Part shown: piece after piece, positions 1 to 64,000 of the stretch
How the letters are laid out: every line of letters starts with the position of its first letter
Position numbering within the stretch: position 1 is the first letter of the stretch
Source: Bacteroidales bacterium
GTDB lineage: Bacteria; Bacteroidota; Bacteroidia; Bacteroidales; UBA932
DNA: 64,000 nucleotides
Direction: 5' to 3'
NCBI GenBank assembly: GCA_017428945.1
Contig: JAFRPW010000027.1
Location: 7,202 to 71,201, forward strand
Made by a program: the position numbers and the translations under genes
The notes under the pieces: generated by a model
What the model saw: only the letters and a program-made list of their open reading frames with translations
The model's database searches: none
What the model was told of the DNA's origin: nothing

Positions 1-162
1 AAACTGTCCGCTGTTGGATTGAAGGGAATTGGTGATTCCGTTTCCTGTTCCAAGGAGGCATATAAGGAGAAAGATTCCCCAGCTCACCGCAAAGCCGGTA
101 AGCGCGGTCCGCAGCTTGTTGTTGCGGATAGAGTTGTATATTTCTCCAAAGAGGTCTCTCAT
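1..162 (-). CDS. ABC transporter permease (MacB/FtsX-like), 5' part only, runs off the window edge
   Basis: My translation from the ATG at 162 is [42 protein letters not shown], a typical MacB-type permease N-terminus. It directly follows the ATPase gene and is absent from the ORF track. Confidence 0.8.
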
Positions 163-164
163 GG

Positions 165-890
165 CTACTTGATAAGTGCGGAATCCCAGTTGTCGTGCCT
201 TACATTCTCTTCTATCTGCCCGATGACGCCGTCGCGGATATGGATTATCTTATCGGCCTGGTTGGCCACGCCGCTCTCGTGCGTTACCACTATTATAGTC
301 ATGCCGTCCTCCTTGTTGAGCTTTGTGAGGAGGTTCATCACCTCTACGCTGGTCTTGGAGTCAAGGGCGCCGGTAGGTTCATCGGCAAGGATGATGCGGG
401 GACTGGTGATGAGGGCGCGGGCAATGGCCACACGCTGCTTCTGGCCACCGGACATCTCGTTTGGGAAATGGCCTGCCCAGTCCGTGAGGCCCATCTTGTC
501 AAGGTATTCCATAGCAAGCTGGCGGCGCTTGTGACGGCTCATGCCCTGGTAATAGAGCGGGAGCTCCACATTCTCTACAGCCGTTTTGAAACTGATGAGG
601 TTAAAGCTTTGGAAGATGAAACCGATCATTCGGTTGCGGTAAGCCGCCGCCTGCTTCTCACTAAGATCCTTAATGAGCGTACCGTCAAGATGATAAGTGC
701 CAGTATCATAGTTGTCAAGAATGCCAAGAATGTTCAAAAGCGTGGATTTCCCGCTTCCGGACGCCCCCATGATGGAAACGAATTCTCCTTTCTCTATGTC
801 CAGGTTAATCCCCTTGAGGACATGAAGCGGCTGTGCTCCCTGGTAGGTTTTGTTTACGTCTTTGAGCTCTATGAGCGCCATATTATTCAC
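165..890 (-). CDS. ABC transporter ATP-binding protein (LolD/MacB ATPase family)
   Basis: Walker A GASGSGKS, signature [15 protein letters not shown], Walker [10 protein letters not shown]-loop VVTHE. TATCTTTG -7 box on the minus strand at 914-921. Confidence 0.95.
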
Positions 891-1135
891 TGTATTAGTA
901 TCCTATTACACTGCAAAGATATAACGGATTTTTCTTTCCTCCAAATCTTTTTTAAATTTTTTGCAAGATTCTTGCCGCGTACTCTATTAATGACGAACTT
1001 CTTCCAATAATGTTAACACAGCACCGCCACGGCAGCAATTTCAGGCATTTTTGCTACCTTGGCAGTGCTATTAGTGGCCCGCCGGCCGCTATTTTGGCCC
1101 TTTTCGTAGCCCTCGCGTGACACGCTTGCACCCGC

Positions 1136-1224
1136 GGCCACGTTTTCCCGCGTTTCCGTGGCCTGGGGTGACGTGCCGGTCATGCGAGGCCACGTTTTCC
1201 CGCGTTTCCGTGGCCTGGGGTGAC
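1136..1224. repeat. Two 37-bp direct repeats (1136-1172, 1188-1224), each with a GGCCAC-N16-GTGGCC hairpin; diverged member of REP family A
   Basis: ggccacgttttcccgcgtttccgtggcctggggtgac occurs twice with a 52-bp period. Arm spacing and the tttccgtgg 3' end match family A. Confidence 0.8.
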
Positions 1225-1234
1225 AAGGGCTATG

Positions 1235-2563
1235 CTAGCTGTTGGGTTTGTCAAGACACAGCTCCGGATGTTTGCGGGAGATGCCGGCAAAGACCAGGGC
1301 AGTGACAAGGGCGGCGACGCAGAGCAGCACGAACATGAGTTCCACGGACACGGGTCCGGAGCTTTCAGACTTGCCAAGAATGACGCCGGCAACCCACTTG
1401 AAGCTCATGAGACCGAGGTTCTGCACCCAATAAATCAAGGCGAACGTGGTTCCCAGCACCTTGTCCGGGACAATTTTGGGGACCGATGGCCACAGTGCTG
1501 CGGGCACCAGAGAGTAGCCAAAGCCAAGGAACACCATGGCAAGGTATCCCCAGAAAGGAACGCCCTGTGGCGCAAAAGCCAAAAGCAGATGCGCAACCAG
1601 TGCCAGGATTGCGCCGATGACCATCCACCGTGTTCCACGGCCGGCCTTGTCCACAAGCATGCCGAACAGCGGTGCAAAGATTACCGTGGAGAACGGCAGC
1701 ATGGAAACCATCCAGCCTGCTGCCTGGGCGGGAATGTCAAAGCGTGGTATCAGAATAGCCCCCGCAAACTTCTTGAAAGCTATGATGCTGCTGTAAAACA
1801 GCACGCACAGAAGCCCCAGGAGCCAGAAATTGCGGTTCCCCAGCACGCCAAGGACGTCCTTGAAGCGGAAAGCATCGCTGTCAGCTTCGGAGGCAGCGGC
1901 TGTTTCTGGAGCTTCTGCCTTAGCGTCAATTGCCACAAAAACGCCCCACAGGATGAGCCCCAGGGCCATGAGGGCCATGCCGACCATGGCGGGACGGGCG
2001 GTTGATGCCAAAGAATACACGTGGCCGTCAAGCTGCTGCACAAGGCGGGGGCTCAGCACCAGGGCGAAGGCGGTGCCAAGACGGGCGATGGCAAGCTGGA
2101 GGCCCATTGCAAGGGCCATGGGGCCGCCGCGGAACCATTTGGCAATGCTCCGCGTCACGGCAGTGCCTGCAATCTCGGATCCCAGGCCAAAGAGCATCAC
2201 ACCCACATAGGCCACAGTAAGGGCCGATGACCCGCCACGAAGAAGTGCAACGGTCACAAGGCCGGCGCCAAGCACCATCATGCCCACAAACAGGGAGCCG
2301 CTCACGCGCACACCCCACTTGTCCAGCAGTATGCCACCAATCACCAGGCCGCCGAACACGCACAGCACGCTGTAGCCGCTTGCATATAGTCCATAACCGG
2401 CCGAATCCCACCCCAGAGCCGTAAGTGACGGGTTCTCAAAGAGGTAAGATATGCTGGAGAACATGTCGTCAAAGTAGTACGATGCGAACATCGGCACTAC
2501 TAAACAAGCAAGCGCGGCCCACGGGAGCCACGCATGCTTTTTCTTAGCGGTATTTGCTACCAT
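1235..2563 (-). CDS. MFS transporter (12-TM, MFSD1-like)
   Basis: Hydrophobic helices, motif GGILLDKWGVR, WFRGGPMALAMG. Paralog of the upstream MFS gene. Confidence 0.85.
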   Translation of the reverse strand: MVANTAKKKHAWLPWAALACLVVPMFASYYFDDMFSSISYLFENPSLTALGWDSAGYGLYASGYSVLCVFGGLVIGGILLDKWGVRVSGSLFVGMMVLGAGLVTVALLRGGSSALTVAYVGVMLFGLGSEIAGTAVTRSIAKWFRGGPMALAMGLQLAIARLGTAFALVLSPRLVQQLDGHVYSLASTARPAMVGMALMALGLILWGVFVAIDAKAEAPETAAASEADSDAFRFKDVLGVLGNRNFWLLGLLCVLFYSSIIAFKKFAGAILIPRFDIPAQAAGWMVSMLPFSTVIFAPLFGMLVDKAGRGTRWMVIGAILALVAHLLLAFAPQGVPFWGYLAMVFLGFGYSLVPAALWPSVPKIVPDKVLGTTFALIYWVQNLGLMSFKWVAGVILGKSESSGPVSVELMFVLLCVAALVTALVFAGISRKHPELCLDKPNS

Positions 2564-2565
2564 TA

Positions 2566-4191
2566 TCAGTCTTCTTTAATGTTGGGGAGTTCCAGGCCAA
2601 GGCCTTTCTTGCGGTCTACCACCTTGAGCACCAGGCCAAGGATAAGGGCGGCCACGCCAAGGCAGGCAAGCATCACCAGCGGGGCGGTGTAGTTGAACTG
2701 GGTAGGATCAGTTACGCCGGGGTTGGTCTTGTCCAGAACCTTGCCGATGAGAAGAGGGAAGAGCCACAGGCCGATATTCTGAATCCAGAAAATGAGCGCG
2801 TATGCACTGCCGATAACCTTTGCATCCACCAGCTTGGGAACTGAAGGCCACAGCGATGCGGGAACCAGCGAGAAGCTTGCACCCAGCACCAGGATAGTCA
2901 CGTATGCGACGATGGCTCCGCCGATGGCATTACCCTTGAATGCAGGAAGCACGAACGCGAAGGTAAGGTGGCATGCAATGAGCAGGATTGCGCCCAGCAC
3001 AAGCATGGAAGCGCCTTTACCCTTCCTGTCCAGATAATTGCCCAGGATGGGGGTGATGAGGACGGCCAGCAGCGGGAACACCGCAAAGATGGACTCCGCA
3101 CTCTGGCGCATGTAACCCATATAGCAGTAAGCAATCAGGGCCACGATGGAAATAGCCAGGAAAATATACTGGCGGGACTTCACCTTCTGGAAATTGCTGA
3201 TGAATCCGGCGGCGGCCACAACCAGCATTATCACATACTGGACGATGGTTACGCTGGACCCGGCCCAGAAGGAGTCTGCGGCAGGCGCAGTGAGCGTAAG
3301 GTTGCACTGGAGCATGTTCACGGCATACTTCTGGAACGGGAAAATTGCGCTGTAGTAAAGCACGCACAGAAGGGCCACAATCCAGAAACCGCCGTCGGAA
3401 AGGATCTTGCCGATGTCGGAGACCTTGAAGGGATCGTCCTTCTCCTCTGCCTCTCCGGTCTGGGCGTCCAGCTTCTTGTCCATGAAGAAGTAGACGATGC
3501 ACATGATGAGGGCGATGCACATGAGGACTACGCCGAAGGCAACGCTGCGGGACACCTCAACGTGACCGCCAAGCTTTGCGAAATAGGGGCTGAAGATCAT
3601 GCAGGTGGCGACGCCAAGGCGGGCAAGGGCCATCTCGGAACCCATTGCCAGGGCCATTTCCCTGCCCTTGAACCACTTGACGATACCGCGGCTCACGGTG
3701 ATGCCGGCCATCTCACAGCCGCATCCGAAGATCATGAAGCCGCAGGCGGCGAATTTTGCCGATGCGGGCATGCCCCGGTAGAACGGAGACACTCCAAGCT
3801 CGTCGAACAGCGGTATATAATTGAGGTTGTTTGTGAACCATGCCTCAAGGCTGCTTCCCATGAAAGCAGGACTAACGGCATACCATTTAATAACGGCACC
3901 CACCAGCATCACGCTTGCGGAAAGGACAGCCGTGAAGCGCACTCCCATCTTGTCCAGGATGATACCTGCAAAGATGAGGAAGAACACAAACACGTTCAGG
4001 AACACTTCCGAGCCCTGCATTGTTCCGAATGCCGTGGAATCCCAGCCGCGGGTCTCCTGCATCAGGTCCTTGATGGGGGACAGGATGTCCATGAATATGT
4101 AGGAGCAGAACATGGCCAGGGCAAGCAGCAGAAGTGCCGTCCAGCGCATTGCAGCCGAGTCACGAAGGGTTTTCTTAACAGTATCTGACAT
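2566..4191 (-). CDS. MFS transporter (MFSD1-like)
   Basis: AGIILDKMGVR motif A, KWFKGREMALAMG, ASLWPSVPKLV; many TM segments. Confidence 0.88.
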   Translation of the reverse strand: MSDTVKKTLRDSAAMRWTALLLLALAMFCSYIFMDILSPIKDLMQETRGWDSTAFGTMQGSEVFLNVFVFFLIFAGIILDKMGVRFTAVLSASVMLVGAVIKWYAVSPAFMGSSLEAWFTNNLNYIPLFDELGVSPFYRGMPASAKFAACGFMIFGCGCEMAGITVSRGIVKWFKGREMALAMGSEMALARLGVATCMIFSPYFAKLGGHVEVSRSVAFGVVLMCIALIMCIVYFFMDKKLDAQTGEAEEKDDPFKVSDIGKILSDGGFWIVALLCVLYYSAIFPFQKYAVNMLQCNLTLTAPAADSFWAGSSVTIVQYVIMLVVAAAGFISNFQKVKSRQYIFLAISIVALIAYCYMGYMRQSAESIFAVFPLLAVLITPILGNYLDRKGKGASMLVLGAILLIACHLTFAFVLPAFKGNAIGGAIVAYVTILVLGASFSLVPASLWPSVPKLVDAKVIGSAYALIFWIQNIGLWLFPLLIGKVLDKTNPGVTDPTQFNYTAPLVMLACLGVAALILGLVLKVVDRKKGLGLELPNIKED

Positions 4192-4239
4192 TTTTCAATA
4201 AGTTTTGAGCTGCTAAGTTAATAATAATTTTTAATATTA

Positions 4240-5865
4240 CTATTTCATATAACTGTACCTGTAGTCCGTGGGGCTCACAAGGGTTTCCTTGATCACTCTG
4301 GGGATGACCCAGCGGATGAGGTTGAACTCTCCGCCGGCCTTGTCGTTGGTGCCGGATGCACGGGCGCCGCCGAAGGGCTGCATGCCAACCACGGCTCCGG
4401 TGGGCTTGTCGTTGATATAGAAGTTGCCGGCGGCATAACGGAGGCCGTGGGCAATCTTCTCCACGGCAAGGCGGTCACGGCCGAACACCGCGCCTGTGAG
4501 GCCGTAAGGAGAAGTTTCGTCGCAGAGCTTAACGGCTTCGTCCACCTTGTCATCGTCATAAGGATAAACGGTGAGGACGGGGCCGAAGATCTCCTCTTCC
4601 ATGCTCTTGAAATGAGGGTCCGCGGTCTCTATGATGGTGGGTTCAACGAAGTAGCCAACGCTCTTGTCCCTCTTGCCGCCCATCACGATCTTTGCGTCCG
4701 GGGACTGCTCCGCGTAAGTGAGATAGCCGTCGATGTTGTTCCAGGAGGCCTCGTCGATTACGGCGTTGATGAAGTTGGAGTGGTCCATGACGCCTCCCAT
4801 CTTCACCTCGGATGCATACTGCTTCATGATGCCCAGCACTTCCGGCCACAGGCTCCTGGGAACGTACATGCGGGATGCGGCAGAGCACTTCTGGCCCTGG
4901 AACTCGTATGCTCCGCAGAAGGCGGCGGTGGCGACGGCTTTTGCATCGGCAGAAGGATGGACGAAGATGAAGTCCTTGCCGCCGGTCTCTCCCACCAGAC
5001 GGGGATAGCTCACATACTTGCCCAGGTTCTCCCCTGCCTGCCTCCAGAGGCTGTTGAAAGTGCCGGTGGAGCCGGTGAAATGGATGCCGCTGAACCACTT
5101 GGACTCAGTTGCGATCTTGCCGATGAGGGCTCCGCTGCCGGGCAGGAAGTTGATGACTCCGTCCGGAAGACCGGCCTCCTTGTACAGCTGCATGAGGTAA
5201 TAATTGCTTAGCGTAGAAGTGGTTGACGGCTTCCAGAGGGCAACGTTACCCATGAGGACGGGAGTCATGCAGAGGTTGGAGGCGATGGAAGTGAAGTTGA
5301 ACGGGGTCACTGCCAGCACGAAGCCTTCCAGCGGGCGGAACTCCGTATTGTTGATGTTTCCGGCGCCGTTCTTGGGCTGCATGTTATAGATCTTGGAGGC
5401 GTAGTGGACGTTGTAGCGGAAGAAGTCTATGGTCTCGCAGGCGCTGTCTATCTCTGCCTGGTAGATGTTCTTGCTCTGGCCCAGCATGCAGGCAGCGTTC
5501 ATGATGGGACGATATTTTGTGGCCAGCAGCTCCGCCATCTTCATGACTATGGCAGCGCGGGTTGTCCAGGGGGTCTCGCTCCAGATCTTGTGGGCCTCCA
5601 TGGCTGCGTCGATAGCCATCCGGACCTCTTTTTCGCCAACCTTATGGAAAGTTGCCAGTACGTGGCCGTGCTCGTGGGGGCACACCACCTTGCCGGTGTT
5701 CCCGGTGCGGATTTCCTTTCCGCCGATGATGATGGGGATATCCAGAACGGTGTTATACTGACGTTTGAGTTCTGCGTCCAGGGCTATGCGCTCCGGAGAA
5801 CCTTCCAGATAGGATTTCACCGGCTCGTTGGCGGGCACGGGAAAATTGATGATGGCATTGTTCAT
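4240..5865 (-). CDS. pruA: L-glutamate gamma-semialdehyde (P5C) dehydrogenase
   Basis: ALDH motifs PFNF, GETGGKDF, FQGQKCSAASR, EEIFGP, QPFGGARASGTNDKAG. Start reassigned to MNNAIINFP (5865). Confidence 0.92.
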   Translation of the reverse strand: MNNAIINFPVPANEPVKSYLEGSPERIALDAELKRQYNTVLDIPIIIGGKEIRTGNTGKVVCPHEHGHVLATFHKVGEKEVRMAIDAAMEAHKIWSETPWTTRAAIVMKMAELLATKYRPIMNAACMLGQSKNIYQAEIDSACETIDFFRYNVHYASKIYNMQPKNGAGNINNTEFRPLEGFVLAVTPFNFTSIASNLCMTPVLMGNVALWKPSTTSTLSNYYLMQLYKEAGLPDGVINFLPGSGALIGKIATESKWFSGIHFTGSTGTFNSLWRQAGENLGKYVSYPRLVGETGGKDFIFVHPSADAKAVATAAFCGAYEFQGQKCSAASRMYVPRSLWPEVLGIMKQYASEVKMGGVMDHSNFINAVIDEASWNNIDGYLTYAEQSPDAKIVMGGKRDKSVGYFVEPTIIETADPHFKSMEEEIFGPVLTVYPYDDDKVDEAVKLCDETSPYGLTGAVFGRDRLAVEKIAHGLRYAAGNFYINDKPTGAVVGMQPFGGARASGTNDKAGGEFNLIRWVIPRVIKETLVSPTDYRYSYMK

Positions 5866-5972
5866 AGTTATAGTGTTAATTTTTGTGGTTTTTGTCCTTG
5901 CGGGTTTCAAAGTTAACAAAAAAACGCGTGATAACCTATATTTTTTGACTACCTTTGCGAAAACGCTTAAAG

Positions 5973-6938
5973 ATGATTTCCGATACCCTTATAGATTCCG
6001 CTGTAAGACAGCTCTTTGAAGGAATCAAGTTCCAGGACCAGCCCGCCGGCCTGTACGATCCCCTGCGCTACATGATAGCCATCGGCGGAAAACGCATCCG
6101 TCCCCGCCTGTGCCTCACAACCTACGGCATCTGGGCCGATGAGTTTGGCCCCCACATCCTGGAGCCGGCCGCCGCCCTGGAGGTCTTCCATACCTTCACC
6201 CTCATCCACGACGACATCATGGACCGCAGTCCCCTCAGGCGCGGAAATCCAACGGTGTGGAAAAAGTGGAACGAGGACACCGCCATCCTCAGCGGCGACG
6301 TCATGTTCATAGACTCCTACCGCCGCATTGCCCAGGCCCCTGCAGCCATGCTGCCCCAGGTCCTGTCCCTGTTCTCAAAGACCGCCAGCGAGGTCTGCGA
6401 CGGCCAGCAGCTGGACATGGACTTCGAGAAAAGAGACAGCGTATCCATGAATGAGTACATGGAGATGATCGGCCTCAAGACCGGCGTCCTCATTGCCTGC
6501 GCAGCGCAGCTTGGCGCCATGATAGGCGGTGCCGATGAAAAGAGCCAGGAGTGCCTGTACCAGTACGGCTACCAGCTTGGCCTTGCCTTCCAGGTTGCCG
6601 ACGACTATCTGGACGCGTACGGGGACCAGAAGGTCTTCGGCAAGCCCATCGGCGGGGACATCCTCAACTGCAAGAAGTCCTGGCTCACGGTAAAGGCATA
6701 TGAAAAAGGTGCCACGGAGATAGTGGAGGCCCTGAACGACACCGACCTCGCCCCGGAGAAAAAGATCGCCCGCGTGATGGACATCTACCGTGCCGCAGGG
6801 GTTGCCGATGAGGCAAGGAAGGCAATATCGGACCTCAGCGCCGGCGCCATTACCAAGGGGTCGGACGCCGCCATGGACACGGATGGCAAGGAAGCCCTGA
6901 AACGTTTTGCAGACTCACTCGTCGGCCGCACCGTATAA
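5973..6938 (+). CDS. Polyprenyl diphosphate synthase (IspA/GGPP synthase family)
   Basis: GGKRIRP, FARM LIHDDIMDRSPLRRG, SARM FQVADDYLD. -7 box TACCTTTG at 5950-5957 supports a start at 5973. Confidence 0.93.
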   Translation: MISDTLIDSAVRQLFEGIKFQDQPAGLYDPLRYMIAIGGKRIRPRLCLTTYGIWADEFGPHILEPAAALEVFHTFTLIHDDIMDRSPLRRGNPTVWKKWNEDTAILSGDVMFIDSYRRIAQAPAAMLPQVLSLFSKTASEVCDGQQLDMDFEKRDSVSMNEYMEMIGLKTGVLIACAAQLGAMIGGADEKSQECLYQYGYQLGLAFQVADDYLDAYGDQKVFGKPIGGDILNCKKSWLTVKAYEKGATEIVEALNDTDLAPEKKIARVMDIYRAAGVADEARKAISDLSAGAITKGSDAAMDTDGKEALKRFADSLVGRTV

Positions 6939-8230
6939 TGGACAGGAAAGAACTTGAAATAATGGCCCCTGCGGGCAGTTTCGACTGCCTGCTTGCCGCA
7001 ATACAGGGCGGAGCGGACTCAGTCTACTTTGGCATAGGCCACCTCAACATGCGGTCGCACTCGGCAAACAACTTTGCCCGCGAAGACCTGCCGGAGATAA
7101 TCCGTATATGCCGCGCATACGGCGTAAAGGCGTACATGACGCTCAACATCACCCTGTACGCAGAGGACCTCCAGGCCGCATACGACACCCTTGACGCCGC
7201 CAAGGCCGCCGGGGTTGACGCCATCATCGCAACGGACATGGCCGCAATCCTCTACTGCCGAAGGATTGGCCTGGAGGTGCACATCTCCACCCAGCTGAGC
7301 ATTTCCAACATCGAAGCCCTGCGCTTCTACTCCCAGTTTGCCGATGTGGTTGTTCTGGCCCGCGAACTGAACCTGTTCCAGGTAAAGGAAATCCATGAGG
7401 CAATACTGCGTGAAGGCATTGTGGGCCCCGCCGGAAAGCCCGTGCGCATAGAGATGTTCGCACACGGAGCGTTCTGCATGGCCGTTTCCGGGAAGTGCTA
7501 CCTGTCGCTGGCTGCGTGGGGAGCTTCCGCCAACCGTGGCGCCTGCCTGCAGGTTTGCCGCCGCGGCTATCTGGTCACGGATTACGAGACCGGCAACGAG
7601 ATCCATATAGACAACAAATACCTCATGTCCCCCAAGGACCTCTGCACCATAGAATTCATGGACAAGTTCGTGGAGGCCGGCGTGAAGGTTTTCAAGATAG
7701 AGGGCCGCGCCCGCAGCGCAGAGTACGTGAGGCGTGCCGTGGAATGCTACCGCGCCGCAGCTGACGCCGTAGCGGACGGCACATACAGCCAGGAAAAGGC
7801 CATTGAGTGGAAGTCCCGGCTGGCTGAGGTCTTCAACCGAGGCTTCTGGGACGGCTACTACCTTGGTGCCAAAATGGGCGAATGGAGCTCCATCTACGGC
7901 TCCCAGGCCACAAAACGCAAGGTTTTCGTTGGCAAGGTCACCAACTGGTTCAGCCGCCTTGGCGTTGCGGAAATCGAAGTCCAGGCCACGGAACTCCGGA
8001 GGGGCGACGAACTCATGTTCATCGGCAATTCTACCGGAATAGTCCAGATAACCGTGGACGATTTACGCGTAGACTACAACCCTGCCGACGTCTGCCCCCA
8101 GGGACAGCGCTGCTCGGTTGCCGTTCCGCTTGACTCCATGCCCGTAGACCACGCCAACCAAAGCCCGGACATGGCTCCCGGCGAGCGTTTCCACCCCCGC
8201 CGCGGCGACAAAGTCTACATCTGGCGCTAG
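6938..8230 (+). CDS. U32 family protein (TrhP/collagenase-like, Fe-S-dependent RNA hydroxylation family)
   Basis: MAPAGS, HGAFCMAVSGKCYLS, NRGACLQVCRR, FKIEGRAR. Confidence 0.88.
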   Translation: MDRKELEIMAPAGSFDCLLAAIQGGADSVYFGIGHLNMRSHSANNFAREDLPEIIRICRAYGVKAYMTLNITLYAEDLQAAYDTLDAAKAAGVDAIIATDMAAILYCRRIGLEVHISTQLSISNIEALRFYSQFADVVVLARELNLFQVKEIHEAILREGIVGPAGKPVRIEMFAHGAFCMAVSGKCYLSLAAWGASANRGACLQVCRRGYLVTDYETGNEIHIDNKYLMSPKDLCTIEFMDKFVEAGVKVFKIEGRARSAEYVRRAVECYRAAADAVADGTYSQEKAIEWKSRLAEVFNRGFWDGYYLGAKMGEWSSIYGSQATKRKVFVGKVTNWFSRLGVAEIEVQATELRRGDELMFIGNSTGIVQITVDDLRVDYNPADVCPQGQRCSVAVPLDSMPVDHANQSPDMAPGERFHPRRGDKVYIWR

Positions 8231-9366
8231 ATAAGGGAGATCAGCAAATACGTGAAGTGCGCTATGACACCGGCGCAGAGACCGGCTATAGCATGGGAGC
8301 CGAGGGCCTTGGAGATGACCTTGCGGTAGCCCATGGAGTCCAGCATGGCGGTGTGGGTGGAGAGGAAACCGCTCCAGCACATGCCTATGGCAGTGAATAC
8401 CGCAATGGCATTGCCGTCAAGGATGCCGGCTGCATTGAACGTGGGAAGAAGGCCAAGGGCTGCTCCCACTGCGCCAAGGGCTGTCATGGGGAAGGCGATG
8501 AGCTCCATGTGCTCGAAGCCGAAGAGCCACTCAAACACCCAATGTACTTTCTGTGCCAGCCAGGGCAGGACCGGAACGCCCTGCGAGGCGCCGCCGTCGT
8601 AAATGCCGTCAGGACCCGCGCCGAAGGTGAGCATGATGACGGCCGTGGTTATGATAAGAACGCCGGGGATAATCTGAAGGCCAAGTTCCACGCCGTTCTT
8701 TCCGCCGTCCAGGAGGGCGTTGAGGAAACGCATGAAGATGCTCTTGTCGCTGCTCTCTTCAGGAAACTCCATGGTACCTTCTTCCTGGACGTGGTCCAGT
8801 ACGGGGGAATCAAGCTCCGGATATGCCTTGAGGCACCTTTTCTGCATGAGGCGCGTAGAGATTATGGAACCGCAGAAAGCTCCGAAAAGCCCTACCAGCG
8901 CACCTGTTATCTGCACATAACCGACCATGGTTATTATTACCACGAATCCCATTCCGAATGCCGTTCCAAAATTGCACAGGGATATCAGCTGGTACTTCTT
9001 GAAGTAGGAGCTGAAACGTCTGTCCTTGGACAGTGAAATAATGGCCGGGTTGTCTGACAGGAAGGTCATCACCCCTCCGAGGGCAGCTACGCCCGGAAGG
9101 TTGTAAAGGGGCTTCATGAGAGGCCTCAGCAGCTTTCCAAGCACCGTAACCACGCCAAACTCGCTCATGAGTTTGGAAAGGGCGCCGGTAAGCACGGTAA
9201 TGCCCATGAGGTAGAAGACAGTGTTCAGAAGGAGGTCATGGGCTGTGTTCATGATGGTCTTTATCATGTTGGCACCGCCCATGCGTGAACCCAGCAGGGT
9301 GAATATCAGCACCATTACCGCCAGAAGCACAAGGGCCTCTATAGTAGACCTGGAACGTTTTTTCAT
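8227..9366 (-). CDS. Polytopic membrane protein, probable transporter (resembles the CD0519/CD1768-type gate-domain family)
   Basis: Many TM helices. The stretch LMKPLYNLPGVAALG-TFLSDNPAI-YFKKYQL-NFGTAFGMG is recalled from clostridial family members; not verified by search. Confidence 0.55.
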   Translation of the reverse strand: MKKRSRSTIEALVLLAVMVLIFTLLGSRMGGANMIKTIMNTAHDLLLNTVFYLMGITVLTGALSKLMSEFGVVTVLGKLLRPLMKPLYNLPGVAALGGVMTFLSDNPAIISLSKDRRFSSYFKKYQLISLCNFGTAFGMGFVVIITMVGYVQITGALVGLFGAFCGSIISTRLMQKRCLKAYPELDSPVLDHVQEEGTMEFPEESSDKSIFMRFLNALLDGGKNGVELGLQIIPGVLIITTAVIMLTFGAGPDGIYDGGASQGVPVLPWLAQKVHWVFEWLFGFEHMELIAFPMTALGAVGAALGLLPTFNAAGILDGNAIAVFTAIGMCWSGFLSTHTAMLDSMGYRKVISKALGSHAIAGLCAGVIAHFTYLLISLI

Positions 9367-9402
9367 TTTAAGTCAGTGGTTAGCGGGCACAAAGATACAA
9401 CT

Positions 9403-10053
9403 TTATCTGTAAAGTTCTCTCAATACGGCAAGGGATTTTACGCGTATGGGCTGCTCTGTGTGGAACTCCAGATACCGCACCAGGCTCTCTGCCATGGAGT
9501 TTCTTACCGCTCCGCTCAGCGGCAGCAGCATGCTCTCCCCAAAATCCGATGTAAGCATCTGCCTGAGCGCCTGTGCGTTATCCCCGGCAAAGGGAGCCAC
9601 ATCTTCCCACGACGGCCGGAAGCCCAGCGCTCCCGCCAGTTCAAGGAGCCACCTTATATGGAAGTTTGCAAAATCTCCCTCAAGGGCATTCAGCGTAAGG
9701 ATACTGCCGATGCACCACTCGTACAGGCCGTCCTCCAGAACCCCCTCCCGCAGCGTCCGGAAAAGGACCTCGGAAAGGAAAAGGGTCATCGTATTCTTAT
9801 GGATGTTCCCGCGAATCCCCTCCAGCGAGTCCTTGGCCGATATGTTCCTGAGCCCCCAAAGTTCGCTTTTGGGATTTTCCACCACATCGGCCTCCAGTAT
9901 GCTCAGGGGCAGGAAAAGCGAGGCCGATGCCTTTTTCCCGGGACGGACGATGAACCCGCGCCGCCCCATCTCACGGGAAAGCGTGTGAAGCACCAGGGCA
10001 CCTTCGCCAATCTTGGTGGTTCCCAGGACTATGAGCTCAATGCTCCCGTTCAT
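9403..10053 (-). CDS. recO: DNA repair protein RecO
   Basis: N-terminal OB region (LIVLGTTKIGEGALVLHTLSREMGR, FLPLSILE), IHKNTMTLFLSEVLFR, C-terminal LKSLAVLRELY-like end. Start reassigned to MNGSIEL. Confidence 0.85.
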   Translation of the reverse strand: MNGSIELIVLGTTKIGEGALVLHTLSREMGRRGFIVRPGKKASASLFLPLSILEADVVENPKSELWGLRNISAKDSLEGIRGNIHKNTMTLFLSEVLFRTLREGVLEDGLYEWCIGSILTLNALEGDFANFHIRWLLELAGALGFRPSWEDVAPFAGDNAQALRQMLTSDFGESMLLPLSGAVRNSMAESLVRYLEFHTEQPIRVKSLAVLRELYR

Positions 10054-10666
10054 GAAGGAAGGCGGCCATGGCCCTGAGGGCCTTTCCGCGGTGGGAAATG
10101 GTGTTTTTGAATGCTTCTCCAAGCTCACCGTTGGTCTGGGACATGCCCTCCGGGATAAAGACTGGATCGTACCCGAATCCGCCGTCGCCGCGCCTTTCCC
10201 TGGCTATGGAACCCTCCATTACTCCGTCGAAAAAGTGCTTTTCGCCGCCGATGATAAGGGTTACCGATGTGCGGAAACGCGCTTTCCTGGTGGCACGGGG
10301 CGTGGATATGCCCATCTCCCTCATTACCGATGCCTCCCTCTCCCGCCTGCCCATCTCCCAGAGGAGTTTGGACATGTTGCGGTCTGCGTCGTGGGCCACG
10401 CCGCCGTAGCGGGCGGTATGCACGCCGGGCTCCCCGCCCAGGATGTCTACCTCCAGGCCGGAGTCATCGGCAAAACAGTCCAGGCCGGTGCGCTCGTAGA
10501 TATACTGCGCCTTCTGGAGGGAGTTGGCACGGAGGGAGTTGCCCGTCTCGGGGATGTCCTCCGAGATGCCTGCCTCTGCGGCGGTTATTATCTGGAAGCC
10601 TGGGCCCAGGATTTCCGCAGCCTCGCGGACCTTTCCGGGATTGGCCGTTGCAAATACAAGTTTCAT
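10037..10666 (-). CDS. rdgB: Non-canonical purine NTP pyrophosphatase (RdgB/HAM1)
   Basis: MKLVFATANPGK, ADDSGL, GFGYDPVF, KNTISHRGKAL. Confidence 0.95.
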   Translation of the reverse strand: MKLVFATANPGKVREAAEILGPGFQIITAAEAGISEDIPETGNSLRANSLQKAQYIYERTGLDCFADDSGLEVDILGGEPGVHTARYGGVAHDADRNMSKLLWEMGRREREASVMREMGISTPRATRKARFRTSVTLIIGGEKHFFDGVMEGSIARERRGDGGFGYDPVFIPEGMSQTNGELGEAFKNTISHRGKALRAMAAFLHEREH

Positions 10667-10687
10667 GATGGTACGACTTTTGCCCCG

Positions 10688-10716
10688 CAAATTTAGTCAT
10701 TTTTTATGTATCTTTG
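10688..10716. promoter_or_regulatory. Back-to-back Bacteroidetes -7 promoter boxes for the rdgB/recO and S41 peptidase genes
   Basis: TAAATTTG on the minus strand (10688-10695) and TATCTTTG on the plus strand (10709-10716) match TAnnTTTG. Confidence 0.6.
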
Positions 10717-10720
10717 TATC

Positions 10721-12334
10721 ATGAAGAGAATCGTATATGCCCTTTCCGTGGCGGTATTTATGGCCGCGGGGGCTTCCGCACAGGCACAGAGCAAGGAATT
10801 CACCCTGGGACAGTGGGTGGAACTGCATAACGCAATACTGAAGGAGCTTAACCGCTCATATGTAGACTCGCTGGAAGTAGGCCGCATAGAGAGGGAAGGC
10901 GTGGACGCCATGCTTGGGGCCCTGGATCCTTATACCATGTATGTTCCCGAAGAGGAGCAGGAAGATTTCCAGATGATGCTTTCAAGTGCCTACGGCGGCA
11001 TAGGTGCGCTCATATACAAACCGGAGACCGACGGCAATGTGTTCATAAACGAGCCCTACGCCAATTCCCCCGCAGCGAAGGCCGGCCTCCGCTGCGGAGA
11101 CCAGATTCTTTCCATCGACGGCGTCTCCACGCACGGTCTCACTGCCTCCGAGAGCTCGGAGAAAATGAGGGGAAAGCCCGGAACAAGAGTTACCTTCAAA
11201 GTAAAGAAAGTATACACGGGGGACACTGTGGAAGTGAAAGTTCTCCGCGAAAGGATAGTACTCCCTTCCGTAGAGTATGCCGGAATGCTGGACAGTGGCG
11301 ACGGCTACATAATGCTTACAAAGTTCACTGACGGCGTCTGGAGGGACGTCAGAAATTCCGTCATGAAACTGCGTTCCAAAGGCATGAAACGCCTTGTCAT
11401 TGACCTTCGAGGCAACGGCGGCGGCCTGCTGGCGGAAGCCGTCAACATTGTGTCGCTGTTTGTTCCCAAAGGCTCCGTGGTGGTTTCATCCAAGGGCAAG
11501 ACTCCCGGCAGCAATGCCACATACTGTACTTCGACGGACCCTGTCGATACGGAAATACCCATAGTTGTACTGGTGGACTCCGGCAGCGCATCGGCCTCCG
11601 AGATAGTGTCCGGAGCGCTTCAGGACCTTGACAGGGCAACCATAATAGGCACCCGCACTTACGGAAAGGGGTTGGTCCAGAGCATAAGGCCTCTCCCGTA
11701 TGACGGCCAGATCAAGGTGACCACTGCAAAATACTACACTCCCTCAGGCCGATGTGTGCAGGCCATAGACTACTCCCACCGCAACGAGGACGGCTCCGTG
11801 GGCCACATCCCGGACTCGCTTACCCATGAGTTCAAGACCCTCCACGGACGCACGGTACGCGATGGCGGCGGCATTACCCCGGACTTCGAAGTAAAGCCCC
11901 ATAAGTATTCCCGTCTCACGTACTCCCTGGTGCTTGGCGGCATTGTGGAGCAGTATGCCCTGGATTACGTCATGCGCCACCAGTCCGTACCCGAAGACTT
12001 CCACTTCACGGAATTCGAAGACTTCGTGGCATTTGCGCAGGACAAGGAGTTCGACTACCGTTCCACCGCCCGCGCCATGTTTGACCAGATGCGCGGCACC
12101 CTTAAGGAAGACGGTCTTGAAGAGGCCATGATGCCTCAGCTTGACGCTCTCCAGAAGGCCCTGGAAATGGACAAGGCCACATTCCTCAGTCTCAAGAAAG
12201 AGGAGATTGTGCCGTTCATTGAAGAAGAGATCGTAGTGCGCTACTACTTCCAGGAAGCCGGGATCCGTATCCGGCTCCGTTACGACGAGCAGCTTCACCA
12301 GGCCCTCCTTCAGCCCTCCATCACCCTCCCGTAA
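10721..12334 (+). CDS. S41 family C-terminal processing peptidase (PDZ plus catalytic domain)
   Basis: Signal peptide, LDPYT, GIGA PDZ, DLRGNGGGLL, SASASEIVSGALQD, GKGLVQ, TTAKYYTPSGR. Confidence 0.93.
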   Translation: MKRIVYALSVAVFMAAGASAQAQSKEFTLGQWVELHNAILKELNRSYVDSLEVGRIEREGVDAMLGALDPYTMYVPEEEQEDFQMMLSSAYGGIGALIYKPETDGNVFINEPYANSPAAKAGLRCGDQILSIDGVSTHGLTASESSEKMRGKPGTRVTFKVKKVYTGDTVEVKVLRERIVLPSVEYAGMLDSGDGYIMLTKFTDGVWRDVRNSVMKLRSKGMKRLVIDLRGNGGGLLAEAVNIVSLFVPKGSVVVSSKGKTPGSNATYCTSTDPVDTEIPIVVLVDSGSASASEIVSGALQDLDRATIIGTRTYGKGLVQSIRPLPYDGQIKVTTAKYYTPSGRCVQAIDYSHRNEDGSVGHIPDSLTHEFKTLHGRTVRDGGGITPDFEVKPHKYSRLTYSLVLGGIVEQYALDYVMRHQSVPEDFHFTEFEDFVAFAQDKEFDYRSTARAMFDQMRGTLKEDGLEEAMMPQLDALQKALEMDKATFLSLKKEEIVPFIEEEIVVRYYFQEAGIRIRLRYDEQLHQALLQPSITLP

Positions 12335-12344
12335 CCTCTCTCCC

Positions 12345-12473
12345 GTCCACCAAAATGCCGTTTTTGGTGGACAAGTTGACGTTTTGGCCGGTTTGTCCAC
12401 CGATTTGGCGTTTTTGGTGGACAAGTTGGCGTTTTGGCGGGTTTGTCCACCGAAATGGGGTGTTTTGGTGGAT
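12345..12473. repeat. REP family A array, 3 hairpin units, 50-bp period
   Basis: GTCCAC at 12345, 12395 and 12445, each closed by GTGGAC/GTGGAT 16-17 nt later; conserved 22-nt linkers aagttg(a/g)cgttttgg(c)cgg(g)ttt. Confidence 0.92.
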
Positions 12474-12503
12474 GGGTGAGGTTTTTTTTTGTATTTTTGT
12501 ACC

Positions 12504-14558
12504 ATGTCAAAGAGAAAATCCAAGAGCCGCGGCGGCGAAAAGCGTGGCGGAAAGAAAAAAGCCCGTAAGTTTGTTCCCGAGTACATAGGAACGGCAAGAA
12601 TGTCCCGTGAGGGATTCATCTTCGTGGCCGTAGAAGGCCAGGAAGAGGACATCTACGTAAAAGCGTCCAAGACAAGGGGCGCGCTGAACGGGGATATCGT
12701 CAAGGTTGCCGTGACCCAGGAGAAGGACGGCCGGGCCAAGAAGCGCAGCGGTGAAATCATTGCCATCGTAGAGCGTTCCACTAAGCCGTTTGTGGGTATC
12801 CTTCATATTGTGGGAAAGCAGGCATGGGTGCTTATGAGCTCCAAGACCATGCCGTACGACATTGAGGTTCCCGTTCCGGAAGGCGCCGTCAAGGGCATGA
12901 AGGTAGCGGCCGTGGTGGACGGCTGGGAGCGCGGTGAAAGCGCTCCTCACGGGCACGTGGTGGACATCCTTGGCATGCCCGGGGAGAACGAGACGGAGAT
13001 GCACGCCATCCTGGCGGAGTTCGGCCTCCCCTACCGCTTCAGCAAGGAGGTGGAAGACGCGGCCGACGGCATTTCGGAAGAGATTACGGACAAGGACCGC
13101 GCCCACCGCAGGGACTTCCGCGGAACCCTCACTTTCACCATCGACCCCGCAGATGCAAAGGACTATGACGATGCCCTGAGCTTCCGCAAACTGGAAAACG
13201 GCAACTACGAGGTAGGCGTCCACATTGCCGATGTCTCCTGGTACGTCAAGCCCGGCAGCGCGGTGGACAAGGAGGCGCAGGAAAGGGGAACATCGGTCTA
13301 TCTTGTGGACCGCACCGTGCCCATGCTGCCGGAAAAACTGTCCAACAAGCTCTGCTCCCTGCGCCCCGGGGAGGAGAAACTCACCTTCAGCGCCGTCTTC
13401 GAGATTACCCCCCAGGCCAAGGTCTTCAACCCCTGGTTCGGCCGCACCAACATAGTCTCCGACTACCGCTTCGCCTACGAGCTGGCGCAGGAAATCATCG
13501 ACGCCGGACCCAAGGAGGCGATGGAGCGGGACTTCGGGGAAGGCAGCGAATGCGGCATAGTTCCGCCGGAGGTGAAAGAGGCCATCCTCGTACTGAACGA
13601 TATTGCCCTGAAGCTCAGGGAAAGGCGCTTCAAGGCCGGAGCGGTGAACTTTGACAGGCCGGAGATGAAGGTGGACATAGACGCCGACGGCAAGCCCGTG
13701 GGCGTGCACCAGAAGTTCTCCCGCGAGGCCAACTGGCTCATAGAGGAGTTCATGCTCCTTGCCAACCGCAATGTGGCGGAATACGTGGCCACCGGCGGAA
13801 AGATGGGCGGGAAAGCCCTGTCAAAGGCCAAGACCTTCGTATATCGTGTGCACGATGAGCCCAACATGGAAAAGATATCGGGCCTGAGGGACTTCGCCGG
13901 GCACTTCGGTTACAAAGTGGGCCAGCTGCAGGGAGGACGCGACGTTGCCGTGGCGCTGAACGGCCTCATGAAAGAGGCCGACGGCAAGCCGGAACTGGCC
14001 GCAATCCAGATCCTTGCCCTGCGCTCGATGGCAAAGGCCTGCTACAGCACGGACAACATAGGCCACTACGGCCTTGCGTTCCGCTTTTACACGCATTTCA
14101 CATCGCCTATCAGGCGATATCCTGACCTCATGGTGCACCGCCTCCTTGCCAAGTACATGGCCGGGGCCGATTCCCAGGACCTGGACTACTACACCCAGCA
14201 GTGCAAGCACGCCTCGGAGCGCGAGGTGGTGGCAGCGGAAGCAGAGCGTGAAAGCACCAAGTACAAGCTTGTGGAATTCATGCAGGACAAGATTGGCCAG
14301 GAGTTCGACGGCCATGTGTCCGGAATAACGGAATGGGGTATCTACGTTGAGATAGAGCCCACCAAGATCGAGGGCATGGTCCCCTACCGCACCATCCGCA
14401 GCGACTTTTACGACTACGACCCGGACAACTACCGCGCCGTGGGCAGGCGTACAAAACGCAAAATCCGCCTGGGAGATCCCCTGCGGATTCGCGTAAAAGG
14501 TACTTCTCTTGAGCAGAAACTGCTTGACTACGAGCTTGTAGAAGACAACATTTCCTAA
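12504..14558 (+). CDS. rnr: Ribonuclease R
   Basis: CSD N-terminus, RNB motifs FTIDPADAKDYDDALS and HFTSPIRRYPDL, C-terminal S1 domain. Confidence 0.95.
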   Translation: MSKRKSKSRGGEKRGGKKKARKFVPEYIGTARMSREGFIFVAVEGQEEDIYVKASKTRGALNGDIVKVAVTQEKDGRAKKRSGEIIAIVERSTKPFVGILHIVGKQAWVLMSSKTMPYDIEVPVPEGAVKGMKVAAVVDGWERGESAPHGHVVDILGMPGENETEMHAILAEFGLPYRFSKEVEDAADGISEEITDKDRAHRRDFRGTLTFTIDPADAKDYDDALSFRKLENGNYEVGVHIADVSWYVKPGSAVDKEAQERGTSVYLVDRTVPMLPEKLSNKLCSLRPGEEKLTFSAVFEITPQAKVFNPWFGRTNIVSDYRFAYELAQEIIDAGPKEAMERDFGEGSECGIVPPEVKEAILVLNDIALKLRERRFKAGAVNFDRPEMKVDIDADGKPVGVHQKFSREANWLIEEFMLLANRNVAEYVATGGKMGGKALSKAKTFVYRVHDEPNMEKISGLRDFAGHFGYKVGQLQGGRDVAVALNGLMKEADGKPELAAIQILALRSMAKACYSTDNIGHYGLAFRFYTHFTSPIRRYPDLMVHRLLAKYMAGADSQDLDYYTQQCKHASEREVVAAEAERESTKYKLVEFMQDKIGQEFDGHVSGITEWGIYVEIEPTKIEGMVPYRTIRSDFYDYDPDNYRAVGRRTKRKIRLGDPLRIRVKGTSLEQKLLDYELVEDNIS

Positions 14559-15523
14559 CAGCGGCTCACAAGGAGCTTCAAACCCTCTGAAGAGGGAATG
14601 CAACTGGCAGCAATGCGGCATGCGGGGACCAGGAGGGTCTCGCCTGCGTGGATGTGCTCGCCGTCAACAAGGCCGGAGCCCTGGACGCAGATGACCGTGA
14701 GGAAAGAGTCGTCCGTGGGCACGTCAAACGGCCTGGTAAGGTCATATAGCGTTGTTGTGAAGTACTTGCATTTCACAAGCTCCACCGGAGTATCTTTCAG
14801 AGGCTGGTAAGAGGTCTTGTAAGTTGGCAGGACACGGAAATCTATGGCCTGCAGGGCAAGCTCGGTATGCAGCTGGCGGGGCTTTCCGTCAAGGCCCGGC
14901 CGGCCGTAGTCCCAAATGCGGTAGGTAAGGTCCGATGTCTGCTGGATCTCTGCCAGAAGGCAGCCGCTGCATATTGCATGGATTCGGCCTGGGGGCAGGA
15001 AAAACACGTCCCCGGGCTGCACCTCATATCGGGCAAGTATATCCGTGATGGTGCCGTCGGCAACGCGCTGCTGGTACTCCTCCCGGGTAACATCCCTGGA
15101 GAGGCCGCAGTAAAGGGCGGCACCCGGGGCAGCGGCAATCACATACCACATTTCCGTCTTGCCACGGAACTCAGGGCCATGGACGCGCTTTGCCATTTCA
15201 TCGTCAGGATGAACCTGGATGGAAAGGTCGGAGTGTGCATCTATGAATTTTATCAGAAGCGGGAACTGGTCTCCGTACTCCTTGTAGACATGTTTTCCAA
15301 GCAACTGCTCCTTGTACACAGAGCCCAGCCAGATGGTACTGTGACCACGCAGAGGGCCGTTATCAACCAGAGTAAGGTGCTCCCCGTAACCGGAGATTTC
15401 CCAACTCTCCCCTATCTTTGGAAGGTTTCCGGAGACGCCTTTCCAAGGCAAAATTCTCTCCCCGCCCCACACCATGGTGCGGAACCAGGGAGAGAACCTG
15501 AGAGTGTAAAGCGGTGTCTCCAT
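14555..15523 (-). CDS. manA: Mannose-6-phosphate isomerase, class I
   Basis: VWGG, ESWEISG, FPLLIKFIDA, LSIQVHPDD, GKTEMWY, EIQQTSDLTYR. Confidence 0.9.
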   Translation of the reverse strand: METPLYTLRFSPWFRTMVWGGERILPWKGVSGNLPKIGESWEISGYGEHLTLVDNGPLRGHSTIWLGSVYKEQLLGKHVYKEYGDQFPLLIKFIDAHSDLSIQVHPDDEMAKRVHGPEFRGKTEMWYVIAAAPGAALYCGLSRDVTREEYQQRVADGTITDILARYEVQPGDVFFLPPGRIHAICSGCLLAEIQQTSDLTYRIWDYGRPGLDGKPRQLHTELALQAIDFRVLPTYKTSYQPLKDTPVELVKCKYFTTTLYDLTRPFDVPTDDSFLTVICVQGSGLVDGEHIHAGETLLVPACRIAASCIPSSEGLKLLVSRC

Positions 15524-15524
15524 C

Positions 15525-17513
15525 CTATTTGAGCCCCCTTGCCCTCATGAGTGCTTCGGGATTGGGCTCAGAGCCGCGGAAACTCTTGTAAAGGACCATG
15601 GGTTCCTCGCTGCCGCCCTTCTCAAGGAAGGTCTCGCGGAAAGCCTTTGCGGTAGCCTTGTTGAAGACACCGTCGGCCAAGAATTTCTCCCATGCGTCTA
15701 CAGCCAGGACCTCGCTCCAGAGATAGCCATAGTAGCCTGCGCTGTAACCGCTGTTGAAGATATGGTTGAAATAGGTTGTGCGGTAACGGGGGATAATCTC
15801 GTCCACAAGACCCATTTCCTTGCACACCTTTGCCTCGAAGTCGCGGATATCCTGCGGGCCGTTGAAGGCTGCAAGCTGCTCTGCGGAAAGCTCGTGCCAT
15901 TTCATGTCAAGGATGGAGGCGGCGCAGAGTTCTCCCGTAGTGAAGCCCTGGTTGAACTTGAGGGCTTTCTGAATCTTTGCAACAAGCTCTGCCGGGATGG
16001 GCTCCCCGGTCCTGTAGTCGTTGGCGTAGGCCGCCAGGATTTCCGGCACGAAGGCAAAGTTCTCGTTGAACTGGGAGAACATCTCAACAAAGTCGCGGGC
16101 AACGGAAGTGCCGCTGACGCTCTTGTAGTTACACTTTGTGAGGAAACCGTGAAGGGCGTGGCCAAACTCGTGGAAAGCGGTCTGGACATTGTCTATGGTA
16201 AGGAGACTGGGCTTGGCGTCGGTGGGATCCTCCCCGGGAGCCGGGAAGTTGCACACATTGACTATGACAGGACGCACGTCGCCGGCCTGGTCCCGGAAAT
16301 TGTTCATCCATGCACCGCCCCTCTTGGTGGGTCTCACATAATAGTCCTTGTAGAATATGCCGATGAGGCTGCCGTCCGGCTCGGAGAGCTTCCAGGCGCT
16401 TGCGGCGGGGTTGTAAACCTCAACCTCCGGAGCGGGTTCTATCTTTATCCCGTAGATGGTCTCGGCGGCGGTGAATACGCCCTTGAGGACGCTGTCGGCC
16501 TGGAAATAGGGCTTGGTAACGCTCTCGTCAAGGGCAAATTTCTGCGCACGGACCTTTTCTGCATAATAGCTGTAATCCCAAGGCTCTATCTTGTGGCCGG
16601 CAATCTTCTGCATGTCCTTCATCTCTTCCTTCGCCTTTGCCATGGCGGCGTCCATTATGGGCTGAAGGAAGTTGTCAACGGTCTCCGGAGTTCCGGCCAT
16701 CTTGTTGGAGAGCTGGTAGGCCGCAAAGTTGGGATAGCCAAGAAGCGCGGCCTGCTCTGCACGCAGTTTCAGGATTTCCAGCACTATTGCATTGTTGTCC
16801 TTGTCGTTTGCGTTGTTTCCGCGGGCGCTGTAGGCCTTGAACACCTGCTCGCGCTTTGCGCGGTCAGGGCAGGAGCTCATGAAGTCGTAATACTCGCTGA
16901 CGGTAATTCCGGTTGCATCCTTGAACGCGTTGTTCTCTGCCAGGAGGTTCTGACCGAACTTCTGGGACAGGGATGCCAGGCGGGTGGAAATCTCCGCAAA
17001 ACGCTTCTTGCCTTCTGCATCCAGACCCACGCCATTGCGCTCAAAAGCCTGATAGAGCTTCTTTGTAACCATCTGCTGCTCGCGGGTAAGGCCTTCCATA
17101 TTGTCATAAACGGCCTTTACGCGCTTGAACAGGTCCTCGTTCATGAGTATCTCATTCTCCGCCTCGGTAATGAGGGGCATCACTTCCTCCTCTATGGCCT
17201 GCATCTCGGGCGTGGAATCGCTCTCCGACAGGTTGAAGAACACGCCGGAAACCTTTGCCAGAAGTTCCCCCGCACGGTCATATGCCGCAACGGTGTTCTC
17301 GAATGTGGGGGCTTCCTTACAGTCTATGATTGCCTGGATTTCCGCCTTTTCCTGCTTTATGCCTTCCTTGAATGCCGGGAGGTAATGCTCTGTCCTGATC
17401 TGTGAGAACGGTGCCGTTCCGTAAGGGGTGTCCCATTCCTGGTAGAATGGATTCTTTTCTGTACATGCCATAGCCATAAGTGCCGTGCAAGTTAAAACAA
17501 ACAGTTTACGCAT
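15525..17513 (-). CDS. M3 family metallopeptidase (Dcp-like), lipoprotein
   Basis: Lipobox LMAMAC, zinc motif FHEFGHALH, RDFVEMFSQ, GYSAGYYGYLWSEVL. Confidence 0.92.
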   Translation of the reverse strand: MRKLFVLTCTALMAMACTEKNPFYQEWDTPYGTAPFSQIRTEHYLPAFKEGIKQEKAEIQAIIDCKEAPTFENTVAAYDRAGELLAKVSGVFFNLSESDSTPEMQAIEEEVMPLITEAENEILMNEDLFKRVKAVYDNMEGLTREQQMVTKKLYQAFERNGVGLDAEGKKRFAEISTRLASLSQKFGQNLLAENNAFKDATGITVSEYYDFMSSCPDRAKREQVFKAYSARGNNANDKDNNAIVLEILKLRAEQAALLGYPNFAAYQLSNKMAGTPETVDNFLQPIMDAAMAKAKEEMKDMQKIAGHKIEPWDYSYYAEKVRAQKFALDESVTKPYFQADSVLKGVFTAAETIYGIKIEPAPEVEVYNPAASAWKLSEPDGSLIGIFYKDYYVRPTKRGGAWMNNFRDQAGDVRPVIVNVCNFPAPGEDPTDAKPSLLTIDNVQTAFHEFGHALHGFLTKCNYKSVSGTSVARDFVEMFSQFNENFAFVPEILAAYANDYRTGEPIPAELVAKIQKALKFNQGFTTGELCAASILDMKWHELSAEQLAAFNGPQDIRDFEAKVCKEMGLVDEIIPRYRTTYFNHIFNSGYSAGYYGYLWSEVLAVDAWEKFLADGVFNKATAKAFRETFLEKGGSEEPMVLYKSFRGSEPNPEALMRARGLK

Positions 17514-17529
17514 CTTGTATTTGGGTTTT

Positions 17530-17628
17530 TGTAAAAGGTTCGGTTTTATTGGCCGAACCTTCCACGTTATTTGCTTTGCAGTGCCGTTTTATGTAAATGG
17601 TTCGGCAAAAAATACCGAACCTTTTACA
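17530..17628. repeat. REP family B element (REPIN/MITE-like), copy 1
   Basis: Perfect 15-bp terminal inverted repeats tgtaaaaggttcggt / accgaaccttttaca; each end also forms its own hairpin. Near-identical copy at 60329-60428. Confidence 0.88.
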
Positions 17629-17629
17629 T

Positions 17630-18793
17630 TTAATAGACCTTCACTGAAGTTTCCGGAGCATCCACCAGCGTAAACTGGGCCGCACCGGAGTAGATTGTCA
17701 TGATACCGGTTATGTCGGCCGATTTGCCTCCGGAGAGAAGTCCGGCGTCAAGAACCTGGTCCGCAAACTTTGCGTATCCGCTGGTTCGCACCTGGATATC
17801 CGTGGAGCCAAGTTTGAAGTAGTGGGAGACGTAGTTTGCGGTGGCATATTTCTTCATCACCTCTTTATATGTCAAGTCTGCATCCATGCCAAAAGCTTCG
17901 ATTCTGCTTTCCTGTGCTGTACCGGTAAGGGCCTTGCGCACCACGAAGCAGACAGATCCGGGGCCGTAACGGGTAGCACCGGAGCCAACTTCTGCCTGGT
18001 CAAGGGCGCCGCTGTCCAGCATTTCAATGTACTTGGCCTTAGACAGCGACCATGTCTTGATACCCCATGTGGACTCAGAGAGGAACACGCGGTTCTCCGG
18101 GTTGGCGCTCTTGTGAGGAAGGTTGGGGTTGGGATAGACCAGTGCAAAAATCTGGTTTCCGTACTTGAGGCCCTTGATGGTGACAAGTTTGCCCCAGAGT
18201 TCTCCGGTAAAACCGGCGGAGATGGCTGCCTTTACTTTAGCCTCATCGACAACCTCTGGAGCAATGGGAGTTCCCACCTCTCCTTTAAAGACATGCTGGT
18301 CGATGATGGTCTGAAGGTCTATGTACGATGTCTCGTACTCGTTGCTGGAGGTCTCGTCAGCAGCCAGGCCAAGCTGAGGCATGCCGTTATATGCACCAAG
18401 CGTGAGGTCGTCACAGTACACATAAAGTGTCTGGCCAAGAGCGTACTCGCTGTAAAGGGAGGACTTGCCCAGTTTGAGGTCGATACCACCGGTTTCATCC
18501 TGGATGTACACTTCACGGTAAATATTGCCGGTGACATCCGAGGAAATGACTTTACCCTTTATCCAGACATTGCCGCTTACGGAAAGAGGAGTACCCTTGT
18601 ACAGGGTCTTAAGCTCCTTGATAGTCTTGTAGCTGCCGATGGCCGGAGAGTTGGGGGGCAGGTTGGAATCCGTGTATGGAACGTACTGTGCCGACGGCTT
18701 CGGATCACCAAGCACTGGCTGCCATTCTTCTATCAGACTCCGGCAGGAAACGAGGGCGGCTGCAGCCGCAAGGATTACGATAATCTTTTTCAT
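17630..18793 (-). CDS. Surface lipoprotein with OB-fold-like DUF5689-type domain
   Basis: Lipobox ALVSC. WIKGKVISSD-GNIYREVYIQDETGGI and VRTSGYAKFA are typical of this Bacteroidetes family; last gene of the TBDT/nuclease cluster. Confidence 0.65.
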   Translation of the reverse strand: MKKIIVILAAAAALVSCRSLIEEWQPVLGDPKPSAQYVPYTDSNLPPNSPAIGSYKTIKELKTLYKGTPLSVSGNVWIKGKVISSDVTGNIYREVYIQDETGGIDLKLGKSSLYSEYALGQTLYVYCDDLTLGAYNGMPQLGLAADETSSNEYETSYIDLQTIIDQHVFKGEVGTPIAPEVVDEAKVKAAISAGFTGELWGKLVTIKGLKYGNQIFALVYPNPNLPHKSANPENRVFLSESTWGIKTWSLSKAKYIEMLDSGALDQAEVGSGATRYGPGSVCFVVRKALTGTAQESRIEAFGMDADLTYKEVMKKYATANYVSHYFKLGSTDIQVRTSGYAKFADQVLDAGLLSGGKSADITGIMTIYSGAAQFTLVDAPETSVKVY

Positions 18794-18798
18794 GGCTC

Positions 18799-21717
18799 TT
18801 AGAATCTGAAGTAAATGTTAAGCATGTAATTGGTTCCCGCCATATAGAAATACTTGGGGTCGAAACGGTAGAAACGTTCCTTGGAGACGGTGTTGTCCAC
18901 AAGTCTTGTCTGCTCATAACCGCCTGTCTTCACACTTCGGTTATTAAGAAGATTCTTTCCGTTGAAGGAGAAGCCAAGCTGGTACTTTCTCTGAATAAAC
19001 CAGGATTTACCCACGGAAATGTTGAAAAGCACCGCCGGGGCAAATCTCTCCTGCTCTGTCATGTATTCAATCTCCTCGTTTGTAATTGCGTTGTCCAGAC
19101 CAGCCACGGCATAATCTGTACGGTACAGAGGGTTCATGTCAAGATATGCGCGGTCGAAGTACTCTACGTCCCCGTCTATGAACCAGTAATTATGGTTCCA
19201 GGCCAATCCCAGGGAAATGGCGGTCTGGGGAGTAGTGGGTACGTAATGCTGCTTTTTGGTGCCATCCATCAGATTGGTCTGTGCCCAATAGCGCACTGGG
19301 ACAACAGTAGAATTAGTCCAGCCGTCAGGGGAGATTATGGGGTACTGGATTATTTCTGCATTGTTGTCTACGGTCTGGGTCATCACAGGGTTGGAAGTAT
19401 ATACATACTGGCCATACGCGACAACGCCCTGCAGACTTAGGTCAGGGATAATATAGGTAGGGAACTTGAATCCGAGTTCAACACCCATATGCCTCTGGTT
19501 TATACCGCTCAGTGCGAAGTTGGAGAAAGCGTTCTGAAGGTCATCGAACGCACTCATCACCTTGCTCTGATCCTTGATTGTAGTGTAGTATGCGGTTGCG
19601 CGTACGTTTATCCCCTGGGCGCTATACTGCCAGTTGACATCGGAAGAGAACGTCTTCACGGTCTTGAGATCCTGTACCATGGAGTTGCGGGTACGCGGAC
19701 TCAGGAACACCTGGTTGAATTTGGGCGCATCGGAGAAATAACCCACATTGGCGTACATGCGGCGGTTGCCGCCTATGACATAATTGAGGTTGAGTTTACC
19801 TGCATACGTGATGAACTTTGCCACATTGGACTTTCCGTAGGAGGTCTCTGCGGTGGGTTCTATGCCTTCATTTATCCATTGAGCTGCCATGGCGTCGTTC
19901 TCCGGCTGCCCGGGGAAGAGACCCTTTCTCATGAGGCCTTCCCTCCAGAAACTCTCATAGCCCAGACGTCCGCCGGCGGCAATGCTGAGTTTGCCAAGGA
20001 CGGTGGTTCCGGTGACCCAGCCGCCAAAGCTGCGAACTTTGGCCATGTAGTCATATCCGTATTTGTCTCCCTCGTGAAGGGTACGGGCCTGACCGTTTGC
20101 AAGATAGTAGTCAAGGTCATTCTGGAGTTTGTAAGGAGTTGCGGCAAACTCACGCTCGGCAAAATTATCCACATCCACAAAGTACTCGCCACCAAGGAGA
20201 TCGGCCACCTTCTTATAATACTCGGTATTATTGATTCTGGCGCTGAGGCCACCGGCCACATCCACATTGGCGAGAGGACGATACTTGAAGGAGTAAGCCA
20301 TATTGAGATCACTCTGGTCTACGTGACGCTGCTCCTGAATATACTTGGAACGGCCACCCTGAAGGTAGTTCACGTTGTAGAGGCGGTCCCAGTTAATGTG
20401 AGTAAGCTCCGGGTACTGCCCTGAGTGCTGCCATACCCACTGGCTCCAACCGTACTTCATGGGGTTGTTACGGTTGAGGTCGTCATTATACACACCACCT
20501 ACAGTCCCATAGAAGTAGCTTGGAAGGTTGCGGTAGTAGTCCGGACGCGGATCCTGGGCATCGTACCAGTCAAGGGCGGTGTAACCGTTCTTGCCAAAAC
20601 GATACAGCAAAGTAAGGTTGCTCTCGAATTCCTCGCTGGGTTTGTACTCCCATTTCACAAAAGCGATGGGCTCGTTGGTCTTGCGGACACGGGCATTGCG
20701 GACCTTGCCGCCCTGGTAACCCCAGTTGCTATTGTACATGTTGTCACCCATGAGATCATACACCTCCTGGGTAGATGCATTCTGTGCGCCTCGCTCGCCG
20801 GGAGTGGCGAAGAAGACGAAACTGAGCATATTGGCATCGTCAAAGACCTTGTCTGCAGCAAGGTAATAGGCAAGAGACTTATAGTAAACACCGTCTATCC
20901 AGTCGTTGCCGCCAAGACGGGCGCTGACGTTTACGGCGAAAGCCCAGCCATTGTCCTGCATGCCCGTGGCATAAGAGCCCATAAGACGCAACCTGTACAG
21001 GGTGCTGTTGGTAAGAACGCTTCCGCGAAGGCCTTTACGCATCTGTGATGCGGTACCGAATATATTGGTGGCTCCGTTATATCCGCCAAAGCCAAAATCT
21101 GCGAACTCAGCGCCGTTTACCGTGTCCTTGCTGCGGGTGGCCTCGTTAAGGCCGCTCCACAGGGAGAAAGGACCGTAACCGGTAATTGCGTCATTCAGCT
21201 TTACGCCTGCAAGATAAACTTCCTGGCTCTCTGAGGCATAACCGCGGGCGCGGAAACGCACGGAGGAGAAATTGTATCCGGCGATATTGTTGAATACGTC
21301 GTTACTGCCGAAAAGGATTGTGGGGTTGTCGTTGAAGCCGCTGTCGTCCATATCGAAGGCAGCGAATGAATCATCGTCAAGGTCGGTCACGTGCTGGATT
21401 GAGGTAAGGCCAACATTGAACAGGTTCTTTACCAGGCCGTCAACAACGGCAAAATCTATCTGGGTCTCCAGAAAATCTGGGGCTGTGACAACCAGTGAGT
21501 ACATGCCGTCCGGGAGCCCTCTGAAAACGAACTCGCCATCCTTGTCAGAAACCGTTGTCCCAATGGTGGCGGCATCTTTCAGAAGCACCAGTTTGGCTTT
21601 CTCAACTCCCTGACGCCCGTTACGGTTTATGACCGTTCCCTTCACGCCTCCAGTCTGTGCAAACAGGAGGGCTGCAGAAAACATGGCCGCTATAGTGAGT
21701 AGGATTCTCTTGGCCAT
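18799..21717 (-). CDS. TonB-dependent receptor-like outer-membrane protein with N-terminal carboxypeptidase-regulatory-like domain
   Basis: Signal peptide, GGVKGTVIN domain, alternating beta-strand pattern, C-terminal YMLNIYFRF ending in Phe. Confidence 0.8.
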   Translation of the reverse strand: MAKRILLTIAAMFSAALLFAQTGGVKGTVINRNGRQGVEKAKLVLLKDAATIGTTVSDKDGEFVFRGLPDGMYSLVVTAPDFLETQIDFAVVDGLVKNLFNVGLTSIQHVTDLDDDSFAAFDMDDSGFNDNPTILFGSNDVFNNIAGYNFSSVRFRARGYASESQEVYLAGVKLNDAITGYGPFSLWSGLNEATRSKDTVNGAEFADFGFGGYNGATNIFGTASQMRKGLRGSVLTNSTLYRLRLMGSYATGMQDNGWAFAVNVSARLGGNDWIDGVYYKSLAYYLAADKVFDDANMLSFVFFATPGERGAQNASTQEVYDLMGDNMYNSNWGYQGGKVRNARVRKTNEPIAFVKWEYKPSEEFESNLTLLYRFGKNGYTALDWYDAQDPRPDYYRNLPSYFYGTVGGVYNDDLNRNNPMKYGWSQWVWQHSGQYPELTHINWDRLYNVNYLQGGRSKYIQEQRHVDQSDLNMAYSFKYRPLANVDVAGGLSARINNTEYYKKVADLLGGEYFVDVDNFAEREFAATPYKLQNDLDYYLANGQARTLHEGDKYGYDYMAKVRSFGGWVTGTTVLGKLSIAAGGRLGYESFWREGLMRKGLFPGQPENDAMAAQWINEGIEPTAETSYGKSNVAKFITYAGKLNLNYVIGGNRRMYANVGYFSDAPKFNQVFLSPRTRNSMVQDLKTVKTFSSDVNWQYSAQGINVRATAYYTTIKDQSKVMSAFDDLQNAFSNFALSGINQRHMGVELGFKFPTYIIPDLSLQGVVAYGQYVYTSNPVMTQTVDNNAEIIQYPIISPDGWTNSTVVPVRYWAQTNLMDGTKKQHYVPTTPQTAISLGLAWNHNYWFIDGDVEYFDRAYLDMNPLYRTDYAVAGLDNAITNEEIEYMTEQERFAPAVLFNISVGKSWFIQRKYQLGFSFNGKNLLNNRSVKTGGYEQTRLVDNTVSKERFYRFDPKYFYMAGTNYMLNIYFRF

Positions 21718-21720
21718 AAG

Positions 21721-22797
21721 CTATTTCTTTTTGATTATTATATAAGTGGGATAGTGGTCCGAGTATCCGCCTACGAACGCACCGTTTGAGAAGGTGCGGA
21801 ACGGAGTACCCTTGTACTGGCCGGTCTGGTTGGTCATGAAAGGCTTGTTGAAGACACGTCCGTAGAACTTCTTCTTGGTAATCTTCTGGATCTGGAAGGT
21901 CCCCTTAGGGGCATGGGCCAGCGCATTGTTGACCAGGATGCAGTCATAAATATTGCCTTCTCCCCTGTAATACAAAGAGCTGTAACCAGCGTCAAGCATG
22001 CTCCAGAAAGGCGCAAAGTAATCCTGATCTGTTACTTTGTTTATATCCTTCTGACCATGCATGTACTTTGCCATGGAAGGGTCGTAGGGGTTGTCGTTCA
22101 TATCGCCCATAATCACACACTTGATGCCGGGATACTTCTGCATCATCTTGCGGGAGTGCTCGTAGGCAATCTCTCCGCCGCGGGCACGGTTGTCGGCACC
22201 CTTGCCGCCAAGACGGGAAGGCAGGTGGCAAACGTAGAAGGCAAAATGCTCACCGTCGATTATGCCGTGTACCATGAGGATGTCACGTGTGCGGAAGTTG
22301 TCCTGCTCCTCCTTGGTCATGTCGAACTTGATGGCCGACGGAGCGAAGGTGAAGGGAATGGACTCGCTCTCCACCAGGGTCATCTTGGTGGGGTCGTACA
22401 GGAGGGCGCAGTCTACGCCTCGGCGGTCCGGGCCGTCGTAGTGGACAATCTGGTAATTGGCCTCTGCGATTGCGGGTTCCATCACCAGGTCTTCCAGGAC
22501 ATGGCGGTTTTCAATTTCCGATACGCCAAGCACCGTATGCCATACGCCATTGTCCTTCTTCATGGACTGGATTACGCGAGCCATGTTGCGGAGCTTCTTG
22601 GCATACTTTTCCGGAGTCCACTGATTGGCACCGTCAGGAAGGTACTCATAGTCGTTCTTCCCGTCATCGTGGAAAGTGTCGAAGAGGTTTTCCAGATTGT
22701 AAAAGCCAATCACGTGGGAACGGTTCTTCTTCTGTGCATCCAGATTAAGCGGAAGCAGCAGGAGAATGGCCAGAAGAGTGATCAGGTATTTTTTCAT
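21721..22797 (-). CDS. Secreted endonuclease/exonuclease/phosphatase (EEP, DNase I-like) family protein
   Basis: Signal peptide, GFYNLENLFD, LGVSEIEN, GDMND, GYSDHYP. Confidence 0.9.
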   Translation of the reverse strand: MKKYLITLLAILLLLPLNLDAQKKNRSHVIGFYNLENLFDTFHDDGKNDYEYLPDGANQWTPEKYAKKLRNMARVIQSMKKDNGVWHTVLGVSEIENRHVLEDLVMEPAIAEANYQIVHYDGPDRRGVDCALLYDPTKMTLVESESIPFTFAPSAIKFDMTKEEQDNFRTRDILMVHGIIDGEHFAFYVCHLPSRLGGKGADNRARGGEIAYEHSRKMMQKYPGIKCVIMGDMNDNPYDPSMAKYMHGQKDINKVTDQDYFAPFWSMLDAGYSSLYYRGEGNIYDCILVNNALAHAPKGTFQIQKITKKKFYGRVFNKPFMTNQTGQYKGTPFRTFSNGAFVGGYSDHYPTYIIIKKK

Positions 22798-22822
22798 ATG
22801 GATCTGATATTAATTGCTGTGT

Positions 22823-24049
22823 CTATTTCCACCATGAGAGTACTGTAGACTCCACGGCATCGGCGGTTTCCTTGCCAACTGCTGTGACAAGGTTGGGGAA
22901 AAAGTCTATACCTGTCTTTTCCTCCAACTGGTCAATGGACATAATATACTCCTTGTAATTGCCTTCGGAGATGTTGGAGGTGTGGGGAAGCAGGAATCCC
23001 GCAGACATATAGCCCTTTGTACCTGTGGCGGCCGACTGGTTTCCACGGTACAGCAGAGCCTTGAAGTAGTAGGTGGGAATCTTTACGGCAAAGCCGCTCT
23101 TTGTTCCGCTTGTGGTTGTGGAATTGTCAAACAGACAGCCTGTAACCACGTATAATGTATCAGATTTGTCCGAGTAATTCCTCACTGCCTGCTCCAGGTT
23201 AGCCCAGATCCCGCAGTTGAAATCATAGTCCTGAGGAGTCATATTGGTAGGGACAAAGGTGGAGATGTTTGCCGATTCCGGTTTAAGCCGGTCTGCCGAC
23301 GGCAACTGATGGCCACGGGTCCAGCCCCCGCCATATGAGCCCTGGACGATATTGGGCTGTATGGAAACGGGCAGAAGGGCATCGTAACCCCAGGTGTTGG
23401 TACGGCTTCCGCTTCCCCTCAGAGACTTGTTCAAGGGATATGCGACCCATAGGGACATGTGCTCATCGTAATCCCAGTAGCAGGACCAGTTGCGCGTGCC
23501 GTCGACACCTTTGGAAGAGTATTTTCCGCCCGTCATGCTATGGACAAGCACATCGCGCCCGTCTCCGGCCTTGCATGCCGGCAACTCAAGCCAGTCCATA
23601 GGTGCCACATCATAACCATATTGTCCGATACTCTGCTGCTGTTCATCCTTCCCCAACTGCTTTATCACCGCTGTTGCTCTGACGCCGCCGGATGTGGCAA
23701 GGGCCAGGGTAACGCTGCGTGAAGCTCCGGGGTTCTCCCCATAGCGGAAACGGATATCGCCCTTGGAGCCGGTGCCTTGGGCGGGCTCAAGCGTAACCCA
23801 CGGTTCCACATCGGCAGGGTATTCCGTTTGCAGTGTCCACTCTCCGGAAGCGGTTATGGACACAAACATGCTGCCAGCCCCTGGTTCAAGGGTGGTTTTT
23901 CTGGGGACGACTGTTTCCTCCACCATATCATCGCCACCGCTTCCGGAGGTGCCATAAAGCAGCTCCGGAAGCTTGTCGCAGGAAGATATGCAGGCTGCCA
24001 TAGCCAATACCATGGCAGCCTTTAGGAGTTTAGACATGAACTTACTCAA
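22823..24049 (-). CDS. Lipoprotein: BACON domain plus DNA/RNA non-specific (NucA/EndoG-type) endonuclease
   Basis: Lipobox CISSC, BACON-like ITASGEWT..W, His-Me motif TRGHQLPSADR, NMTPQ, FNCGIWANLEQAVR, IPTYYFKALL. Confidence 0.9.
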   Translation of the reverse strand: MSKFMSKLLKAAMVLAMAACISSCDKLPELLYGTSGSGGDDMVEETVVPRKTTLEPGAGSMFVSITASGEWTLQTEYPADVEPWVTLEPAQGTGSKGDIRFRYGENPGASRSVTLALATSGGVRATAVIKQLGKDEQQQSIGQYGYDVAPMDWLELPACKAGDGRDVLVHSMTGGKYSSKGVDGTRNWSCYWDYDEHMSLWVAYPLNKSLRGSGSRTNTWGYDALLPVSIQPNIVQGSYGGGWTRGHQLPSADRLKPESANISTFVPTNMTPQDYDFNCGIWANLEQAVRNYSDKSDTLYVVTGCLFDNSTTTSGTKSGFAVKIPTYYFKALLYRGNQSAATGTKGYMSAGFLLPHTSNISEGNYKEYIMSIDQLEEKTGIDFFPNLVTAVGKETADAVESTVLSWWK

Positions 24050-26519
24050 AGAAGACTTCTACATTTACCAGACGGGTCTGGCCGGCAGCAGCCTGCAGAA
24101 TGACGGTGCTTGCACTTCCTTCCCATTTGATGGTCTCGTCAGATTTGGATGCAACTGCAGTACCTTCTGTGCCCTCAACTCCTGTCAAGTCAAGAATATA
24201 CTGGCCACTGTTCAGATTGTTAGCCTTGAAGGAAAGGGCCTTGATGGTCTTTCCTGAAGGGGCTTCAATGAAGAACACTGCGCTCTTATATACCCTCATG
24301 CTGTACTGGTCAGGAGTGACAGGATTTGAAGTGCTCTTATACTTGTAAGTGGCCACCTTGAATCCCTCAACAGTTGCAGAGAAGCCATTCTTGAGCACAT
24401 CGCCGCCGTTATCCTCTGCAAAAGAAGTCTCGTTGTTGAGTGGTATGACTATGGAACTGGCATTGCCGGAACTTGCCTTGGCCTGGACTATCATAACCTC
24501 GATTTCCTTGGTTGCCACATCTGCATCTGTCTTCACGATGAGATTATAGGTCACGACATTCTCCGTATCAGTATTGGCGGGGAAATTTGCAGTGATCTCA
24601 CCGGCGCCCTGACCTGAAGCGGGAGACAGAGTCAAAGCGTTAATGGCAGTACTGGCCGTCCAGGCAACGTTGCCGGTAACCTTGATCACCGCGCTGGTTG
24701 CACTTGCAGAAACGCTGATCTGTGCCTTCTCAACGCCGAATACGGGACCCTGGTCAATGCTGGTCTGGCCGTTGAGGCTGTAGATATAAGCCTCCTTGCT
24801 GGAGGTTTCGGGAGTTCCGCCATAGTTGGTGAGCTTACCGCAGATAATCACTTCGTCACCTACGGCGACCTGTGCATCTCCGTCTACCCAGGCACGATTG
24901 CCAAGATAGTAGACGCTATATACCTGGAACTGGGTTCCGTTGGTAGAGCCGTCTTCGGAGATGTAGAACGTAGCAGTGCCATACTGGGCGCTGAAGGTGT
25001 ATTTTACAGAGGAGATTTTACCCTTTACGTACACATCATCAGTCTTGCCCTTGTCTTCAAGTGCGGAAGCCACGTCGGAAGCGGCCTTGGGGTTATAAGG
25101 ACTCTCAAGTGTGCCGTTGCCGGTTGCAGTCTCATCCTGGGTCTGACCTTCGGTGAAGGAAAGAATGTAGGCATTTACGACCTCGTGCTGCTGTTTGTTA
25201 GCATAGTAATCATACTTGCCGGCCAGCGTTACGGTACCGCCGTCCTTAATCTTGGAGCTCCACTCTGACTTGTTGTCAACGCTATACACGTAGATAAGAC
25301 CGGTTGCGTCAGTGAGGTCGAAGCTGCAGTAATTGGCGTTAAAGCCGGAGACCTTACCGGAAAGCTTGTAATAGTTATCTTTATCGGCAGCAGAAATAAA
25401 CTCTGCGACAGTCTTGGCGGGAACATTGTTGTAGTCGATTTCCTCGCCGCCCTGTACGTCAAGGATGTAGCCGTTTACCATTTCAGGAGTACCGTTGTAA
25501 TCCTTGAATACGCCAGCAATGGTGACGATGCTACCCTTCTTGACCTTATCCTGAACGGCAGACCAGTTGGATACACCGTAAATCTTAACTGTACCGGTAG
25601 CATCCTTGAGGTCGAAGTTGCCATACTGGGTATTGATACTGCCGGTAACTTCACCGGTAAGCTTATAAGGAGTCTTGGTATCTGCAAGTGCAATGAATTC
25701 AGCAACGGTCTTGGCCTCAGCCTTGGTGTAGTCTACCTCCTGACCACCAGTTGCCACGGTTTCACCATTGAGACTGTAGAGATAAGAACCCTTCTGTACT
25801 GTCTCCGGAGTGTTGCCCATATAGTTCATGACCTCGCCATAAACCACGGCTACATCACCTACAGCAATCTGGGTGTTGCCTTCCTGCCACTTCTTGTTTT
25901 CAAGATAGTAAACCCTGTAAGCAACAAACTTGGGGTCGGTAGCGTTTCCGTCATCAGTAATGGTGAAATTGCCATTGCCGTATTCCGCTCCGAAGGGCTC
26001 CTTTATGGAAGCGATCTTGCCCTTTACATAGAAAGGACCAACCTTATCGTACTCAGTAGTGCTGGTCCATGTGAGCCTTGATACAACTTCAGCAATCTGG
26101 GCTACATTGTAAGGCTTTTCCTTGGAGCCGTCGCCTTCTTCAGCAACGAATGTGCCCTGGCTGCCCTTCTGCTTTACCTTCAGGGTTGCCTTGACCATGC
26201 CGCCGCCGGCTGCAAAGACGATATCAATCTCGCGGTCAAAGCCGGTATTCTCTTCAACGGACACGGAAACGGTCTGAGGATCCTTGGATGCATTGCCGCT
26301 TTCCTGACCAAGGGCTACCCACTTGCCGGCAAGGTCTGTGGTTACGCTCCAGTTAAGGGTTGCATTCAGAGTAATTGTCTGGGAGCCCTCACCTGCCTCA
26401 AAATTGAGTTCGGTAGGATTGATATTGATCATGGGGGCACCAAGTTCCTCAATCTCCTCGCAGGCTGTGAACGCAAAAGCGCCCGCAATCACTGCCATGA
26501 ATAAATGTCTCAGTTTCAT
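24042..26519 (-). CDS. Surface lipoprotein: BACON domains plus four OB-fold-like repeats
   Basis: Lipobox AFTAC followed by acidic EEIEE. Repeats of (Y/V)KG(K/E)..QYG..F.(I/L).D..G....Y.V. Start reassigned to MKLRHLF. Confidence 0.75.
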   Translation of the reverse strand: MKLRHLFMAVIAGAFAFTACEEIEELGAPMININPTELNFEAGEGSQTITLNATLNWSVTTDLAGKWVALGQESGNASKDPQTVSVSVEENTGFDREIDIVFAAGGGMVKATLKVKQKGSQGTFVAEEGDGSKEKPYNVAQIAEVVSRLTWTSTTEYDKVGPFYVKGKIASIKEPFGAEYGNGNFTITDDGNATDPKFVAYRVYYLENKKWQEGNTQIAVGDVAVVYGEVMNYMGNTPETVQKGSYLYSLNGETVATGGQEVDYTKAEAKTVAEFIALADTKTPYKLTGEVTGSINTQYGNFDLKDATGTVKIYGVSNWSAVQDKVKKGSIVTIAGVFKDYNGTPEMVNGYILDVQGGEEIDYNNVPAKTVAEFISAADKDNYYKLSGKVSGFNANYCSFDLTDATGLIYVYSVDNKSEWSSKIKDGGTVTLAGKYDYYANKQQHEVVNAYILSFTEGQTQDETATGNGTLESPYNPKAASDVASALEDKGKTDDVYVKGKISSVKYTFSAQYGTATFYISEDGSTNGTQFQVYSVYYLGNRAWVDGDAQVAVGDEVIICGKLTNYGGTPETSSKEAYIYSLNGQTSIDQGPVFGVEKAQISVSASATSAVIKVTGNVAWTASTAINALTLSPASGQGAGEITANFPANTDTENVVTYNLIVKTDADVATKEIEVMIVQAKASSGNASSIVIPLNNETSFAEDNGGDVLKNGFSATVEGFKVATYKYKSTSNPVTPDQYSMRVYKSAVFFIEAPSGKTIKALSFKANNLNSGQYILDLTGVEGTEGTAVASKSDETIKWEGSASTVILQAAAGQTRLVNVEVFFE

Positions 26520-26593
26520 AGTATAGATTAGTGTTGATTGTTTCTGATTCACAAATATAACAATCTTTTTCGGTTATTCAATTTTTACATAGT

Positions 26594-26622
26594 AAAAACG
26601 GCTCCCGGAGTCCGGGAGCCGT
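26594..26622 (-). terminator. Intrinsic terminator inside the TBDT/nuclease cluster
   Basis: 11-bp perfect stem acggctcccgg/ccgggagccgt with a 3-nt loop, followed by a T-run on the minus strand. Confidence 0.75.
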
Positions 26623-26644
26623 AGAAAGAGAGTTCTAAAGACTC

Positions 26645-29600
26645 TTACTTCAGAGCAATTTTTTCCGCGTTGGTAGGATAGTACTGAACAGCCGTCTTAA
26701 CGGTTATTTCAGCTCCTGATGCGGGTGAACCAAGAGCAGAGCGGGGGACGCTCACCTCGATATAAGCGAAATCTCCAGAGATGGTTCCGCCGACTTTCAG
26801 CTTGGCACCGTCAACCTTGGTACCCACAGGATTGTCAATCCAGCTTGCAGGGTCCTCTCCGGCAGTAATTACCGCATTGGCAGCAGACGTCCAAGGATAG
26901 AAATACGCAAGAGCCTCGAGGCCGGCATTGTTTCCGGCTGCACCATGCTCTCCCTGACTGCCAGTAGAGGCATCGTTGTCAAGATTGAAGCCGATGTAGA
27001 ACGATGAAGAACCGTCGGTCTTGATCTTCTCTGCTGTCATCTTGTAATAGAAGTACACGTTGCTGGCATCGGAAGTGGCCTTCCACTCAACTATACGGTT
27101 GTTAACGCCTTCAAACTTGGTCTCAACAGCATCCCAGTCGCCAAGGTCACCGTCGATGGTGATGCCCTTGGGGGCGACAGCTATCTCCTCAGTGGAGGCC
27201 TGGATGCCGAAGATGATGGCCCTCTTGCCGTTGTTGGTTCCTTCGTAGGTCTCAACAGTGACAGGGGTATCCTGAGGAAGGGCTCCGCCAAGGTTGAAGG
27301 CATACTTGTCACTGTCAGTAACAGTGATGGTATAAGGGCTGCTGCCCGTTGCGCCATCATTTGCTGCGATGTCCACAGGTATTACGTTGCTGCCCAGCGT
27401 GAGCTTGAGGGATGCCGGAGCGCCTTTCCAACCTACGGCATAGAAAGATACGGACTTGGTGCCGGCAGGAAGAGTGACAGTTGCGCTGCCAAACTTGGAG
27501 CTGGTGCCAAGTTTGAGGGTAAAGACGTCCGCAGTACCGTTAACGGTGGCTACGCCGTCAGTGTAGGCACTGCTCACGGTGACTATTCCGTCCTTTACAT
27601 TGGTGTCATACTCACCAAGTTCTGCCGGAGGATTGGAAGATCCGTTTGCTGCGCCGATGGTAGGAGTGTCGAAGATGACAAACTTATCGGCACCGTCGGT
27701 TTCGCGGCCCCAGGACTTGCCGTCCTCGATAGTAACGATATTGGTCAGGTTATCAACCTCATCCACAACTGCATCTCCCTTCTTGAGGGCGATCTTGAAG
27801 CCCTTGGTGCCGCTTAGGCCGAACACAGGGCCGTTGGCGGCATCGGTCTGCTTGCAAGTGAATACTGCATAACCCTTTGCAGGAACCTTTGCGAGGGCGG
27901 CCGGGATAGAGAAGGTATCCTTCTCGCCTTCTTCGCCGTCGTTCTTGAGGATTATCCAACCGGTCATATCCACTTCTGCGTCGGTGGCATTATAGATCTC
28001 GATCTGCTTGTTCTGGCAGTCGAACTCGTTGAGATACAGCTCGGGAACCACCTCTGCAGGAGTAGCCTCGGTTACGCCGTTGAGGCTGTAGACATAGGCC
28101 TTCTTGCTGGAGGTCTCGTAAGTGGACTTGTAGAGAGTGAGCTGGCCCTTGATGATGACCTCGTCACCGACGGCCACCTGGGCATTGCCTTCTTCCCAAG
28201 GCTTGTTCTCAAGGAAGTAGGCGCTGTAAACCTCGAAGTCCTTGGCGGGCTCTGTGGTGCTCTTCTTGTCGTCAGATACACCGTAGGCGGTGCCATCGTC
28301 AGAAATCCAGAAGGTACCGGTACCATAATTGGCGCTGAACTCATAGAGGACCGCGGAAACCTTACCCTTGACGGCTACGTCAGGGAGAGTGAGCGTAGCA
28401 CCGGCATCACTGGCTGCCTTGACGGCGGCCTGGGTGTCGTCGATGAACTTCTCAGCACCGGCAATGTTGAAAGGATAGTCAACGCTGCCAAGACCGTTGG
28501 CATCGGTGGTTGCCCAGTTGATGCTGTAGATCTTTGCTTTCTTGCTGGCGGTCTCGTATGTGGTGACGTCGTTCTTGGTATATGCAGTGACTGCACCGAA
28601 GAGGATGACTTCGTCGCCTACGGAATAGTTGCCCTTTATGTCTGCTGCAGCGACGGGAGCGTCAAGGCTACCGCCGAGCCAGTACACGCTGTAAGCTTCG
28701 AAGTCCTTGTTGAGGTCATCGTTGAAGACGCCGTCGTCAGAAATCCAGAAGGTGCCGGTGTTGTAGCTTTCGCTGTAGGTATAGACAGCCTTGGAGACGA
28801 TACCCTTAATGTATACGTTACCGGCTGCACTATTATTCTTGATGGCCTCGATAACCTGAGCTACTGTGTAAGGATTGTCAAGAGTACCAACTGCGGAATA
28901 TCCGCCCTGCTTGAGGGTAAGGGTAATATCCTTGGCACCGGCGCTCTTCACCGTGAAGGTAGCCTCGCGGGCCTCGGTCTCAGTATTGGCATCGAAGGAA
29001 ACCCTGATCTCAGTGGCATCCTTGGCGCCGGACTTGGTGTAGTCCTTGATCCAGGAAGCATCGGTGCTTACGGTCCAGCCCTCGGTGAGGTTCTTGGGAG
29101 CGATGGTGAAGGTGGCTTCGGTCTCGGAAGCGGCTACAACCTTCTCGGGCTCCTTGCAGGAGATGGTGGGAGCGGTGTTGGCATCCAGCTTGACGAGGTA
29201 AGCGGCATTCTGGCTGGTTTCTGCCTGGCCGCCATAATTCATAAGGACACCATAGATTACAACGTTGTCACCTTCGCTGATGTTCTGCTTGGTGGGATCG
29301 TCATACTTGACATTGTCGAAGTAGTAGATACGGTAGGCTTCGAAAGTCTTTTCGCCCTCGGCGTCGCCCATCCAGAAGGTGGCGTTGCCATACTGGGTGC
29401 CGAATTCTTCGACAATAGCGGTGATGATACCCTTGACATAGTACTTCTTGGGCGTTGTGGCCTTGTCTGCCAACTTGCCGCAGAGCACTACAGCCTCTGC
29501 ACAGGTAAGAGGATCATCCTCGGTGAGGCCGTGAGGGTCACCGGTCTGAACTACGGTAATGAGCTTTTCCAGTTTGCCGGCCTGGAGGGAAACCTCTCCG

Positions 29601-29881
29601 GTACGGTCTTCGTCGGATGCTCCGACGGTAATGGTAACCTTTGTGGTACCGCTGCCGGTGGCAGGGGTGAATGCGATCCAGTCGGCGGAGGAAGTGGCCT
29701 TCCATGTGATGTCGCCGCTGTTGACCTCAACGGTTGCGCTGCCGCCTTCAGAACCAACTGCCACGATGCTCTTGTCAAGGTCTATGGCAAGGTTGTAGGA
29801 TGCCACGGGCTCTTCCTCTATACAGGAGGCAAAGAGCGAGACACCTGCGAGCGCAGAAAGAATATATCTGAACAGTTTCAT
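26645..29881 (-). CDS. Large surface lipoprotein: BACON, three OB-fold-like repeats, lamin-tail-like domain, C-terminal beta-sandwich
   Basis: Lipobox LFASC followed by IEEE, three G(T/S)..(N/D)P..YVKG..YG..TFW(I/M)..D repeats, LYLNEF..IEIYN..VDMTGW (LTD-like), ITIDGDLGDW domain. Confidence 0.72.
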   Translation of the reverse strand: MKLFRYILSALAGVSLFASCIEEEPVASYNLAIDLDKSIVAVGSEGGSATVEVNSGDITWKATSSADWIAFTPATGSGTTKVTITVGASDEDRTGEVSLQAGKLEKLITVVQTGDPHGLTEDDPLTCAEAVVLCGKLADKATTPKKYYVKGIITAIVEEFGTQYGNATFWMGDAEGEKTFEAYRIYYFDNVKYDDPTKQNISEGDNVVIYGVLMNYGGQAETSQNAAYLVKLDANTAPTISCKEPEKVVAASETEATFTIAPKNLTEGWTVSTDASWIKDYTKSGAKDATEIRVSFDANTETEAREATFTVKSAGAKDITLTLKQGGYSAVGTLDNPYTVAQVIEAIKNNSAAGNVYIKGIVSKAVYTYSESYNTGTFWISDDGVFNDDLNKDFEAYSVYWLGGSLDAPVAAADIKGNYSVGDEVILFGAVTAYTKNDVTTYETASKKAKIYSINWATTDANGLGSVDYPFNIAGAEKFIDDTQAAVKAASDAGATLTLPDVAVKGKVSAVLYEFSANYGTGTFWISDDGTAYGVSDDKKSTTEPAKDFEVYSAYFLENKPWEEGNAQVAVGDEVIIKGQLTLYKSTYETSSKKAYVYSLNGVTEATPAEVVPELYLNEFDCQNKQIEIYNATDAEVDMTGWIILKNDGEEGEKDTFSIPAALAKVPAKGYAVFTCKQTDAANGPVFGLSGTKGFKIALKKGDAVVDEVDNLTNIVTIEDGKSWGRETDGADKFVIFDTPTIGAANGSSNPPAELGEYDTNVKDGIVTVSSAYTDGVATVNGTADVFTLKLGTSSKFGSATVTLPAGTKSVSFYAVGWKGAPASLKLTLGSNVIPVDIAANDGATGSSPYTITVTDSDKYAFNLGGALPQDTPVTVETYEGTNNGKRAIIFGIQASTEEIAVAPKGITIDGDLGDWDAVETKFEGVNNRIVEWKATSDASNVYFYYKMTAEKIKTDGSSSFYIGFNLDNDASTGSQGEHGAAGNNAGLEALAYFYPWTSAANAVITAGEDPASWIDNPVGTKVDGAKLKVGGTISGDFAYIEVSVPRSALGSPASGAEITVKTAVQYYPTNAEKIALK

Positions 29882-29896
29882 GATATTACGCTGTTA

Positions 29897-32800
29897 TTAA
29901 TTGAACAAGTACTTGAGACCCAGCTGGAGGTACCATGCCTGACCGATGGTCTTTAAAGGCATGAAGGACTTGGCGCCTTCCTTCAGAGGAGTGGAGAATA
30001 CGGGCTGGCCGTCAGAGTTGAAGTGGTCAAGCGTCAGGATCTGGCCGTTGTTGGCGGTATCGGACCAGGTGGTCATGACACCCCAGCTGTCGTTCAGGAG
30101 GTTGCCCACGTTCATGATGTCGCAGCTGAGCTGCAGGGTATTGGTGGTGTTGCCGATACGGACCTTGATGTCCTGGGCGACCTTCATGTCGAAGTAGTGC
30201 ACCATGGGCCTGTGAGCGCCGTATGCCTGTGCATACTTGCCCTTGCGGGAAGACAGGTATGAATCCTGCTCCACGAAAGCCCAGAAAATGTCGCGGTTGG
30301 TGTCGTCGGTGAACAGGATCTCGTCCTTGGTAGCAGGAATGTAGATGAGGTCCGTGATGTTGGAGTCGCCGTTGACGTCGCCGTCGAACTTGAAGGTGCC
30401 GTATGCGTCACCGCTGTTGCTGGGGACGAAGGCATTGTAAAGGAGGCTCAGGCTGGTTCCCCAGGGCATCCTGTAGGAGACGGAGGCCATGAGGCGGTCC
30501 GGGCTCACGTACTGTGAAGGCTGCAGGGTTGCAAATGCGGGACCGTCAACAGTAGGAAGGCCCTTGAAGACGGACTCCGGGTCGGAGCCGGGCATACCCG
30601 TAACCTCGTACTGCTCCGTATGCGTGTAGGATGCGTTTACACGGAGATTCTTGATGGGCTGTGCGTTGGCGCTGAGAACGAATATCCAGCCATAACCCTT
30701 GTTGGTGTTGGTGAGGTAGTATGCAGGAGTACCCGTGTAGTAAGCGTTGGAAGGATAGACGTGACGATTGTCCGGACCTGCCCACTGGGACCAACCGGCG
30801 TTGCTCTTGGTGTTGATATCCTTGATGAGGTTTGCGTTCACATTCTTGTTGAAGGTGTACTCGGCAGTCATGTTGAACGGGAACTCGGTGGGGAGCTGCA
30901 TGTCAAGGGCGATGGAAGACTTCCAGATCTGGGGCATCTTGAAGTTGGGATCGACGCCTGCAATCTTGGATGACAGCTGTCCTTTGTCGGGAGAAATCTC
31001 GTAAGGGTTCTTATCCGGGTCAATGGCATTGAGGGCGGCGAGGATGTCTTCAGTGGTGACGGGAAGCTTTCCGTCAGGACCAACTGCAAACTTATCCAGG
31101 CCGGCATTGCGGAACTCCACGTTTCCGTTCTTCCACTGAGTGGTGATGACGGACAGGTGCTGGAACATGGCTGCGTTGGTAGGCATGTTTGTCATGAACA
31201 CCAGGGGGAGACGGCCTGCGAACAGACCGGTGCCGCCGCGGATCTTCATGCTCTTGTCTCCGAACACGTCATAGACAAAGCCGATACGGGGGGATACCTG
31301 GATGTTGGTCTTGGGCCAGTAGCCGGTGTCGATGCGGAGGCAGCCGTCACCGTCGGCGTGACCGCCCTCGGGTTCCTCGCCGAAGTGGAGAGCCTTCACG
31401 GCGTTGTTGGTCATAAGGTCCTTGCTGTTGTACAGGATGGTATCGAAGCGGACGCCTGCGGTGACCTTGAGTTTCTCGTTCACGTCCCACTCGTCCTGGC
31501 CGTAGAGGCCGATCTGGTTGAACTGGATACGTGCGGACGGGGTGTCACCCATACCGTTGTTGGTGTAGCCGTAGGTGAGGGCCACGGTTTCAGGGGCCGC
31601 GCCGTTGATGAAGTCGTCGACGCTCTTGAAGCGGTAGTAACCGGTACCTTCACGCATATAGGCGTTGTCTGCGAACTGGTATTCGTTGGAGATGCCGGCG
31701 GTGATCTTGTGGGCGCCGAGGAAATAGGTGAGGTCGTCCTTGACGGTGAACACGCGGTTGTGAACGCCGTTGTACCAGGTGAAGAGCTCGTAACCTGCGC
31801 TGATGTAAGGCTCAAGGATCTGGGTACCGTCCGAGTTGGAGCCCTTCATAATGTCGATGAAGGGGAACTTGTCAGAATCGGAACCACGGACGTCCTCGAT
31901 GTTGGAGTAGGTGACGAGGAGCTGGTTGGAGAGGTCGTTGGTGAGACGGCTGTTGAGGTCCAGGGAGTAGGTCCTCACGTTGTTCTCCATCGAGTACATT
32001 GAATTGTAGAAGGCCATCGAGTATTCCGACATACGGTTCAGGGACAGGCGGGTACCCTTGAGGGATTCCTGGGTGCCGTCCTTGGTTGAACCCCAGTCAC
32101 CGGAAGAACCGTTGGTGCCTACCCAGTGCTTTGAAGTGGTGTAGTTGAAACGGAATGCGAGATGGTGCTTGTCCGTGATGTTCCAGTCCAGGCGGCCCAG
32201 GAGCTTGATGGTGTTGGATTCCTTGCCGTAGTCGTCCCAGCCGCCGGTGTCGTAGCCGTAACGGTTCTTGAGGTGGTCCGAGACACGCTGCATATCGGAA
32301 TTCAGGGTACGGGCGATGGAGCCGTTCTTGTAACCTTTTTCCAGGATGGTCTCGGGGCCGACAGTCACATCGTTGCCATTGTCATCCTTGTAGGTATAGG
32401 AGGAAGTACCGTCATATGCACGGTATGCAAATACCTGGTTTGCAGGCTCTCCCTGATACTCTACGCTTCCGAAGAAGAAGAGTTTGTTCTTGATGATGGG
32501 GAAGCCAAGCGTTGCACCGTAGACAGTGCTCTTTTCAGCCTGGTTAGCCTCCTTGTTGGGGATTTCCTGGCCGCCGTTGAGGGTGGAGCCGCGGAGCTTG
32601 CCGTTCTGGTGGTAGACATAGGCGGTTCCCTTAACGGTGTTGGTACCGGACTTGGTAATGGCGTTGATACCGCCGCCGATGAAGTTGGTCTGCCTTACGT
32701 CGAACGGGGAAACCACAACCTGGAGTTCCTCGATGGCGTCCATGGAGACAGGGTTGCCGCCGCCGGGAAGGCTTGAGGAAAGACCGAAGTTGTTGTTGAA

Positions 32801-33367
32801 GTTTGCACCGTCGATGGTGAAGTTGGTGCTACGGCCGTCGCCACCTGCGATGGACATTCCGTTACCGCCGTAAGGAGAAAGCTTGGCGATATCGGAAACG
32901 CTGCGGTTTGCGGTGGGCAGTGCCAGGATTTCCTGCTGGGAAACGTTGGTTGCGGCACCGGTCTTCTCCTGGGCGGCGAACTTGGAAGTGGGCGTTGCCA
33001 CAACCACCACGGCCTCAAGGAATTCCGCAGACTCCTGCAGCCACACGTTCAGGTTATAAGCCTGACCCAGCTGGAGGGTGATGTCCGTGTAGTTGACGCT
33101 CTGGTAACCCAGGTTGGAGAACTCTACGGTGTAAGGACCGCCGGTACGCATACCCTGTATGGTATAGCGGCCTTCCACGTTAGTCACGGCGCCGTAAACG
33201 GTACCGGAGGGTTCATGCTGCGCAAGGATGGCGGCGCCGATGACCGGCTCGCCATTCTGGTCAACCACGCGGCCCTGTAGGGTTGATGTGGTGACCTGCG
33301 CAAACGCAGACACGCCCGCAATCAGCGTAGTGAAAGCGAGCAGAAAGCTTTTGAAAGCGTTTTTCAT
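29897..33367 (-). CDS. TonB-dependent receptor (Oar-like, carboxypeptidase-regulatory N-domain)
   Basis: AQVTTS..GRVVDQNGEP, IDGANFNNNFGL, DVRQTNFIGGGINAITKSGTN, C-terminal LQLGLKYLFN. Start reassigned to MKNAFKS. Confidence 0.9.
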   Translation of the reverse strand: MKNAFKSFLLAFTTLIAGVSAFAQVTTSTLQGRVVDQNGEPVIGAAILAQHEPSGTVYGAVTNVEGRYTIQGMRTGGPYTVEFSNLGYQSVNYTDITLQLGQAYNLNVWLQESAEFLEAVVVVATPTSKFAAQEKTGAATNVSQQEILALPTANRSVSDIAKLSPYGGNGMSIAGGDGRSTNFTIDGANFNNNFGLSSSLPGGGNPVSMDAIEELQVVVSPFDVRQTNFIGGGINAITKSGTNTVKGTAYVYHQNGKLRGSTLNGGQEIPNKEANQAEKSTVYGATLGFPIIKNKLFFFGSVEYQGEPANQVFAYRAYDGTSSYTYKDDNGNDVTVGPETILEKGYKNGSIARTLNSDMQRVSDHLKNRYGYDTGGWDDYGKESNTIKLLGRLDWNITDKHHLAFRFNYTTSKHWVGTNGSSGDWGSTKDGTQESLKGTRLSLNRMSEYSMAFYNSMYSMENNVRTYSLDLNSRLTNDLSNQLLVTYSNIEDVRGSDSDKFPFIDIMKGSNSDGTQILEPYISAGYELFTWYNGVHNRVFTVKDDLTYFLGAHKITAGISNEYQFADNAYMREGTGYYRFKSVDDFINGAAPETVALTYGYTNNGMGDTPSARIQFNQIGLYGQDEWDVNEKLKVTAGVRFDTILYNSKDLMTNNAVKALHFGEEPEGGHADGDGCLRIDTGYWPKTNIQVSPRIGFVYDVFGDKSMKIRGGTGLFAGRLPLVFMTNMPTNAAMFQHLSVITTQWKNGNVEFRNAGLDKFAVGPDGKLPVTTEDILAALNAIDPDKNPYEISPDKGQLSSKIAGVDPNFKMPQIWKSSIALDMQLPTEFPFNMTAEYTFNKNVNANLIKDINTKSNAGWSQWAGPDNRHVYPSNAYYTGTPAYYLTNTNKGYGWIFVLSANAQPIKNLRVNASYTHTEQYEVTGMPGSDPESVFKGLPTVDGPAFATLQPSQYVSPDRLMASVSYRMPWGTSLSLLYNAFVPSNSGDAYGTFKFDGDVNGDSNITDLIYIPATKDEILFTDDTNRDIFWAFVEQDSYLSSRKGKYAQAYGAHRPMVHYFDMKVAQDIKVRIGNTTNTLQLSCDIMNVGNLLNDSWGVMTTWSDTANNGQILTLDHFNSDGQPVFSTPLKEGAKSFMPLKTIGQAWYLQLGLKYLFN

Positions 33368-33444
33368 AAAGTTTTGATGATAAATATTGATACGATAGTA
33401 TATTTCTACCAAAAAACCGTTGCGAAGTTACTACTTTTTTATGA

Positions 33445-33474
33445 ATAAAAAAACGGAACCCGTTCAGATTCCGT
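33445..33474 (-). terminator. Probable intrinsic terminator of metK
   Basis: Minus strand acggaatc-tgaac-gggttccgt followed by T7, just after the metK stop. Confidence 0.6.
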
Positions 33475-33484
33475 AAAAAAGTTT

Positions 33485-34789
33485 TCAACTGATTTCGAAT
33501 GCCTTCTTCACAGCGGGCACGCTGTCAAGGAGTTCCCATCCGAAGAACTGGACTATCTTGTCCTTTCCCTGCACCTTCACGGCCTTCCTGAAGGGTTTTC
33601 TGCCCATATGACCATAAGCCGCGGTGGGAGCATAGATGGGATTCTTGAGACCGAATTTCCTTACAATGGCGGCCGGAGTAAGCGGGAAAATCTTCTGGAT
33701 CTTTTCCGCTATCTCCGAATCCGGCACAATGCCGGTTCCGTAAGTATCCACGAAAACGCTCACGGGCTTTGCAACGCCGATCGCATAGGCAAGCTGGACA
33801 AGGCACTCCTGGGCAACGCCCGCGGCAACCAGGTTCTTGGCGATGTAACGGGCGGCGTAGGCGGCGCTGCGGTCCACCTTGGAGGAATCTTTCCCGGAGA
33901 AGGCACCGCCTCCGTGCGCACCCTTTCCGCCGTAAGTGTCCACGATTATCTTGCGGCCGGTGAGACCGGTGTCCCCGTGAGGCCCGCCGATGACGAATTT
34001 ACCGGTGGGATTCACGTGCAGGATGAAGTCATGGATAAGCGCGGAAGTTTCCTCGGGAAGAGAAGCCTTTAGCCTGGGAATCAGGATGTTGCGGACATCG
34101 TCCTCTATCTTTTCACGCATGGCTTCATCCACCTTGGCCTGGCCGTACTGAGCCACCGCCTTGGCGTATGACATGCGTCCCAGGGAGGCGGGTACGAATT
34201 CATCGTGCTGGGTGCTCAGGACTATGGTGTGAACCTTTACGGGACGATGCGTCTCGCCGTCGTACTCGATGGTGAACTGGCTCTTTGCATCCGGGCGCAG
34301 ATACGGCATGAGGCCAATCTCATGGTGCCTTATGCGGGCAAGGATTTCAAGAATCCTGTGGCTGAGGTAAAGGGGCAGCGGCATGTAGTCTTCCGTATCC
34401 TTGCAGGCATAGCCGAACATCATGCCCTGGTCTCCGGCGCCCTGCTCCTCAGGAACGGCGCGTTCCACGCCGCGGTTGATGTCTGCCGACTGCTCGTGAA
34501 GGGCGCTCAGAACGCCGCAGGACGATGCGTCGAACATGTACTCCGCCTTGGTGTAACCAATGCGGCGGATGGTGTCGCGGACGGTGTTCTGGATGTCTAC
34601 GTAGGCTTCTGCCTTCACTTCACCCATTACCACCACCATGCCCGTCGAGCAGAAGCTCTCGCAGGCTACTTTGGATTCGGGATCTTGCCTGAGGAACTCG
34701 TCCAGGATGGCGTCCGAAATCTGGTCCGCCACTTTGTCCGGGTGGCCTTCAGACACACTCTCGGACGTAAAGAGATAATTCTTTAGCAT
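33485..34789 (-). CDS. metK: S-adenosylmethionine synthetase
   Basis: [45 protein letters not shown]. Confidence 0.98.
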
Positions 34790-34858
34790 TTTTTAACGCG
34801 TGGTTGCAAGTTAATTATAAATCTGTCCACAATATGTTTGGGGCCGCAAATATACGGC

Positions 34859-35674
34859 TTATTTTTGATTTGGCAAAACCCAGTGTATGGTTACTCCGTC
34901 CCTTTCCATTCCGCGGAACCATGTCATCTGCCGCTTGGCAAACTGATGGATGGCGTTTCCAAGCAACATGACCATGTCATCGTAACTGTACTTGCCAAGA
35001 AGATACTCCGTGACAAACTTGTACTCAAGGCCATAGTATATCAGATCCTCCGCGGGGATAGTTTTCATCAGATTCTCCACCTCTTCCACCAGGCCCTCCT
35101 TCAGGCGCTCTTCCAGCCTGACGTCAATTCTCCGAACCCTTTCTTCACGGGAGACGAGAGTACCTATAAAAAATGTTTTCCCGGGCAGCCGTCCCGGATC
35201 CACTCCGTTACCTTTCTCAAACTTATACGCACGTGTAACCGATTCTATATAAAGGCCGGAGCCGCCGCATATGATAGGGATGACACCCCTGTCTTTCACC
35301 TCTTGGAAAGCCCTGGCAAACGCCTCCTGATACTGATAGATATTAAACTTTGCACCTGCGGGAGCAATGTCTATGAGGTGGTATGGAACATCACCGTACT
35401 CGGCCAGGTCTTTCCCCGTGCCGATATCCATGCCACGGTATACCTGCCTGGAGTCTGCAGAGAGAATCTCCCCGCGCAGTTCCTTTGCCAGCTGCACGGC
35501 ATACCTGGTCTTGCCGGAAGCAGTGGGGCCAAGGACACAGATGCAATCATACTCACCAGCCTGCAGTGAGCGGTGCAACGCCTCGATGTCTATGGTTTCA
35601 GGCTCCGGCATCCTGGCCATAGGGGGAATCCCAGGCCTGTCCGGCAAGAGCTGTGTCCTGTTCCACTTGTTCAT
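34859..35674 (-). CDS. miaA: tRNA dimethylallyltransferase family protein (MiaA paralog, internally shortened)
   Basis: P-loop GPTASGKT, ADSRQVYRGMDIGTGK, CGGSGLY, HQFAKRQMTWFR. TATTTTTG -7 box at 35679-35686 on the minus strand. Confidence 0.85.
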   Translation of the reverse strand: MNKWNRTQLLPDRPGIPPMARMPEPETIDIEALHRSLQAGEYDCICVLGPTASGKTRYAVQLAKELRGEILSADSRQVYRGMDIGTGKDLAEYGDVPYHLIDIAPAGAKFNIYQYQEAFARAFQEVKDRGVIPIICGGSGLYIESVTRAYKFEKGNGVDPGRLPGKTFFIGTLVSREERVRRIDVRLEERLKEGLVEEVENLMKTIPAEDLIYYGLEYKFVTEYLLGKYSYDDMVMLLGNAIHQFAKRQMTWFRGMERDGVTIHWVLPNQK

Positions 35675-35714
35675 GCCACAAAAATACCAAAAAAACCACT
35701 ATCTTTGCAATCCC

Positions 35715-35793
35715 ATCCACCAAAACACCCCATTTCGGTGGACAAACCCGGCAAAACGGCAACTTGTCCACCAAAAACGCCAAATCGGTGGAC
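35715..35793. repeat. REP family A array, 2 hairpin units (opposite orientation to the 12345 array)
   Basis: ATCCAC 35715..GTGGAC 35743 and GTCCAC 35766..GTGGAC 35793. Confidence 0.9.
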
Positions 35794-35803
35794 AAGCAGC
35801 ATT

Positions 35804-36259
35804 ATGCCTAAGGCAAAGAGCAGCATACAGGTAAAAAACCGCAGGGCCTCGTTCGACTACGAGTTCCTGGAGACCTATACGGCCGGAATCCAGCTGGTGG
35901 GGACGGAAATCAAATCCATCCGCGCCGGCAAGGTGTCGCTACAGGATGCGTATTGCTATTTTGCAGGCAATCAGCTGTTTGTGAGGGGCATGAACATTGC
36001 CCAGTACCACTGGGGCAGTTGGGGACAGCATGAACCGGCACGTGACCGCAGGCTGCTTCTTACAAAGCGCGAGCTGCGTCACCTTTTCCAGGCGGACAAG
36101 CAGAAAGGTCTTACCATAGTTGCCGTAAAGCTTTTCATTGCCGACAATGGATATGCAAAACTTGTGATTGCCTTGGCAAAGGGCAAGCATGAGTGGGATA
36201 AACGCCAGTCCATTAAAGAAAAGGATACCCGCAGGGAGCTGGAGCGCAGCGGTTATTAG
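35804..36259 (+). CDS. smpB: SsrA-binding protein SmpB
   Basis: KNRRASFDYEFLETYTAGIQLVGTEIKSIR, RRLLLTKRE, KGKHEWDKRQSIK. The true start is 35804; the longer ORF call is a read-through of the REP array. Confidence 0.96.
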   Translation: MPKAKSSIQVKNRRASFDYEFLETYTAGIQLVGTEIKSIRAGKVSLQDAYCYFAGNQLFVRGMNIAQYHWGSWGQHEPARDRRLLLTKRELRHLFQADKQKGLTIVAVKLFIADNGYAKLVIALAKGKHEWDKRQSIKEKDTRRELERSGY

Positions 36260-37161
36260 TCCATAGACTGGCTGGTGTTCACAGAGATCATCATCATCCT
36301 GGCGTACTCCTCGGGAGAGAGGGAGGCAAACAGGTAATTCACAGGGTCAAGGACAACGGTGTCGCGAAGCACTTCGTAATGGAGGTGCGGCGCAGCAACC
36401 TGCGTGGAGATACCCACGCTGCCAATCTTCTGTCCCCTTTTCACGCTCCTGCCCTGAACTGCGTTCACCTCTCCAAGGAGGCAGTAGCGGGTGAAGTATC
36501 CGTTCCTGTGGTCTATAGTAACCGTGTTTCCCAGGCCCTTGCGGGAAGAAGTGACCCTCGTCACTATTCCGTCGGCAGATGCATATACCGGGGCGCCCTG
36601 GGGCACTACGAGGTCAAGGCCGTCGTGCTGGATTTCAACCTTGTAGACAGGGTTGTGACGGAGGCCGGTGGAGGCTCCGGTCTGAACATAGGAAACGCCT
36701 TTCAGAGGCATCGAGAGCGGGGGTACCACCTCCCGTTTTTCGCTTAGGATGCGGAAAATCTCCTCCCAGTTGCGGTCTACGTTGGAGGCCATGCGCATAA
36801 GGCTTCCGGACTTGGTTGCGGCCGATGTCAGGTAGAAACTCTCCGACAGGGAATCGCTGTCCGCGATGAGCTCCGCTGCGGTAACGGCGTCAATCATCGG
36901 AGGAGCGGCCTCGAAGAGCGTACGGTATATGGCATCGTCCTTGTCCAGGAGCCCTTCTATAACATCGCCGATGAGCTTTTCCTGCGCTTTCATCTCCTTG
37001 TACCTGGCGGCGTAAAGGCGGTTTTCCTTCTGCAGGAGACGTTCTTCCTGGGAAGAGAACACCAGCGCAAACAGCAGGTACAGGACGATGGCCATGGACG
37101 CCGATGCTATGAGATAGCGCACTGCACTGCCCGCAAGGGCTTTGAAATCTATCTTTTTCAT
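36256..37161 (-). CDS. M23 family peptidase
   Basis: HDGLDL and HLHYEV zinc motifs, N-terminal TM helix plus coiled coil. Confidence 0.85.
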   Translation of the reverse strand: MKKIDFKALAGSAVRYLIASASMAIVLYLLFALVFSSQEERLLQKENRLYAARYKEMKAQEKLIGDVIEGLLDKDDAIYRTLFEAAPPMIDAVTAAELIADSDSLSESFYLTSAATKSGSLMRMASNVDRNWEEIFRILSEKREVVPPLSMPLKGVSYVQTGASTGLRHNPVYKVEIQHDGLDLVVPQGAPVYASADGIVTRVTSSRKGLGNTVTIDHRNGYFTRYCLLGEVNAVQGRSVKRGQKIGSVGISTQVAAPHLHYEVLRDTVVLDPVNYLFASLSPEEYARMMMISVNTSQSMD

Positions 37162-38120
37162 TGCTCGGGCCTCCTCACTATTTCATAATAGTCCTTTGCC
37201 TCTATGGAAAGGTCCATGTACAGGGCGGGGTTCACGTAATCCTGGCGGTAGAGCACCTCGTAATGAAGGTGCGGTCCGGTGCATCGTCCGCTTCGTCCGC
37301 TCTTGCCAATGCAGTCCCCGCGTGTAAGCACCTGGCCTTCCTCCACAAATATCTCGGACATATGCGCATAGCGCGTCTTGTAGCCGAATCCGTGGTCCAC
37401 TATCACGTGGTTGCCGTAGCCCTTGCGCTCGTGTGCCACCTTTACGACGACGCCGTCGCCGGTGGTGTAGATAGGGTTACCCGGAGGGCAGGCGAAGTCC
37501 ATGCCGGTATGGCGCTTGGTGAAGCCCAGGATAGGGTCAGACCTGTATCCGAAGGGGCTGGACAAGTGGAAACTGCCCTTCTCCGTGGACATCGGCGGAA
37601 TTGCGGGAATATGGGCGGCCATGTCGCCGGCCGTGCGCTGCAGGGAGGTGACATCGTCAAAGGACATGGTCTGGATATAGGCTCGTTTTTCCAGGATGTC
37701 AAGACGGGTGACAATGCCCTTCAGGGAGGTTCCTTCCAGGTCTGCATAACGGTTTTCCCCGCCAAACCCGGAGAGTCTCACGGCCTTGGGGATCTCGTCC
37801 ATGCCGTAGACGGAGCGGTATATCTTGTCGTCCCTGACTTCCAGCAGATCAAGGAGTTCCTCGTAGCGGTCCAGCTGGCCGGCCATGCGGTCCACACGTG
37901 TGTTCCAGTCGGCGTTGCGGCGGCGCAGGATAGCCGTTTTGGGAAGGTCCCTGCCAAGGACGGAAACGGTAATCCAGACATACAGGACAAAGAGAACCAC
38001 CCCCGTGACGGCCTCTACGGCAATCTTCCACAAGGGACGGCCGGACTCTTCGTGGAGCTCGTCAATGAGGGTCCTTGGATTGAGGATATATTTCTCTAAT
38101 TTTCCTGCCACAGTTTGCAA
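37158..38120 (-). CDS. M23 family peptidase (start uncertain, GTG at 38111 plausible)
   Basis: HTGMDF, YAHMS, GPHLHYEV. Confidence 0.88.
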   Translation of the reverse strand: MQTVAGKLEKYILNPRTLIDELHEESGRPLWKIAVEAVTGVVLFVLYVWITVSVLGRDLPKTAILRRRNADWNTRVDRMAGQLDRYEELLDLLEVRDDKIYRSVYGMDEIPKAVRLSGFGGENRYADLEGTSLKGIVTRLDILEKRAYIQTMSFDDVTSLQRTAGDMAAHIPAIPPMSTEKGSFHLSSPFGYRSDPILGFTKRHTGMDFACPPGNPIYTTGDGVVVKVAHERKGYGNHVIVDHGFGYKTRYAHMSEIFVEEGQVLTRGDCIGKSGRSGRCTGPHLHYEVLYRQDYVNPALYMDLSIEAKDYYEIVRRPEQ

Positions 38121-38183
38121 AGATAAGTATTTTAGGAAAAACGCCCAAAAGTCACTATCTTTGTAGGCTATAAATATATTTAT

Positions 38184-40796
38184 ATGACATCGAAAGAAAT
38201 AAGGCAGAAGTTTCTGGACTTCTTCGCTTCAAAGGGACACACCGTTGTTCCCTCCGCCCCCATGGTCATAAAGAACGACCCCACCCTCATGTTCACCAAC
38301 GCTGGCATGAACCAGTTCAAGGATATATTCCTGGGCAACGCCGCCCCCAAATTCCCGCGTGCGGCAGACTCCCAGAAGTGCCTCCGCGTGAGCGGCAAGC
38401 ACAACGACCTTGAGGCAGTGGGCCATGACGGACGCCACCACACCATGTTCGAGATGCTTGGCAACTGGAGCTTCGGAGACTACTTCAAGACAGAGGCCAT
38501 AGACTGGGCATGGGAACTCCTCACGGAGGTTTACAAGATAGACAAGACAAAGCTTTACGCAACCGTATTCGAGGGCTCCGAGGAAGACGGCACCGCCCTT
38601 GACACGGAGGCCCAGGCCGCATGGCTGAGGCATCTCCCCTCAGACCACGTTCTCACCGGAAACAAGCACGACAACTTCTGGGAAATGGGCGACACCGGCC
38701 CCTGCGGCCCCTGCAGCGAGATTCACATCGACCTCCGTCCCGACGAGGAAATTGCGAAGATTCCCGGCCGCGAGCTCGTGAATACGGACAACGACGACGT
38801 CATAGAGATATGGAACCTGGTGTTCATGCAGTATGAGCGCAAGGCCGACGGTCACCTGGAATCCCTCCCGGCAAAGAACATCGACACCGGCATGGGCTTC
38901 GAGCGCCTCTGCATGATTCTCCAGAACAAGAAGAGCAACTACGAGACCGACGTCTTCAGCGGCCTCATCGGCAAGGTAGAGGAATTCTCCGGCCACAAGT
39001 ACGCAGAGGGCGGCAACGTAGAGGTTGCCATGCGCGTGATCGCAGACCACATCCGCGCCATCGCCTTCTCCATCGCCGACGGCCAGCTGCCTTCCAACGT
39101 GAAGGCCGGCTACGTCATCCGCCGAATCCTCCGCCGCGCCGTCCGTTACGGCTACACCTTCCTTGGATTCACGGAGCCTTTCCTCTGCCGCCTCATCCCC
39201 CAGCTGGTTGCCGATATGGGAGAAGCCTACCCGGAACTCCCCGCCCAGGAAAAACTCATCGTCAGCGTAATCCGCGAAGAGGAAAACGCCTTCCTGCGCA
39301 CCCTGGACCGCGGTATCCGCATGCTTGAGGACAACATGGCCCGCAACGCCGCCACCAAGGTGGTCTCAGGAGTGGACGCCTTCGTCCTTTACGACACCTA
39401 CGGCTTCCCCATCGACCTCACCGAACTCATCGCCGCGGAAAAGGGCTACACCGTAGACCTTGAAAGCTTCAATGTAGAGCTCGGCAAGCAGAAGGAGCGC
39501 GCCCGCAACGCTACCGCCAACGAGTTCGGAGACTGGACCGTCTTCTCCGATGACACCGACGTCGAATTCCTCGGCTACGATGTTCTCTCCGTAGAAGGCG
39601 CACGCCTCCTCAAGCAGCGTACCGTGAAGCAGAAGAACAAGGAGCTCTTCCAGCTGGTCTTTGACCGCACCCCCTTCTACGCAGAGATGGGCGGTCAGGT
39701 AGGCGACACCGGCTACATCCAGGGCGCCGACGGCGAAAAGATAGCCATCCTCAACACCGTCAAGGAGAACAACCTTACCATACATCTGGCAGAGCGCCTT
39801 CCCGAAGAGGGCGGCATCTTCACCCTTGTAGTGGACCAGGAGCGCCGCCAGCGCATCATGAACAACCATACCGCTACCCACCTTCTCCACCAGGCCCTCC
39901 GGGAAACCCTGGGAACACACGTGGAGCAGAAAGGCTCCTTCGTGGGACCGGACTATTTCCGTTTCGACTTCTCCCACTTCCAGAAAGTCACGGACGATGA
40001 GCTCCGCACAGTAGAACGCCGTGTCAACCAGCTCATAAGGGCCGATTACCCTCTCTGCGAAAAGCGTGACGCCCGCCTGGAAGAAGCCCGCGCAATGGGT
40101 GCGATGGCCCTGTTCGGAGAAAAGTACGGCGATGTTGTACGCGTAGTGCGCTTCGGAGACTCCGTAGAGCTCTGCGGCGGCACTCACACCCGCAGCACCG
40201 GCACCATCGGCCTGTTCAAGATCAAGGCGGAAAGCGCTGTGGCTGCCGGCGTACGCCGTATCGAGGCTCTCACCGGCGCAGGCGCGGAGCAGGGCGTCGA
40301 GGTCATGGAAGACCTCCTGAAAGGCCTTAAGAGCCTGTTCAACAACGTCCCGGACCTCACCGGTGCCATAGAGAAGCTGGTTGCAGAGAATGCCGAGGCC
40401 AAGAAACAGCTGGAAGAGGTTGCGAGCGAGAAGGCCGCAGCCCTTGCAGCCCGCCTGGAGGCCGCTGCCGTCGAGATGAACGGCATCAAGGTGGTCCGCT
40501 TCGACAGCTCCATTGACCCGGCCATCGCCAGGAACGTGGCACTCATGTTGCAGAAAAAGATGGAGAACTTTGTGCTGGCAGGCGCCTTTGCATACGCAGA
40601 GAAGCCAAACCTGGTGCTCATGTACTCCAACGACCTCGTTGCCAAGGGCAAGAACGCCGGTAAGGACATCCGCGAAGCCGCAAAGCTCATTCAGGGCGGC
40701 GGCGGCGGCCAGCCCGGTCTTGCCACCGCAGGCGGCCGCCTCACCGAAGGACTCCCTGCCGCACTTGACAAACTTGTAGAAATCGCCATAGCTTGA
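38184..40796 (+). CDS. alaS: Alanine--tRNA ligase
   Basis: [28 protein letters not shown], editing motifs HTATHLLH and ELCGGTH, DHHA1 GGGGG end. -7 box TATCTTTG at 38156-38163. Confidence 0.98.
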
Positions 40797-43297
40797 AGAA
40801 ATTAGACCAGTTCTTGTTGAAGTCTTTCGTAGGACCGTTCATCGCGATCCTGGCGATTGTTACGTTCATACTGGTCTTGCAGTTTCTTTGGCTGTACATA
40901 GACGAGCTGGTTGGTAAAGGCTTGGAGCTCAAGGTTATACTTGAGTTCCTCATGTGGGGTAGCTGCCAGACCCTGCCGCTGGCCATACCGCTGGCAACGC
41001 TGCTCAGCTCCATGATGACGCTGGGGCAGATGGGAGAGCAGTTCGAGCTCACCGCCATCAAGGCATCGGGCATTTCCCTCACGAGGGTGCTCTTCCCCAT
41101 GGTCATAGTGGCCATCCTCATTTCCATCGGCGCCTTCTACATCACGGACCGCCTGGTTCCCTATTCCATCAACCAAATCTACACCATGAGGGACGATATC
41201 GGCCGCACAAAGTCGGAGATAAAAATCCCCACCGGAACCTTCTACGACGGCATCGAGGGCTACATCCTCCGCGTCGAGGACAGGGACAAGAGCACCGGCA
41301 TGATGTACAAGATACAGGTTTACGACCACACCGTGGGCAAAGGCAACACCCGGATAACGGTAGCGGACAGCGGCGTCATAAAGATGTCCAAGAGCAAGGA
41401 CTACCTCACTTTCCAGCTCTACGACGGCACCAACTACCAGGAGGACAACAAACGGAAGTACAGGGACACCACCCTGGCGCTCCAGAGGGTACATTTCCGC
41501 AGCCAGGAACTGGTGATTCCGCTGGAGAACTACGCTTTCCACCACTCCGACAGCGCCCGGTACGGTGAACAGGTCCGCTCCATGAGCCTCAAGGATCTCC
41601 GGCACGGGCACGATTCCCTGTCCAATCTGGTGGCAGAGGGTGCAGACAAGCATCTGAAGGAGTTCTCCAACCAGAACAGCCTCACCTACCGCGCCCAGCT
41701 GGACACATCATGGCGGGAGAAGGCATCGACAACCCTGCCGCTCCCCGGAGAGAGGAAGTGGACATCCCTGAAGGATAAGCTCAGGGGCTACGAGAACGCC
41801 GCCACCGCCGCCCGCCAGTTCGAGAACCTCCTCCACAGCCAGGGCATGGAAGGCTACAATTACACCAACCTGATTCGCCGCACGGACGTGGAGATTTGGA
41901 AGAAGTACGCCACGGCGCTCGCCTGCCTGCTGCTGTTCTTCATCGGCGCACCGGTTGGAGCCATCCTCAAAAAAGGCGGTCTGGGTACTCCTGCCATTAT
42001 CTCACTGCTGTTCTTCGTGCTGTACTGGGTGGTGGACATCACCGGCGAGCGCCTTGGAAACAACGGCACCGTGACGCCATTCGTGGGCAAATTCATATCG
42101 GCCTTCGTGCTGGCGCCGATAGGAGGGCTGCTTACTGTCAAGGCGGTGCAGGACAAGAGCATCTTCAACGTTGACGGCCTCAAGATATGGATAAGGAAAG
42201 CCAAGAGTAAACTCATTCGCATGTTCAGGAAAACAAGAATAGTGTACATGGGCACTCCGGAGTTCTCCGTAGGCCCTCTGGACGGTCTTCTGAAGGCCGG
42301 ATACAAAGTAATCGGAGTAGTTACCGCCCCGGACAAACCTTCCGGACGCGGTCTCAAGGTCAGTGAATCGGCGGTGAAGAAATACGCCGTGGAGAAAGGC
42401 ATTCCGGTTCTGCAGCCGGAAAAACTCAAGGATCCGGAATTCCTCATGGCCCTGAGCAACTGGAAGGCCGATCTGTTTGTAGTGGTAGGCTTCAGGATGC
42501 TGCCGGAAGCGGTCTGGAAAATGCCCAAGCTGGGCACATTCAACCTCCACGCCGCCCTGCTTCCGCAGTATCGCGGCGCCGCCCCCATCAACTGGGCCGT
42601 CATAAACGGAGAGAACATCACCGGTGTAACCACCTTCATGATAGACAGCAGGATAGACACCGGCGGCATCATACTCCGTTCAGAATGCCGCGTGGAGCCC
42701 ACGGACACCGCCGGAACCCTTCACGACAAGCTCATGGCAATAGGTACCGACCTGGTTGTCGAGACTGTCGAGGGCATAATCCAGCACAATATTGAGCTCC
42801 GCGTCCAGCGCAGTTTCATCCAGGGTGACGAGCTCCTCAAGCCCGCACCCAAGCTCACCCGGGAACTCCAGCACATAGACTGGAATGCCCCCACCCGCAC
42901 CGTTTACAACCTTGTCCGCGGCCTTTCCCCCTTCCCCTGCGCTTTTACTGAGTTGGTACCTGGAGGAGAGGCTGCGCCCTCCGTCATTCCCGGCTCCGCT
43001 TCCTCCGTCATTCCCGGCTCCGACCGGGAATCTCCCCTCCAGCTGAAGGTGTACTTCGGAGAGATGCGCTATGACCTCCACGCCGCCCCCGGAACCGTGC
43101 TCAGCGACGGCAAGACATACTTTGCCATAGCCACCCAGGACGGGGCCCTGGCCATCACGGACCTCCAGCTCGCCGGCAAGAAGCGCATGGACGTCAAGTC
43201 CTTCCTCCTTGGCTTCCGTAACCCCACATCGTACACCACCACCCCCGGCACCTCCTCCTCCGAGCTCGCCAAAGCCGCCCCCGTGGAGGACAATTAA
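40793..43297 (+). CDS. fmt: LptF/LptG-family permease fused in frame to methionyl-tRNA formyltransferase
   Basis: Residues 1-~476 are YjgP/YjgQ-like ([44 protein letters not shown]). From codon 477 (ATG 42221): [37 protein letters not shown]. No stop codon between them. Confidence 0.88.
42978..43031 (+). repeat. In-frame palindromic insertion in Fmt (24-bp tandem duplication plus ATTCCCGG-N6-CCGGGAAT hairpin)
   Basis: cctccgtcattcccggctccg at 42978 and 43002; 8-bp perfect stem 43010-43017/43024-43031; encodes [18 protein letters not shown]. Confidence 0.7.
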
Positions 43298-43305
43298 CCC
43301 CCCTT

Positions 43306-43515
43306 CCGTAGACAAACCCCGGTTTTCGCCTACTTATCCACCAAAAACGCCAAATCGGTGGACGAACCCGGCAAAACCCCGACTTATCCACCAAAACACC
43401 CCTTTTCCGTGGACAAACCTGGCAAAACGTCAACTTATCCACCAAAACACCCCATTTCCGTGGACAAACCCGGCAAAACCCCAACTTGTCCACCAAAAAC
43501 GCCAAATCGGTGGAC
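43306..43515. repeat. REP family A array, 4 full hairpin units plus a half unit
   Basis: (A/G)TCCAC at 43336, 43386, 43437 and 43488, each closed by GTGGAC; 50-51-bp period. Confidence 0.93.
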
Positions 43516-43545
43516 GGATGGGGGAAAATGATTATCTTTGCTGAT

Positions 43546-44187
43546 ATGAAACGCATTGTCATATTATGTAACGGGGCTTTCCCCACGGAACCGTTTCCGC
43601 TGTTCCTTCTGGACAATGCGGAAGGCGTGGTTTGCTGCGACGGCTCGGTCATCAAGTGGCTGGCGTACAATCCCCAGGCTGCGCCTATGGTGATTGTCGG
43701 GGATATGGACTCTCTGCCTGAGGAACTGAGGGTGCGGTTTTCCGGCATTGTTTACCATGAGACAGAGCAGGACTACAATGACCTCACAAAAGCCATGCGT
43801 TGGGTTCTCCGTGAGCATCCGGAGGTTCAGGAAATAACCATCCTGGGCGCAACTGGCCTTAGGGAAGACCACACCATCGGCAACCTTGGCCTTCTCATGG
43901 AATACACCCGCCTCTTTGACCTTGGGGACCGCAAGGTGACCATGGTGAGCGACTTCGGGACCGCCTTCGCCATAACAGACAGCTGCGACCTCCACCTGGG
44001 TGAAGGCCGCAGAGTATCGCTTTTCAGTGCCGACAATACGTTGAAGATATCCTCAACGGGGCTTCAGTGGCCCACGGACGATGTTGTCTTTGACGCCTGG
44101 TGGAAGGCAACCTTGAACCGGACTACGGAACCAATCGTCATGCTGCGGTTCAATCACCCTTCCGCGGCACTTGTAATTACAGACTGA
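43546..44187 (+). CDS. Thiamine pyrophosphokinase
   Basis: VVCCDG, IVGDMDS, EQDYNDLTKA, GATGLREDHTIGN, GLQWP. Start MKRIVIL follows TATCTTTG (43533-43540). Confidence 0.88.
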   Translation: MKRIVILCNGAFPTEPFPLFLLDNAEGVVCCDGSVIKWLAYNPQAAPMVIVGDMDSLPEELRVRFSGIVYHETEQDYNDLTKAMRWVLREHPEVQEITILGATGLREDHTIGNLGLLMEYTRLFDLGDRKVTMVSDFGTAFAITDSCDLHLGEGRRVSLFSADNTLKISSTGLQWPTDDVVFDAWWKATLNRTTEPIVMLRFNHPSAALVITD

Positions 44188-45037
44188 AATTCCGGCTGGC
44201 AAACGGCAGGGCGGTTCTGAGAGATACGTGCCAGTACTCCCAGTTGTGTACTCCGTCCCTTACACGGAATTCCGCCTTTACTCCTTTCTCACGCATCTTG
44301 GCATAGAAGGCTGTGCTGAGATCGAAGATGAAGTCGTCGTCTCCGCAGTCCACGAACCACTTTACTGTTCGCAGGTTTTCGAGGGTGGCGTCATCGGCCT
44401 TGTCAAGGAAATCTATGGCAGAATGCCGGCTCACTGCGCGCTGGGTGAAGGTGAACTTGGTGGTGGGCTGCTTCTGAGTGCCTGAACTGACCTCATTCAT
44501 CTTATTATCCAGCCACGGGCTCATTGCATAGCAGCTGGAGAACATGTCCGGATGGCGCTGGCAGTACACTATTGAGCCGCCGCCTCCCATGGAAAGACCC
44601 ATTATCGCTCGCGCCTGCTTGCTTCCGCCGCAATTGAATTTTTCCTCTACATTTGGAAGGAATTCAGTGAAGAAATAGTTCTCATACGGCCATTCAGGCA
44701 TGTTGAAGTATCCGTTGGGATAGTTGTGGATGTCCTTGTCTCCGGCATTGGGCATTACAATCACAACTGGCACGAGTTCTCCTGAGCGGATTAGCTCATC
44801 GGCAACCCAGCTTATCCTGCCAAGATTGTCCCAGGCGGTGTAGTCGTCCGAGAGACCATGGAGGAGGTATATCACGGGATAGTGATTGGCGGCATCGTAC
44901 CCTTCGGGCAGATACACGTTGTACTTCTGGTCTGCATCCAGCTTGCTGCTGTGGATGCTCTCCGTAACGATACGGCTCTGCGCCGCGGCAGCAACTGCCG
45001 CCGCCAAAAGCGCCACAATGACGATAATGCGTTTCAT
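44177..45037 (-). CDS. Secreted alpha/beta-hydrolase esterase (CE1/Fes-like)
   Basis: Signal peptide, YPVIYLLHG, nucleophile elbow GLSMGG, DCGDDDF, GVHNWEYW. The true start is MKRIIVI (45037); the longer ORF call is REP read-through. Confidence 0.88.
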   Translation of the reverse strand: MKRIIVIVALLAAAVAAAAQSRIVTESIHSSKLDADQKYNVYLPEGYDAANHYPVIYLLHGLSDDYTAWDNLGRISWVADELIRSGELVPVVIVMPNAGDKDIHNYPNGYFNMPEWPYENYFFTEFLPNVEEKFNCGGSKQARAIMGLSMGGGGSIVYCQRHPDMFSSCYAMSPWLDNKMNEVSSGTQKQPTTKFTFTQRAVSRHSAIDFLDKADDATLENLRTVKWFVDCGDDDFIFDLSTAFYAKMREKGVKAEFRVRDGVHNWEYWHVSLRTALPFASRNFSL

Positions 45038-45104
45038 ATCAGCAAAGATAATCATTTTCCCCCATCCGTCCACAGATTTGGCGTTTTTGGTGGATAAGTT
45101 GGGG
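45026..45104 (-). repeat. 79-bp inverted copy of 43479-43557 (REP hairpin, -7 box and start codons)
   Basis: The reverse complement matches 43479-43557 with 2 mismatches. Confidence 0.92.
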
Positions 45105-45310
45105 GTTGGTGGATACAAAAGCCAAAGTATCAAATCCGGAACCTTCAGAAACGTATAATTTTTTCGCAATGCCCTACAGATATCCAGGAGAGCGTTTTTG
45201 ATAGTGTTTCTGAATTTCAATCGGTGGAAAGACACACAATCGTTTAAAAAGATTATACGAATCTGAAGGTGAGTTTTCCGGAGAGCTTTTAAATTTGGCA
45301 AAAACTGCTT

Positions 45311-46222
45311 ATGGCAACGATACAAGAGGAACTGTTCCAGCGTTCCAAACCATTTTTCCACTATTGTTCCCTGCCATTCGAGGATGCTCTTCTATACGAT
45401 GACGACAAACAGATGGGCGCAGTCCTGAACTTCATTGCTGTGGCGCTGATGCATGTCCCGGGCTGCAGGCTTCTGGCTTTTGCAGTGATGTCAAACCACA
45501 TTCACCTGGTGGTGGAGGGAGAACGTCCTTACTGCGACGTCTTTATAGGAAAGCTTACCGAGTTGCTGGATAATTATTATCGATATAACGGGAAGGCCCG
45601 TCTTAGCGGGCACATCGAATTTGAGGCAATCCACATTGACTCTTTAAGGATGCTTCGGGCAGAGATAATTTACACTATCCGCAACCCGTTCGTCGTAAGG
45701 ACCGATGTGAATGTATTTGCTTGCCCTTCCACCAGCGGATATCTGTACTTCAACCCTATGCTTAAGCGTGAAGGCATACCCGCTTCGAACCTCCGGGGAA
45801 GGGCCCTGAGGGACTTCCTGCATACACGCAACGTGATTGCGCTGACTGACAGGTTCTATGTAAAAGACGGCGCTGCGCAGCCCTGGAGTTTCGTGGATTA
45901 TGAAAGAGCAATGTCGTTCTTCCCCAGCGCCAGGGACTTCGTACTAGGGACCATAAGAAATGTCGAAGGACAGGTAGAGATAGCCAACAGGCACGGAGAA
46001 CCAGTCTCTCTTGCCGACCAGGAAGTTCTTTCACTGGCATATCGTCTGTGCGGAGAACGATATGGTAATGTGAAACTCTCAAACCTTGGCACCACGGAAA
46101 GAATGCAGCTTGGCCTGAAGTTGAAAAACGAGTACCGCGTCTCCAACGGCCAGATTGCCCGTACTTTGGGGCTGTCCCTCAAGGACGTGAACGCCATGTT
46201 CCCCCTTTCCGCCAAGATTTAA
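45311..46222 (+). mobile_element. HUH/Y1 tyrosine transposase, REP-associated (RAYT/TnpA-REP-like), with a C-terminal HTH
   Basis: FAVMSNHIHLVV (HUH), IIYTIRNP (catalytic Tyr, YxxxNP), STSGY, C-terminal VSNGQIARTLGLS helix-turn-helix. Flanked by family A hairpins on both sides; TAAATTTG -7 box at 45290-45297. Confidence 0.82.
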
Positions 46223-46230
46223 GCCAGGCC

Positions 46231-46359
46231 ATCCACCAAAACCCCGCATTTCCGTGGACAAACCCGCCAAAACGCCAACTTGTCCACAAAAAACGCCAAA
46301 TCCGTGGACAAACCCCGAAAAACGGGCACTTGTCCACGGAAAACGTCATTTTGGTGGAT
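46231..46359. repeat. REP family A array, 3 hairpin units, directly downstream of the RAYT-like gene
   Basis: ATCCAC 46231, GTCCAC 46282 and 46332, closed by GTGGAC/GTGGAT at 46254, 46304 and 46354. Confidence 0.92.
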
Positions 46360-46367
46360 GGTAACGG

Positions 46368-47732
46368 CTACTTGTTCAGCTGGTCGGCGCTCTGGATGAA
46401 CTTGGCCAGGTCTTCGTCGGAGACGTGGTAGTTCTGCATCTCGCCGGAGAAGTAGCTGTCGTAGGCGCTCATATCCACGAAGCCGTGGCCGGAGAGGTTG
46501 AAGAGGATGGTTTTCTTCTCGCCTGTTTCTTTGCACTTCAGGGCTTCCTGGATGGTGGCGGCAATGGCATGGCAGCTCTCTGGAGCGGGGATGATGCCCT
46601 CTGTCTGGGCAAACAGCACTCCCGCGGCGAAGGAATCCTTCTGCTCGATGTCCACGGCCTCCATGAAGCCGTCCTTCATGAGCTGGGAAAGGATGACGCC
46701 TGCGCCGTGGTAGCGGAGACCGCCGGCGTGGATGGAGGCGGGCTTGAAGGTATGTCCAAGGGTGAACATGGGGAGAAGCGGTGTCATGCCGGCCTCGTCA
46801 CCAAAGTCGTACTCGAACTTGCCCCTGGTGAGTTTGGGGCAGGAGTACGGCTCGGCTGCGATGAAACGGGTCTTCTTGCCTTCCAGGATATTGTGGCGCA
46901 TGAACGGGAATGCAATTCCGGAGAAGTTGGAGCCGCCTCCGAAGCAGGCAATCACTATGTCCGGGTACTCTCCCGTCAGTTCCATCTGCTTCTCCGCCTC
47001 AAGGCCGATGACCGTCTGGTGCATGCACACGTGGTTCAGGACCGATCCCAGTGCGTATTTGCAGTTGGGGGTGGAGACGGCCAGTTCGATGGCCTCGGAG
47101 ATGGCGCAGCCAAGGGAGCCCTTGTCGTTGGGGTTACGGGTGATGATGTCCTTTCCGGCGCGGGTGGACATTGAAGGGGAAGGAGTGATGGCGGCGCCGA
47201 AAGCCTGCATGATGGAGCGACGGTAGGGCTTCTGCTCATAGCTTATCTTTACCATGTAGACAGCGCAGTCAATGCCGAATTTCTTTGTGGCATAGCTCAG
47301 TGCACCGCCCCACTGGCCGGCACCGGTCTCCGTGGTGAGGTTGGTGATGCCCTGCTCCTTGGCGTAGTATGCCTGGGCTATTGCGGAGTTCAGCTTGTGG
47401 CTGCCGGCGGGGGATACGCTCTCGTTCTTGAAATAGATGTGGGCGGGAGTGCCAAGGGCGGCTTCAAGCTCGTATGCGCGCACAAGTGGTGTGCAGCGGT
47501 ATGCGGCATACTGCTCGCGTACGGGCTCGGGGATGGGAATCCACTGGTCGGTCTGGTTCAGCTCCTGGTCTGCGCAGGCCTTGCAGAAGATGGGGTAGAG
47601 GTCTTCCGGCTTAAGCGGCTGGCGCGTTGCGGGATGAAGGAACGGCAGCGGTTTGTTGGGCATTATGGCCTGGATGTTAAAATAATGGGTGGGGATTTCG
47701 CTCTCCGGGAGCATGTATTTTTTCTGTCTCAT
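46368..47732 (-). CDS. trpB: TrpB2-type tryptophan synthase beta-like PLP enzyme (stand-alone)
   Basis: GSHKLNSAIAQAYY (PLP Lys), TETGAGQWG, GGGSNF, HAGGLRYHG, FNLSGHG. Confidence 0.92.
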   Translation of the reverse strand: MRQKKYMLPESEIPTHYFNIQAIMPNKPLPFLHPATRQPLKPEDLYPIFCKACADQELNQTDQWIPIPEPVREQYAAYRCTPLVRAYELEAALGTPAHIYFKNESVSPAGSHKLNSAIAQAYYAKEQGITNLTTETGAGQWGGALSYATKKFGIDCAVYMVKISYEQKPYRRSIMQAFGAAITPSPSMSTRAGKDIITRNPNDKGSLGCAISEAIELAVSTPNCKYALGSVLNHVCMHQTVIGLEAEKQMELTGEYPDIVIACFGGGSNFSGIAFPFMRHNILEGKKTRFIAAEPYSCPKLTRGKFEYDFGDEAGMTPLLPMFTLGHTFKPASIHAGGLRYHGAGVILSQLMKDGFMEAVDIEQKDSFAAGVLFAQTEGIIPAPESCHAIAATIQEALKCKETGEKKTILFNLSGHGFVDMSAYDSYFSGEMQNYHVSDEDLAKFIQSADQLNK

Positions 47733-47764
47733 GGTTCGTTTGTATTAAGTGTTGATAAATAATC

Positions 47765-47830
47765 AAAAAAAATGGCCTGCTGTAAGTCAGCAGGCCACTA
47801 TAATAATAACTACGGCAAAGCGACTTACAG
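47765..47830 (-). promoter_or_regulatory. Transcription attenuator (terminator/antiterminator) upstream of trpB2
   Basis: 10-bp stem 47773-47782/47788-47797 followed by U8 on the minus strand. An alternative 9-bp pairing (47822-47830 with 47780-47788) overlaps it. Confidence 0.85.
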
Positions 47831-47875
47831 TTTTGAGCTGCAAGTGCGCCACCAGCTATTGTTGTTCTTTCTCAT
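47825..47875 (-). CDS. trpL: Trp leader peptide MRKNNNSWWRTCSSKL
   Basis: 16-codon ORF with tandem TGG TGG, ending in the antiterminator arm; below the ORF-track size cutoff. Confidence 0.85.
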   Translation of the reverse strand: MRKNNNSWWRTCSSKL

Positions 47876-47921
47876 TCTTTTGCAAAGGTGTCAAAAAGAA
47901 TTCTTTAATGCAAGAAATATT

Positions 47922-48683
47922 TTAAAAATTTTCAACAAGTGCCGCCGTGAACTGGTGAGAGGCGGTTACATAGTTGGCCTCGATGAAGGCGTTGATTGCC
48001 GTGGCGACAAACAGAAGGATGATGACTGCCGCTACAATGGTGCCGATTACCTTAAGGCGGACCAGCCACTTCTTGTTGTTCCAGCCGATGGTCTGGAACA
48101 TGCTCCAGAAGCCGTGGTTGATGTGCAGGAAAATTGCGATGAACCACACGATGTAAAAAGCGACCACCCACCAGTTCTTGAAGGTAGTGAGAAGGAGGTA
48201 GTACGGATTCTCCGCCTCGCCGCCAAGGAATTCCTGCAGCTGCATCTTTGCCCAGAAATGGTTGAGATGGAAGCAGAGGAAGCCAAGGACTATCACGCCA
48301 AGGATGGCCATGTTCTTTGCGGCCCAGGAGTCGTTCTTGGCTTTGGAGGGGACCTCGTAACGCTTGATTCCGCCGCGCTTTTTCAGGTTCTCATAGCTGA
48401 GCCAAATACCATATACAATATGAATAAGGAAGCCAAGCGCAAGGATGGGGACCATGATGTCGATGACGGGGGTGGACATGAAGTCGCAGCCAAGCTGGAA
48501 CCAGCCGTCTCCGGTAGAGAAGCGGACGGCGTCATCGGCCACCTTGCCGAATACTCCGTTCAGGGAGTCTATGACGGAGAAGAAGTTGATGGTTCCGTGG
48601 AGCAGCAGGAAGACGATAAGAAAGGCACCGGAGATGCTCTGAATGAACTTCTTGCCGATAGATGAGGTCAGGAAATTAGCCAT
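47922..48683 (-). CDS. sdhC: Succinate dehydrogenase/fumarate reductase cytochrome b subunit (Bacteroidetes type)
   Basis: SSIGKKFIQSISGAFLIVFLLLH, LIHIVYG, LCFHLNHFW, FLHINHGFWSMFQTIGW (heme His ligands). Confidence 0.85.
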   Translation of the reverse strand: MANFLTSSIGKKFIQSISGAFLIVFLLLHGTINFFSVIDSLNGVFGKVADDAVRFSTGDGWFQLGCDFMSTPVIDIMVPILALGFLIHIVYGIWLSYENLKKRGGIKRYEVPSKAKNDSWAAKNMAILGVIVLGFLCFHLNHFWAKMQLQEFLGGEAENPYYLLLTTFKNWWVVAFYIVWFIAIFLHINHGFWSMFQTIGWNNKKWLVRLKVIGTIVAAVIILLFVATAINAFIEANYVTASHQFTAALVENF

Positions 48684-48785
48684 GTATGGTTGTTTTTGCA
48701 ATTATCAATTATGCAAATATAGGAATCTTTCTTGGAAGTTTCCCAATATTTCAATACTTTTGTTTAATCGAATAAACCACACATC

Positions 48786-49490
48786 ATGTATAAGAGAGTA
48801 CTTCTGAAACTTAGCGGTGAAAGCCTTGGCGGCCCTGCCGGAAAGGGTCTCGAAACAGCCTCGCTGGAGGCATATGCAAAAGAAATTGCAGCGGCGGCAA
48901 AGGCCGGCCTGCAGGTAGCCATCGTCAATGGCGGCGGCAATATTTTCCGCGGCCTGCAGGGAGTGGGCAAGGGCTTCGACCGGGTGGACGGAGACAAGAT
49001 GGGAATGCTTGCAACCGTCATCAACTCCCTGGCTCTGTCCATGTTCATCAAGGCCCAGGGCGTTGACGCAGTGGTGTTTACATCCACTCCCATGGAGCCC
49101 CACGCCAAGTACTACATGAGGGACGATGCCGTTGCCGTCATGGAGCGCGGCGGTGTAGCCCTCATAGCCGGCGGAACCGGCAACCCCTTCTTCACCACGG
49201 ATTCCGGCGCAGCTCTCAGGGCCCTGGAAATAGGGGCCGATGCTCTCCTGAAGGGCACCCGTGTTGACGGCGTGTACACCGCAGACCCGGAGAAAGATCC
49301 ATCGGCAACAAAATACGATGAACTCTCCTTCTCGGAGGCCATCTCCAAGCGCCTCAAGGTCATGGACCAGACGGCCTACGCCCTTTGCCAGGACGGCAAC
49401 ATGCCCATCATCGTCTTCGATATGAATACCCCTGGGAACCTCACCCGGCTCCTCAAAGGAGAAAAAGTTGGCACACTGGTACATCCGTAA
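48786..49490 (+). CDS. pyrH: Uridylate kinase
   Basis: YKRVLLKLSGE, GGGNIFRG, GGTGNPFFTTDS, VDGVYTADP. Confidence 0.97.
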   Translation: MYKRVLLKLSGESLGGPAGKGLETASLEAYAKEIAAAAKAGLQVAIVNGGGNIFRGLQGVGKGFDRVDGDKMGMLATVINSLALSMFIKAQGVDAVVFTSTPMEPHAKYYMRDDAVAVMERGGVALIAGGTGNPFFTTDSGAALRALEIGADALLKGTRVDGVYTADPEKDPSATKYDELSFSEAISKRLKVMDQTAYALCQDGNMPIIVFDMNTPGNLTRLLKGEKVGTLVHP

Positions 49491-49523
49491 TGCAAGATTT
49501 GCCCGTCCACGGATTATTAAGGT

Positions 49524-50030
49524 ATGAAAGCAAGAATCAAACATATTTACGAGATCATTGCCGGGGCAATACTCTCGCTTCTGGGGTTCAACGGATGTGA
49601 TGAGAATATCTTTTTAGGCCCCGTGGAGTACGGGATGCCGCACGCAACCTTTGAGGTAAAAGGCACAGTCAAGGCAGAAGATACCGGAGAGTCCGTCAAG
49701 GGCATAAAAGTCAAGTTGCGCCATTACACAGAAGGGATGGAAGACGAGAACGGCAATCCGCGTTACACAGAGTTGGAGATGCAGTCGGACCAGGACGGCA
49801 AGGTGGACGGCTCCTTCGGGGGGTTATGGCCTTATTACGACGATCTTCAGATCACCTTCGAGGATGTTGACGGAGGGGAAAACGGCGGCTGGTTCGCTCC
49901 GGACACAATTAAAGTTTCAGATTTGAATATAACCCTGGAAGAGGACAAGAAGTCAACCTGGAACAAGGGTACATATCATATATCCTTTGACGAAAAACTC
50001 AAAAGGGACTATACACAGCCGGTAGACTAG
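49524..50030 (+). CDS. Radical SAM-associated putative lipoprotein (TIGR04134-like), copy 1
   Basis: Lipobox LGFNGC25 and VEYGMPHATFEVKGTV; abuts the radical SAM gene. Confidence 0.78.
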   Translation: MKARIKHIYEIIAGAILSLLGFNGCDENIFLGPVEYGMPHATFEVKGTVKAEDTGESVKGIKVKLRHYTEGMEDENGNPRYTELEMQSDQDGKVDGSFGGLWPYYDDLQITFEDVDGGENGGWFAPDTIKVSDLNITLEEDKKSTWNKGTYHISFDEKLKRDYTQPVD

Positions 50031-50031
50031 T

Positions 50032-51102
50032 ATGCTTCCGCTCAGGCAGAAAATAGGTCTGGAGCTTACCAAACCCATCATAGACCGCGTGATAAGGGAA
50101 CATCCCCTTACCACGCTGTTTTGGGAATGTACCCTTCGCTGCAACTTAAGGTGCAGGCACTGCGGGAGCGACTGCAAGGTGACATCGGAGCTCCGGGACA
50201 TGCCGCTGGAAGACTTCCTTCCAGTTCTCAGGAGCATAGCCCGGGAAACTGATCCCCACAATGTAATGATAAACGTGACCGGCGGCGAGCCACTTGTGCG
50301 CCAGGATCTGGAAAAGTGCGGCAAGGCCTTCTACGACCTGGAATTCCCCTGGGGCATTGTCACAAACGGCCGCGGGCTCACCCCGCAGCGCTACAAGAGC
50401 CTCCTTGCAAGCGGCCTAAGGGCCGTTACGGTGAGCCTGGACGGCATTGGTGACACCCACGACTGGATGCGAGGCGTTCCCGGAACATTCCCCCTTGCTG
50501 TAAAAGCAATAAGCATGGTTGCAGCCTCCGGAGAAGTGGAGTTCGATGTTGTAACCTGCGTAAACAAGCGAAGCTACAAGGAACTGGAGCAGATCAAGGA
50601 ACTCCTCATAAGCATCGGCGTCAAGGAGTGGCGTCTTTTCACCGTTTTCCCCGTGGGCCGTGCGGCAAATGACCCGGAACTGAAGCTTTCGGGCGATGAA
50701 TTCCGCGGCACCATGGAGTTTATCCGCCGCACCAACAAGGAAGGCCGCATAACCGCCAGCTACGGCTGCGAGGGCTTCCTTGGCAAGTACGAGGGCGAGG
50801 TCCGTGACCACTTCTTCCTCTGCAACGCCGGCATCACCACCGGCTCCGTAATGGCCGACGGTTCCATTGCCGCCTGCCCCAGCATAAGGGCCGATTACAG
50901 CCAGGGCAACATCTACCGCGGAGACGATTTCATGGACGTCTGGAACAACCGCTACCAGATTTACCGTGACCGCACCTGGATGAAAAAGGACGAGTGTGCC
51001 CGCTGCCGCTACTGGCGCTACTGCCGGGGCAACGGAATGCACCTCCGCGACGCCGACGGGAAGCTTCTTTTCTGTCATCTGCACCGTCTGCAGGAAATAT
51101 GA
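50032..51102 (+). CDS. Radical SAM/SPASM enzyme of the rSAM-lipoprotein system (TIGR04133-like)
   Basis: CTLRCNLRCRHC (Cx3Cx2C), TGGEP, SPASM cysteines CNAG..DGSIAACPS..CARCRYWRYCRG. Confidence 0.85.
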   Translation: MLPLRQKIGLELTKPIIDRVIREHPLTTLFWECTLRCNLRCRHCGSDCKVTSELRDMPLEDFLPVLRSIARETDPHNVMINVTGGEPLVRQDLEKCGKAFYDLEFPWGIVTNGRGLTPQRYKSLLASGLRAVTVSLDGIGDTHDWMRGVPGTFPLAVKAISMVAASGEVEFDVVTCVNKRSYKELEQIKELLISIGVKEWRLFTVFPVGRAANDPELKLSGDEFRGTMEFIRRTNKEGRITASYGCEGFLGKYEGEVRDHFFLCNAGITTGSVMADGSIAACPSIRADYSQGNIYRGDDFMDVWNNRYQIYRDRTWMKKDECARCRYWRYCRGNGMHLRDADGKLLFCHLHRLQEI

Positions 51103-51134
51103 GAATGCCCCTCAGACGGTACTGAGAGGCACTC
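51103..51134. terminator. Imperfect hairpin between convergent genes, possible bidirectional terminator
   Basis: 51103-51115 pairs with 51122-51134 at 11 of 13 positions; no clear U-tract. Confidence 0.35.
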
Positions 51135-51163
51135 GGGTTAACAATATTGATACGGTCAGATGA

Positions 51164-51670
51164 TTATTCTTCCTTGTCTGCGAGTTTGAGCTTTGCGGCG
51201 AAGGAGATGGTGTAGTCTCCTTCGTGCCAGCTGCCCTTCTTGTCCTTTTCAAAGTCTATTGACAGGTCCTCTTCCGAGAGCACCACGCCCTGAAACTCTC
51301 CGCCGTTTGCGGCGCCGTCAATGTCCTCAAGGGTGATTGTTATTTCCTTGGGCTCCGTGGACCAGTCATTGGCGCGGGCGTTCACTTTGCCGTCCTTGTC
51401 CGTGAGGAACTCGTTGTCCTCAATCTGGTAGTACTGCTTTACGCCGTTGTCGTCCGTGTACGCAAGGCGGCTGTAGGATACCTTGATTCCGGGAATGGGA
51501 CTGCCGTCCTCCGCGGTGACCTCTCCAATTATCTTGTAATTGGCGTGAGGCATGCCGTATTCGTCCCTGGGCTCGATGATATTGGAGATCTCACTGCAGC
51601 CGCCAAGCCCCAGAAAAGTGAGGATGGCGCCTACAATAAGCTCATAGATATGACGGATTCTTGCAATCAT
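51164..51670 (-). CDS. Radical SAM-associated putative lipoprotein, copy 2
   Basis: Lipobox LGLGGC25 and DEYGMPHANYKIIGEV; clear paralog of 49524-50030. Confidence 0.78.
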   Translation of the reverse strand: MIARIRHIYELIVGAILTFLGLGGCSEISNIIEPRDEYGMPHANYKIIGEVTAEDGSPIPGIKVSYSRLAYTDDNGVKQYYQIEDNEFLTDKDGKVNARANDWSTEPKEITITLEDIDGAANGGEFQGVVLSEEDLSIDFEKDKKGSWHEGDYTISFAAKLKLADKEE

Positions 51671-51715
51671 TCCGGTATTATAGATGCAGGAATCCGCCTT
51701 TTCGTTGCAGAAAAT

Positions 51716-53515
51716 TTATATAGAAAGCGTCATGGCTCGCAGCCACTGCGCAACTTCTGAGGGAAGGCGGGGAGAGAGTACGCTGAAAACATGCTCGTTA
51801 TAGTTATTCAGCCATGTCTTTTCCGCCTCTGTCAATAACGATACATCCAGGCACGATGTATCAAAATGGCAAAGCGTAAGGGGCTCCCAGCCAAGCCAGG
51901 AACCGAACTCGTTATCCCCTACCGGGCGGCACAGGAGAAGGTTTTCGTGCCTCACGCCGTGCATGCCCTCGCGGTAGATTCCGGGCTCGTCCGAGCATAT
52001 CATTCCTGGAAGGAGAGGCTGGGAGTTGAAGTTCTGGCGGATGTCCTGCGGCCCTTCATGAACATTGAGGAAAAAGCCAACGCCGTGGCCGGTCCCGTGA
52101 CCGAAGTTCCTCTTTGCAGCCCATAGCGGCTCGCGGGCAAGAGCGTCTATCTGGCACCCTGCCGTCCCGCGCGGGAAAATGGCCATGGCTAAATCTATGT
52201 GTCCTTTAAGTACTAAAGTATAGTCTTCAACTTCCAGAGGCGTACAGGGCCCCAGGGGCACCGTACGCGTGATGTCCGTGGTTCCAAAGACGTACTGTCC
52301 GCCGGAATCCACAAGGTACAGCCCGTGCGGTTCCAGAAGGGCGGAACCCTCCCGGGGCGTAACGTAATGCGGCAGCGCCGCCCCCGGTCCGTAGGCCGAT
52401 ATGGTCTCAAAACTGTCTCCCCTGTAACCCGGCACCTCTGCACGGAGGCTTCCCAGATACTGCGCGGCCTGCCACTCGTCCACCTGCCCGGCACGGGAGG
52501 AGAGCCAGTAAAGGAACTTCTCCATCACAAGGCCGTCCTCCACATGGGCATCCCGCATCCCGTCTATCTCCGTGGGGTTTTTCACAGCCTTCATGAGCGG
52601 TATGGGAGAGGAGCAGTACTCCACCTGAGGCAGGGAACTCTCGATTGCATCCCTGAGGCACAGGTTAAGCTGCCCCGGGTCCACGCACAGCCTGTCCACC
52701 CCGTCCAGCTTCAGGGAACTCAGTGCAAAGGCGGCATCGGCATAATCCTTTATCTGGATACCGTCCGCGGCCAGTTCTGCAAAGGAGTCTTCCGTCTCCG
52801 GATCAGGGTCTTCGAAGGCGTCCTTGCGGACGAACCAGAAGGCGTCGTCCATGGTTACAAGGAGGTACGATATTACCACGGGATTGTACTCCACGTCGCT
52901 TCCCCTGACGTTCAGAAGCCATGCAATCTGGTCCAGGGAACTGAGGAAAACGGCATCGGCGCCCCGAAGGACCAGCCACTTGCGAAGCGCACGGAGCTTG
53001 ACCTCACGGCTTTCACCCACGGTGTCCTCACCAAGGGTTATCACCGGGGACGACGGCACCGCCGGCCTCCCGGGCCACAGCGGAGAGAGGATATCGGCCA
53101 CAGGGACGATGCGGGCTCCGGGCACGGCCTCCTGAAGCTCCTGCGCCTGAGCCACGCTCTGGCAGAGACCGTCCACGGCTATTACCGGCTCTTCCAATCC
53201 AAGGGTGGCTATCCACTGCGGGATGGGAACCTGTTCCGGGACCCTCATCTTGTGAAGCTCAACCCCGGTGCCCTCAAGCTGGGTGCGTGCCTGAATGAAA
53301 TATCTGGTATCTGTCCACAGACCGGCGTGGCCGGCAGTTACCACCACGTCCCCGGCCTCTCCGGTGAAACCGGTAAGAAAACGCACCTGGGACCATCTGG
53401 TTGCGGGGTACTCGCTGAAATGGGGATCGCTGCCCGTTATTATGAGTATGTCCCATCCGTTTTCCCTCATCAGGGTGCGGACAGCTTCCAATCTTTCACA
53501 AATAACAGCATTCAT
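51716..53515 (-). CDS. Aminopeptidase P (M24 Xaa-Pro aminopeptidase)
   Basis: LWTDTRYF, DSGGQY..GTTDITRT, HGTGHGVG.FLNVHEGP, SDEPGIYREG..GVRHEN. Start reassigned to MNAVICER. Confidence 0.92.
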   Translation of the reverse strand: MNAVICERLEAVRTLMRENGWDILIITGSDPHFSEYPATRWSQVRFLTGFTGEAGDVVVTAGHAGLWTDTRYFIQARTQLEGTGVELHKMRVPEQVPIPQWIATLGLEEPVIAVDGLCQSVAQAQELQEAVPGARIVPVADILSPLWPGRPAVPSSPVITLGEDTVGESREVKLRALRKWLVLRGADAVFLSSLDQIAWLLNVRGSDVEYNPVVISYLLVTMDDAFWFVRKDAFEDPDPETEDSFAELAADGIQIKDYADAAFALSSLKLDGVDRLCVDPGQLNLCLRDAIESSLPQVEYCSSPIPLMKAVKNPTEIDGMRDAHVEDGLVMEKFLYWLSSRAGQVDEWQAAQYLGSLRAEVPGYRGDSFETISAYGPGAALPHYVTPREGSALLEPHGLYLVDSGGQYVFGTTDITRTVPLGPCTPLEVEDYTLVLKGHIDLAMAIFPRGTAGCQIDALAREPLWAAKRNFGHGTGHGVGFFLNVHEGPQDIRQNFNSQPLLPGMICSDEPGIYREGMHGVRHENLLLCRPVGDNEFGSWLGWEPLTLCHFDTSCLDVSLLTEAEKTWLNNYNEHVFSVLSPRLPSEVAQWLRAMTLSI

Positions 53516-53571
53516 GGCATTAGTTTTGACAAATATAGCTATATTTGCATTAATTAAAAACATCTACAATC

Positions 53572-54483
53572 ATGGCAGAAGATCCCCTCGAGAGAATTGA
53601 GCGCCAGGAGCGCGAACGCAAAGCCAACGGCGGTCTCAAGACCACCCTTTGGATACTAATAGTAATTGCACTGGCCCTTGCAGGAGTGCTGGGCTACATG
53701 CTTTACCAGAGAAACAACCTCGTAAACCAGCTTGAAGGAGAAAAGGCAGAGCTTGCACAGCAGATGACAGAGCTCCAGAGCGATTTCGCATCCCTCAGCA
53801 GCGACTACGAGTCCATCAACCACCAGCTGGACACCTCCCGCGAGCAGGTTGCCCTGCTCATAGACAAGCTTTCCAAGACGGAAGCCACCAACCGTGCAAA
53901 GATCCGTCAGTATGAGAAAGAGCTTGGCACCCTCCGCACCATCATGAAGGGCTACATCGTCCAGATCGATTCCCTGAACACCCTCAACAAGAAGCTCACG
54001 GCCGATGCCGCAGCAGCCCGCAGGGAGGCCGCAGAAAGCCGCCAGCGCAACGAGGAACTCACCGCCCAGGTTACAGAACTCTCCTCAAAGGTCAGTTCCG
54101 GAAAAATCCTCAAGGCCCGCGGAATCAGCCTCCAGGCCATGTACAACAACGACAAGCCCGGAGACCGCCACAGCCGCGTACGCTACATGCTTGCCAACCT
54201 CTCCCTGGTGGAGAATTCCCTGGCAGACCGCGGTCCCGTCCGCGTCTATGTCCGCGTCAAGGATCCCGAAGGCATCCTCCTCATGAACAACGAGTCCACG
54301 GAATTCACCTGCGCAGGCCAGACCCTCCAGGCCACAGCCTCGCGCGAAGTAGACTACGAAGGTCAGGAAGTAGACCTCTCCATCTACATCAACGACACCG
54401 GAGAATTCGTAAAGGGCATCTACACCCTTGAGGTTTACACGGAAAAGAGCCTCCTCGGAGGCGCGGAGTGCATGCTCCGATGA
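53572..54483 (+). CDS. Hypothetical membrane-anchored coiled-coil protein with a C-terminal beta domain
   Basis: Single TM helix (LWILIVIALALAGVLGYML), long heptad region, then a beta-rich tail. Confidence 0.6.
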   Translation: MAEDPLERIERQERERKANGGLKTTLWILIVIALALAGVLGYMLYQRNNLVNQLEGEKAELAQQMTELQSDFASLSSDYESINHQLDTSREQVALLIDKLSKTEATNRAKIRQYEKELGTLRTIMKGYIVQIDSLNTLNKKLTADAAAARREAAESRQRNEELTAQVTELSSKVSSGKILKARGISLQAMYNNDKPGDRHSRVRYMLANLSLVENSLADRGPVRVYVRVKDPEGILLMNNESTEFTCAGQTLQATASREVDYEGQEVDLSIYINDTGEFVKGIYTLEVYTEKSLLGGAECMLR

Positions 54484-55556
54484 TTTACATCCACGTACCT
54501 TTCTGCAGAAGTTTCTGCACCTACTGCGACTTCTATTCGGAGATCGCCACAGACGGCCTCGTGCAAAAATACACAGAGGCCGTCTGTGCTGAAATCCGTG
54601 CCCGGCACAAGGAAATAGACCCTTCACTTCCAACCCTGTACTTTGGTGGCGGCACTCCCTCGCTGCTTCCGCTCCCTTCCCTTACAAAGATTCTCCTCAC
54701 CCTGGCGGAATGCGGCCACGGCGGCCCCTGGGCGGAATTCACCATGGAAGTGAATCCGGAAGACATCGTCATAAAAGGCGTACCGTATGTGAAGAGCCTG
54801 AAAACCTTCGGCGTGGACAGGATAAGCATAGGCATACAATCCTTTGACGATGACCTTCTCCGCTGGATGAACCGCCGCCATACCGCAGACCAGGCCCGCG
54901 AGGCCATAAAGATTGTGCGCGAAGCCGGCATAGAGAATCTGAGCATAGACCTCATCTTCGGCCTTTCAAACCTCTCAGACAGCACCTGGGAGGACACAAT
55001 TGACGAGGCCTTGTCCCTTGGCGTAGACCACATTTCCTGCTACCAGCTTACCGTAGAGGGAGACAACGCCCTTACCCACATGCTGGAAAACGGAGACTAT
55101 ACCGAGGCCTCCGACGAACAGTGCTGGCGCCAGTACTACACCCTTTGCCGCAAGGCAGCGGCCGCAGGGTTCAACCATTACGAGATTTCCAACTTTGCAA
55201 AACCGGGCTTCGAGGCCGTCCACAACGGCGGCTACTGGCAGAGAAAGCCGTACGTGGGCTTTGGCCCCGCCGCCCATTCCTTTACCGGACGCGGCCGCGG
55301 ATGGAACAGCCCCGAGATAGAGAACTACACCCACACGGACGAAGCCTTGAGCGTTGAGGACGAGAAGATAGAGACCCTGATGCTGGCCCTCCGCACGTCA
55401 CGCGGCATAGACGAGGAATTTCTCCGCAGCAACTGCAGCGGCAAAACAATAGATTCGCTGCTGGGAGAACGCGCCCTCGTGAAGGAAGGACGCCGTTACC
55501 GCATCCCGGAAGACCATTTCTTCGTATCCGATGAAATAATAAGAGAACTGGTATGA
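54468..55556 (+). CDS. hemW: Radical SAM heme chaperone HemW (HemN-like)
   Basis: IYIHVPFCRSFCTYCDF, YFGGGTPS, RISIGIQSF, HYEISNFA. The start may be 54480. Confidence 0.88.
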   Translation: MHAPMIYIHVPFCRSFCTYCDFYSEIATDGLVQKYTEAVCAEIRARHKEIDPSLPTLYFGGGTPSLLPLPSLTKILLTLAECGHGGPWAEFTMEVNPEDIVIKGVPYVKSLKTFGVDRISIGIQSFDDDLLRWMNRRHTADQAREAIKIVREAGIENLSIDLIFGLSNLSDSTWEDTIDEALSLGVDHISCYQLTVEGDNALTHMLENGDYTEASDEQCWRQYYTLCRKAAAAGFNHYEISNFAKPGFEAVHNGGYWQRKPYVGFGPAAHSFTGRGRGWNSPEIENYTHTDEALSVEDEKIETLMLALRTSRGIDEEFLRSNCSGKTIDSLLGERALVKEGRRYRIPEDHFFVSDEIIRELV

Positions 55557-56020
55557 AACACATCCGCAGAGCCCTCAAATACTTTATTCAGATTACCGTA
55601 ATCTTTACCGTAATCATACTTGCCCTTATGCTGGCCGGCCTTGTGGCAAAGGACGTGAGCATTGCATTCAAGGAAGGATGGAAGTCAATAGGCTACATCG
55701 TTGGCGTGTTCTTCGTCGTGAGTTTCGTATATCCCCTGATGGGCTACGGGAAGCGAAACATAAGGGCCGGCGGAGCCCCCGCAGAGCACCGCAAAGGCAT
55801 AGACAAGGCCATGGAGCAGAGAGGGTATGTCCTGGAAAGCGAGTCCCCGGACGGGGAACTCCGTTACCACCTTGCTTCCCCCGTGGCACGCTTCGCACGT
55901 CTTTGGGAAGACACCATTACAATAAAACCACAGTTTGGCGGCTTTCAGGCGGAAGGCCTCATGAGGGACCTCGCCAGGGTGGTCATGTCAATAGACCGTA
56001 ATATCAACAGCTATGAGTGA
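55553..56020 (+). CDS. Hypothetical membrane protein
   Basis: Two N-terminal TM helices; overlapping start and stop with its neighbours. Confidence 0.6.
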   Translation: MKHIRRALKYFIQITVIFTVIILALMLAGLVAKDVSIAFKEGWKSIGYIVGVFFVVSFVYPLMGYGKRNIRAGGAPAEHRKGIDKAMEQRGYVLESESPDGELRYHLASPVARFARLWEDTITIKPQFGGFQAEGLMRDLARVVMSIDRNINSYE

Positions 56021-56237
56021 TAAACAGGAATTCAAGACCGTGGCAACATTCAACGAGAAGTTCCAGGCAGACATCTGCGCCGCCCTTCTCGGAGACCACG
56101 GCATCCCCGCCGGAGTGTTCGGCGCGGATTCATCGTACCCTTCCCTGGGCTATGTAAGGGAAATTGAGGTCAAGGTGAACGAGAACGACTACGAGGAAGC
56201 CCTCAAGATTCTGGCGGCTTCTTCAAGTGCGGAGTAA
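56013..56237 (+). CDS. Small putative signal-transducing protein (DUF2007-like)
   Basis: VATFNEKFQADICAALLGDHGIPAGV..IEVKVNENDYEEALKIL pattern. Confidence 0.6.
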   Translation: MSDKQEFKTVATFNEKFQADICAALLGDHGIPAGVFGADSSYPSLGYVREIEVKVNENDYEEALKILAASSSAE

Positions 56238-56794
56238 AAATCGGCCCCAAAGGCATCTGTGAGCGGCCCGCGGAGGAATTCGTAAACCCGGATTCCCTCG
56301 CGGCGCCCTTTTTCATATGCATCCTTGCAGATATGCCATCGGTGCAGGTTTAGTCCCTTCCGGCCGCCGCCAAGGTCCACTACGCGAACCGGGTACAGGC
56401 AACATGAAACCGGCTTACGGAAACTGCAGAGTCCCTTCAGGAACTGCGTCTCTATGGTGCAGGTACAGTTGCCGTCAGAGTCTATATGGCAGTATGCACA
56501 TTCCTCCCTTCCCGGCACCACGGGCGTCACTATGTCCCCTTCCCTGTCTATTTCGAAGAAACCCTTTGCAACCACGGCATCCCTGCCGGCCTGGCTCATC
56601 AGGGGGGAAAACACATCGTAGGCGGCCTCCAGAGGTTCCAGTTCTTCTTCCTTTAATGGCGCGCCGCTGTCTCCTATCACGCAGCAGCAACCTTTGCAAA
56701 CCTGGTAGTCGCAGGCAAAGTACTCAGTGACCATATCTTCCGAAACCAGAATGTCGCCTATCTCTATTATGGTGCCGAAATCCCGCTTACTCAT
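56189..56794 (-). CDS. Cys-rich DUF3109-like protein
   Basis: FACDYQVCKGCCCVIGDSGAPL, CAY, CTIE, KPVSCCLYPVR. Confidence 0.75.
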   Translation of the reverse strand: MSKRDFGTIIEIGDILVSEDMVTEYFACDYQVCKGCCCVIGDSGAPLKEEELEPLEAAYDVFSPLMSQAGRDAVVAKGFFEIDREGDIVTPVVPGREECAYCHIDSDGNCTCTIETQFLKGLCSFRKPVSCCLYPVRVVDLGGGRKGLNLHRWHICKDAYEKGRREGIRVYEFLRGPLTDAFGADFYSALEEAARILRASS

Positions 56795-59300
56795 TGACGA
56801 TGTACTCTATCCTTCCGCCGGCAGCCAAGGCTTTCAGAAAGCCCTTCAGCGTATCTGGTGTAATTGAATTGATGCTATCCTGATATTTTGATATATCCTT
56901 GCCGAATGCATACCTGGCCTCAAGGGCGTTTACCGCCCCGGCCGGAGAGGACATGAAAGCCCTGGTCCTTTCGAGATAGGTATCTTTCCATGCCTTGAGG
57001 TCTGCGGCCGCAACCGGCTTGTCGCTAATTTCACGTATTGCAGCGCGAACGGCCGTAATTGCCCTTTCAAGGTCCTGCGGGGTGTTTTCCGGAAGGCCGT
57101 CGGCACTTGCCGGCAAACACGAAATGAAGAAGCGGAAGCGCTCCTGGGGCAGCACCATGAGCGAGGCCTCCACCTCCGCAACGTATCCGTACGTGGCAAG
57201 GTGTTTGACAAGCGAAGTGCGAAGAGCCTCTGCCGCTATATCTCCCATGTAATAGCTTTGGGACGTGACGGAAAACTCCGTGTCCATCATTATGTAAAGG
57301 CCTTTGGCACCGCTCCCTTCCATGGTGCGGGTACCCACTATGGGCCTCAGGTCCACCTGGGGCCTCGCCAGGGAGCCGCGGTCCGTGTCAAAGCCTCCCA
57401 GATGCCTGAGCAGGAGCTTTTTAACCACGCCTTCATCCAGATCTCCGGCAAGGATGAGGATGCCGTCGTTCATGCGGGAGAAGCGGGTCTGGTAGTACTT
57501 ATCGGCCTTCCTGGCGGTGTCCTGGGTGAGTGCGCCGTCACGTTTTGCCGATTCCAGGGGGAAACCGGCGTCCAGAAGGAGGGAAAGCGTATTCTCCGTA
57601 GGGATGTCCCTGAGTTTCTGGCTGTGGGTATAGGCCTCGAAGGCTCCCCAGTTGAAGTTTCGGTCCTTTGCAACAGTTCCCAGGGACTTAAGCAGGAAGG
57701 AGAGCTTTCCGGAAGGGGCATCGCCGCTGAGGCTCATGCAGAACACGCCCACATCGGGCACCATGCTTATTCCCGCCGATGCCAGAATATCCCTGAAAGC
57801 GTAGCAGGAGAGGCCGCCCGCATCGTACAGGCTGAACATGTCGGCAATGTAACCGCCCTCTCCGGGGAGGAGGTCCTCTATGGTGGAAAGTCCTCCGTTC
57901 AGGACCAGGGACCAGGAGAACATCCCGCTGCCGGGTATCTGCTTGTAGGCAACCCTCATCCCGTTGGAGAAGGTCCAGAGCTTGCCGCCGGTCACGGGCT
58001 CCGTCTTCTCGCTGCGGATACGGGCCCTTGGAACGGTGCGCTCCATGCCCAGGGAGTCCCCGGAATGCCAGGAATAGTCTTTTCCGGACGATGCGATGGA
58101 CCCGTACAGGTAGGCCAGGTTATAGTAGAACAGGGCCTCGTCCCTGTCCAGGGAGTCCGCTCCTGTTATATACTTGAGACTCAGGTTTGTAAGCTGCTCC
58201 GCCAGGGCCGATGCAAACTGGTTGAACAACCTTCTCTGGGTGCTGTCCGGAACGTTCCTTCTGGCAAAGAGCGCGGCCTCTTCCGTGAAGGGACTCAGCG
58301 GCGCGCCATAAAGGAAGTGGGCTATGCAGCGGTCCGTATCCTCCTCGTTGGTGGGCATTCGGGCCGCTTTTCTGAGGAAATCCGGGATAAGTATGCGTTT
58401 GGCGTCAGAGAATTCCGCCAGGCCTGCTCCGAAAGAGTCAATCTCGCCGATTGTGGAGGACATGGTGCGCATTGCGGCATCGGTAAACTCCGGAGCGGTA
58501 TTGACGGAGACGCCGTAGCGCTCGTCACCGGCGGTTTCCGAGCTCCTGAGCGAAGAGAAACGGATCTCTCCGTACGGGATTCCTGCGTCCCTGAGATTGC
58601 GCTCCAGGCGGTGACCAAGTATGGTCTGGTACTCTTTGGCAAGGATGTTCGTAGCCAGCGTCTGCGGTGTATTCATAAGCTGCTGGGGTATCCTGGCCGA
58701 TGAATAAGAGACGCTTATCTCCACGTCCTTCTTGCCCGGAACCTCATTTACAACAACATACGGGGCCGGAGACGGCTCCCAGACATAATCCGGCGCATGG
58801 GCCTCCTTGACCAGGATCCTGGGAACCAGCATGGAGAAGATATCCATCTTCTTCTTAAGCTCCACAGGGTCTATGTCTCCGCACACTATTACCGCCTGCT
58901 CGCTGCGGGAAAGGGCCATCTGGCCAAAGGTATACAGAAGAGTGGAGTCCAGAACCGCCTGGTTCACGGTAGATACTTTCCTGTAGCGGAACACCGTGGA
59001 GCCGTCATAGTCCGACATATACCCTTCCGGACCGGGAGCAATGCCCATTCTGGAGAACAAGCCGGCATCCAGAGTGCGCCTGGCCTCATCAGAGGGGTCT
59101 TCCTCCCTTCGGATGACGGCTATGTCCGCGTAACCCTTTTCCGAAGTGTTGGTTACCATATAATATGTGGCACCGCAGCCCAGGGTCCCGCGCAGGATGC
59201 GTTTGTCTACGGGGAGAGTGGGGAGACCGGCTGCTGGCACGGTTATTGAACTAACCACGGCGGCCAGTAGGGAAAGGGCATATTTGGCAAAATTTGTCAT
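56787..59300 (-). CDS. M16 (insulinase/PqqL-like) peptidase homolog lacking the HxxEH motif
   Basis: LPVDKRILRGTLGCGATYY and GGKLWTFSNGMRVAYK echo the PqqL domain starts; no HxxEH anywhere in the translation. Confidence 0.7.
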   Translation of the reverse strand: MTNFAKYALSLLAAVVSSITVPAAGLPTLPVDKRILRGTLGCGATYYMVTNTSEKGYADIAVIRREEDPSDEARRTLDAGLFSRMGIAPGPEGYMSDYDGSTVFRYRKVSTVNQAVLDSTLLYTFGQMALSRSEQAVIVCGDIDPVELKKKMDIFSMLVPRILVKEAHAPDYVWEPSPAPYVVVNEVPGKKDVEISVSYSSARIPQQLMNTPQTLATNILAKEYQTILGHRLERNLRDAGIPYGEIRFSSLRSSETAGDERYGVSVNTAPEFTDAAMRTMSSTIGEIDSFGAGLAEFSDAKRILIPDFLRKAARMPTNEEDTDRCIAHFLYGAPLSPFTEEAALFARRNVPDSTQRRLFNQFASALAEQLTNLSLKYITGADSLDRDEALFYYNLAYLYGSIASSGKDYSWHSGDSLGMERTVPRARIRSEKTEPVTGGKLWTFSNGMRVAYKQIPGSGMFSWSLVLNGGLSTIEDLLPGEGGYIADMFSLYDAGGLSCYAFRDILASAGISMVPDVGVFCMSLSGDAPSGKLSFLLKSLGTVAKDRNFNWGAFEAYTHSQKLRDIPTENTLSLLLDAGFPLESAKRDGALTQDTARKADKYYQTRFSRMNDGILILAGDLDEGVVKKLLLRHLGGFDTDRGSLARPQVDLRPIVGTRTMEGSGAKGLYIMMDTEFSVTSQSYYMGDIAAEALRTSLVKHLATYGYVAEVEASLMVLPQERFRFFISCLPASADGLPENTPQDLERAITAVRAAIREISDKPVAAADLKAWKDTYLERTRAFMSSPAGAVNALEARYAFGKDISKYQDSINSITPDTLKGFLKALAAGGRIEYIVNE

Positions 59301-59383
59301 TGACTTGCTGCAAAAATACAACAATATTTGCTATTTTTGCAATTTGTGAACCAGAATATCTAACATAAAACTTATAGAAGAAG

Positions 59384-60310
59384 ATGAAAAGATTATTTGC
59401 AGCTATCGGAGCTCTCGCACTTGCCGCCACGGTGGCATCTGCACAGGACTACAACGCCGGTATCGAAACCTTCAACGCCGGCGCAACAGCACTTGAGACA
59501 AACAAGACGGAAGCCCTGAACGCCTTCATGAGCGCTCTCGCCCAGTTCCAGGCCTGCGAGGAAGCGGAAGCCGCAGAGATGGTGGCAAAGTGCAAGGAAG
59601 TAATCCCCAGCACCATCCTGTCCATCGCCAAGGAGCAGATCAACGGAGCAGAGTACGACACCGCAGTTGAAACCCTTGCCAAGGCAGAGGCCGTGGCAAA
59701 AGAATATGGCAACGAGGACGTAGCCGCTGAAGCAGCGGGCCTTGTTCCCAACGTTTTCATGCGCAAAGGTTCCTCACTCATCAAGGCAAAGGATTTCGCA
59801 AACGCCATCCCCGCCCTCAAGAAGGTAACCGAGCTCACTCCGGAAGACGGCCAGGCATACCTCCTCCTTGGCCAGGCCACAATGCAGACCGGAAACCTTG
59901 ACGGCGCCATCGAGGCCCTCAAGAAGGCCGCAGAGCTGGGTCAGGAAGCCAAGACAACCAAACTCATTGCCAACTGCTTCCTCAAGAAGGGACAGGGCTT
60001 GTTCAAGGCCGGCAAGAATGCAGAAGCAATCGCAGCCCTTGAAGAGTCCAACACCTATGTGGAGAGCGCCAACGCATACAAGCTCATTGCTGCCGCACAG
60101 ACCAAGAGCGGCAAGAGCGCAGACGCAATCAACACCTACAAGAAGTACCTGGAGGTAGATCCCAACGCAAAGGACGCCGTTGACGTGATGTTCACCATCG
60201 CCGCCACCGCCCAGAAGGCAGGAGACAAGGCCACCGCCAAGGAATACTACCAGAAGCTTGACGGCACCAAGTACGCAGAGCAGGCCAAGGCACAGCTCAA
60301 GACCCTGTAG
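59384..60310 (+). CDS. Secreted tetratricopeptide-repeat protein
   Basis: Signal peptide, Ala-rich helical repeats (AYLLLGQA..GNLDGAIEALKKA, AINTYKKYLEVDPNA). Confidence 0.8.
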   Translation: MKRLFAAIGALALAATVASAQDYNAGIETFNAGATALETNKTEALNAFMSALAQFQACEEAEAAEMVAKCKEVIPSTILSIAKEQINGAEYDTAVETLAKAEAVAKEYGNEDVAAEAAGLVPNVFMRKGSSLIKAKDFANAIPALKKVTELTPEDGQAYLLLGQATMQTGNLDGAIEALKKAAELGQEAKTTKLIANCFLKKGQGLFKAGKNAEAIAALEESNTYVESANAYKLIAAAQTKSGKSADAINTYKKYLEVDPNAKDAVDVMFTIAATAQKAGDKATAKEYYQKLDGTKYAEQAKAQLKTL

Positions 60311-60328
60311 GGCTCATTTTTCTGAGAC

Positions 60329-60428
60329 ATGTAAAAGGTTCGGTTTTTTGTGCCGAACCTTTTACGTTATATGGCCTGTAGTGCCGTTTTGTGTAAATGA
60401 TTCGGTCAAAAAAACCGAACCTTTACAT
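60329..60428. repeat. REP family B element, copy 2
   Basis: atgtaaaaggttcggt...accgaacctttacat; colinear with 17530-17628; sits between convergent genes. Confidence 0.88.
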
Positions 60429-60429
60429 T

Positions 60430-62217
60430 CTATGAGTCTTCTACGGTCATTTCACATGTGGCGCAGTGGAAGACAAGGCGGAAGCGGCGGCCGTTGTTCA
60501 CAAGGACGAGCGGTTCCGGCAGGGTGCCGGGCTTCTGCTTTGGGCACATGCCAAGCTGGTGACGGACGCAGTAGCGTGACCGCATCAGCTCAACGCCGCT
60601 GCGATGGGTGAGCTCGTATGCCTTCTCTATCTCCTTTGCGCCGCGGGAAGAATAGAGTTCCATATCCATGGAGTTTGCCGCATTTGCCTTATAAGAAAGC
60701 CGTGAAGGAGCGGTCACAGACATATCTGGAACTGTTTTACGAAGAGGAAGGGCATTCACCGGCATGGTATCAAGACGTTCCGCGATGTCCCTTCTGATGC
60801 CGTTCAGAAAAGCAGCAGTCATGAACGGAACCTTCTCTGCCTCAATGCCTTCAACAGCAAAACTGTACACGGAGCCGCGCTTTGAGAGCTGCTGCTGCAG
60901 TGTCTGAAGCATTCTTTCCGGGTCCCTGGCCATGTCTCGCGGGGCGTCCAGGCAAACACTTACCTCCCTTCCGTCCTGGCTCACTGCCTTTATCTCAATT
61001 GTGCCGGATATCTTCACCTCCAGTTTCACGGGTATTTCCCTTGACGGGGAGGATGCCTCCACCTGCTTTTCAAAAGCAACGTTGAGGTTGCGGTACAGTT
61101 TTACGCCAGGCACCAGGCCGTCAACTTTCTTGCAGTGAACGGCATACCCTTCGCAGACATCGGCCCTGAAACCGCCGCCGTCAAAGGTGAAGCCGTCGCC
61201 GTTGGAAAGGCGAATAGATGTGTTGGCGGGCTCCAGGACAAAGCCGTCCCTGGTAAGGCGCTGAACCCTGCCAACATACTCTCCGCCGCCTTCTGCAGCC
61301 CAGTTTCCTCGCCGGCCGTCAAGATACAGCTCAGTGTACCCGCGGTTGAATGTCTTGTCCAGATCCGGCACAAAGCCCCCGCGGACTCTCCCGAAAGAGC
61401 TGCGGCGGTATTCTCCGGGATGGGCCTCAACAAGTGAGTCAAGGGCATTGGAATATGCCCTGACGACGTTCCTGACATAGCTCTCTCCCTTAAGCCTGCC
61501 TTCTATCTTGAATGAACAGACGCCTGCCCGGGCAAGTTCTTCCACACGCCCTATGAGATTGTAATCCTTGAGTGAGAGAAGGGCCTTGTTACGGGCGATG
61601 ACCTTTCCGGAGCTGTCTTCCAGGCTGTACAGGCTTCTGCAGGCCTGAGCACATTCGCCGCGGTTGGCGCTGCGGCCGGTGAGACGCTCTGACAGATAGC
61701 ACTGGCCGCTGTAGCATACGCACAGGGCGCCGTGCACGAAGAATTCTATCTCTGCTTCAACGGCTTCGGAAACGGCCTTAACTTCCTGAAGGCTCATCTG
61801 CCTTTCCAGAACTATTCGCCCATAACCCAGGCTCTCTACAAACCTGGCTTTCTCAGGAGTGCACACGGCGCATTGGGTAGATGCATGAAGCGCCATTCCA
61901 AACCCCTCTGCCATGGAAATAACGGCCGGGTCCTGTACTATGAGAGCGTCTACCCCAGCCCCGGCCAAATTGCGGACAAGCTCACGGACAAGGGGCAGTT
62001 CTTCCTCATATATTATGGTATTGACTGTGGCATAGATCCTTACGCCGAAGCGATGTGCGTATTCGCACAGGCGGGCTATGTCCTCTATGGAATTGGATGC
62101 CGCAGCACGTGCCCCGAAACCGGGACCGGCGATATAAACGGCATCGGCACCGCAATCAATTGCTGCGATGCCGACGTCCGCTGTCTTTGCGGGTGCAAGG
62201 AGTTCCAGGGTTTTCAA
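60430..62217 (-). CDS. U32 family protein with C-terminal DUF3656-like extension (RlhA-like)
   Basis: LELLAPA, FGARAAA, HGALCVCYSGQCYLS, NRGECAQACR, FKIEGRLK. Confidence 0.85.
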   Translation of the reverse strand: MKTLELLAPAKTADVGIAAIDCGADAVYIAGPGFGARAAASNSIEDIARLCEYAHRFGVRIYATVNTIIYEEELPLVRELVRNLAGAGVDALIVQDPAVISMAEGFGMALHASTQCAVCTPEKARFVESLGYGRIVLERQMSLQEVKAVSEAVEAEIEFFVHGALCVCYSGQCYLSERLTGRSANRGECAQACRSLYSLEDSSGKVIARNKALLSLKDYNLIGRVEELARAGVCSFKIEGRLKGESYVRNVVRAYSNALDSLVEAHPGEYRRSSFGRVRGGFVPDLDKTFNRGYTELYLDGRRGNWAAEGGGEYVGRVQRLTRDGFVLEPANTSIRLSNGDGFTFDGGGFRADVCEGYAVHCKKVDGLVPGVKLYRNLNVAFEKQVEASSPSREIPVKLEVKISGTIEIKAVSQDGREVSVCLDAPRDMARDPERMLQTLQQQLSKRGSVYSFAVEGIEAEKVPFMTAAFLNGIRRDIAERLDTMPVNALPLRKTVPDMSVTAPSRLSYKANAANSMDMELYSSRGAKEIEKAYELTHRSGVELMRSRYCVRHQLGMCPKQKPGTLPEPLVLVNNGRRFRLVFHCATCEMTVEDS

Positions 62218-62219
62218 TG

Positions 62220-62714
62220 CTATCTCCCGCTATAAGAAGTGCTCTTGAATTCCTTTACCCAGACCTGGCGCTCAATGGGCTGGTCAAGGGAGATCATGGT
62301 ATCCGTGGACTGGATGTATGGGATCTTCTGGATGGTATTGAGGAGGACCTCCATGAGGTGGTCGTTGTCCAGGCAGAAGAGCTTGGCCAGGATGGCGTAG
62401 CGGCCGGTGATGAAATGGCACTCCACAATCTCCGGTATCTTTTTCAGGTTGGCAATTACCTCAGGATACTTGGTGGATTCCGACAGGGAGATGCTCATGA
62501 AGGCGCAGACGTTGAGTCCCAGGGCCTGGGGCTTGACAAGCAGACGGGAACCGGCTATGACGCCGTTTGCCTCGAGTCTCTTGATTCTCTGATGTATGGC
62601 TGCACCGGAAACGCCGCACTCGCGCGCTATCTCCAGGAAGGGCATTCTGGCATTCTTGACAAGAAAGGAAAGAATCTTCTGGTCTATCTCATCAATGTGG
62701 TAATTGCTTGACAT
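62220..62714 (-). CDS. Lrp/AsnC family transcriptional regulator
   Basis: IDEIDQKILSFL..NARMPFLEIARECGVSGAAIHQRIKRLEANGVI; IPEIVECHFITG. Confidence 0.93.
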   Translation of the reverse strand: MSSNYHIDEIDQKILSFLVKNARMPFLEIARECGVSGAAIHQRIKRLEANGVIAGSRLLVKPQALGLNVCAFMSISLSESTKYPEVIANLKKIPEIVECHFITGRYAILAKLFCLDNDHLMEVLLNTIQKIPYIQSTDTMISLDQPIERQVWVKEFKSTSYSGR

Positions 62715-62758
62715 AACTTACACTTTTCAACTGTTTCTGCAAAAATAGTAAAAAAAAC

Positions 62759-64000
62759 TTATTTCTTAATTTTTTTACGATATTTTCCAGTTGGCTGAGT
62801 ATTAGTTATTATGGCCTTGCAATCCGCTTCCGTGAGAGACCCGGCATCCGTACCCTTGGGTATCTTGAAATTGGAATCTCCCTGCTTGATGTACGGGCCG
62901 AACCTCCCGTTGAGCACACGTATGTCTCCAAACTCGGCAATTACCGCCTGCTGAGGCGTTTGTGCTGCCGTTTCACGTATCAGGGCGGCACATTCGTCAA
63001 GGGAGATGGAAAGGGGGTCTTTCCCGCGGGGAAGTTTCACATTTTTATCTCCGTACTTGAGATACGGCCCGAAACGGCCTTTGGTGGCTATTACATCCAC
63101 TCCCTCAAGCGTACCCACCTTCCTTGGAAGTTCCAGCAGGCGAAGTGCTTCCTCAAGGGTTAGCGACTCTATGAGCTGGTCTTTTCCAAGTGATGCACTC
63201 TGGCGGTTCTCCCCTTCCCCTTTCTGCACGTAGGCGCCGAACTTTCCGAAGGAGGCTATGACCTTCTCTCCGTCCGGAGCTATGCCTATCTCACGGCTCA
63301 CCTTGCTGTAGGTGCGGTCTGCCATGACCTCGTTCACATGGGCATGGAACGGGGTGTAGAACACCTCTATGGCCTTGTTCCAGGGCAGCTTGCCCTCCGC
63401 CACCTTGTCAAAGTCTTCCTCTACCGCCGCGGTAAAGCCGTACTCCAGGATGTCCGTGAAATTGTCCACAAGGTAGTCCGTGACCACAAGACCAAGTTCC
63501 TGGGGCAGAAGCTTTCCTTTCTCCGCTCCTACCACTTCTGTCTTTGACGATGTCTTTATGTTGCTCCCTGACAGGGAGAGGTTTGTCACCTTGTACTGGG
63601 TTCCGGGCTTGTCTCCCCTTGCAGCGTAACCGCGGGCCTGGGTAAGGGTACTCACGGTAGCGGCATATGTGGAAGGACGGCCTATCCCCAGCTCCTCCAT
63701 CTTCTTGACCAGCGTGGCCTCGCTGTAGCGCTGGGGCGGCTGGGTGAACTTGCACACGGCGTTCACAGTCTGGGCGTGCATCACGGTCCCTTCCGGAATC
63801 TCCGGCAGGATCACTTCCTCGGGAGCGGCGGAGTCATCGTCCCTTCCCTCCAGATATACCTTCATGAAGCCGTCGAAAAGTATTTCTACGGACTGGACGC
63901 CGTACTTCTCCGGACGATGGTCCTGGCCTATGCGGAGGGTGGTGTTCATGACCCGGCTCTCTTCCATCTGGGATGCCACCGTACGCTTCCAGATGAGCTC
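62759..64000 (-). CDS. topA: DNA topoisomerase I, C-terminal part (5' end outside the window)
   Basis: LIWKRTVASQM, PPQRYSEATLVKKMEELGIGRPSTYA, YGFTAAVEEDFD, three GRFGPY-type C-terminal repeats. Confidence 0.95.
   Translation of the reverse strand, partial: ELIWKRTVASQMEESRVMNTTLRIGQDHRPEKYGVQSVEILFDGFMKVYLEGRDDDSAAPEEVILPEIPEGTVMHAQTVNAVCKFTQPPQRYSEATLVKKMEELGIGRPSTYAATVSTLTQARGYAARGDKPGTQYKVTNLSLSGSNIKTSSKTEVVGAEKGKLLPQELGLVVTDYLVDNFTDILEYGFTAAVEEDFDKVAEGKLPWNKAIEVFYTPFHAHVNEVMADRTYSKVSREIGIAPDGEKVIASFGKFGAYVQKGEGENRQSASLGKDQLIESLTLEEALRLLELPRKVGTLEGVDVIATKGRFGPYLKYGDKNVKLPRGKDPLSISLDECAALIRETAAQTPQQAVIAEFGDIRVLNGRFGPYIKQGDSNFKIPKGTDAGSLTEADCKAIITNTQPTGKYRKKIKK

Follow-up and report, generated by a model that had tools for sequence, protein, structure and literature searches.

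To our knowledge, nearly all work on REP/RAYT systems has dealt with proteobacteria. The locus considered here lies in a 64-kb window (the whole stretch of DNA analysed, 64,000 nucleotides) of a Bacteroidales genome, and carries a gene for a 303-aa protein placed between copies of a hairpin repeat. It raises the question of whether gene and repeat form a REP/RAYT-like pair of a different design, as an earlier note, made from the sequence alone, had proposed.

The 303-aa protein and its family

The protein contains the two motifs from which the earlier note had recognised an HUH enzyme, MSNHIHLVV at residues 60-68 (nt 45488-45514) and IIYTIRNP at residues 119-126 (nt 45665-45688), and this assignment was borne out by an alignment of 29 homologues, down to 38 % identity, in which H63 and H65 (HxH) as well as Y121 and N125 (Y121-x3-N125) are invariant. 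N279, Q281 and R284 of the C-terminal SNGQIAR segment are also invariant in this alignment. The AF2 model of the protein has a pLDDT of 90.5, and its top Foldseek match is 4er8_A, a structure of E. coli TnpA-REP bound to a REP hairpin (E 2.1e-4 over 143 columns). The TnpA proteins of IS200, IS608 and ISDra2 rank next, and 4er8, 2ec2, 2xm3 and 2vjv all have a probability of 1.00. In hhalign, residues 11-146 of the family align with Y1_Tnp proteins that are recognised by Pfam (98.9 % probability, E 1.8e-17), and this region spans the HUH, Y..NP and (W)SS/SG motifs.

The Pfam model Y1_Tnp (PF01797) gives the 303-aa protein 12.8 bits (E 0.14, residues 49-70 only) against a gathering threshold of 23 bits, and Y1_Tnp is the sole recurrent weak Pfam match in the family, found in 17 of 29 members (best E 4.2e-4). 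No similarity was detectable in hhalign between the canonical E. coli RayT and the family profile (E 0.08, 19 columns), and the sequence link from the family to RayT runs indirectly, via long Y1_Tnp proteins. Sequence and profile searches of the PDB returned IS200 transposases alone, around the HUH motif (E 0.14-1.4), and NCBIfam, PHROGs and PADLOC gave no match for the protein. The RAYT-like HUH enzyme proposed earlier is thus upheld by the structural and profile comparisons, whereas in the HMM check it stays below threshold. As in the Y1 HUH superfamily, the protein has an alpha/beta HUH fold, an HxH metal site and a tyrosine on the following helix, and we predict that it is a divergent Y1 HUH single-strand DNA nuclease, class-2 and RAYT-like, with catalysis expected by analogy.

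The protein also has a C-terminal helical extension of ~170 aa. Modelled separately with AF2, the C-terminal part is confident and all-helical (Table 1). This domain had no significant match in Pfam, in PDB-sequence searches or in Foldseek, where the best matches are generic HTH proteins with E about 1 (lowest 0.87). The C-terminal HTH that had been suggested for this protein is therefore retained as a pattern-level, HTH-like segment, for which the fold search found nothing significant. The domain probably contributes either regulation or a further contact with DNA, at the repeat or at the gene's own promoter.

There are 54 close homologues of ~305 aa, the family comprises at least 348 clusters at 50 % identity (E<=1e-30), and the homologues down to ~25 % identity all come from uncultured Bacteroidales. 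Neither Pfam nor NCBIfam detects the family, the names found among the 54 close homologues are those of one NCBI record ('hypothetical protein') and one IMG record (RayT), and the literature covered by our search contained no description of the 303-aa family or of its hairpin arrays. The protein family is undescribed and lies within the Bacteroidales, and the design of its repeat differs from that of proteobacterial REP/RAYT systems.

The gene is single copy, vertically inherited and host-gene-like. The 23 contigs with an identical protein collapse to one synteny, an orthologue at 72 % identity occupies the same locus, and the divergence of the gene scales with that of the neighbouring genes. 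The pN/pS of 0.17/0.78 between the window gene and its L009 orthologue indicates purifying selection. Two divergent copies of the gene are present in 2 of ~29 species genomes, tnpB is absent near the gene, and in L003 (63 % identity) the gene is placed elsewhere, at an inversion breakpoint.

The hairpin repeat within and beyond the window

The pattern TCCAC-N14-20-GTGGA has 14 matches in the window, against 0.54 expected (100 shuffles, largest count 3). Thirteen of the 14 are copies of one family and fall into five intergenic clusters, including the two on either side of the gene; their hairpins start at 12346, 12396 and 12446, at 35716 and 35767, at 43337, 43387, 43438 and 43489, at 45069, and at 46232, 46283 and 46333. 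The remaining match, at 38027, was set aside as a chance occurrence because of its unrelated loop and its intragenic position. The hairpin upstream of the gene (45068-45095), the three after its stop codon (46231-46359) and the distant copies at 12345, 35715 and 43336 had all been placed correctly by the earlier note, and its 50-bp-period tandem unit was recovered by Tandem Repeats Finder as arrays of period 50-51 at 12345-12472, 43332-43498 and 46232-46358.

Each repeat unit consists of a hairpin of 26/27 nt and, behind it, a fixed spacer of 24 nt; the units stand head to tail with a 50/51-bp period. The stem has 8-9 bp within the arrays (TTGTCCACC/GGTGGACAA), enclosing a C-rich loop of ~14 nt, the stems at the array ends are CCATCCACC/GGTGGATGG, and every array begins and finishes on a hairpin. 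The hairpin foot (marked by hyphens) reads CTT(G/A)-TCCACC ... GGTGGA-CAAA inside arrays and CCA-TCCACC ... GGTGGA-TGG at their ends. A GT[AG]G (GTAG) or CGTC tetranucleotide is absent from the foot, in agreement with the earlier statement that the repeat is unlike the REPs bearing these tags. The spacer, CAAAC-N5-AAAA-N4-AACTTG, is conserved among units. A CRISPR array was ruled out, as the 24-nt spacers are a conserved family and not unique.

Table 1 Features of the gene, its product and the repeat, with positions in the window
Feature	Position	Strand	Basis or remark
Three-unit array	12345..12473	-	Reverse, between two + strand genes; best-formed hairpins
Two-unit array	35715..35793	+	Between divergent miaA-like and smpB genes
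Four-unit array with degenerate leading half-unit	43303..43515	+	Between LptFG-Fmt and thiamine pyrophosphokinase genes
Putative promoter module, 30 nt, GGATGGGGGAAAATGATTATCTTTGCTGAT	43516..43545	+	Abuts last hairpin, precedes kinase gene ATG
Inverted second copy of the putative promoter module	45038..45067	-	Between hairpin 45068 and esterase gene ATG
Single upstream repeat unit (hairpin 45068-45095, reverse) and half-unit remnant TTGGTGGATAC	45068..45117	-	L009 has none here
Small palindrome AGATTATACGAATCT, possible operator, upstream of the gene	45250..45264	.	Conserved in window, L009 and L003
Putative Bacteroidetes -7 promoter box TAAATTTG	45290..45297	+	13 nt 5' of ATG; read from sequence
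Gene for RAYT-like Y1 HUH protein, 303 aa	45311..46222	+	ATG start, stop codon included; ORF list, homologues, pN/pS
Y1 HUH nuclease domain, N-terminal, ~residues 1-150	45311..45760	+	AF2, Foldseek, hhalign, invariant motifs
HUH motif H63/H65	45497-45505	+	Within N-terminal nuclease domain
Predicted catalytic Tyr121	45671-45673	+	Within N-terminal nuclease domain
C-terminal helical extension, residues 186-303	45866..46219	+	AF2 pLDDT 85.7; invariant N279, Q281, R284
HTH-like segment SNGQIARTLGLSLKDVNAMF closing the C-terminal extension	~46139-46198	+	Pattern-level
Three-unit hairpin array	46231..46359	+	Starts 9 nt past stop codon; same array in L009/L010 orthologous locus

As ssDNA, the gene-adjacent hairpins are the weakest (-2.3 to -5.9 kcal/mol; z = -0.5 for 45069), whereas the distal ones reach -8.7 to -10.7 kcal/mol (z between about -4 and -4.7), and the 45069 copy is a member of the family by its sequence, not by its stability. 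Arrays occur in both orientations between co-directional genes, and GC skew over the 64 kb is uninformative on their orientation with respect to replication. Rfam gave nothing at the gathering threshold for the whole window and nothing at E<=1 for 43200-46500.

Several arrays are associated with promoter-like sequences. The Bacteroidetes promoter consensus is TAnnTTTG, and the -7-like box of the gene is conserved in position in L009 and L003, where it reads TACATTTG. The putative module GGATGGGGGAAAATGATTATCTTTGCTGAT, whose sequence is also written GGATGGGGGAAAATGATTATCTTTGC, contains TATCTTTG, which fits the -7 box pattern, and its inverted copy at 45038-45067 forms a ~70-bp inverted repeat with 43489-43557. 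The arrays abut this conserved promoter-like module upstream of at least three genes.

On metagenome contigs we counted 211 hairpins, which fall into 98 clusters and represent 46 distinct sites; any genome-wide number is an extrapolation from these, and the gene stands at 1 of the 46. The enrichment that the earlier note had anticipated is therefore seen both in the window and in these contigs, and the repeat is scattered over dozens of intergenic sites, presumably by a mechanism of the kind considered below. With the gene at only one of these sites and in one synteny over 23 contigs, it does not behave as a multi-copy IS200-type transposase gene, again as had been proposed. Comparison of near-identical strains revealed that the number of units varies at 11 of 28 re-sampled sites, always by whole units. 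The site upstream of the gene holds three units in L086 (98.7 % identical protein) versus one in the window, and also three in L127, whose contig covers 227 residues of the protein at 99 % identity, likewise an exact two-unit difference; the 35715 array has three units in strains L089 and L119 versus two in the window, and the 12345 array has two in strain L128 versus three. A search for empty sites in near-identical strains found unit-number differences alone, and the one empty site, upstream of the gene in L009, is too diverged for exact junctions. Changes in unit number could also stem from replication slippage or RecA recombination, without a nuclease.

The association of gene and repeat extends across lineages. 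An identical perfect-stem hairpin is present on both sides of the gene at 10 of 35 loci, versus 0 of 325 shifted controls. In L003 there are at least 8 plus 4 units, which belong to the window's repeat family, and the 6 plus 8 units of L006 (44 % identity) use another box, GTGCAC, while the stems of other lineages include GCGCAC, GGTGCAAAA, GTCCG, GACCTAC, GACCTCCGAC and more. The period is mostly 50-53 bp across lineages, and the stem sequence is lineage-specific; such palindromic boxes are equally compatible with dimeric duplex-DNA binding. Within 21 kb in L003 and L006, no copies of the repeat were seen other than those beside the gene, indicating that dispersal is not universal, and about one third of the distant homologue loci have no flanking repeat under the criteria used. 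A cross-lineage motif was sought as a candidate cleavage site; several lineages, but not all, have an A-tract (GGCAAAAC, CGAAAAC) in their spacers. The REPtron arrangement, a gene flanked by its cognate palindromic repeat, is thus found, as the earlier reading would have it, in the window, in orthologues and in distant homologues, and the stems change by lineage. With dozens of lineages that each have their own stem sequence on a common unit geometry, this amounts to a clean natural experiment, and the variety of stems is material on how a Y1 nuclease reads a hairpin and why units pile up in tandem.

Relationship to known HUH systems

The system resembles the REPtrons of E. coli (RayT), Pseudomonas and Stenotrophomonas in its Y1 HUH fold, for which TnpA-REP is the best structural match, and in having a single-copy gene between its own palindromic repeats, which are intergenic, dispersed and lineage-variable. 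It differs from them in the length of the protein (303 aa versus ~165 aa) with its helical C-terminal extension, in having no GTAG/CGTC tag and no conserved W-Q motif, and in its direct head-to-tail units with a fixed 24-nt spacer, in contrast to inverted REP pairs or REPINs. In addition, the family falls below the Pfam threshold and shows no profile-level similarity to RayT.

Judged by sequence, the closest relatives appear to be Y1_Tnp proteins of the subclass 2.1/TIRYT type, which are long and have C-terminal tails. Proteins of this type have NH[YFV]H, Y[IV]xLNP and SS motifs and a Bac_DnaA_C/HTH tail, and reportedly either lack REPs or carry GGGG[AT][CG]A[CG] as terminal inverted repeats (Quentin et al. 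2018, PMC6006769; Di Nocera et al. 2013, PMC3733652). Our protein shares with subclass 2.1 TnpA-Y1, RAYT group 1 and the TIRYTs the motifs MSNH[FIL]H, Y..(R/L)NP and (W)SS/SG after the catalytic helix, and resembles them in having a long C-terminal tail that closes in an HTH-like segment; the hhalign alignment with long Y1_Tnp proteins covers residues 11-146 alone, that is, the core and the SS/SG motifs and no tail. Unlike subclass 2.1 and the TIRYTs, which pass Pfam, it is accompanied by dispersed hairpin arrays and not by terminal inverted repeats of that sequence.

Subclass 2.6/RAYT group 5, from Bacteroidetes, has a median length of 179 aa, WQ and YIH[QN]NP motifs and no long tail (PMC6006769), and Bacteroidetes RAYT group 5 was noted with 'atypical secondary structures'. 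The present system comes from the same phylum and shares with this subclass an NH[LIV]H motif and genes flanked by non-canonical hairpins, of which further copies lie elsewhere in the genome, whereas its protein has 303 aa, YVIRNP and no conserved W-Q, a separation drawn from the published description. The TnpA proteins of IS200/IS605 elements (IS608, ISDra2) share the HUH/Tyr fold and provide, in their hairpin recognition, a mechanistic template, but these elements are multi-copy, with distinct left and right ends and often tnpB, none of which was seen here.

Interpretation of the locus

In our view the locus is, with a probability of about 0.7, a REPtron-like system, in which a single-copy gene for a RAYT-like Y1 HUH nuclease is embedded in copies of its cognate repeat. 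The fold, the motifs, the purifying selection, the gene-repeat association, the dispersal and the gain and loss of whole units are observations. Beyond these, and by analogy with TnpA-REP and IS608 TnpA, the protein would recognise the folded hairpin on single-stranded DNA, such as the lagging-strand template, and would cleave it at one constant site, located in the spacer or at the foot of the hairpin. Tyr121 would form the 5'-phosphotyrosine link, and H63 and H65 would bind the metal. Rejoining of the strands could then add, remove or relocate hairpin-plus-spacer units, and insertion beside an existing hairpin would yield tandem arrays, since each inserted unit recreates the recognised end. 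The earlier REP/RAYT interpretation is supported as far as computation reaches, and, with the caveats given above, each computational check put forward in the earlier note turned out in its favour; that the hairpin is a substrate and the protein domesticated is what we infer.

The weakness of the gene-adjacent hairpins, the sub-threshold Y1_Tnp score, the absence of profile similarity to RayT, the limited dispersal in L003 and L006 and the distant loci with no flanking repeat speak against this REPtron-like reading. The protein could instead be a transposase-derived regulator or architectural protein that binds duplex DNA, with the arrays as inverted-repeat sites about five helical turns apart that affect nearby promoters, and with no nuclease chemistry. 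A period of 50-53 bp that is kept even where the sequence changes would suit such a protein, as would the HTH-like segment with its invariant N279, Q281 and R284, the promoter-like module abutted by arrays at three or more genes and the conserved palindrome 5' of the gene itself. We nevertheless regard it as unlikely, as invariant HUH histidines and tyrosine under purifying selection are hard to explain without catalysis, the C-terminal domain has no significant DNA-binding fold match, and the window protein and P0010 have nearly identical hairpins but different putative recognition helices. That gene and arrays are adjacent by accident, the arrays being generic intergenic elements such as terminators, RNA structures or slippage-prone satellites, seems very unlikely given the lineage-specific hairpins on both gene sides (10/35 loci versus 0/325 controls), the confinement of the repeat to the gene in L003 and L006, the two array orientations between co-directional genes and the lack of an Rfam match, even though the hairpins would form in RNA too, whole-unit indels fit slippage and arrays occupy many intergenic regions.

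An autonomous IS200/IS605-type insertion sequence, with the flanking hairpins as its left and right ends, would account for the Y1 HUH fold, for the displaced gene at the inversion breakpoint in L003 and for the inversion of the upstream relative to the downstream units in the window. It is highly improbable, however, for a gene that has one copy per contig set in a single synteny over 23 contigs, occurs at 1 of 46 repeat sites, lacks tnpB and diverges in step with its neighbours; moreover, the same unit is arrayed on both sides, with no distinct ends, and its orientation to the gene varies between genomes. The arrays might also be DnaA-box clusters that titrate DnaA, with a C-terminal domain resembling DnaA domain IV. 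The DnaA box is universal, whereas the stems of other lineages are quite different (GTGCAC, GCGCAC, GACCTAC). The arms TTATCCACC/TTGTCCACA do resemble TTATCCACA, each one base off the DnaA-box consensus, and some long Y1 proteins were reported with Bac_DnaA_C-like tails (PMC6006769), but the C-terminal domain has no Pfam, PDB-sequence or Foldseek similarity to DnaA. With lineage-variable stems and no DnaA-like fold in the C-terminal model (best E 0.87), this idea was rejected, and we give it next to no weight.

The REPtron-like reading can be widened beyond the upkeep of selfish REPs, to a domesticated HUH nuclease whose activity would create and reshape head-to-tail arrays carrying portable modules, rewiring intergenic regulation in rumen and gut Bacteroidales. 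Arrays would then form by repeated insertion beside the enzyme's own product, the modules they carry would include the outward-facing promoter module that now stands before three or more unrelated genes, and duplex binding at the five-helical-turn period would be linked to single-strand cleavage through the C-terminal domain. We offer this extension as a doubtful one. In either case, the repeats are markers that vary between strains, and in MAGs of rumen and gut Bacteroidales they are points at which assemblies break. Some of their copies lie between putative promoters and start codons, and the arrays join other short motifs in a mosaic, BIME-like fashion.

The RAYT-like protein and its class

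The RAYT-like protein is nearly invisible to direct sequence searches. The Pfam Y1_Tnp model gave 12.8 bits, below the cut-off of 23 and covering the HUH region alone, NCBIfam, PHROGs and PADLOC gave no match, and PDB sequence and profile searches returned IS200 transposases alone (E 0.14-1.4). Its 54 close homologues, of about 305 aa, are nearly all without a name, with one IMG record called 'REP element-mobilizing transposase RayT'. The 303-aa ORF described in the earlier note is real and contains both motifs, MSNHIHLVV and IIYTIRNP, and in an alignment of 29 homologues (identity down to 38 %) the HUH histidines H63 and H65, the catalytic Y121 and N125 are invariant. The AlphaFold model obtained from this alignment is confident (pLDDT 90.5, pTM 0.83), and its top PDB match is E. 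coli TnpA-REP with a REP hairpin (4er8_A, E 2.1e-4, 143 columns), followed by the IS200, ISDra2 and IS608 transposases. The Y1 fold of the model and the invariant residues bear out the proposed relationship to HUH transposases.

When compared profile to profile, long Pfam-positive Y1_Tnp proteins of other phyla, taken from a genome scan, align with residues 11-146 at 98.9 % probability (E 1.8e-17), over a stretch that includes the HUH and Y..NP motifs and a (W)SS/SG motif C-terminal to the catalytic helix. These long proteins match E. coli RayT (E 4.4e-5), and the window family profile gave no match to RayT directly (E 0.08). Because of the structural match and the profile links to long Y1_Tnp proteins that themselves match RayT, the family can be placed as a divergent branch within the class-2 (RAYT/TIRYT) Y1 proteins, with subclass 2.1 of Quentin et al. 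(PMC6006769) as its nearest class. The Bacteroidetes subclass 2.6 was rejected, since its members have 179 aa and the motifs WQ and YIH[QN]NP (PMC6006769). An exhaustive profile search, clustered at 50 % identity, placed 348 clusters in the family at E<=1e-30 and 1065 at E<=1e-10.

The C-terminal 120 residues form a confident helical domain in the model, ending in an HTH-like SNGQIAR...V..MF segment. The HTH claimed for this region stands as a pattern-level call only, because Pfam, PDB and Foldseek gave no significant match for the domain.

Repeat units, their dispersal and turnover

Across the 64 kb of the window, the pattern TCCAC-N14-20-GTGGA is matched 14 times where 0.54 would be expected, a count that the shuffled sequences never approached. 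Thirteen belong to one hairpin family, of which copies around the ORF and farther away had been noticed before, grouped in five clusters that are all intergenic, two of them flanking the gene, with array periods of 50-51 bp (Tandem Repeats Finder). The match at 38027 was discarded as a chance match within a gene. As single strands of DNA, the distal copies fold into good hairpins (-8.7 to -10.7 kcal/mol, with z of about -4 to -4.7) and the gene-adjacent ones are degenerate (-2.3 to -5.9 kcal/mol).

Features of the window and of related loci
Feature	Location	Orientation	Remarks
RAYT-like ORF	45311..46222	+	303 aa, ATG start
Hairpin cluster	12346-12472	reverse	three units
Hairpin cluster	35716-35792		two units
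Hairpin cluster	43337-43514		four units
Hairpin cluster	45069-45094	reverse	one unit, 216 nt upstream of the gene's ATG
Hairpin cluster	46232-46358		three units, first 9 nt past the gene's stop codon
Small palindrome AGATT(T)ATACGAATCT	45250-45264		conserved upstream of the gene in three species
Putative -7-type promoter box TAAATTTG	45290-45297		conserved in three species
30-nt module	43516; 45038-45067
30-nt module, other contigs	L109 1374; L109 119; L116; L131	L109 119 reverse complement
~70-bp inverted repeat	43489-43557; 45026-45094		brackets convergent thiamine-pyrophosphokinase and esterase genes
TGAGATCCCCGATCAGGTCGGGGATGACGG element	L058, L063, L064, L076, L082, L083, L090, L094, L102, L117		3' side of arrays
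Second hairpin type	1133-1224		two copies, 52-bp period
95-nt repeat	17530-17624; 60330-60424		copies 84 % identical

A metagenome scan with TCCACCAAAANNNCCAAATNNGTGGA yielded 76 stretches (642 kb in total), which together with the window hold 211 main-family hairpins; these group into 98 clusters and, by flank similarity, into 46 distinct sites. The repeat is thus both enriched and dispersed. The hairpin is 26 or 27 nt long and the spacer always 24 nt (CAAAC-N5-AAAA-N4-AACTTG), with unit periods of 50 bp (n=72) and 51 bp (n=40), in agreement with the tandem unit first proposed. Neighbouring units have the same orientation in 112 cases versus 4, and arrays both start and finish on a hairpin, with terminal arms CCATCCACC and GGTGGATGG and internal arms CTTGTCCACC and GGTGGACAAA. 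Arrays have 1-5 units in the window's species group and at least eight beside the gene in L003, the locus of a 63 %-identity homologue. Units are gained or lost whole: their number varies at 11 of the 28 sites that are covered by two or more contigs, by 50 or 100 bp, between flanks that are 97-99 % identical. The cluster upstream of the gene varies too: the window has a single unit there, while the sister strain L086 (98.7 % identical protein) and contig locus L127 have three each.

The second hairpin type in the window, GGCCACG-TTTTCCCGCGTTTC-CGTGGCC followed by TGGGGTGAC, has the geometry of the main family with a different stem; in metagenome locus L098 it also adjoins a hairpin of the main family.

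Association of gene and repeat across the family

The association of gene and repeat is a family-wide property. The 72 %-identity orthologue (L009/L010) has the same three-unit array 3' of its stop codon as the window, L003 carries units of the window's repeat family, at least eight on the upstream side of the gene and four on the downstream side, and the 44 %-identity homologue (L006/L007) has arrays of six and eight units, each about 51 bp long, with the box GTGCAC in place of GTCCAC/GTGGAC. Among the 35 loci of the genome collection, about 23 have lineage-specific hairpins beside the gene (Tandem Repeats Finder and hairpin scan), in arrays of mostly 50-53 bp period and with stems such as GCGCAC/GTGCGC, GGTGCAAAA/TTTTGCACC, CAAGTGC/GCACTTG, GTCCG/CGGAC, GGGACCTAC/GTAGGTCCC and GACCTCCGAC/GTCGGAGGTC, reaching 12-15 bp in the most distant members. 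Under a strict definition, which required one and the same hairpin with a perfect 7-bp stem on both sides and no more than 500 bp from the gene, 10 of the 35 loci were positive, versus none of 325 shifted pseudo-genes at the same loci. Five loci (L014, L015, L018, L020 and L030) have an additional hairpin copy a few kb off. Since the flanking stems are lineage-specific, the palindrome is retained while its sequence shifts with the protein lineage, the hallmark of a cognate REP. In L006 the source annotation places a 204-aa minus-strand gene (10921-11535) almost wholly inside the downstream array; this ORF is very likely spurious and made by the repeat.

The gene behaves as a host gene rather than an insertion sequence. 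Twenty-three contigs, assembled from different samples, carry the identical protein, with the same neighbours in 23/23, and only one of the 46 repeat sites, the window's own locus, encodes it, in line with the absence of IS-type terminal repeats noted earlier. In L009/L010 the gene occupies the same locus, between the esterase and PALP-enzyme genes; its divergence follows that of its neighbours but is faster (72 % vs 81-97 % in L009, 63 % vs 75-94 % in L003), and it is under purifying selection (pN/pS 0.17/0.78). Full-length homologues of 23-52 % identity in one-genome-per-species data come almost all from uncultured rumen and gut Bacteroidales, one contig (L018) being labelled Faecalibacillus, usually with one per genome and with two divergent copies in two genomes. 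In L003 (9424-11109, compared with the window synteny, L001 14722-20912) the gene is displaced by about 4 kb and, together with both its arrays, sits at one end of a segment whose orientation is opposite to that in the window; this segment carries extra Peptidase_U32, TPR and M16 genes, and no esterase gene lies between the kinase and PALP genes. Given this displacement with the inverted segment, the locus is not immobile over longer times, and the hairpin arrays may serve as breakpoints for recombination.

The system is REPtron-like, a REPtron being a RAYT/TnpA-REP gene plus its REP/BIME repeats. It shares with REPtrons the fold, a cognate flanking repeat, dispersal and low copy number, but has no GTAG/CGTC tag, in agreement with the difference from proteobacterial REPs claimed earlier, remains below the Pfam threshold and shows no direct similarity to RayT, and it goes beyond them in its long C-terminal domain and in a tandem unit of fixed geometry. 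A duplex-binding regulator, an autonomous IS formed by gene and hairpins, an incidental adjacency of gene and repeat, or arrays that are DnaA-box clusters would each fit the invariant catalytic residues and the lineage-specific flanking hairpins less well than the REPtron reading. A literature search found, in the papers it covered, no description of this family or its arrays.

Possible mechanism and mosaic arrays

TnpA-REP and IS608 TnpA provide the template for hairpin recognition, cutting and rejoining. By analogy, the enzyme would recognise the folded hairpin on single-stranded DNA and use Tyr121 to cut at a set point close to the hairpin foot, with a metal held by H63 and H65; rejoining of strands could then lead to hairpin-plus-spacer units being gained, lost or relocated. 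If an inserted unit regenerated the recognised end, repeated insertion beside a hairpin would build head-to-tail arrays. Besides general background, the analogy draws on PMC6006769 and PMC3733652.

Many arrays are mosaic, their 3' end abutting a 30-nt module or a second hairpin element, and such composites are similar to E. coli BIMEs. The module includes a putative -7 promoter box and directly adjoins the 3'-terminal hairpin of arrays in front of the start codon of three or more different genes, so the repeat family may carry or recruit an outward-facing promoter. The finding of the system as a whole is solid and extensible, and would amount to a new principle only if either the array-building or the promoter-carrying reading is true. 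The second element, TGAGATCCCCGATCAGGTCGGGGATGACGG, is present at array 3' ends in at least 10 contig loci (about seven distinct sites by flank) and consists of a hairpin ATCCCCGA/TCGGGGAT, with GGGGATGACG repeats after it in some cases.

The ~70-bp inverted repeat comprises the terminal hairpin, the module GGATGGGGGAAAATGATTATCTTTGCTGAT, which includes the -7 box TAnnTTTG, and codons 1-4, ATGAAACGCATT (MKRI). As the kinase of L086 begins with ATGAACGGCATT (MNGI), it appears that in the window strain one inverted copy has converted the other, and that this gene conversion extended into coding sequence. The small palindrome upstream of the RAYT-like gene, found about 47-61 nt 5' of it in L009 and L003, may be an operator, perhaps one at which the protein regulates its own gene by way of the C-terminal domain. 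The 95-nt repeat, with two long hairpins AAAGGTTCGG...CCGAACCTTT per copy, is a separate repeat family, possibly terminator-like.

Follow-up and report, generated by a model that had tools for sequence, protein, structure and literature searches.

A Predicted Tryptophan Attenuator Upstream of a Stand-Alone trpB2 Gene in a Bacteroidales Bacterium

Immediately upstream of a monocistronic trpB2 gene, an uncultured Bacteroidales bacterium carries a short leader ORF with two adjacent Trp codons, followed by RNA segments that can fold into mutually exclusive antiterminator and terminator hairpins. Very probably this leader is a ribosome-mediated attenuator that senses charged tRNA-Trp and controls trpB2, the product of which is most likely an indole-salvage enzyme used under Trp shortage. 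The locus lies within a 64,000-nucleotide stretch of contig JAFRPW010000027.1 (assembly GCA_017428945.1), hereafter called the window, and all coordinates below are positions in it. An initial annotation, made from the letters of the window, had proposed a 16-aa Trp-Trp leader peptide, a 9-bp antiterminator exclusive with a 10-bp terminator, a U8 tract, and a distance of about 30 nt to trpB2, with no trpA or other trp gene adjacent. Our examination located every one of these elements on the minus strand, and the neighborhood check likewise revealed no other trp gene beside trpB2. The elements are as follows.

47825..47875, minus strand: leader ORF of 16 codons plus UAA, encoding the peptide MRKNNNSWWRTCSSKL
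47849..47854, minus strand: tandem Trp codons UGG UGG (predicted sensor), the sole invariant 6-nt block in an alignment of 34 leaders
47838..47860, minus strand: Region 1, which contains both UGG codons and forms the 1:2 hairpin's 5' strand (from the MFE structure and covariation)
47805..47830, minus strand: Region 2, the 3' strand of the 1:2 hairpin, pairing with Region 1 in the MFE fold (supported by covariation)
47780..47796, minus strand: Region 3, the antiterminator 3' strand, made up of the terminator 5' arm, the loop, and the first 3 nt of the 3' arm (from covariation)
47773..47797, minus strand: intrinsic terminator hairpin with a 10-bp stem and a 5-nt loop, ΔG −18.8 to −19.4 kcal/mol
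47765..47772, minus strand: U8 tract, directly 3' of the terminator hairpin
46368..47732, minus strand: trpB2, intact, 454 aa, with the PLP lysine in GSHKLN and a GGGSN motif

The leader ORF runs from an ATG at 47875–47873 to a UAA at 47827–47825, with UGG UGG at 47854–47849, and the U8 tract ends 32 nt before the trpB2 ATG (47732). The first 17 nt of Region 2 (47830–47814), stop codon included, form the 5' strand of the antiterminator. Its 9-bp core pairs CUGUAAGUC (47830–47822), which holds the leader stop codon, with GACUUACAG (47788–47780), which consists of the terminator loop and parts of both terminator arms; the pairing reaches 14 bp once bulges are allowed. The 151-nt leader has an MFE of −46.2 kcal/mol (z = −4.46), and none of 200 shuffled sequences folded as well. 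As a genome-wide control (2.6 Mb), we collected 33,602 ATG-started ORFs of 8–35 aa, among which 298 encode WW and only three combine WW with a nearby terminator; the ORF described here is the only one of the three upstream of a trp gene. The arrangement of leader and terminator upstream of trpB2 is thus more than chance. The two other matches, considered as further trp-type leaders in the same scan, looked random and were rejected.

To describe how these segments would compete, we modeled the folding states of the leader with and without a ribosome. With no ribosome, the 1:2 hairpin and the terminator form together (−43.3 kcal/mol). A ribosome placed at either UGG codon makes the antiterminator (−18.5) the MFE structure until the terminator 3' arm has been transcribed, and a ribosome at the stop codon allows no antiterminator, so that the terminator forms. 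Explicit energies were −19.4 for the terminator, −17.2 for the antiterminator, and −22.0 for the 1:2 hairpin; because equilibrium slightly favors the terminator over the antiterminator, the switch is expected to depend on kinetics. In the mechanism that we propose, transcription would start a few nucleotides before the leader ATG. When Trp is scarce, the ribosome would stall with UGG in its A site and cover Region 1, leaving Region 2 free to pair with Region 3 once the latter is transcribed; the terminator would then come too late, and RNA polymerase would read into trpB2. When Trp is plentiful, the ribosome would reach the UAA inside Region 2 and mask that region; the terminator would then form, ending transcription at the U8 tract. 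Without translation, Regions 1 and 2 would pair with each other, and termination would again result. Since leader and switch stand upstream of the only trp gene, the enzyme is most likely made only when Trp is short, and it would then produce Trp from neighbors' indole plus O-phosphoserine or serine.

A putative promoter and one neighboring gene lie upstream of the leader.

47883..47890, minus strand: putative nAnnTTTG-type −7-like box with its end 7 nt upstream of the leader ATG
47911..47913, minus strand: putative promoter TTG resembling a Bacteroidetes −33 element, located 20 nt upstream of the −7-like box
47922..48701, minus strand: sdhC/frdC-like b558 cytochrome b gene (TIGR02046, 150 bits)

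The Bacteroidetes promoter consensus differs from that of sigma-70, and bacteria of this phylum make little use of Shine-Dalgarno pairing. Among 40 leaders (that of the window counted), 22 have a TTTG ending 6–9 nt upstream of the leader ATG, most commonly at 7 nt, and a TTG at the matching spacing is found in 23. So short a distance between TTTG and ATG suggests a leaderless or nearly leaderless ORF, and the leader peptide may be translated from such a transcript if the predicted promoter is used. The sdhC-like gene is on the same strand as the leader, has no terminator of its own before it, and is syntenic with trpB2 in many relatives. It is not adjoined by genes for a flavoprotein or an iron-sulfur subunit.

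The conservation of the leader was examined by scanning species-representative genomes, which yielded 80 trpB2 loci with 74–96% protein identity, 79 of them including upstream sequence. Nearly all come from uncultured rumen and gut Bacteroidales, and the relatives in question (Alistipes sp. CAG:435, Ca. Egerieousia, and rumen RUG/RGIG metagenome-assembled genomes) represent what we take to be the GTDB family UBA932; NCBI taxonomy assigns one named relative no further than "Bacteroidales incertae sedis." The initial annotation had staked its reading on the leader being conserved in relatives, an expectation that held in part: an ATG-started WW or WWW ORF of 14–29 codons lies 140–320 nt upstream of trpB2 at 39 of the 79 loci and is absent from about half. 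A GC-rich hairpin with a T run follows 38 of the 40 leaders. Outside the Trp codons the leader peptides diverge widely, with the ORF kept in frame. At four loci (L007:2848-3000, L009, L030, and L036) an extra 100–190 nt separates the terminator from trpB2; the extra stretch at the first of these contains a unit of about 22 nt repeated in tandem, which may represent inserted small repeats.

We aligned 34 leaders, 33 from trpB2 loci and one from a trpB1 operon, and scored the three helices against controls in which the helix was slid along the alignment. The terminator helix was paired in 91.1% of cells, with compensatory changes at 8 of 10 pairs (slid controls 28–45%); the antiterminator in 89.5% (94.3% in its 9-bp core), with compensatory changes at six of the nine core pairs (slid controls 28–39%); and the 1:2 hairpin in 75.8% (83–84% in its core helices), with compensatory changes at 13 of 22 pairs (slid controls 34–47%), figures to be read with the understanding that helices taken from the window's own sequence are favored over slid controls and that relatedness among the aligned sequences makes shuffle counts and pairing figures overstate significance, while the compensatory changes between sequence types are still plain. 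Within Region 2, alignment columns 83 and 84 covary with the positions they pair with in the 1:2 helix and also with those they pair with in the antiterminator. Covariation of the same columns with two sets of partners is the signature of alternative structures.

The position of the antiterminator relative to the reading frame is also fixed. In all 34 leaders its core begins 17–22 nt past the last Trp codon, which by our reckoning is just beyond the footprint of a ribosome stalled at the Trp codons. Measured from the stop codon's first base, the core starts at −3 to +8 nt, a position that would fall within the footprint of a ribosome terminating there. Judged from sequence, this is the spacing that ribosome-mediated attenuation needs. 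Two adjacent UGG codons within 16 codons, invariant in the 34 leaders, are thus combined with an exclusive antiterminator and terminator, a covarying 1:2 hairpin, and suitable spacing. The attenuator reading of the initial annotation is borne out by leader conservation, by covariation in three helices, and by the fixed distances to the Trp and stop codons.

The same observations bear on two other explanations of the element. If the ORF arose by chance and the hairpin simply terminated the sdhC-like gene, no Trp sensing would be involved; the sdhC-like gene indeed has no other terminator, and genomes of the same genus carry a plain terminator at this position with no leader. We consider this very unlikely, given that UGG UGG is invariant and the ORF stays in frame through very different peptides, that the antiterminator and the 1:2 helix, both needless for a plain terminator, covary, that the distances to the stop and Trp codons stay within fixed limits, that WW together with a terminator is seen in only 3 of 33,602 short ORFs, and that the same element precedes trpB1 operons with other upstream neighbors. 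A second explanation draws on TnaC-type arrest peptides, which also contain Trp residues: free Trp would stall the ribosome on the leader and the gene would be induced at high Trp. Apart from the shared Trp residues this is hardly credible for a peptide that varies outside its Trp codons, that precedes an intrinsic terminator with a competing antiterminator in a geometry fitting starvation sensing, and that is found in a genome without tryptophanase. Attenuation by a ribosome stalled at the Trp codons is the reading that we carry forward.

We built a covariance model, R1, from the leader alignment. In the window's genome R1 matched a single copy, at trpB2 (111.5 bits), and the search found no further gene under an R1-type leader there. 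We then surveyed 151 genomes from 37 genera of the window's own family, which contained the leader (by R1) in 52 cases, a TrpB2 above cut-off in 83, and trpA in 25. Judged by coordinates, trpB2 directly follows the leader in 22 genomes; trpA is missing from 19 of them, one being a complete single-contig genome (its leader seen in L106). Each of the three that have trpA carries a second leader at another site, which in one case precedes the trp operon. All further R1 matches that we examined precede trpB1-trpE-G-D-C operons or a lone trpB1 (TIGR00263, 561 bits), the latter in three genomes that lack trpA and in which unrelated genes follow trpB1. These WW leaders before a lone canonical trpB1 occur in other genera (L094:128-1453; L096:120-1492; L100, minus strand, trpB1 at 3713-4891); the unrelated genes that follow, such as nagA and one for an SsuA-like binding protein, parallel the case of the lone trpB2.

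Presence of the leader and of trpA are distributed over the 79 trpB2 loci as follows.

Leader present: trpA absent at 31 loci, trpA present at 8
Leader absent: trpA absent at 17 loci, trpA present at 23

We applied no statistical test to these counts because the genomes are relatives of one another. In the window's own genus, trpB2 occurs in five of the nine sampled genomes, and only two of the five have the leader. In the remaining three (L103, L104, and L105, from the same-genus genomes G112, G158, and G176) there is no leader ORF, and a plain terminator is all that separates the sdhC-like gene from trpB2, which indicates that the leader was lost or replaced within the genus. Its absence from about half of the related trpB2 loci further implies that regulation by the leader is dispensable.

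The gene under this leader encodes a TrpB2 enzyme by several measures. Its product passes the cut-offs of NF009057 (693 bits, cut-off 366) and TIGR01415 (589 bits, cut-off 519) and scores only 148 bits with the canonical TrpB model TIGR00263, and its nearest solved structures are the archaeal TrpB2 proteins 6hul_B and 4qys_B, with which the PLP lysine and GGGSN motifs align. It is the only trp gene that we detected in the genome. In this assembly, a draft of 47 contigs that is 96.8% complete, searches for trpA, trpC, trpD, trpF, a chorismate-binding enzyme (trpE), and TrpB1 found none, and all control genomes were positive. Nor did the genome yield a credible tryptophanase, the best matches being weak and aminotransferase-like (≤31 bits), which makes self-made indole unlikely, or an indole or Trp transporter of the Mtr/TnaB permease type. 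With no other trp gene and no credible tryptophanase, the organism is predicted to be unable to make either Trp de novo or indole. The initial annotation had guessed at a possible auxotroph, to be checked against the trp genes of the genome; the absence of trpA, trpC, trpD, trpE, trpF, and TrpB1 from this 47-contig, 96.8%-complete draft supports Trp auxotrophy.

Loss of the rest of the trp pathway, together with the lack of a tryptophanase, makes indole salvage under Trp starvation the most likely role of TrpB2. Other bacteria of the rumen and gut produce indole in abundance. In published experiments, TrpB2 of B. thetaiotaomicron rescued an E. coli trpA mutant only when wild-type cells cross-fed the mutant, indole being the cross-fed compound that the authors suggest (PMC11535334). 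TrpB2 enzymes have high affinity for indole, and O-phospho-L-serine has been reported as their co-substrate (PMC11917138, citing Hettwer and Sterner 2002 and Busch et al. 2014). The initial annotation had TrpB2 making Trp from indole plus serine, and it is the serine part of that claim that fares less well, the co-substrate reported by Busch et al. 2014 being O-phospho-L-serine, according to PMC11917138.

It is also conceivable that the attenuator is real and that TrpB2 serves something other than the conversion of indole to Trp, such as indole detoxification, deamination of serine or phosphoserine, or synthesis of another β-substituted amino acid. What TrpB2 does outside trp operons is a long-standing matter of debate, our search of this genome detected no indole or Trp transporter, and trpB2 persists without the leader in some relatives. 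Such a role strikes us as unlikely: a sensor built of Trp codons reports a shortage of Trp-tRNA and fits a product that supplies Trp, the homologous leader governs trp operons and a lone trpB1 in the same family, trpB2 is the last trp gene in the genome, and published data (PMC11535334, PMC11917138) tie TrpB2 to high-affinity indole use.

With indole salvage as the preferred role, we lean toward a broader picture in which a large family of Bacteroidales from rumen and gut, most of whose members would be Trp auxotrophs, contains lineages that lost the trp operon and each kept one attenuator-controlled last-step enzyme, trpB2 or trpB1 according to genus; starvation-induced salvage of community indole would then be conserved in the family, with TrpB2 as its dedicated high-affinity enzyme. 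If this is true, the long-debated role of stand-alone TrpB2 could be argued directly from regulation and studied in a testable system. In genomes that have lost the other trp genes and are predicted to be unable to produce indole, the placement of a stand-alone TrpB2 under a predicted sensor of Trp-tRNA shortage is regulatory evidence that this enzyme supplies Trp from external indole, and the pairing of leader and trpB2 suggests that indole is cross-fed within rumen and gut communities.

The switch itself is not new, since it follows textbook attenuation and Bacteroidetes leaders were catalogued in 2010. It is a known mechanism with a new target in a new context, and its pairing with a lone TrpB2 is the useful part; a literature search covering journals outside subscription found no paper on a leader-peptide attenuator of a Bacteroidales trpB2. 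The catalogued family is the Bacteroid-trp motif, reported as a presumed attenuation leader controlling trpB and trpE (Weinberg et al. 2010, PMC2864571, Additional file 1). Its model, RF01692 (gathering threshold 49 bits), gave no match at E ≤ 10 in positions 47000–48600 of the window or in the whole genome, so that membership by score is ruled out. As a positive control, it scored 83.7 bits upstream of a trpB1-trpE operon in Bacteroides luti (L082:1501-1640); sub-threshold scores were obtained on the trpB2 leaders of four related genomes (28–37 bits), and two of the searched genomes had trp-operon leaders scoring 36–43 bits. The model of the enterobacterial Trp leader, RF00513 (gathering threshold 41 bits), aligned with the window over its full length at a sub-threshold 30 bits (E = 0.0012) and reached 33.9 bits on a relative's leader (L002); with scores staying below threshold, membership in RF00513 is likewise ruled out.

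The alignment places the element more clearly. The Bacteroides luti leader (L082:1515-1580) and its downstream RNA align column by column with the window, and with the trpB2 leaders generally, through all three helices, which establishes homology to an accepted RF01692 member across the leader, the 1:2 hairpin, the antiterminator, and the terminator. The element also has the makeup by which RF01692 is recognized, a short Bacteroidetes ORF with at least two conserved UGG codons in a hairpin upstream of a trp gene. On these comparisons we regard it as a diverged relative of the Bacteroid-trp leader that falls below the detection threshold, and not as a new kind of leader. RF01692 thus misses a large diverged branch of its own family; of the 151 sampled genomes, 52 have the leader by R1.

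Compared with the Bacteroid-trp leaders, then, the element belongs to the same phylum and has the same short ORF with two or three UGG codons in a hairpin, followed by a terminator. RF01692, however, models only the leader and a loosely conserved 1:2 hairpin, and the family was described on biosynthetic operons, whereas the gene downstream here is a monocistronic trpB2 with the rest of the pathway absent. The enterobacterial trpL (RF00513) shares with it the placement of tandem Trp codons in region 1 and of the stop codon at region 2, along with the 1:2, 2:3, and 3:4 pairings and a U tract, and the decision is predicted to be kinetic as in E. coli trpL, where the antiterminator wins by forming first. 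In contrast to trpL, which comes from another phylum and controls trpEDCBA, the window's leader ORF is probably nearly leaderless and without a Shine-Dalgarno sequence, and it controls a single predicted salvage gene.

The closest physiological parallels are indole-salvage remnants, Trp auxotrophs that have kept the last step alone. In Chlamydia, the trp genes are regulated by the TrpR repressor. The genital strains of Chlamydia trachomatis retain trpBA, and gut-microbiome reconstructions include an indole-fed Trp variant of the "last step only" kind, the "A1" variant with TrpAB only (PMC9026213). In these cases, as in the one described here, the presumed source of indole is neighboring microbes. 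Unlike them, the genome of the window has TrpB2 alone, without TrpA, and places it under what is very probably a leader-peptide attenuator.

Follow-up and report, generated by a model that had tools for sequence, protein, structure and literature searches.

The analyzed window is a stretch of 64,000 nucleotides, in which a gene for a radical SAM/SPASM enzyme is flanked by two genes for paralogous lipoproteins. lipA (49524-50030, plus strand) encodes a 168-aa lipoprotein precursor of family TIGR04134, a predicted substrate, and lies directly upstream of the enzyme gene (50032-51102, plus strand), whose 356-aa product matches TIGR04133 and PF04055 and has neither a signal peptide nor an RRE domain. 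The second predicted substrate gene, lipB (51164-51670, minus strand), codes for another 168-aa TIGR04134 protein and runs convergently to the enzyme gene at a distance of 61 nt. Independent gene calling on the source contig, publicly available, gave the same three open reading frames, and their coordinates are exactly those given in an earlier reading of the sequence alone (hereafter, the sequence-only reading). Only 1 nt separates the lipA stop codon (TAG) from the ATG of the enzyme gene, and an error-free metatranscriptome contig (49608-50085) spans this junction, which bears out the proposed co-transcription of the two genes; metatranscriptome contigs cover lipA, the enzyme gene, and lipB. 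A hairpin with a 13-bp stem (51103-51134) is located between the convergent stop codons and is terminator-like on the minus strand, i.e. on the lipB side, with a T-rich tail after the stem. Rfam and tRNA scans of the window gave no matches.

The enzyme reached 556.2 bits against TIGR04133 over its full length (4-354; cutoff 425), and LipA and LipB scored 92 and 75.9 bits, respectively, against TIGR04134 (cutoff 39.8). Both NCBIfam models are hypothetical equivalogs that describe a radical SAM-lipoprotein system, and passing these cutoffs substantiates the earlier assignment to this orphan pair. The TIGR04133 enzyme family has been annotated as an orphan for more than ten years. It comprises more than 7000 clusters at 90% identity, spread over Bacteroides/Phocaeicola, Prevotella, Alistipes, Muribaculaceae, and relatives, and homologs from different Bacteroidales families are 56-83% identical to the enzyme. 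A literature search on the TIGR04133/TIGR04134 system, which did not reach the survey by Scott et al. (Chem 2022), returned no relevant paper; the sole mention of TIGR04134 is a misprint for the name of a T9SS CTD model, and searches combining SPASM and lipoprotein with Bacteroid/spliceotide/tyramine yielded nothing on such a system.

We compared the locus with 80 other loci of the family. The lipoprotein partner adjoins the enzyme gene in almost all of them, and in most of the few partnerless loci the enzyme gene lies at a contig end or close to one. Enzyme and partner(s) are the only genes that recur: an RRE gene, a protease, and a transporter were sought as recurring neighbours in these loci and none was found, nor was a Y-like (PlpY) gene. 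The system is thus no canonical RiPP cluster, as neither a leader peptidase nor a dedicated exporter recurs in the 80 loci; leader cleavage and export are presumably carried out by the general Sec/SPII pathway. The flanking housekeeping genes are non-syntenic except in close relatives and, not being conserved, yield no functional clue. Enzyme clades follow the partner class, and one MAG contains two paralogous systems with differing partner types. Natural lipoprotein-enzyme fusions were absent from the best 120 of the more than 7000 homologs.

Both lipoproteins start with a signal peptide that ends in the lipobox Cys25, MKARIKHIYEIIAGAILSLLGFNGC in LipA (49524-49598, plus strand) and MIARIRHIYELIVGAILTFLGLGGC in LipB (51596-51670, minus strand), and the pattern M.ARI.HIYE.I.GAIL..LG..GC25 that had been described for the pair is correct on translation. 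Throughout the family, the N-terminus is that of a predicted lipoprotein, with a basic n-region, a hydrophobic helix (residues 2-19), and a Cys after L-L-G-F-x-x. This L-L-G-F-x-x-C signature (49578-49598, plus strand, in lipA) is partner-specific. L20, G21, and F22 are conserved in 91%, 97%, and 79%, respectively, of 66 representatives sharing less than 60% identity, and the signature is essentially absent from ~79 non-partner lipoprotein-like ORFs of the same loci, which supports the view that the signal peptide is under additional constraint. The AlphaFold2 (AF2) model of LipA (mean pLDDT 82) consists of helix 2-19, a low-confidence tether (24-36), and a transthyretin/prealbumin-like beta-sandwich (41-159; 49644-50000, plus strand), which is also indicated by Foldseek, by invariant columns, and by PF13620 matches of homologs. 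Foldseek gave TM scores of ~0.45 to transthyretin-like and intradiol-dioxygenase cores; the fold was dropped as a functional lead because it is a generic sandwich and uninformative on function. LipA and LipB are 44% identical overall. To call them divergent outside the signal peptide and the motif described below is an overstatement, since their mature domains are ~40% identical and have in common an invariant E-D-x-D-G-x3-G-G-x-F block (E-D-V-D-G-x3-G-G-x-F in the LipA beta-sandwich).

The second conserved element follows the lipobox. The heptapeptide EYGMPHA is found at E35-A41 in LipA and at E37-A43 in LipB, with Tyr36 and Tyr38 as previously numbered. It is part of E35-Y36-G37-M-P39-H-A-T-F43 (49626-49652, plus strand) and E37-Y38-G39-M-P41-H-A-N-Y45 (51536-51562, minus strand), and the predicted modification sites are Tyr36-Gly37 (49629-49634, plus strand) and Tyr38-Gly39 (51554-51559, minus strand). 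In the LipA model, Tyr36 lies in the low-confidence tether ahead of strand 1. Family-wide, x-Y-G-x-P and an aromatic residue at +7 are retained but the His and Ala are not. EYGMPHA is one form of a wider conserved element, the free-standing module [E/M/L]-Y-G-x-P-x-x-x-[Y/F]. Tyr (98%), Gly (92%), and Pro (95%) form the most conserved columns of the lipoprotein in the 66 representatives, and YGxP is present in 137 of 141 clusters at 50% identity. YG conservation, which the sequence-only reading had named as a test that could refute it, therefore holds; about 97% of family members contain YGxP, compared to a chance expectation of ~0.011 per 90 aa. The residue before Tyr-Gly is Glu in 45%, Met in 35%, and Leu in 12% of sites (Met or Leu, 47%), Ala or Ser replaces Gly in ~8%, and no position varies more than +2 (T, V, P, S, A, Q, M, C). 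The +7 aromatic (87%) can be either Tyr or Phe, and several upstream repeat units lack it. Given the 44% identity of LipA and LipB, some identical blocks would be expected from a mere recent duplication, yet the conservation of these columns extends over 2883 clusters at 50% identity, to a Treponema besides the Bacteroidales, and to partners whose mature regions are unrelated. This family-wide conservation refutes duplication as the source of the common motif and signal peptide, and we give that explanation practically no weight.

The module is often repeated, as in the tandem example MYGPPLAMYGPPMYGPP, and in two-domain partners it stands ahead of each beta-sandwich. Mini-lipoproteins of 55-95 aa contain it without any beta-sandwich, at times at the extreme C-terminus. 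Signature and motif are also kept in partners whose mature part is instead a coiled coil or a disordered acidic tail, or is made up of one or two domains. Internal and C-terminal copies occur up to ~170 residues from the N-terminus, so that the motif must itself contribute to recognition. These features bear on whether the lipoprotein is a substrate at all. Alternatively, the enzyme could act on a small molecule or cofactor, like its AhbD/NirJ-like relatives, with the lipoprotein as a functionally linked envelope partner and YGxP serving structure, sorting, or ligand binding. Models of AhbD, NirJ2, and TIGR04053 indeed score nearly as high as those of peptide maturases, the enzyme's 56-83% identity is unusually high for a RiPP maturase, and strand 1 of the beta-sandwich directly adjoins the motif in most members. 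However, a cytoplasmic enzyme and an exported lipoprotein can meet only before export, no other pathway genes are conserved in the 80 loci, the motif is found in the absence of the domain and as tandem copies, and the mature part is replaceable while the signal-peptide signature and the motif are kept. In addition, one partner (P0094) has lost Cys and Tyr jointly. We thus regard a non-substrate role as improbable. The exclusive two-gene association, the retention of the motif without the domain, the tracking of partner class by enzyme clade, and the partner-specific L-L-G-F-x-x-C argue that the lipoproteins are, with high probability, the substrates of the enzyme, and Tyr-Gly is, with only slightly less assurance, the predicted site of modification.

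The enzyme has the radical SAM motif CX3CX2C (C37/C41/C44; PF04055) within a longer block, C33-x3-C37-x3-C41-x2-C44-x3-C48 (50128-50175, plus strand). The flanking C33 and C48 are family-specific invariant cysteines that are both absent in the PlpX-like enzyme, and the alignment identifies C176 as a further extra invariant Cys of TIGR04133. In the SPASM region (50767-51075, plus strand; PF13186 in homologs), seven Cys are invariant (246, 264, 282, 322, 325, 331, 348). The fourth Cys of the CX2CX5CX3C motif is replaced by Gly family-wide, within an invariant G-N-G-M-H-L-R stretch, whereas all PlpX-like enzymes keep it. The core of the enzyme begins at about residue 30, which leaves no RRE domain. 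Sequence and profile searches of the PDB returned no close solved relative and no splicease structure. An in-silico fusion of enzyme and LipA, modelled with AF2 from a MAFFT alignment in which most lipoprotein rows were misplaced, had pLDDT values below 50 in the cluster-binding regions and the tether, and speaks neither for nor against docking.

The sequence-only reading had likened the enzyme to PlpXY-type spliceases, but at the family level it is not one of the PlpX type. It scored 122.2 bits against the PlpX family TIGR04103 (cutoff 725), compared to 853 bits for a true member from Nostoc, and TIGR04133 forms a separate deep clade in a neighbor-joining tree (97% bootstrap). IPR026482 is, we assume, equivalent to TIGR04103 (partly after PMC11002830). 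TIGR04133 and the PlpX-like clade are nonetheless reciprocal nearest families, by a modest margin: the TIGR04053 model ties with the PlpX-like affinity for the window enzyme, as AhbD does in scoring for the Nostoc enzyme. Enzymes of the two families can be aligned over their full length (27% identity, E 4e-35). As in PlpXY/PcpXY, which act on Nif11/NHLP precursors, the radical SAM/SPASM enzyme gene adjoins that of its protein substrate, and the X-Tyr-Gly target, with X often Met or Leu and repeats possible, lies in an unstructured stretch. MYG and LYG are proven splice sites (PMC11626197, PMC9811515), and the published splice tag of PlpA2 reads GPIRPLYGLPI (PMC10533398). The cores EYGMP, CYGLPPRDY, LYGLPPELF, and MYGLPADRF occur in Nif11 precursors encoded next to true TIGR04103 enzymes. 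Some natural cores of these systems are hence x-Y-G-x-P (LYGLP, EYGMP, CYGLPPRDY), and the likeness to splicease substrates noted before is upheld.

There are also marked differences from PlpXY/PcpXY. TIGR04133 loci lack a PlpY/RRE gene, a leader protease, and an exporter; the partner is a predicted Sec/SPII lipoprotein (55-290 aa) and not a peptide with a GG leader; the SPASM region lacks the fourth Cys, and extra N-terminal Cys are present. The partners have a near-invariant Pro at +3, an aromatic at +7, and commonly Glu at X, whereas 162 genuine TIGR04103 cores have Pro at +3 in 20%, an aromatic at +7 in 13%, and Glu at X in only 3 of 162 cyanobacterial cores. The near-invariant Pro and aromatic are therefore not explained by known splicease rules, and the +7 aromatic was ruled out as a hallmark common with spliceases. 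The binary (type II) spliceases RhaX/RhaA, RcsX, and RasX resemble the module in consisting of two components and no Y protein, and their products inhibit Ser/Cys proteases (PMC11626197). For binary spliceases, the proposal is that an N-terminal alpha-helix of the precursor activates the enzyme by docking on it (PMC11414181), and the conserved signal-peptide helix could serve likewise here. In contrast to their helix, this one belongs to a lipoprotein signal peptide, which signal peptidase II and not a RiPP protease would remove, and the product would stay membrane-anchored instead of being released.

The altered SPASM region without the fourth Cys and the extra invariant Cys could point to a different chemistry and count against splicing, as do Glu at X, the DYG site left unspliced by RcsX (PMC11626197), and the ~8% of sites with Ala or Ser for Gly. 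The same pair might perform another radical reaction at Tyr-Gly. Such a reaction could, for example, join the Tyr through its ring or C-beta to a nearby residue by a C-C or C-O cross-link (cyclophane-like, or from Tyr to the +7 aromatic). It could also be a beta-hydroxylation, a desaturation, an epimerisation, or an oxidation at Gly C-alpha, after which the backbone would be cleaved and the domain freed from its lipid anchor. The distinctness of TIGR04133 (seven SPASM Cys, G-N-G-M-H-L-R for the fourth; C33, C48, and C176) and the many different cross-links made by SPASM enzymes (PMC11002830; NCBIfam neighbours) fit such a view, and the excess of Pro at +3 and of the +7 aromatic over splicease cores hints at a second reactive or structural partner. 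A cyclophane is nevertheless disfavored by the attachment position +2, which is the most variable and includes Ala and Pro. Triceptide (three-residue cyclophane) maturases go with an aromatic-X-X motif that has a defined third residue and with an RRE domain on the enzyme, and the family differs from them in its variable +2 and in having no room for an RRE. A link from Tyr to +7 is at odds with the alternation of Tyr and Phe there and its absence from several upstream repeat units, and mini-lipoproteins offer no second invariant nucleophile or side chain for cross-linking. With Met or Leu at X in roughly half of the sites, a PQQ-like Glu-Tyr cross-link was ruled out, and so was thioether chemistry, since LipA has no Cys but that of the lipobox.

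The nearest relatives outside the family speak against a deviating chemistry as well, since all adjoin x-Y-G or x-Y-A peptides. They are TIGR03913 'GDL-motif peptide' maturases and an Agathobacter radical SAM enzyme (BLAST, 103-142 bits). Like the lipoprotein partners, the peptides beside them carry x-Y-[G/A] (RPYGPAM, QPYGAG, VLYAAG, PVMYGTG), and the Agathobacter enzyme neighbours a 35-aa MYG peptide; unlike the partners, they are small cytoplasmic peptides or helical DUF1843 domains. We found no report on the function of this group in the literature. Taken together, another reaction at the same site seems possible but distinctly the less probable course, while tyramine splicing (loss of C8H9NO) is our best single chemical guess, by analogy to the spliceases, with a chance that comes close to even.

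Two further systems offer partial parallels. The mycofactocin maturase MftC likewise belongs to the radical SAM/SPASM enzymes and attacks a Tyr in a ribosomal peptide, and the window enzyme matches TIGR03962 (MftC) over its full length with 108 bits. MftC, however, requires the MftB chaperone and a substrate that ends in Val-Tyr with a free carboxylate, and falls into a different clade (96% bootstrap). The anaerobic sulfatase-maturing enzymes (anSME, TIGR03942), prominent in Bacteroides, are RRE-less radical SAM/SPASM enzymes that act on one residue in a short motif of a Sec-signal protein, in the cytoplasm and prior to export; the window enzyme profile aligns full-length with the anSME structures 4K36/4K37 (45 bits). 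Membership in anSME is excluded: TIGR03942 is outside the best 25 of 66 matched families, and the partners lack the target C/S-x-P/A-x-R, at which anSME form formylglycine in sulfatases. Moreover, anSME have the complete 8-Cys SPASM arrangement.

In our proposal, the TIGR04133 enzyme and its two substrates, LipA and LipB, make up a binary module that is complete in itself. The enzyme lacks a signal peptide and needs SAM and a reductant, and must therefore act in the cytoplasm on the unfolded precursor. For this reason, the sequence-only reading, which had the modification take place on a folded, lipid-anchored protein, was wrong in its timing; an enzyme-substrate pair working on the unfolded cytoplasmic precursor is very likely. 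Before Sec export, the enzyme would bind the unfolded chain and modify Tyr-Gly of x-Y-G-x-P-x-x-x-aromatic in the flexible tether ~11 residues past the lipobox Cys. Recognition would involve the motif itself and the L-L-G-F-x-x-C signal-peptide helix as a leader-like docking or activating element, a role for the signal peptide that has even odds. The modified chain would then be exported, lipidated at Cys25, and cleaved, which would leave an electrophilic ketoamide on a short stalk beside the membrane. Ketoamide products inhibit Ser/Cys proteases (PMC11626197), and the stalk might plausibly act as a tethered reversible inhibitor of such proteases, although this function is a rather unlikely part of the proposal. 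As a whole, we rate this best explanation as having one chance in two of being right. The stricter version, in which the signal peptide is a RiPP-type leader, TIGR04133 enzymes splice cytoplasmic pre-lipoproteins, and gut and rumen Bacteroidales display ketoamide (mini-)lipoproteins, is possible but doubtful.

This widespread two-gene module of gut Bacteroidales turns a large, well-conserved orphan family into a sharply testable hypothesis, with one residue pair, one predicted mass shift, and one co-expression experiment. Splicing has so far been associated with cyanobacterial and proteobacterial peptide natural products. If the enzyme does splice, backbone splicing would reach exported, lipid-anchored proteins of dominant gut commensals, and a Sec/SPII signal peptide would gain a precedent as a maturase recognition element. 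Ketoamide lipoproteins and mini-lipoproteins might then provide membrane-tethered protease inhibitors or electrophilic handles, cell-surface warheads relevant to host and microbial protease biology. They would be the first case of proteins with beta-amino acids as a core, housekeeping-like trait of a major commensal lineage and not as a secondary metabolite, and x-Y-G-x-P-x-x-x-aromatic would offer engineers a compact natural splice module usable inside full-length proteins. Should the chemistry differ, a new SPASM reaction on a Tyr-Gly unit would be at least equally interesting.

The convergent orientation of lipB, correctly described for the window, is not the general layout and is peculiar to the source genome. 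In the 80 other loci, partners are co-directional with the enzyme gene in 81 of 85 cases. In one relative (locus L082), a lipB-type gene is co-directional and lies behind an inserted transposase-like gene, and the lipB ortholog P0067, 55% identical, is co-directional in a relative.

The three genes of the locus were recovered at exactly the coordinates that the sequence-only reading had given, and all feature coordinates were confirmed by translation. The lipoprotein gene lipA (49524-50030, + strand) and the radical SAM/SPASM enzyme gene (50032-51102, +) encode 168 and 356 aa, respectively, and the second lipoprotein gene, lipB (51164-51670, -), encodes another 168 aa. Public gene calls for the source contig, which originates from a ruminant-gut metagenome, are identical for all three ORFs. 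Only 1 nt separates the lipA stop codon (TAG) from the enzyme ATG, and a hairpin with a 13-bp stem (51103-51134) lies between the convergent stops of the enzyme and lipB genes. The enzyme scored 556 bits against TIGR04133 (cutoff 425), while lipA and lipB, which are 44% identical, scored 92 and 76 bits against TIGR04134 (cutoff 39.8). Radical_SAM was the sole Pfam match at the three-gene locus, and neither Rfam families (gathering threshold) nor tRNA genes were detected across the whole 64-kb window. All three genes are represented in metatranscriptome contigs, among them an error-free one of 478 nt that bridges the lipA/enzyme junction; DNA carry-over in the libraries is possible in both cases.

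Conservation was analyzed in 77 close lipoprotein homologs, in 80 genomic loci anchored on the TIGR04133 enzyme, and in 2883 clusters retrieved at E <= 1e-3 when a profile was searched against 1.84 billion representatives. As the earlier reading demanded of a modification site, the YG is kept across the family: among 66 representatives below 60% identity, Tyr36 (98%), Gly37 (92%) and Pro39 (95%) are the most conserved columns of the lipoprotein, followed by Leu20 (91%), Gly21 (97%) and Phe22 (79%) within the signal peptide. YGxP was found in 137 of 141 diverse clusters, against a chance expectation of ~0.011 per 90 residues. The four exceptions are two fragments, one chimera and a decayed lipB-type paralog (P0094), which has lost the lipobox Cys and carries Phe in place of Tyr (NFGKPQASF); this joint loss fits a functional coupling of both features. 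The extended motif reads Glu (45%), Met (35%) or Leu (12%), then Tyr, Gly (rarely Ala or Ser), x, Pro, x, Ala/Val, Asp/Glu, and Tyr or Phe at +7 (87%). The signal-peptide ending L-G-F-x-x-C occurs in about three quarters of enzyme partners and is essentially absent from ~79 other lipoprotein-like ORFs in the same loci and the window. In 72% of members the lipobox Cys is followed by acidic residues, as would fit the Bacteroidota surface-export signal without being diagnostic of it. Elsewhere in the window, three consecutive large ORFs of 404, 825 and 1078 aa (22823-29881, -) have lipoprotein-type signal peptides and may make up a cluster of surface-protein or PUL-like type; all three lack LGF-x-x-C and a YGxP near the Cys.

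The Tyr motif is a free-standing module, independent of the beta-sandwich domain. Besides the classic partner of ~150 aa (SPII signal peptide plus beta-sandwich), we found two-domain partners of ~280 aa with their own EYGxPHAxY unit before each sandwich (e.g. residues 37 and 169), partners with an additional Tyr unit at the extreme C-terminus, and mini-lipoproteins (55-95 aa) without any sandwich. One of the latter is a coiled coil ending in VVYGPRPTGY, and others carry LLYAVPNVPY, LMYGVAPRNY, CYGPAPRNY immediately after the lipobox, or tandem motif repeats such as MYGPPLAMYGPPMYGPP; VYGPPP is present in four tandem mini-lipoprotein genes. What these heterogeneous partners share is the signal peptide ending and the Tyr unit. 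In an AF2 model of lipA (mean pLDDT 82), a helix (2-19) and a low-confidence tether (24-36, pLDDT below 50) precede a beta-sandwich (41-159) of generic transthyretin-like fold, a layout that would place Tyr36 in the tether just ahead of strand 1. An invariant E-D-x-D-G-x3-G-G-x-F block in lipA (window 49860-49895, residues 113-124; equivalent in lipB), accompanied by W146 and G149, looks like a metal-, Ca2+- or ligand-binding loop. In a related locus (L082:181-651), the lipA-type gene begins at a GTG overlooked by the public gene caller, so that the signal peptide is lost and the protein seems to begin MYGPMPAPEYG; it has three YG units (IYGPD, MYGPMP, EYGVRV). Such start mis-calls may conceal family members in databases.

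All-against-all clustering of neighbour ORFs in the 80 loci returned the enzyme and the lipoprotein family as the sole recurrent families; no RRE/PqqD-like gene, protease or transporter recurred beside the enzyme, and no flank synteny was seen past close relatives. Enzyme clades follow the partner class, the YA, coiled-coil VYGPRP and CYGPAP classes each clustering, and one MAG (RUG209) has two paralogous systems with differing partner types. With this exclusive pairing, we regard the lipoprotein as very likely the substrate of the enzyme, and an enzyme acting on something else as improbable. The Tyr-Gly is likely the site of modification.

The pairing is, as the sequence-only reading stated, an already annotated orphan. 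We found no publication on it in the literature searched; earlier coverage is possible, for example in Scott et al. 2022, whose survey of all rSAM-SPASM proteins looked for YG-rich neighbours and ended in 27 confirmed pairs (PMC10849128). Homologs of plpX were reported by Morinaka 2018 from cyanobacteria, proteobacteria and actinobacteria only (PMC5995677).

The proposal of a PlpX-type splicease did not hold at the level of family membership, as the enzyme scored 122 bits against TIGR04103 (cutoff 725). Comparison enzymes were obtained by tblastn of annotated plasmids. A Nostoc locus has the classic type I layout, with a Nif11 precursor, a true TIGR04103 enzyme (853 bits) and, at the place of PlpY, an ORF of 71 aa; its enzyme aligns end to end with the window enzyme (27% identity, E = 4e-35). 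In a bootstrapped NJ tree, 18 SPASM enzymes formed three groups: TIGR04133 (97%), a PlpX-like clade of TIGR04103, GDL/DUF1843-associated enzymes and an Agathobacter enzyme (85%), and MftC/NirJ/TIGR04053/TIGR04347 (96%). The top matches of TIGR04133 members are PlpX-like enzymes (103-142 bits, remainder <=101), and the best out-of-clade match of the Nostoc and Agathobacter enzymes is TIGR04133 (119-142 bits vs <=114). In HMM scoring, the Agathobacter and Aureibacter enzymes likewise matched TIGR04133 best outside their clade, whereas for the Nostoc enzyme it tied with AhbD; for the window enzyme, TIGR04053 tied with TIGR03913 and TIGR04103. These comparisons suggest that TIGR04133 and the PlpX-like clade are reciprocal nearest families, by a modest margin.

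The radical SAM motif CX3CX2C (C37/C41/C44) is canonical and flanked by invariant C33 and C48 (window 50128-50175). The SPASM region (50767-51075) has seven invariant Cys, but Gly replaces the fourth Cys of CX2CX5CX3C, inside an invariant G-N-G-M-H-L-R. All PlpX-like relatives retain the canonical SPASM motif, and the Nostoc enzyme, unlike the window enzyme, lacks C33 and C48. Together with a further invariant Cys of TIGR04133 enzymes (C176), this sequence pattern implies that their auxiliary cluster may be ligated differently. Since the radical SAM core starts at about residue 30, there is no room for an RRE domain. The enzyme has no close solved structure, the full-length SPASM matches being SuiB, anSME and PqqE (41-49 bits), and no splicease was found in the PDB by sequence. 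A second radical SAM gene (54468-55556, +), with a Radical_SAM Pfam match only, reads as HemW/HemN-like and seems unconnected with the lipoprotein system; it is overlapped by 16 nt by the end of a 303-aa ORF (53572-54483, +) whose public product matches DUF8429/DUF8428.

Reported splice sites are MYG and LYG (PMC11626197; PMC9811515), the minimal PlpA2 tag is GPIRPLYGLPI (PMC10533398), and the Nostoc precursor core is RGSIA-LYGLPPELF. In 80 further TIGR04103 loci (114 GG-leader precursors, 162 unique YG contexts), Tyr is preceded by Met in 39% of contexts and by Leu in 34%; 20% have Pro at +3, among them CYGLPPRDY, MYGLPADRF, QAYGLPPDLF and EYGMP, the last twice in one precursor core. Such cores place the Bacteroidales module inside the known splicease substrate space. 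However, YGVV/YGVI is the commonest class and only 13% have an aromatic residue at +7, and the near-invariant Pro +3 and aromatic +7 of the module are unaccounted for by known splicease rules. We give excision of tyramine at the Tyr-Gly motif, the best single chemical hypothesis, close to an even chance, and consider another radical chemistry at the same site possible but rather unlikely. The nearest relatives of the enzyme also adjoin x-Y-[G/A] peptides. A candidate spliceotide precursor from a human-gut Firmicute is a 35-aa ORF lacking annotation (L088:2309-2416; MFNLEELSLEFVKISELKTSKNLFGPVMYGTGVRM, containing ...FGPVMYGTGVRM) on plasmid NZ_CP143948.1 of Agathobacter rectalis, where genes for a PlpX-like radical SAM enzyme and an MFS transporter follow directly downstream. 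DUF1843 ('GDL motif') peptides starting with RPYGPAM, QPYGAG, VLYAAG or PMYAAS stand beside TIGR03913-type radical SAM enzymes (L089:1784-2239, L090:644-1357) that share 47-48% identity with a genuine TIGR04103 member of the splicease family; the literature searched held no publication tying these pairs to splicing.

In the mechanism we propose, the unfolded lipoprotein precursor would be modified in the cytoplasm, ahead of Sec export, because the enzyme is cytoplasmic, lacking a signal peptide and requiring SAM and reductant. The sequence-only reading had a folded, lipid-anchored protein as the substrate, which for such an enzyme is the wrong timing; anSME similarly treats sulfatases as unfolded precursors before export. 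A candidate for the element that docks on or activates the enzyme is the conserved helix of the signal peptide, and in binary spliceases the leader helix is reported to fill the site used by Y proteins (PMC11414181). As internal and C-terminal motif copies exist, the motif itself would also have to be recognised. After tyramine excision, export and lipidation would display a ketoamide on a ~10-residue stalk. Spliceotide ketoamides inhibit Ser/Cys proteases (PMC11626197), so that a membrane-tethered protease inhibitor is a reasonable, though weakly supported, guess at the function.

The enzyme is 56-83% identical among Phocaeicola, Prevotella, Alistipes, Muribaculaceae, Paludibacteraceae and Rikenellaceae in the 80 loci. 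A pair on Treponema saccharophilum pTS1 (L086:2125-3601; enzyme 46% identical), whose partner has YG immediately after the Cys (LTSCYGMPENYY) and which adjoins an Mpi-family DNA invertase, suggests horizontal transfer to a spirochaete, outside Bacteroidota. The convergent orientation of lipB is unusual, as 81 of 85 partners in other loci are co-directional with the enzyme. In L082, the lipB-type gene is co-directional and separated from the enzyme by an inserted 305-aa gene (L082:2323-3240), 63% identical to a window ORF (45311-46222, +; 303 aa) that has no Pfam match, carries a SNHIHLV motif and is HUH/Y1-transposase-like. This resemblance indicates that a mobile element probably rearranged the lipB locus, which may account for the inverted orientation of lipB in the window.
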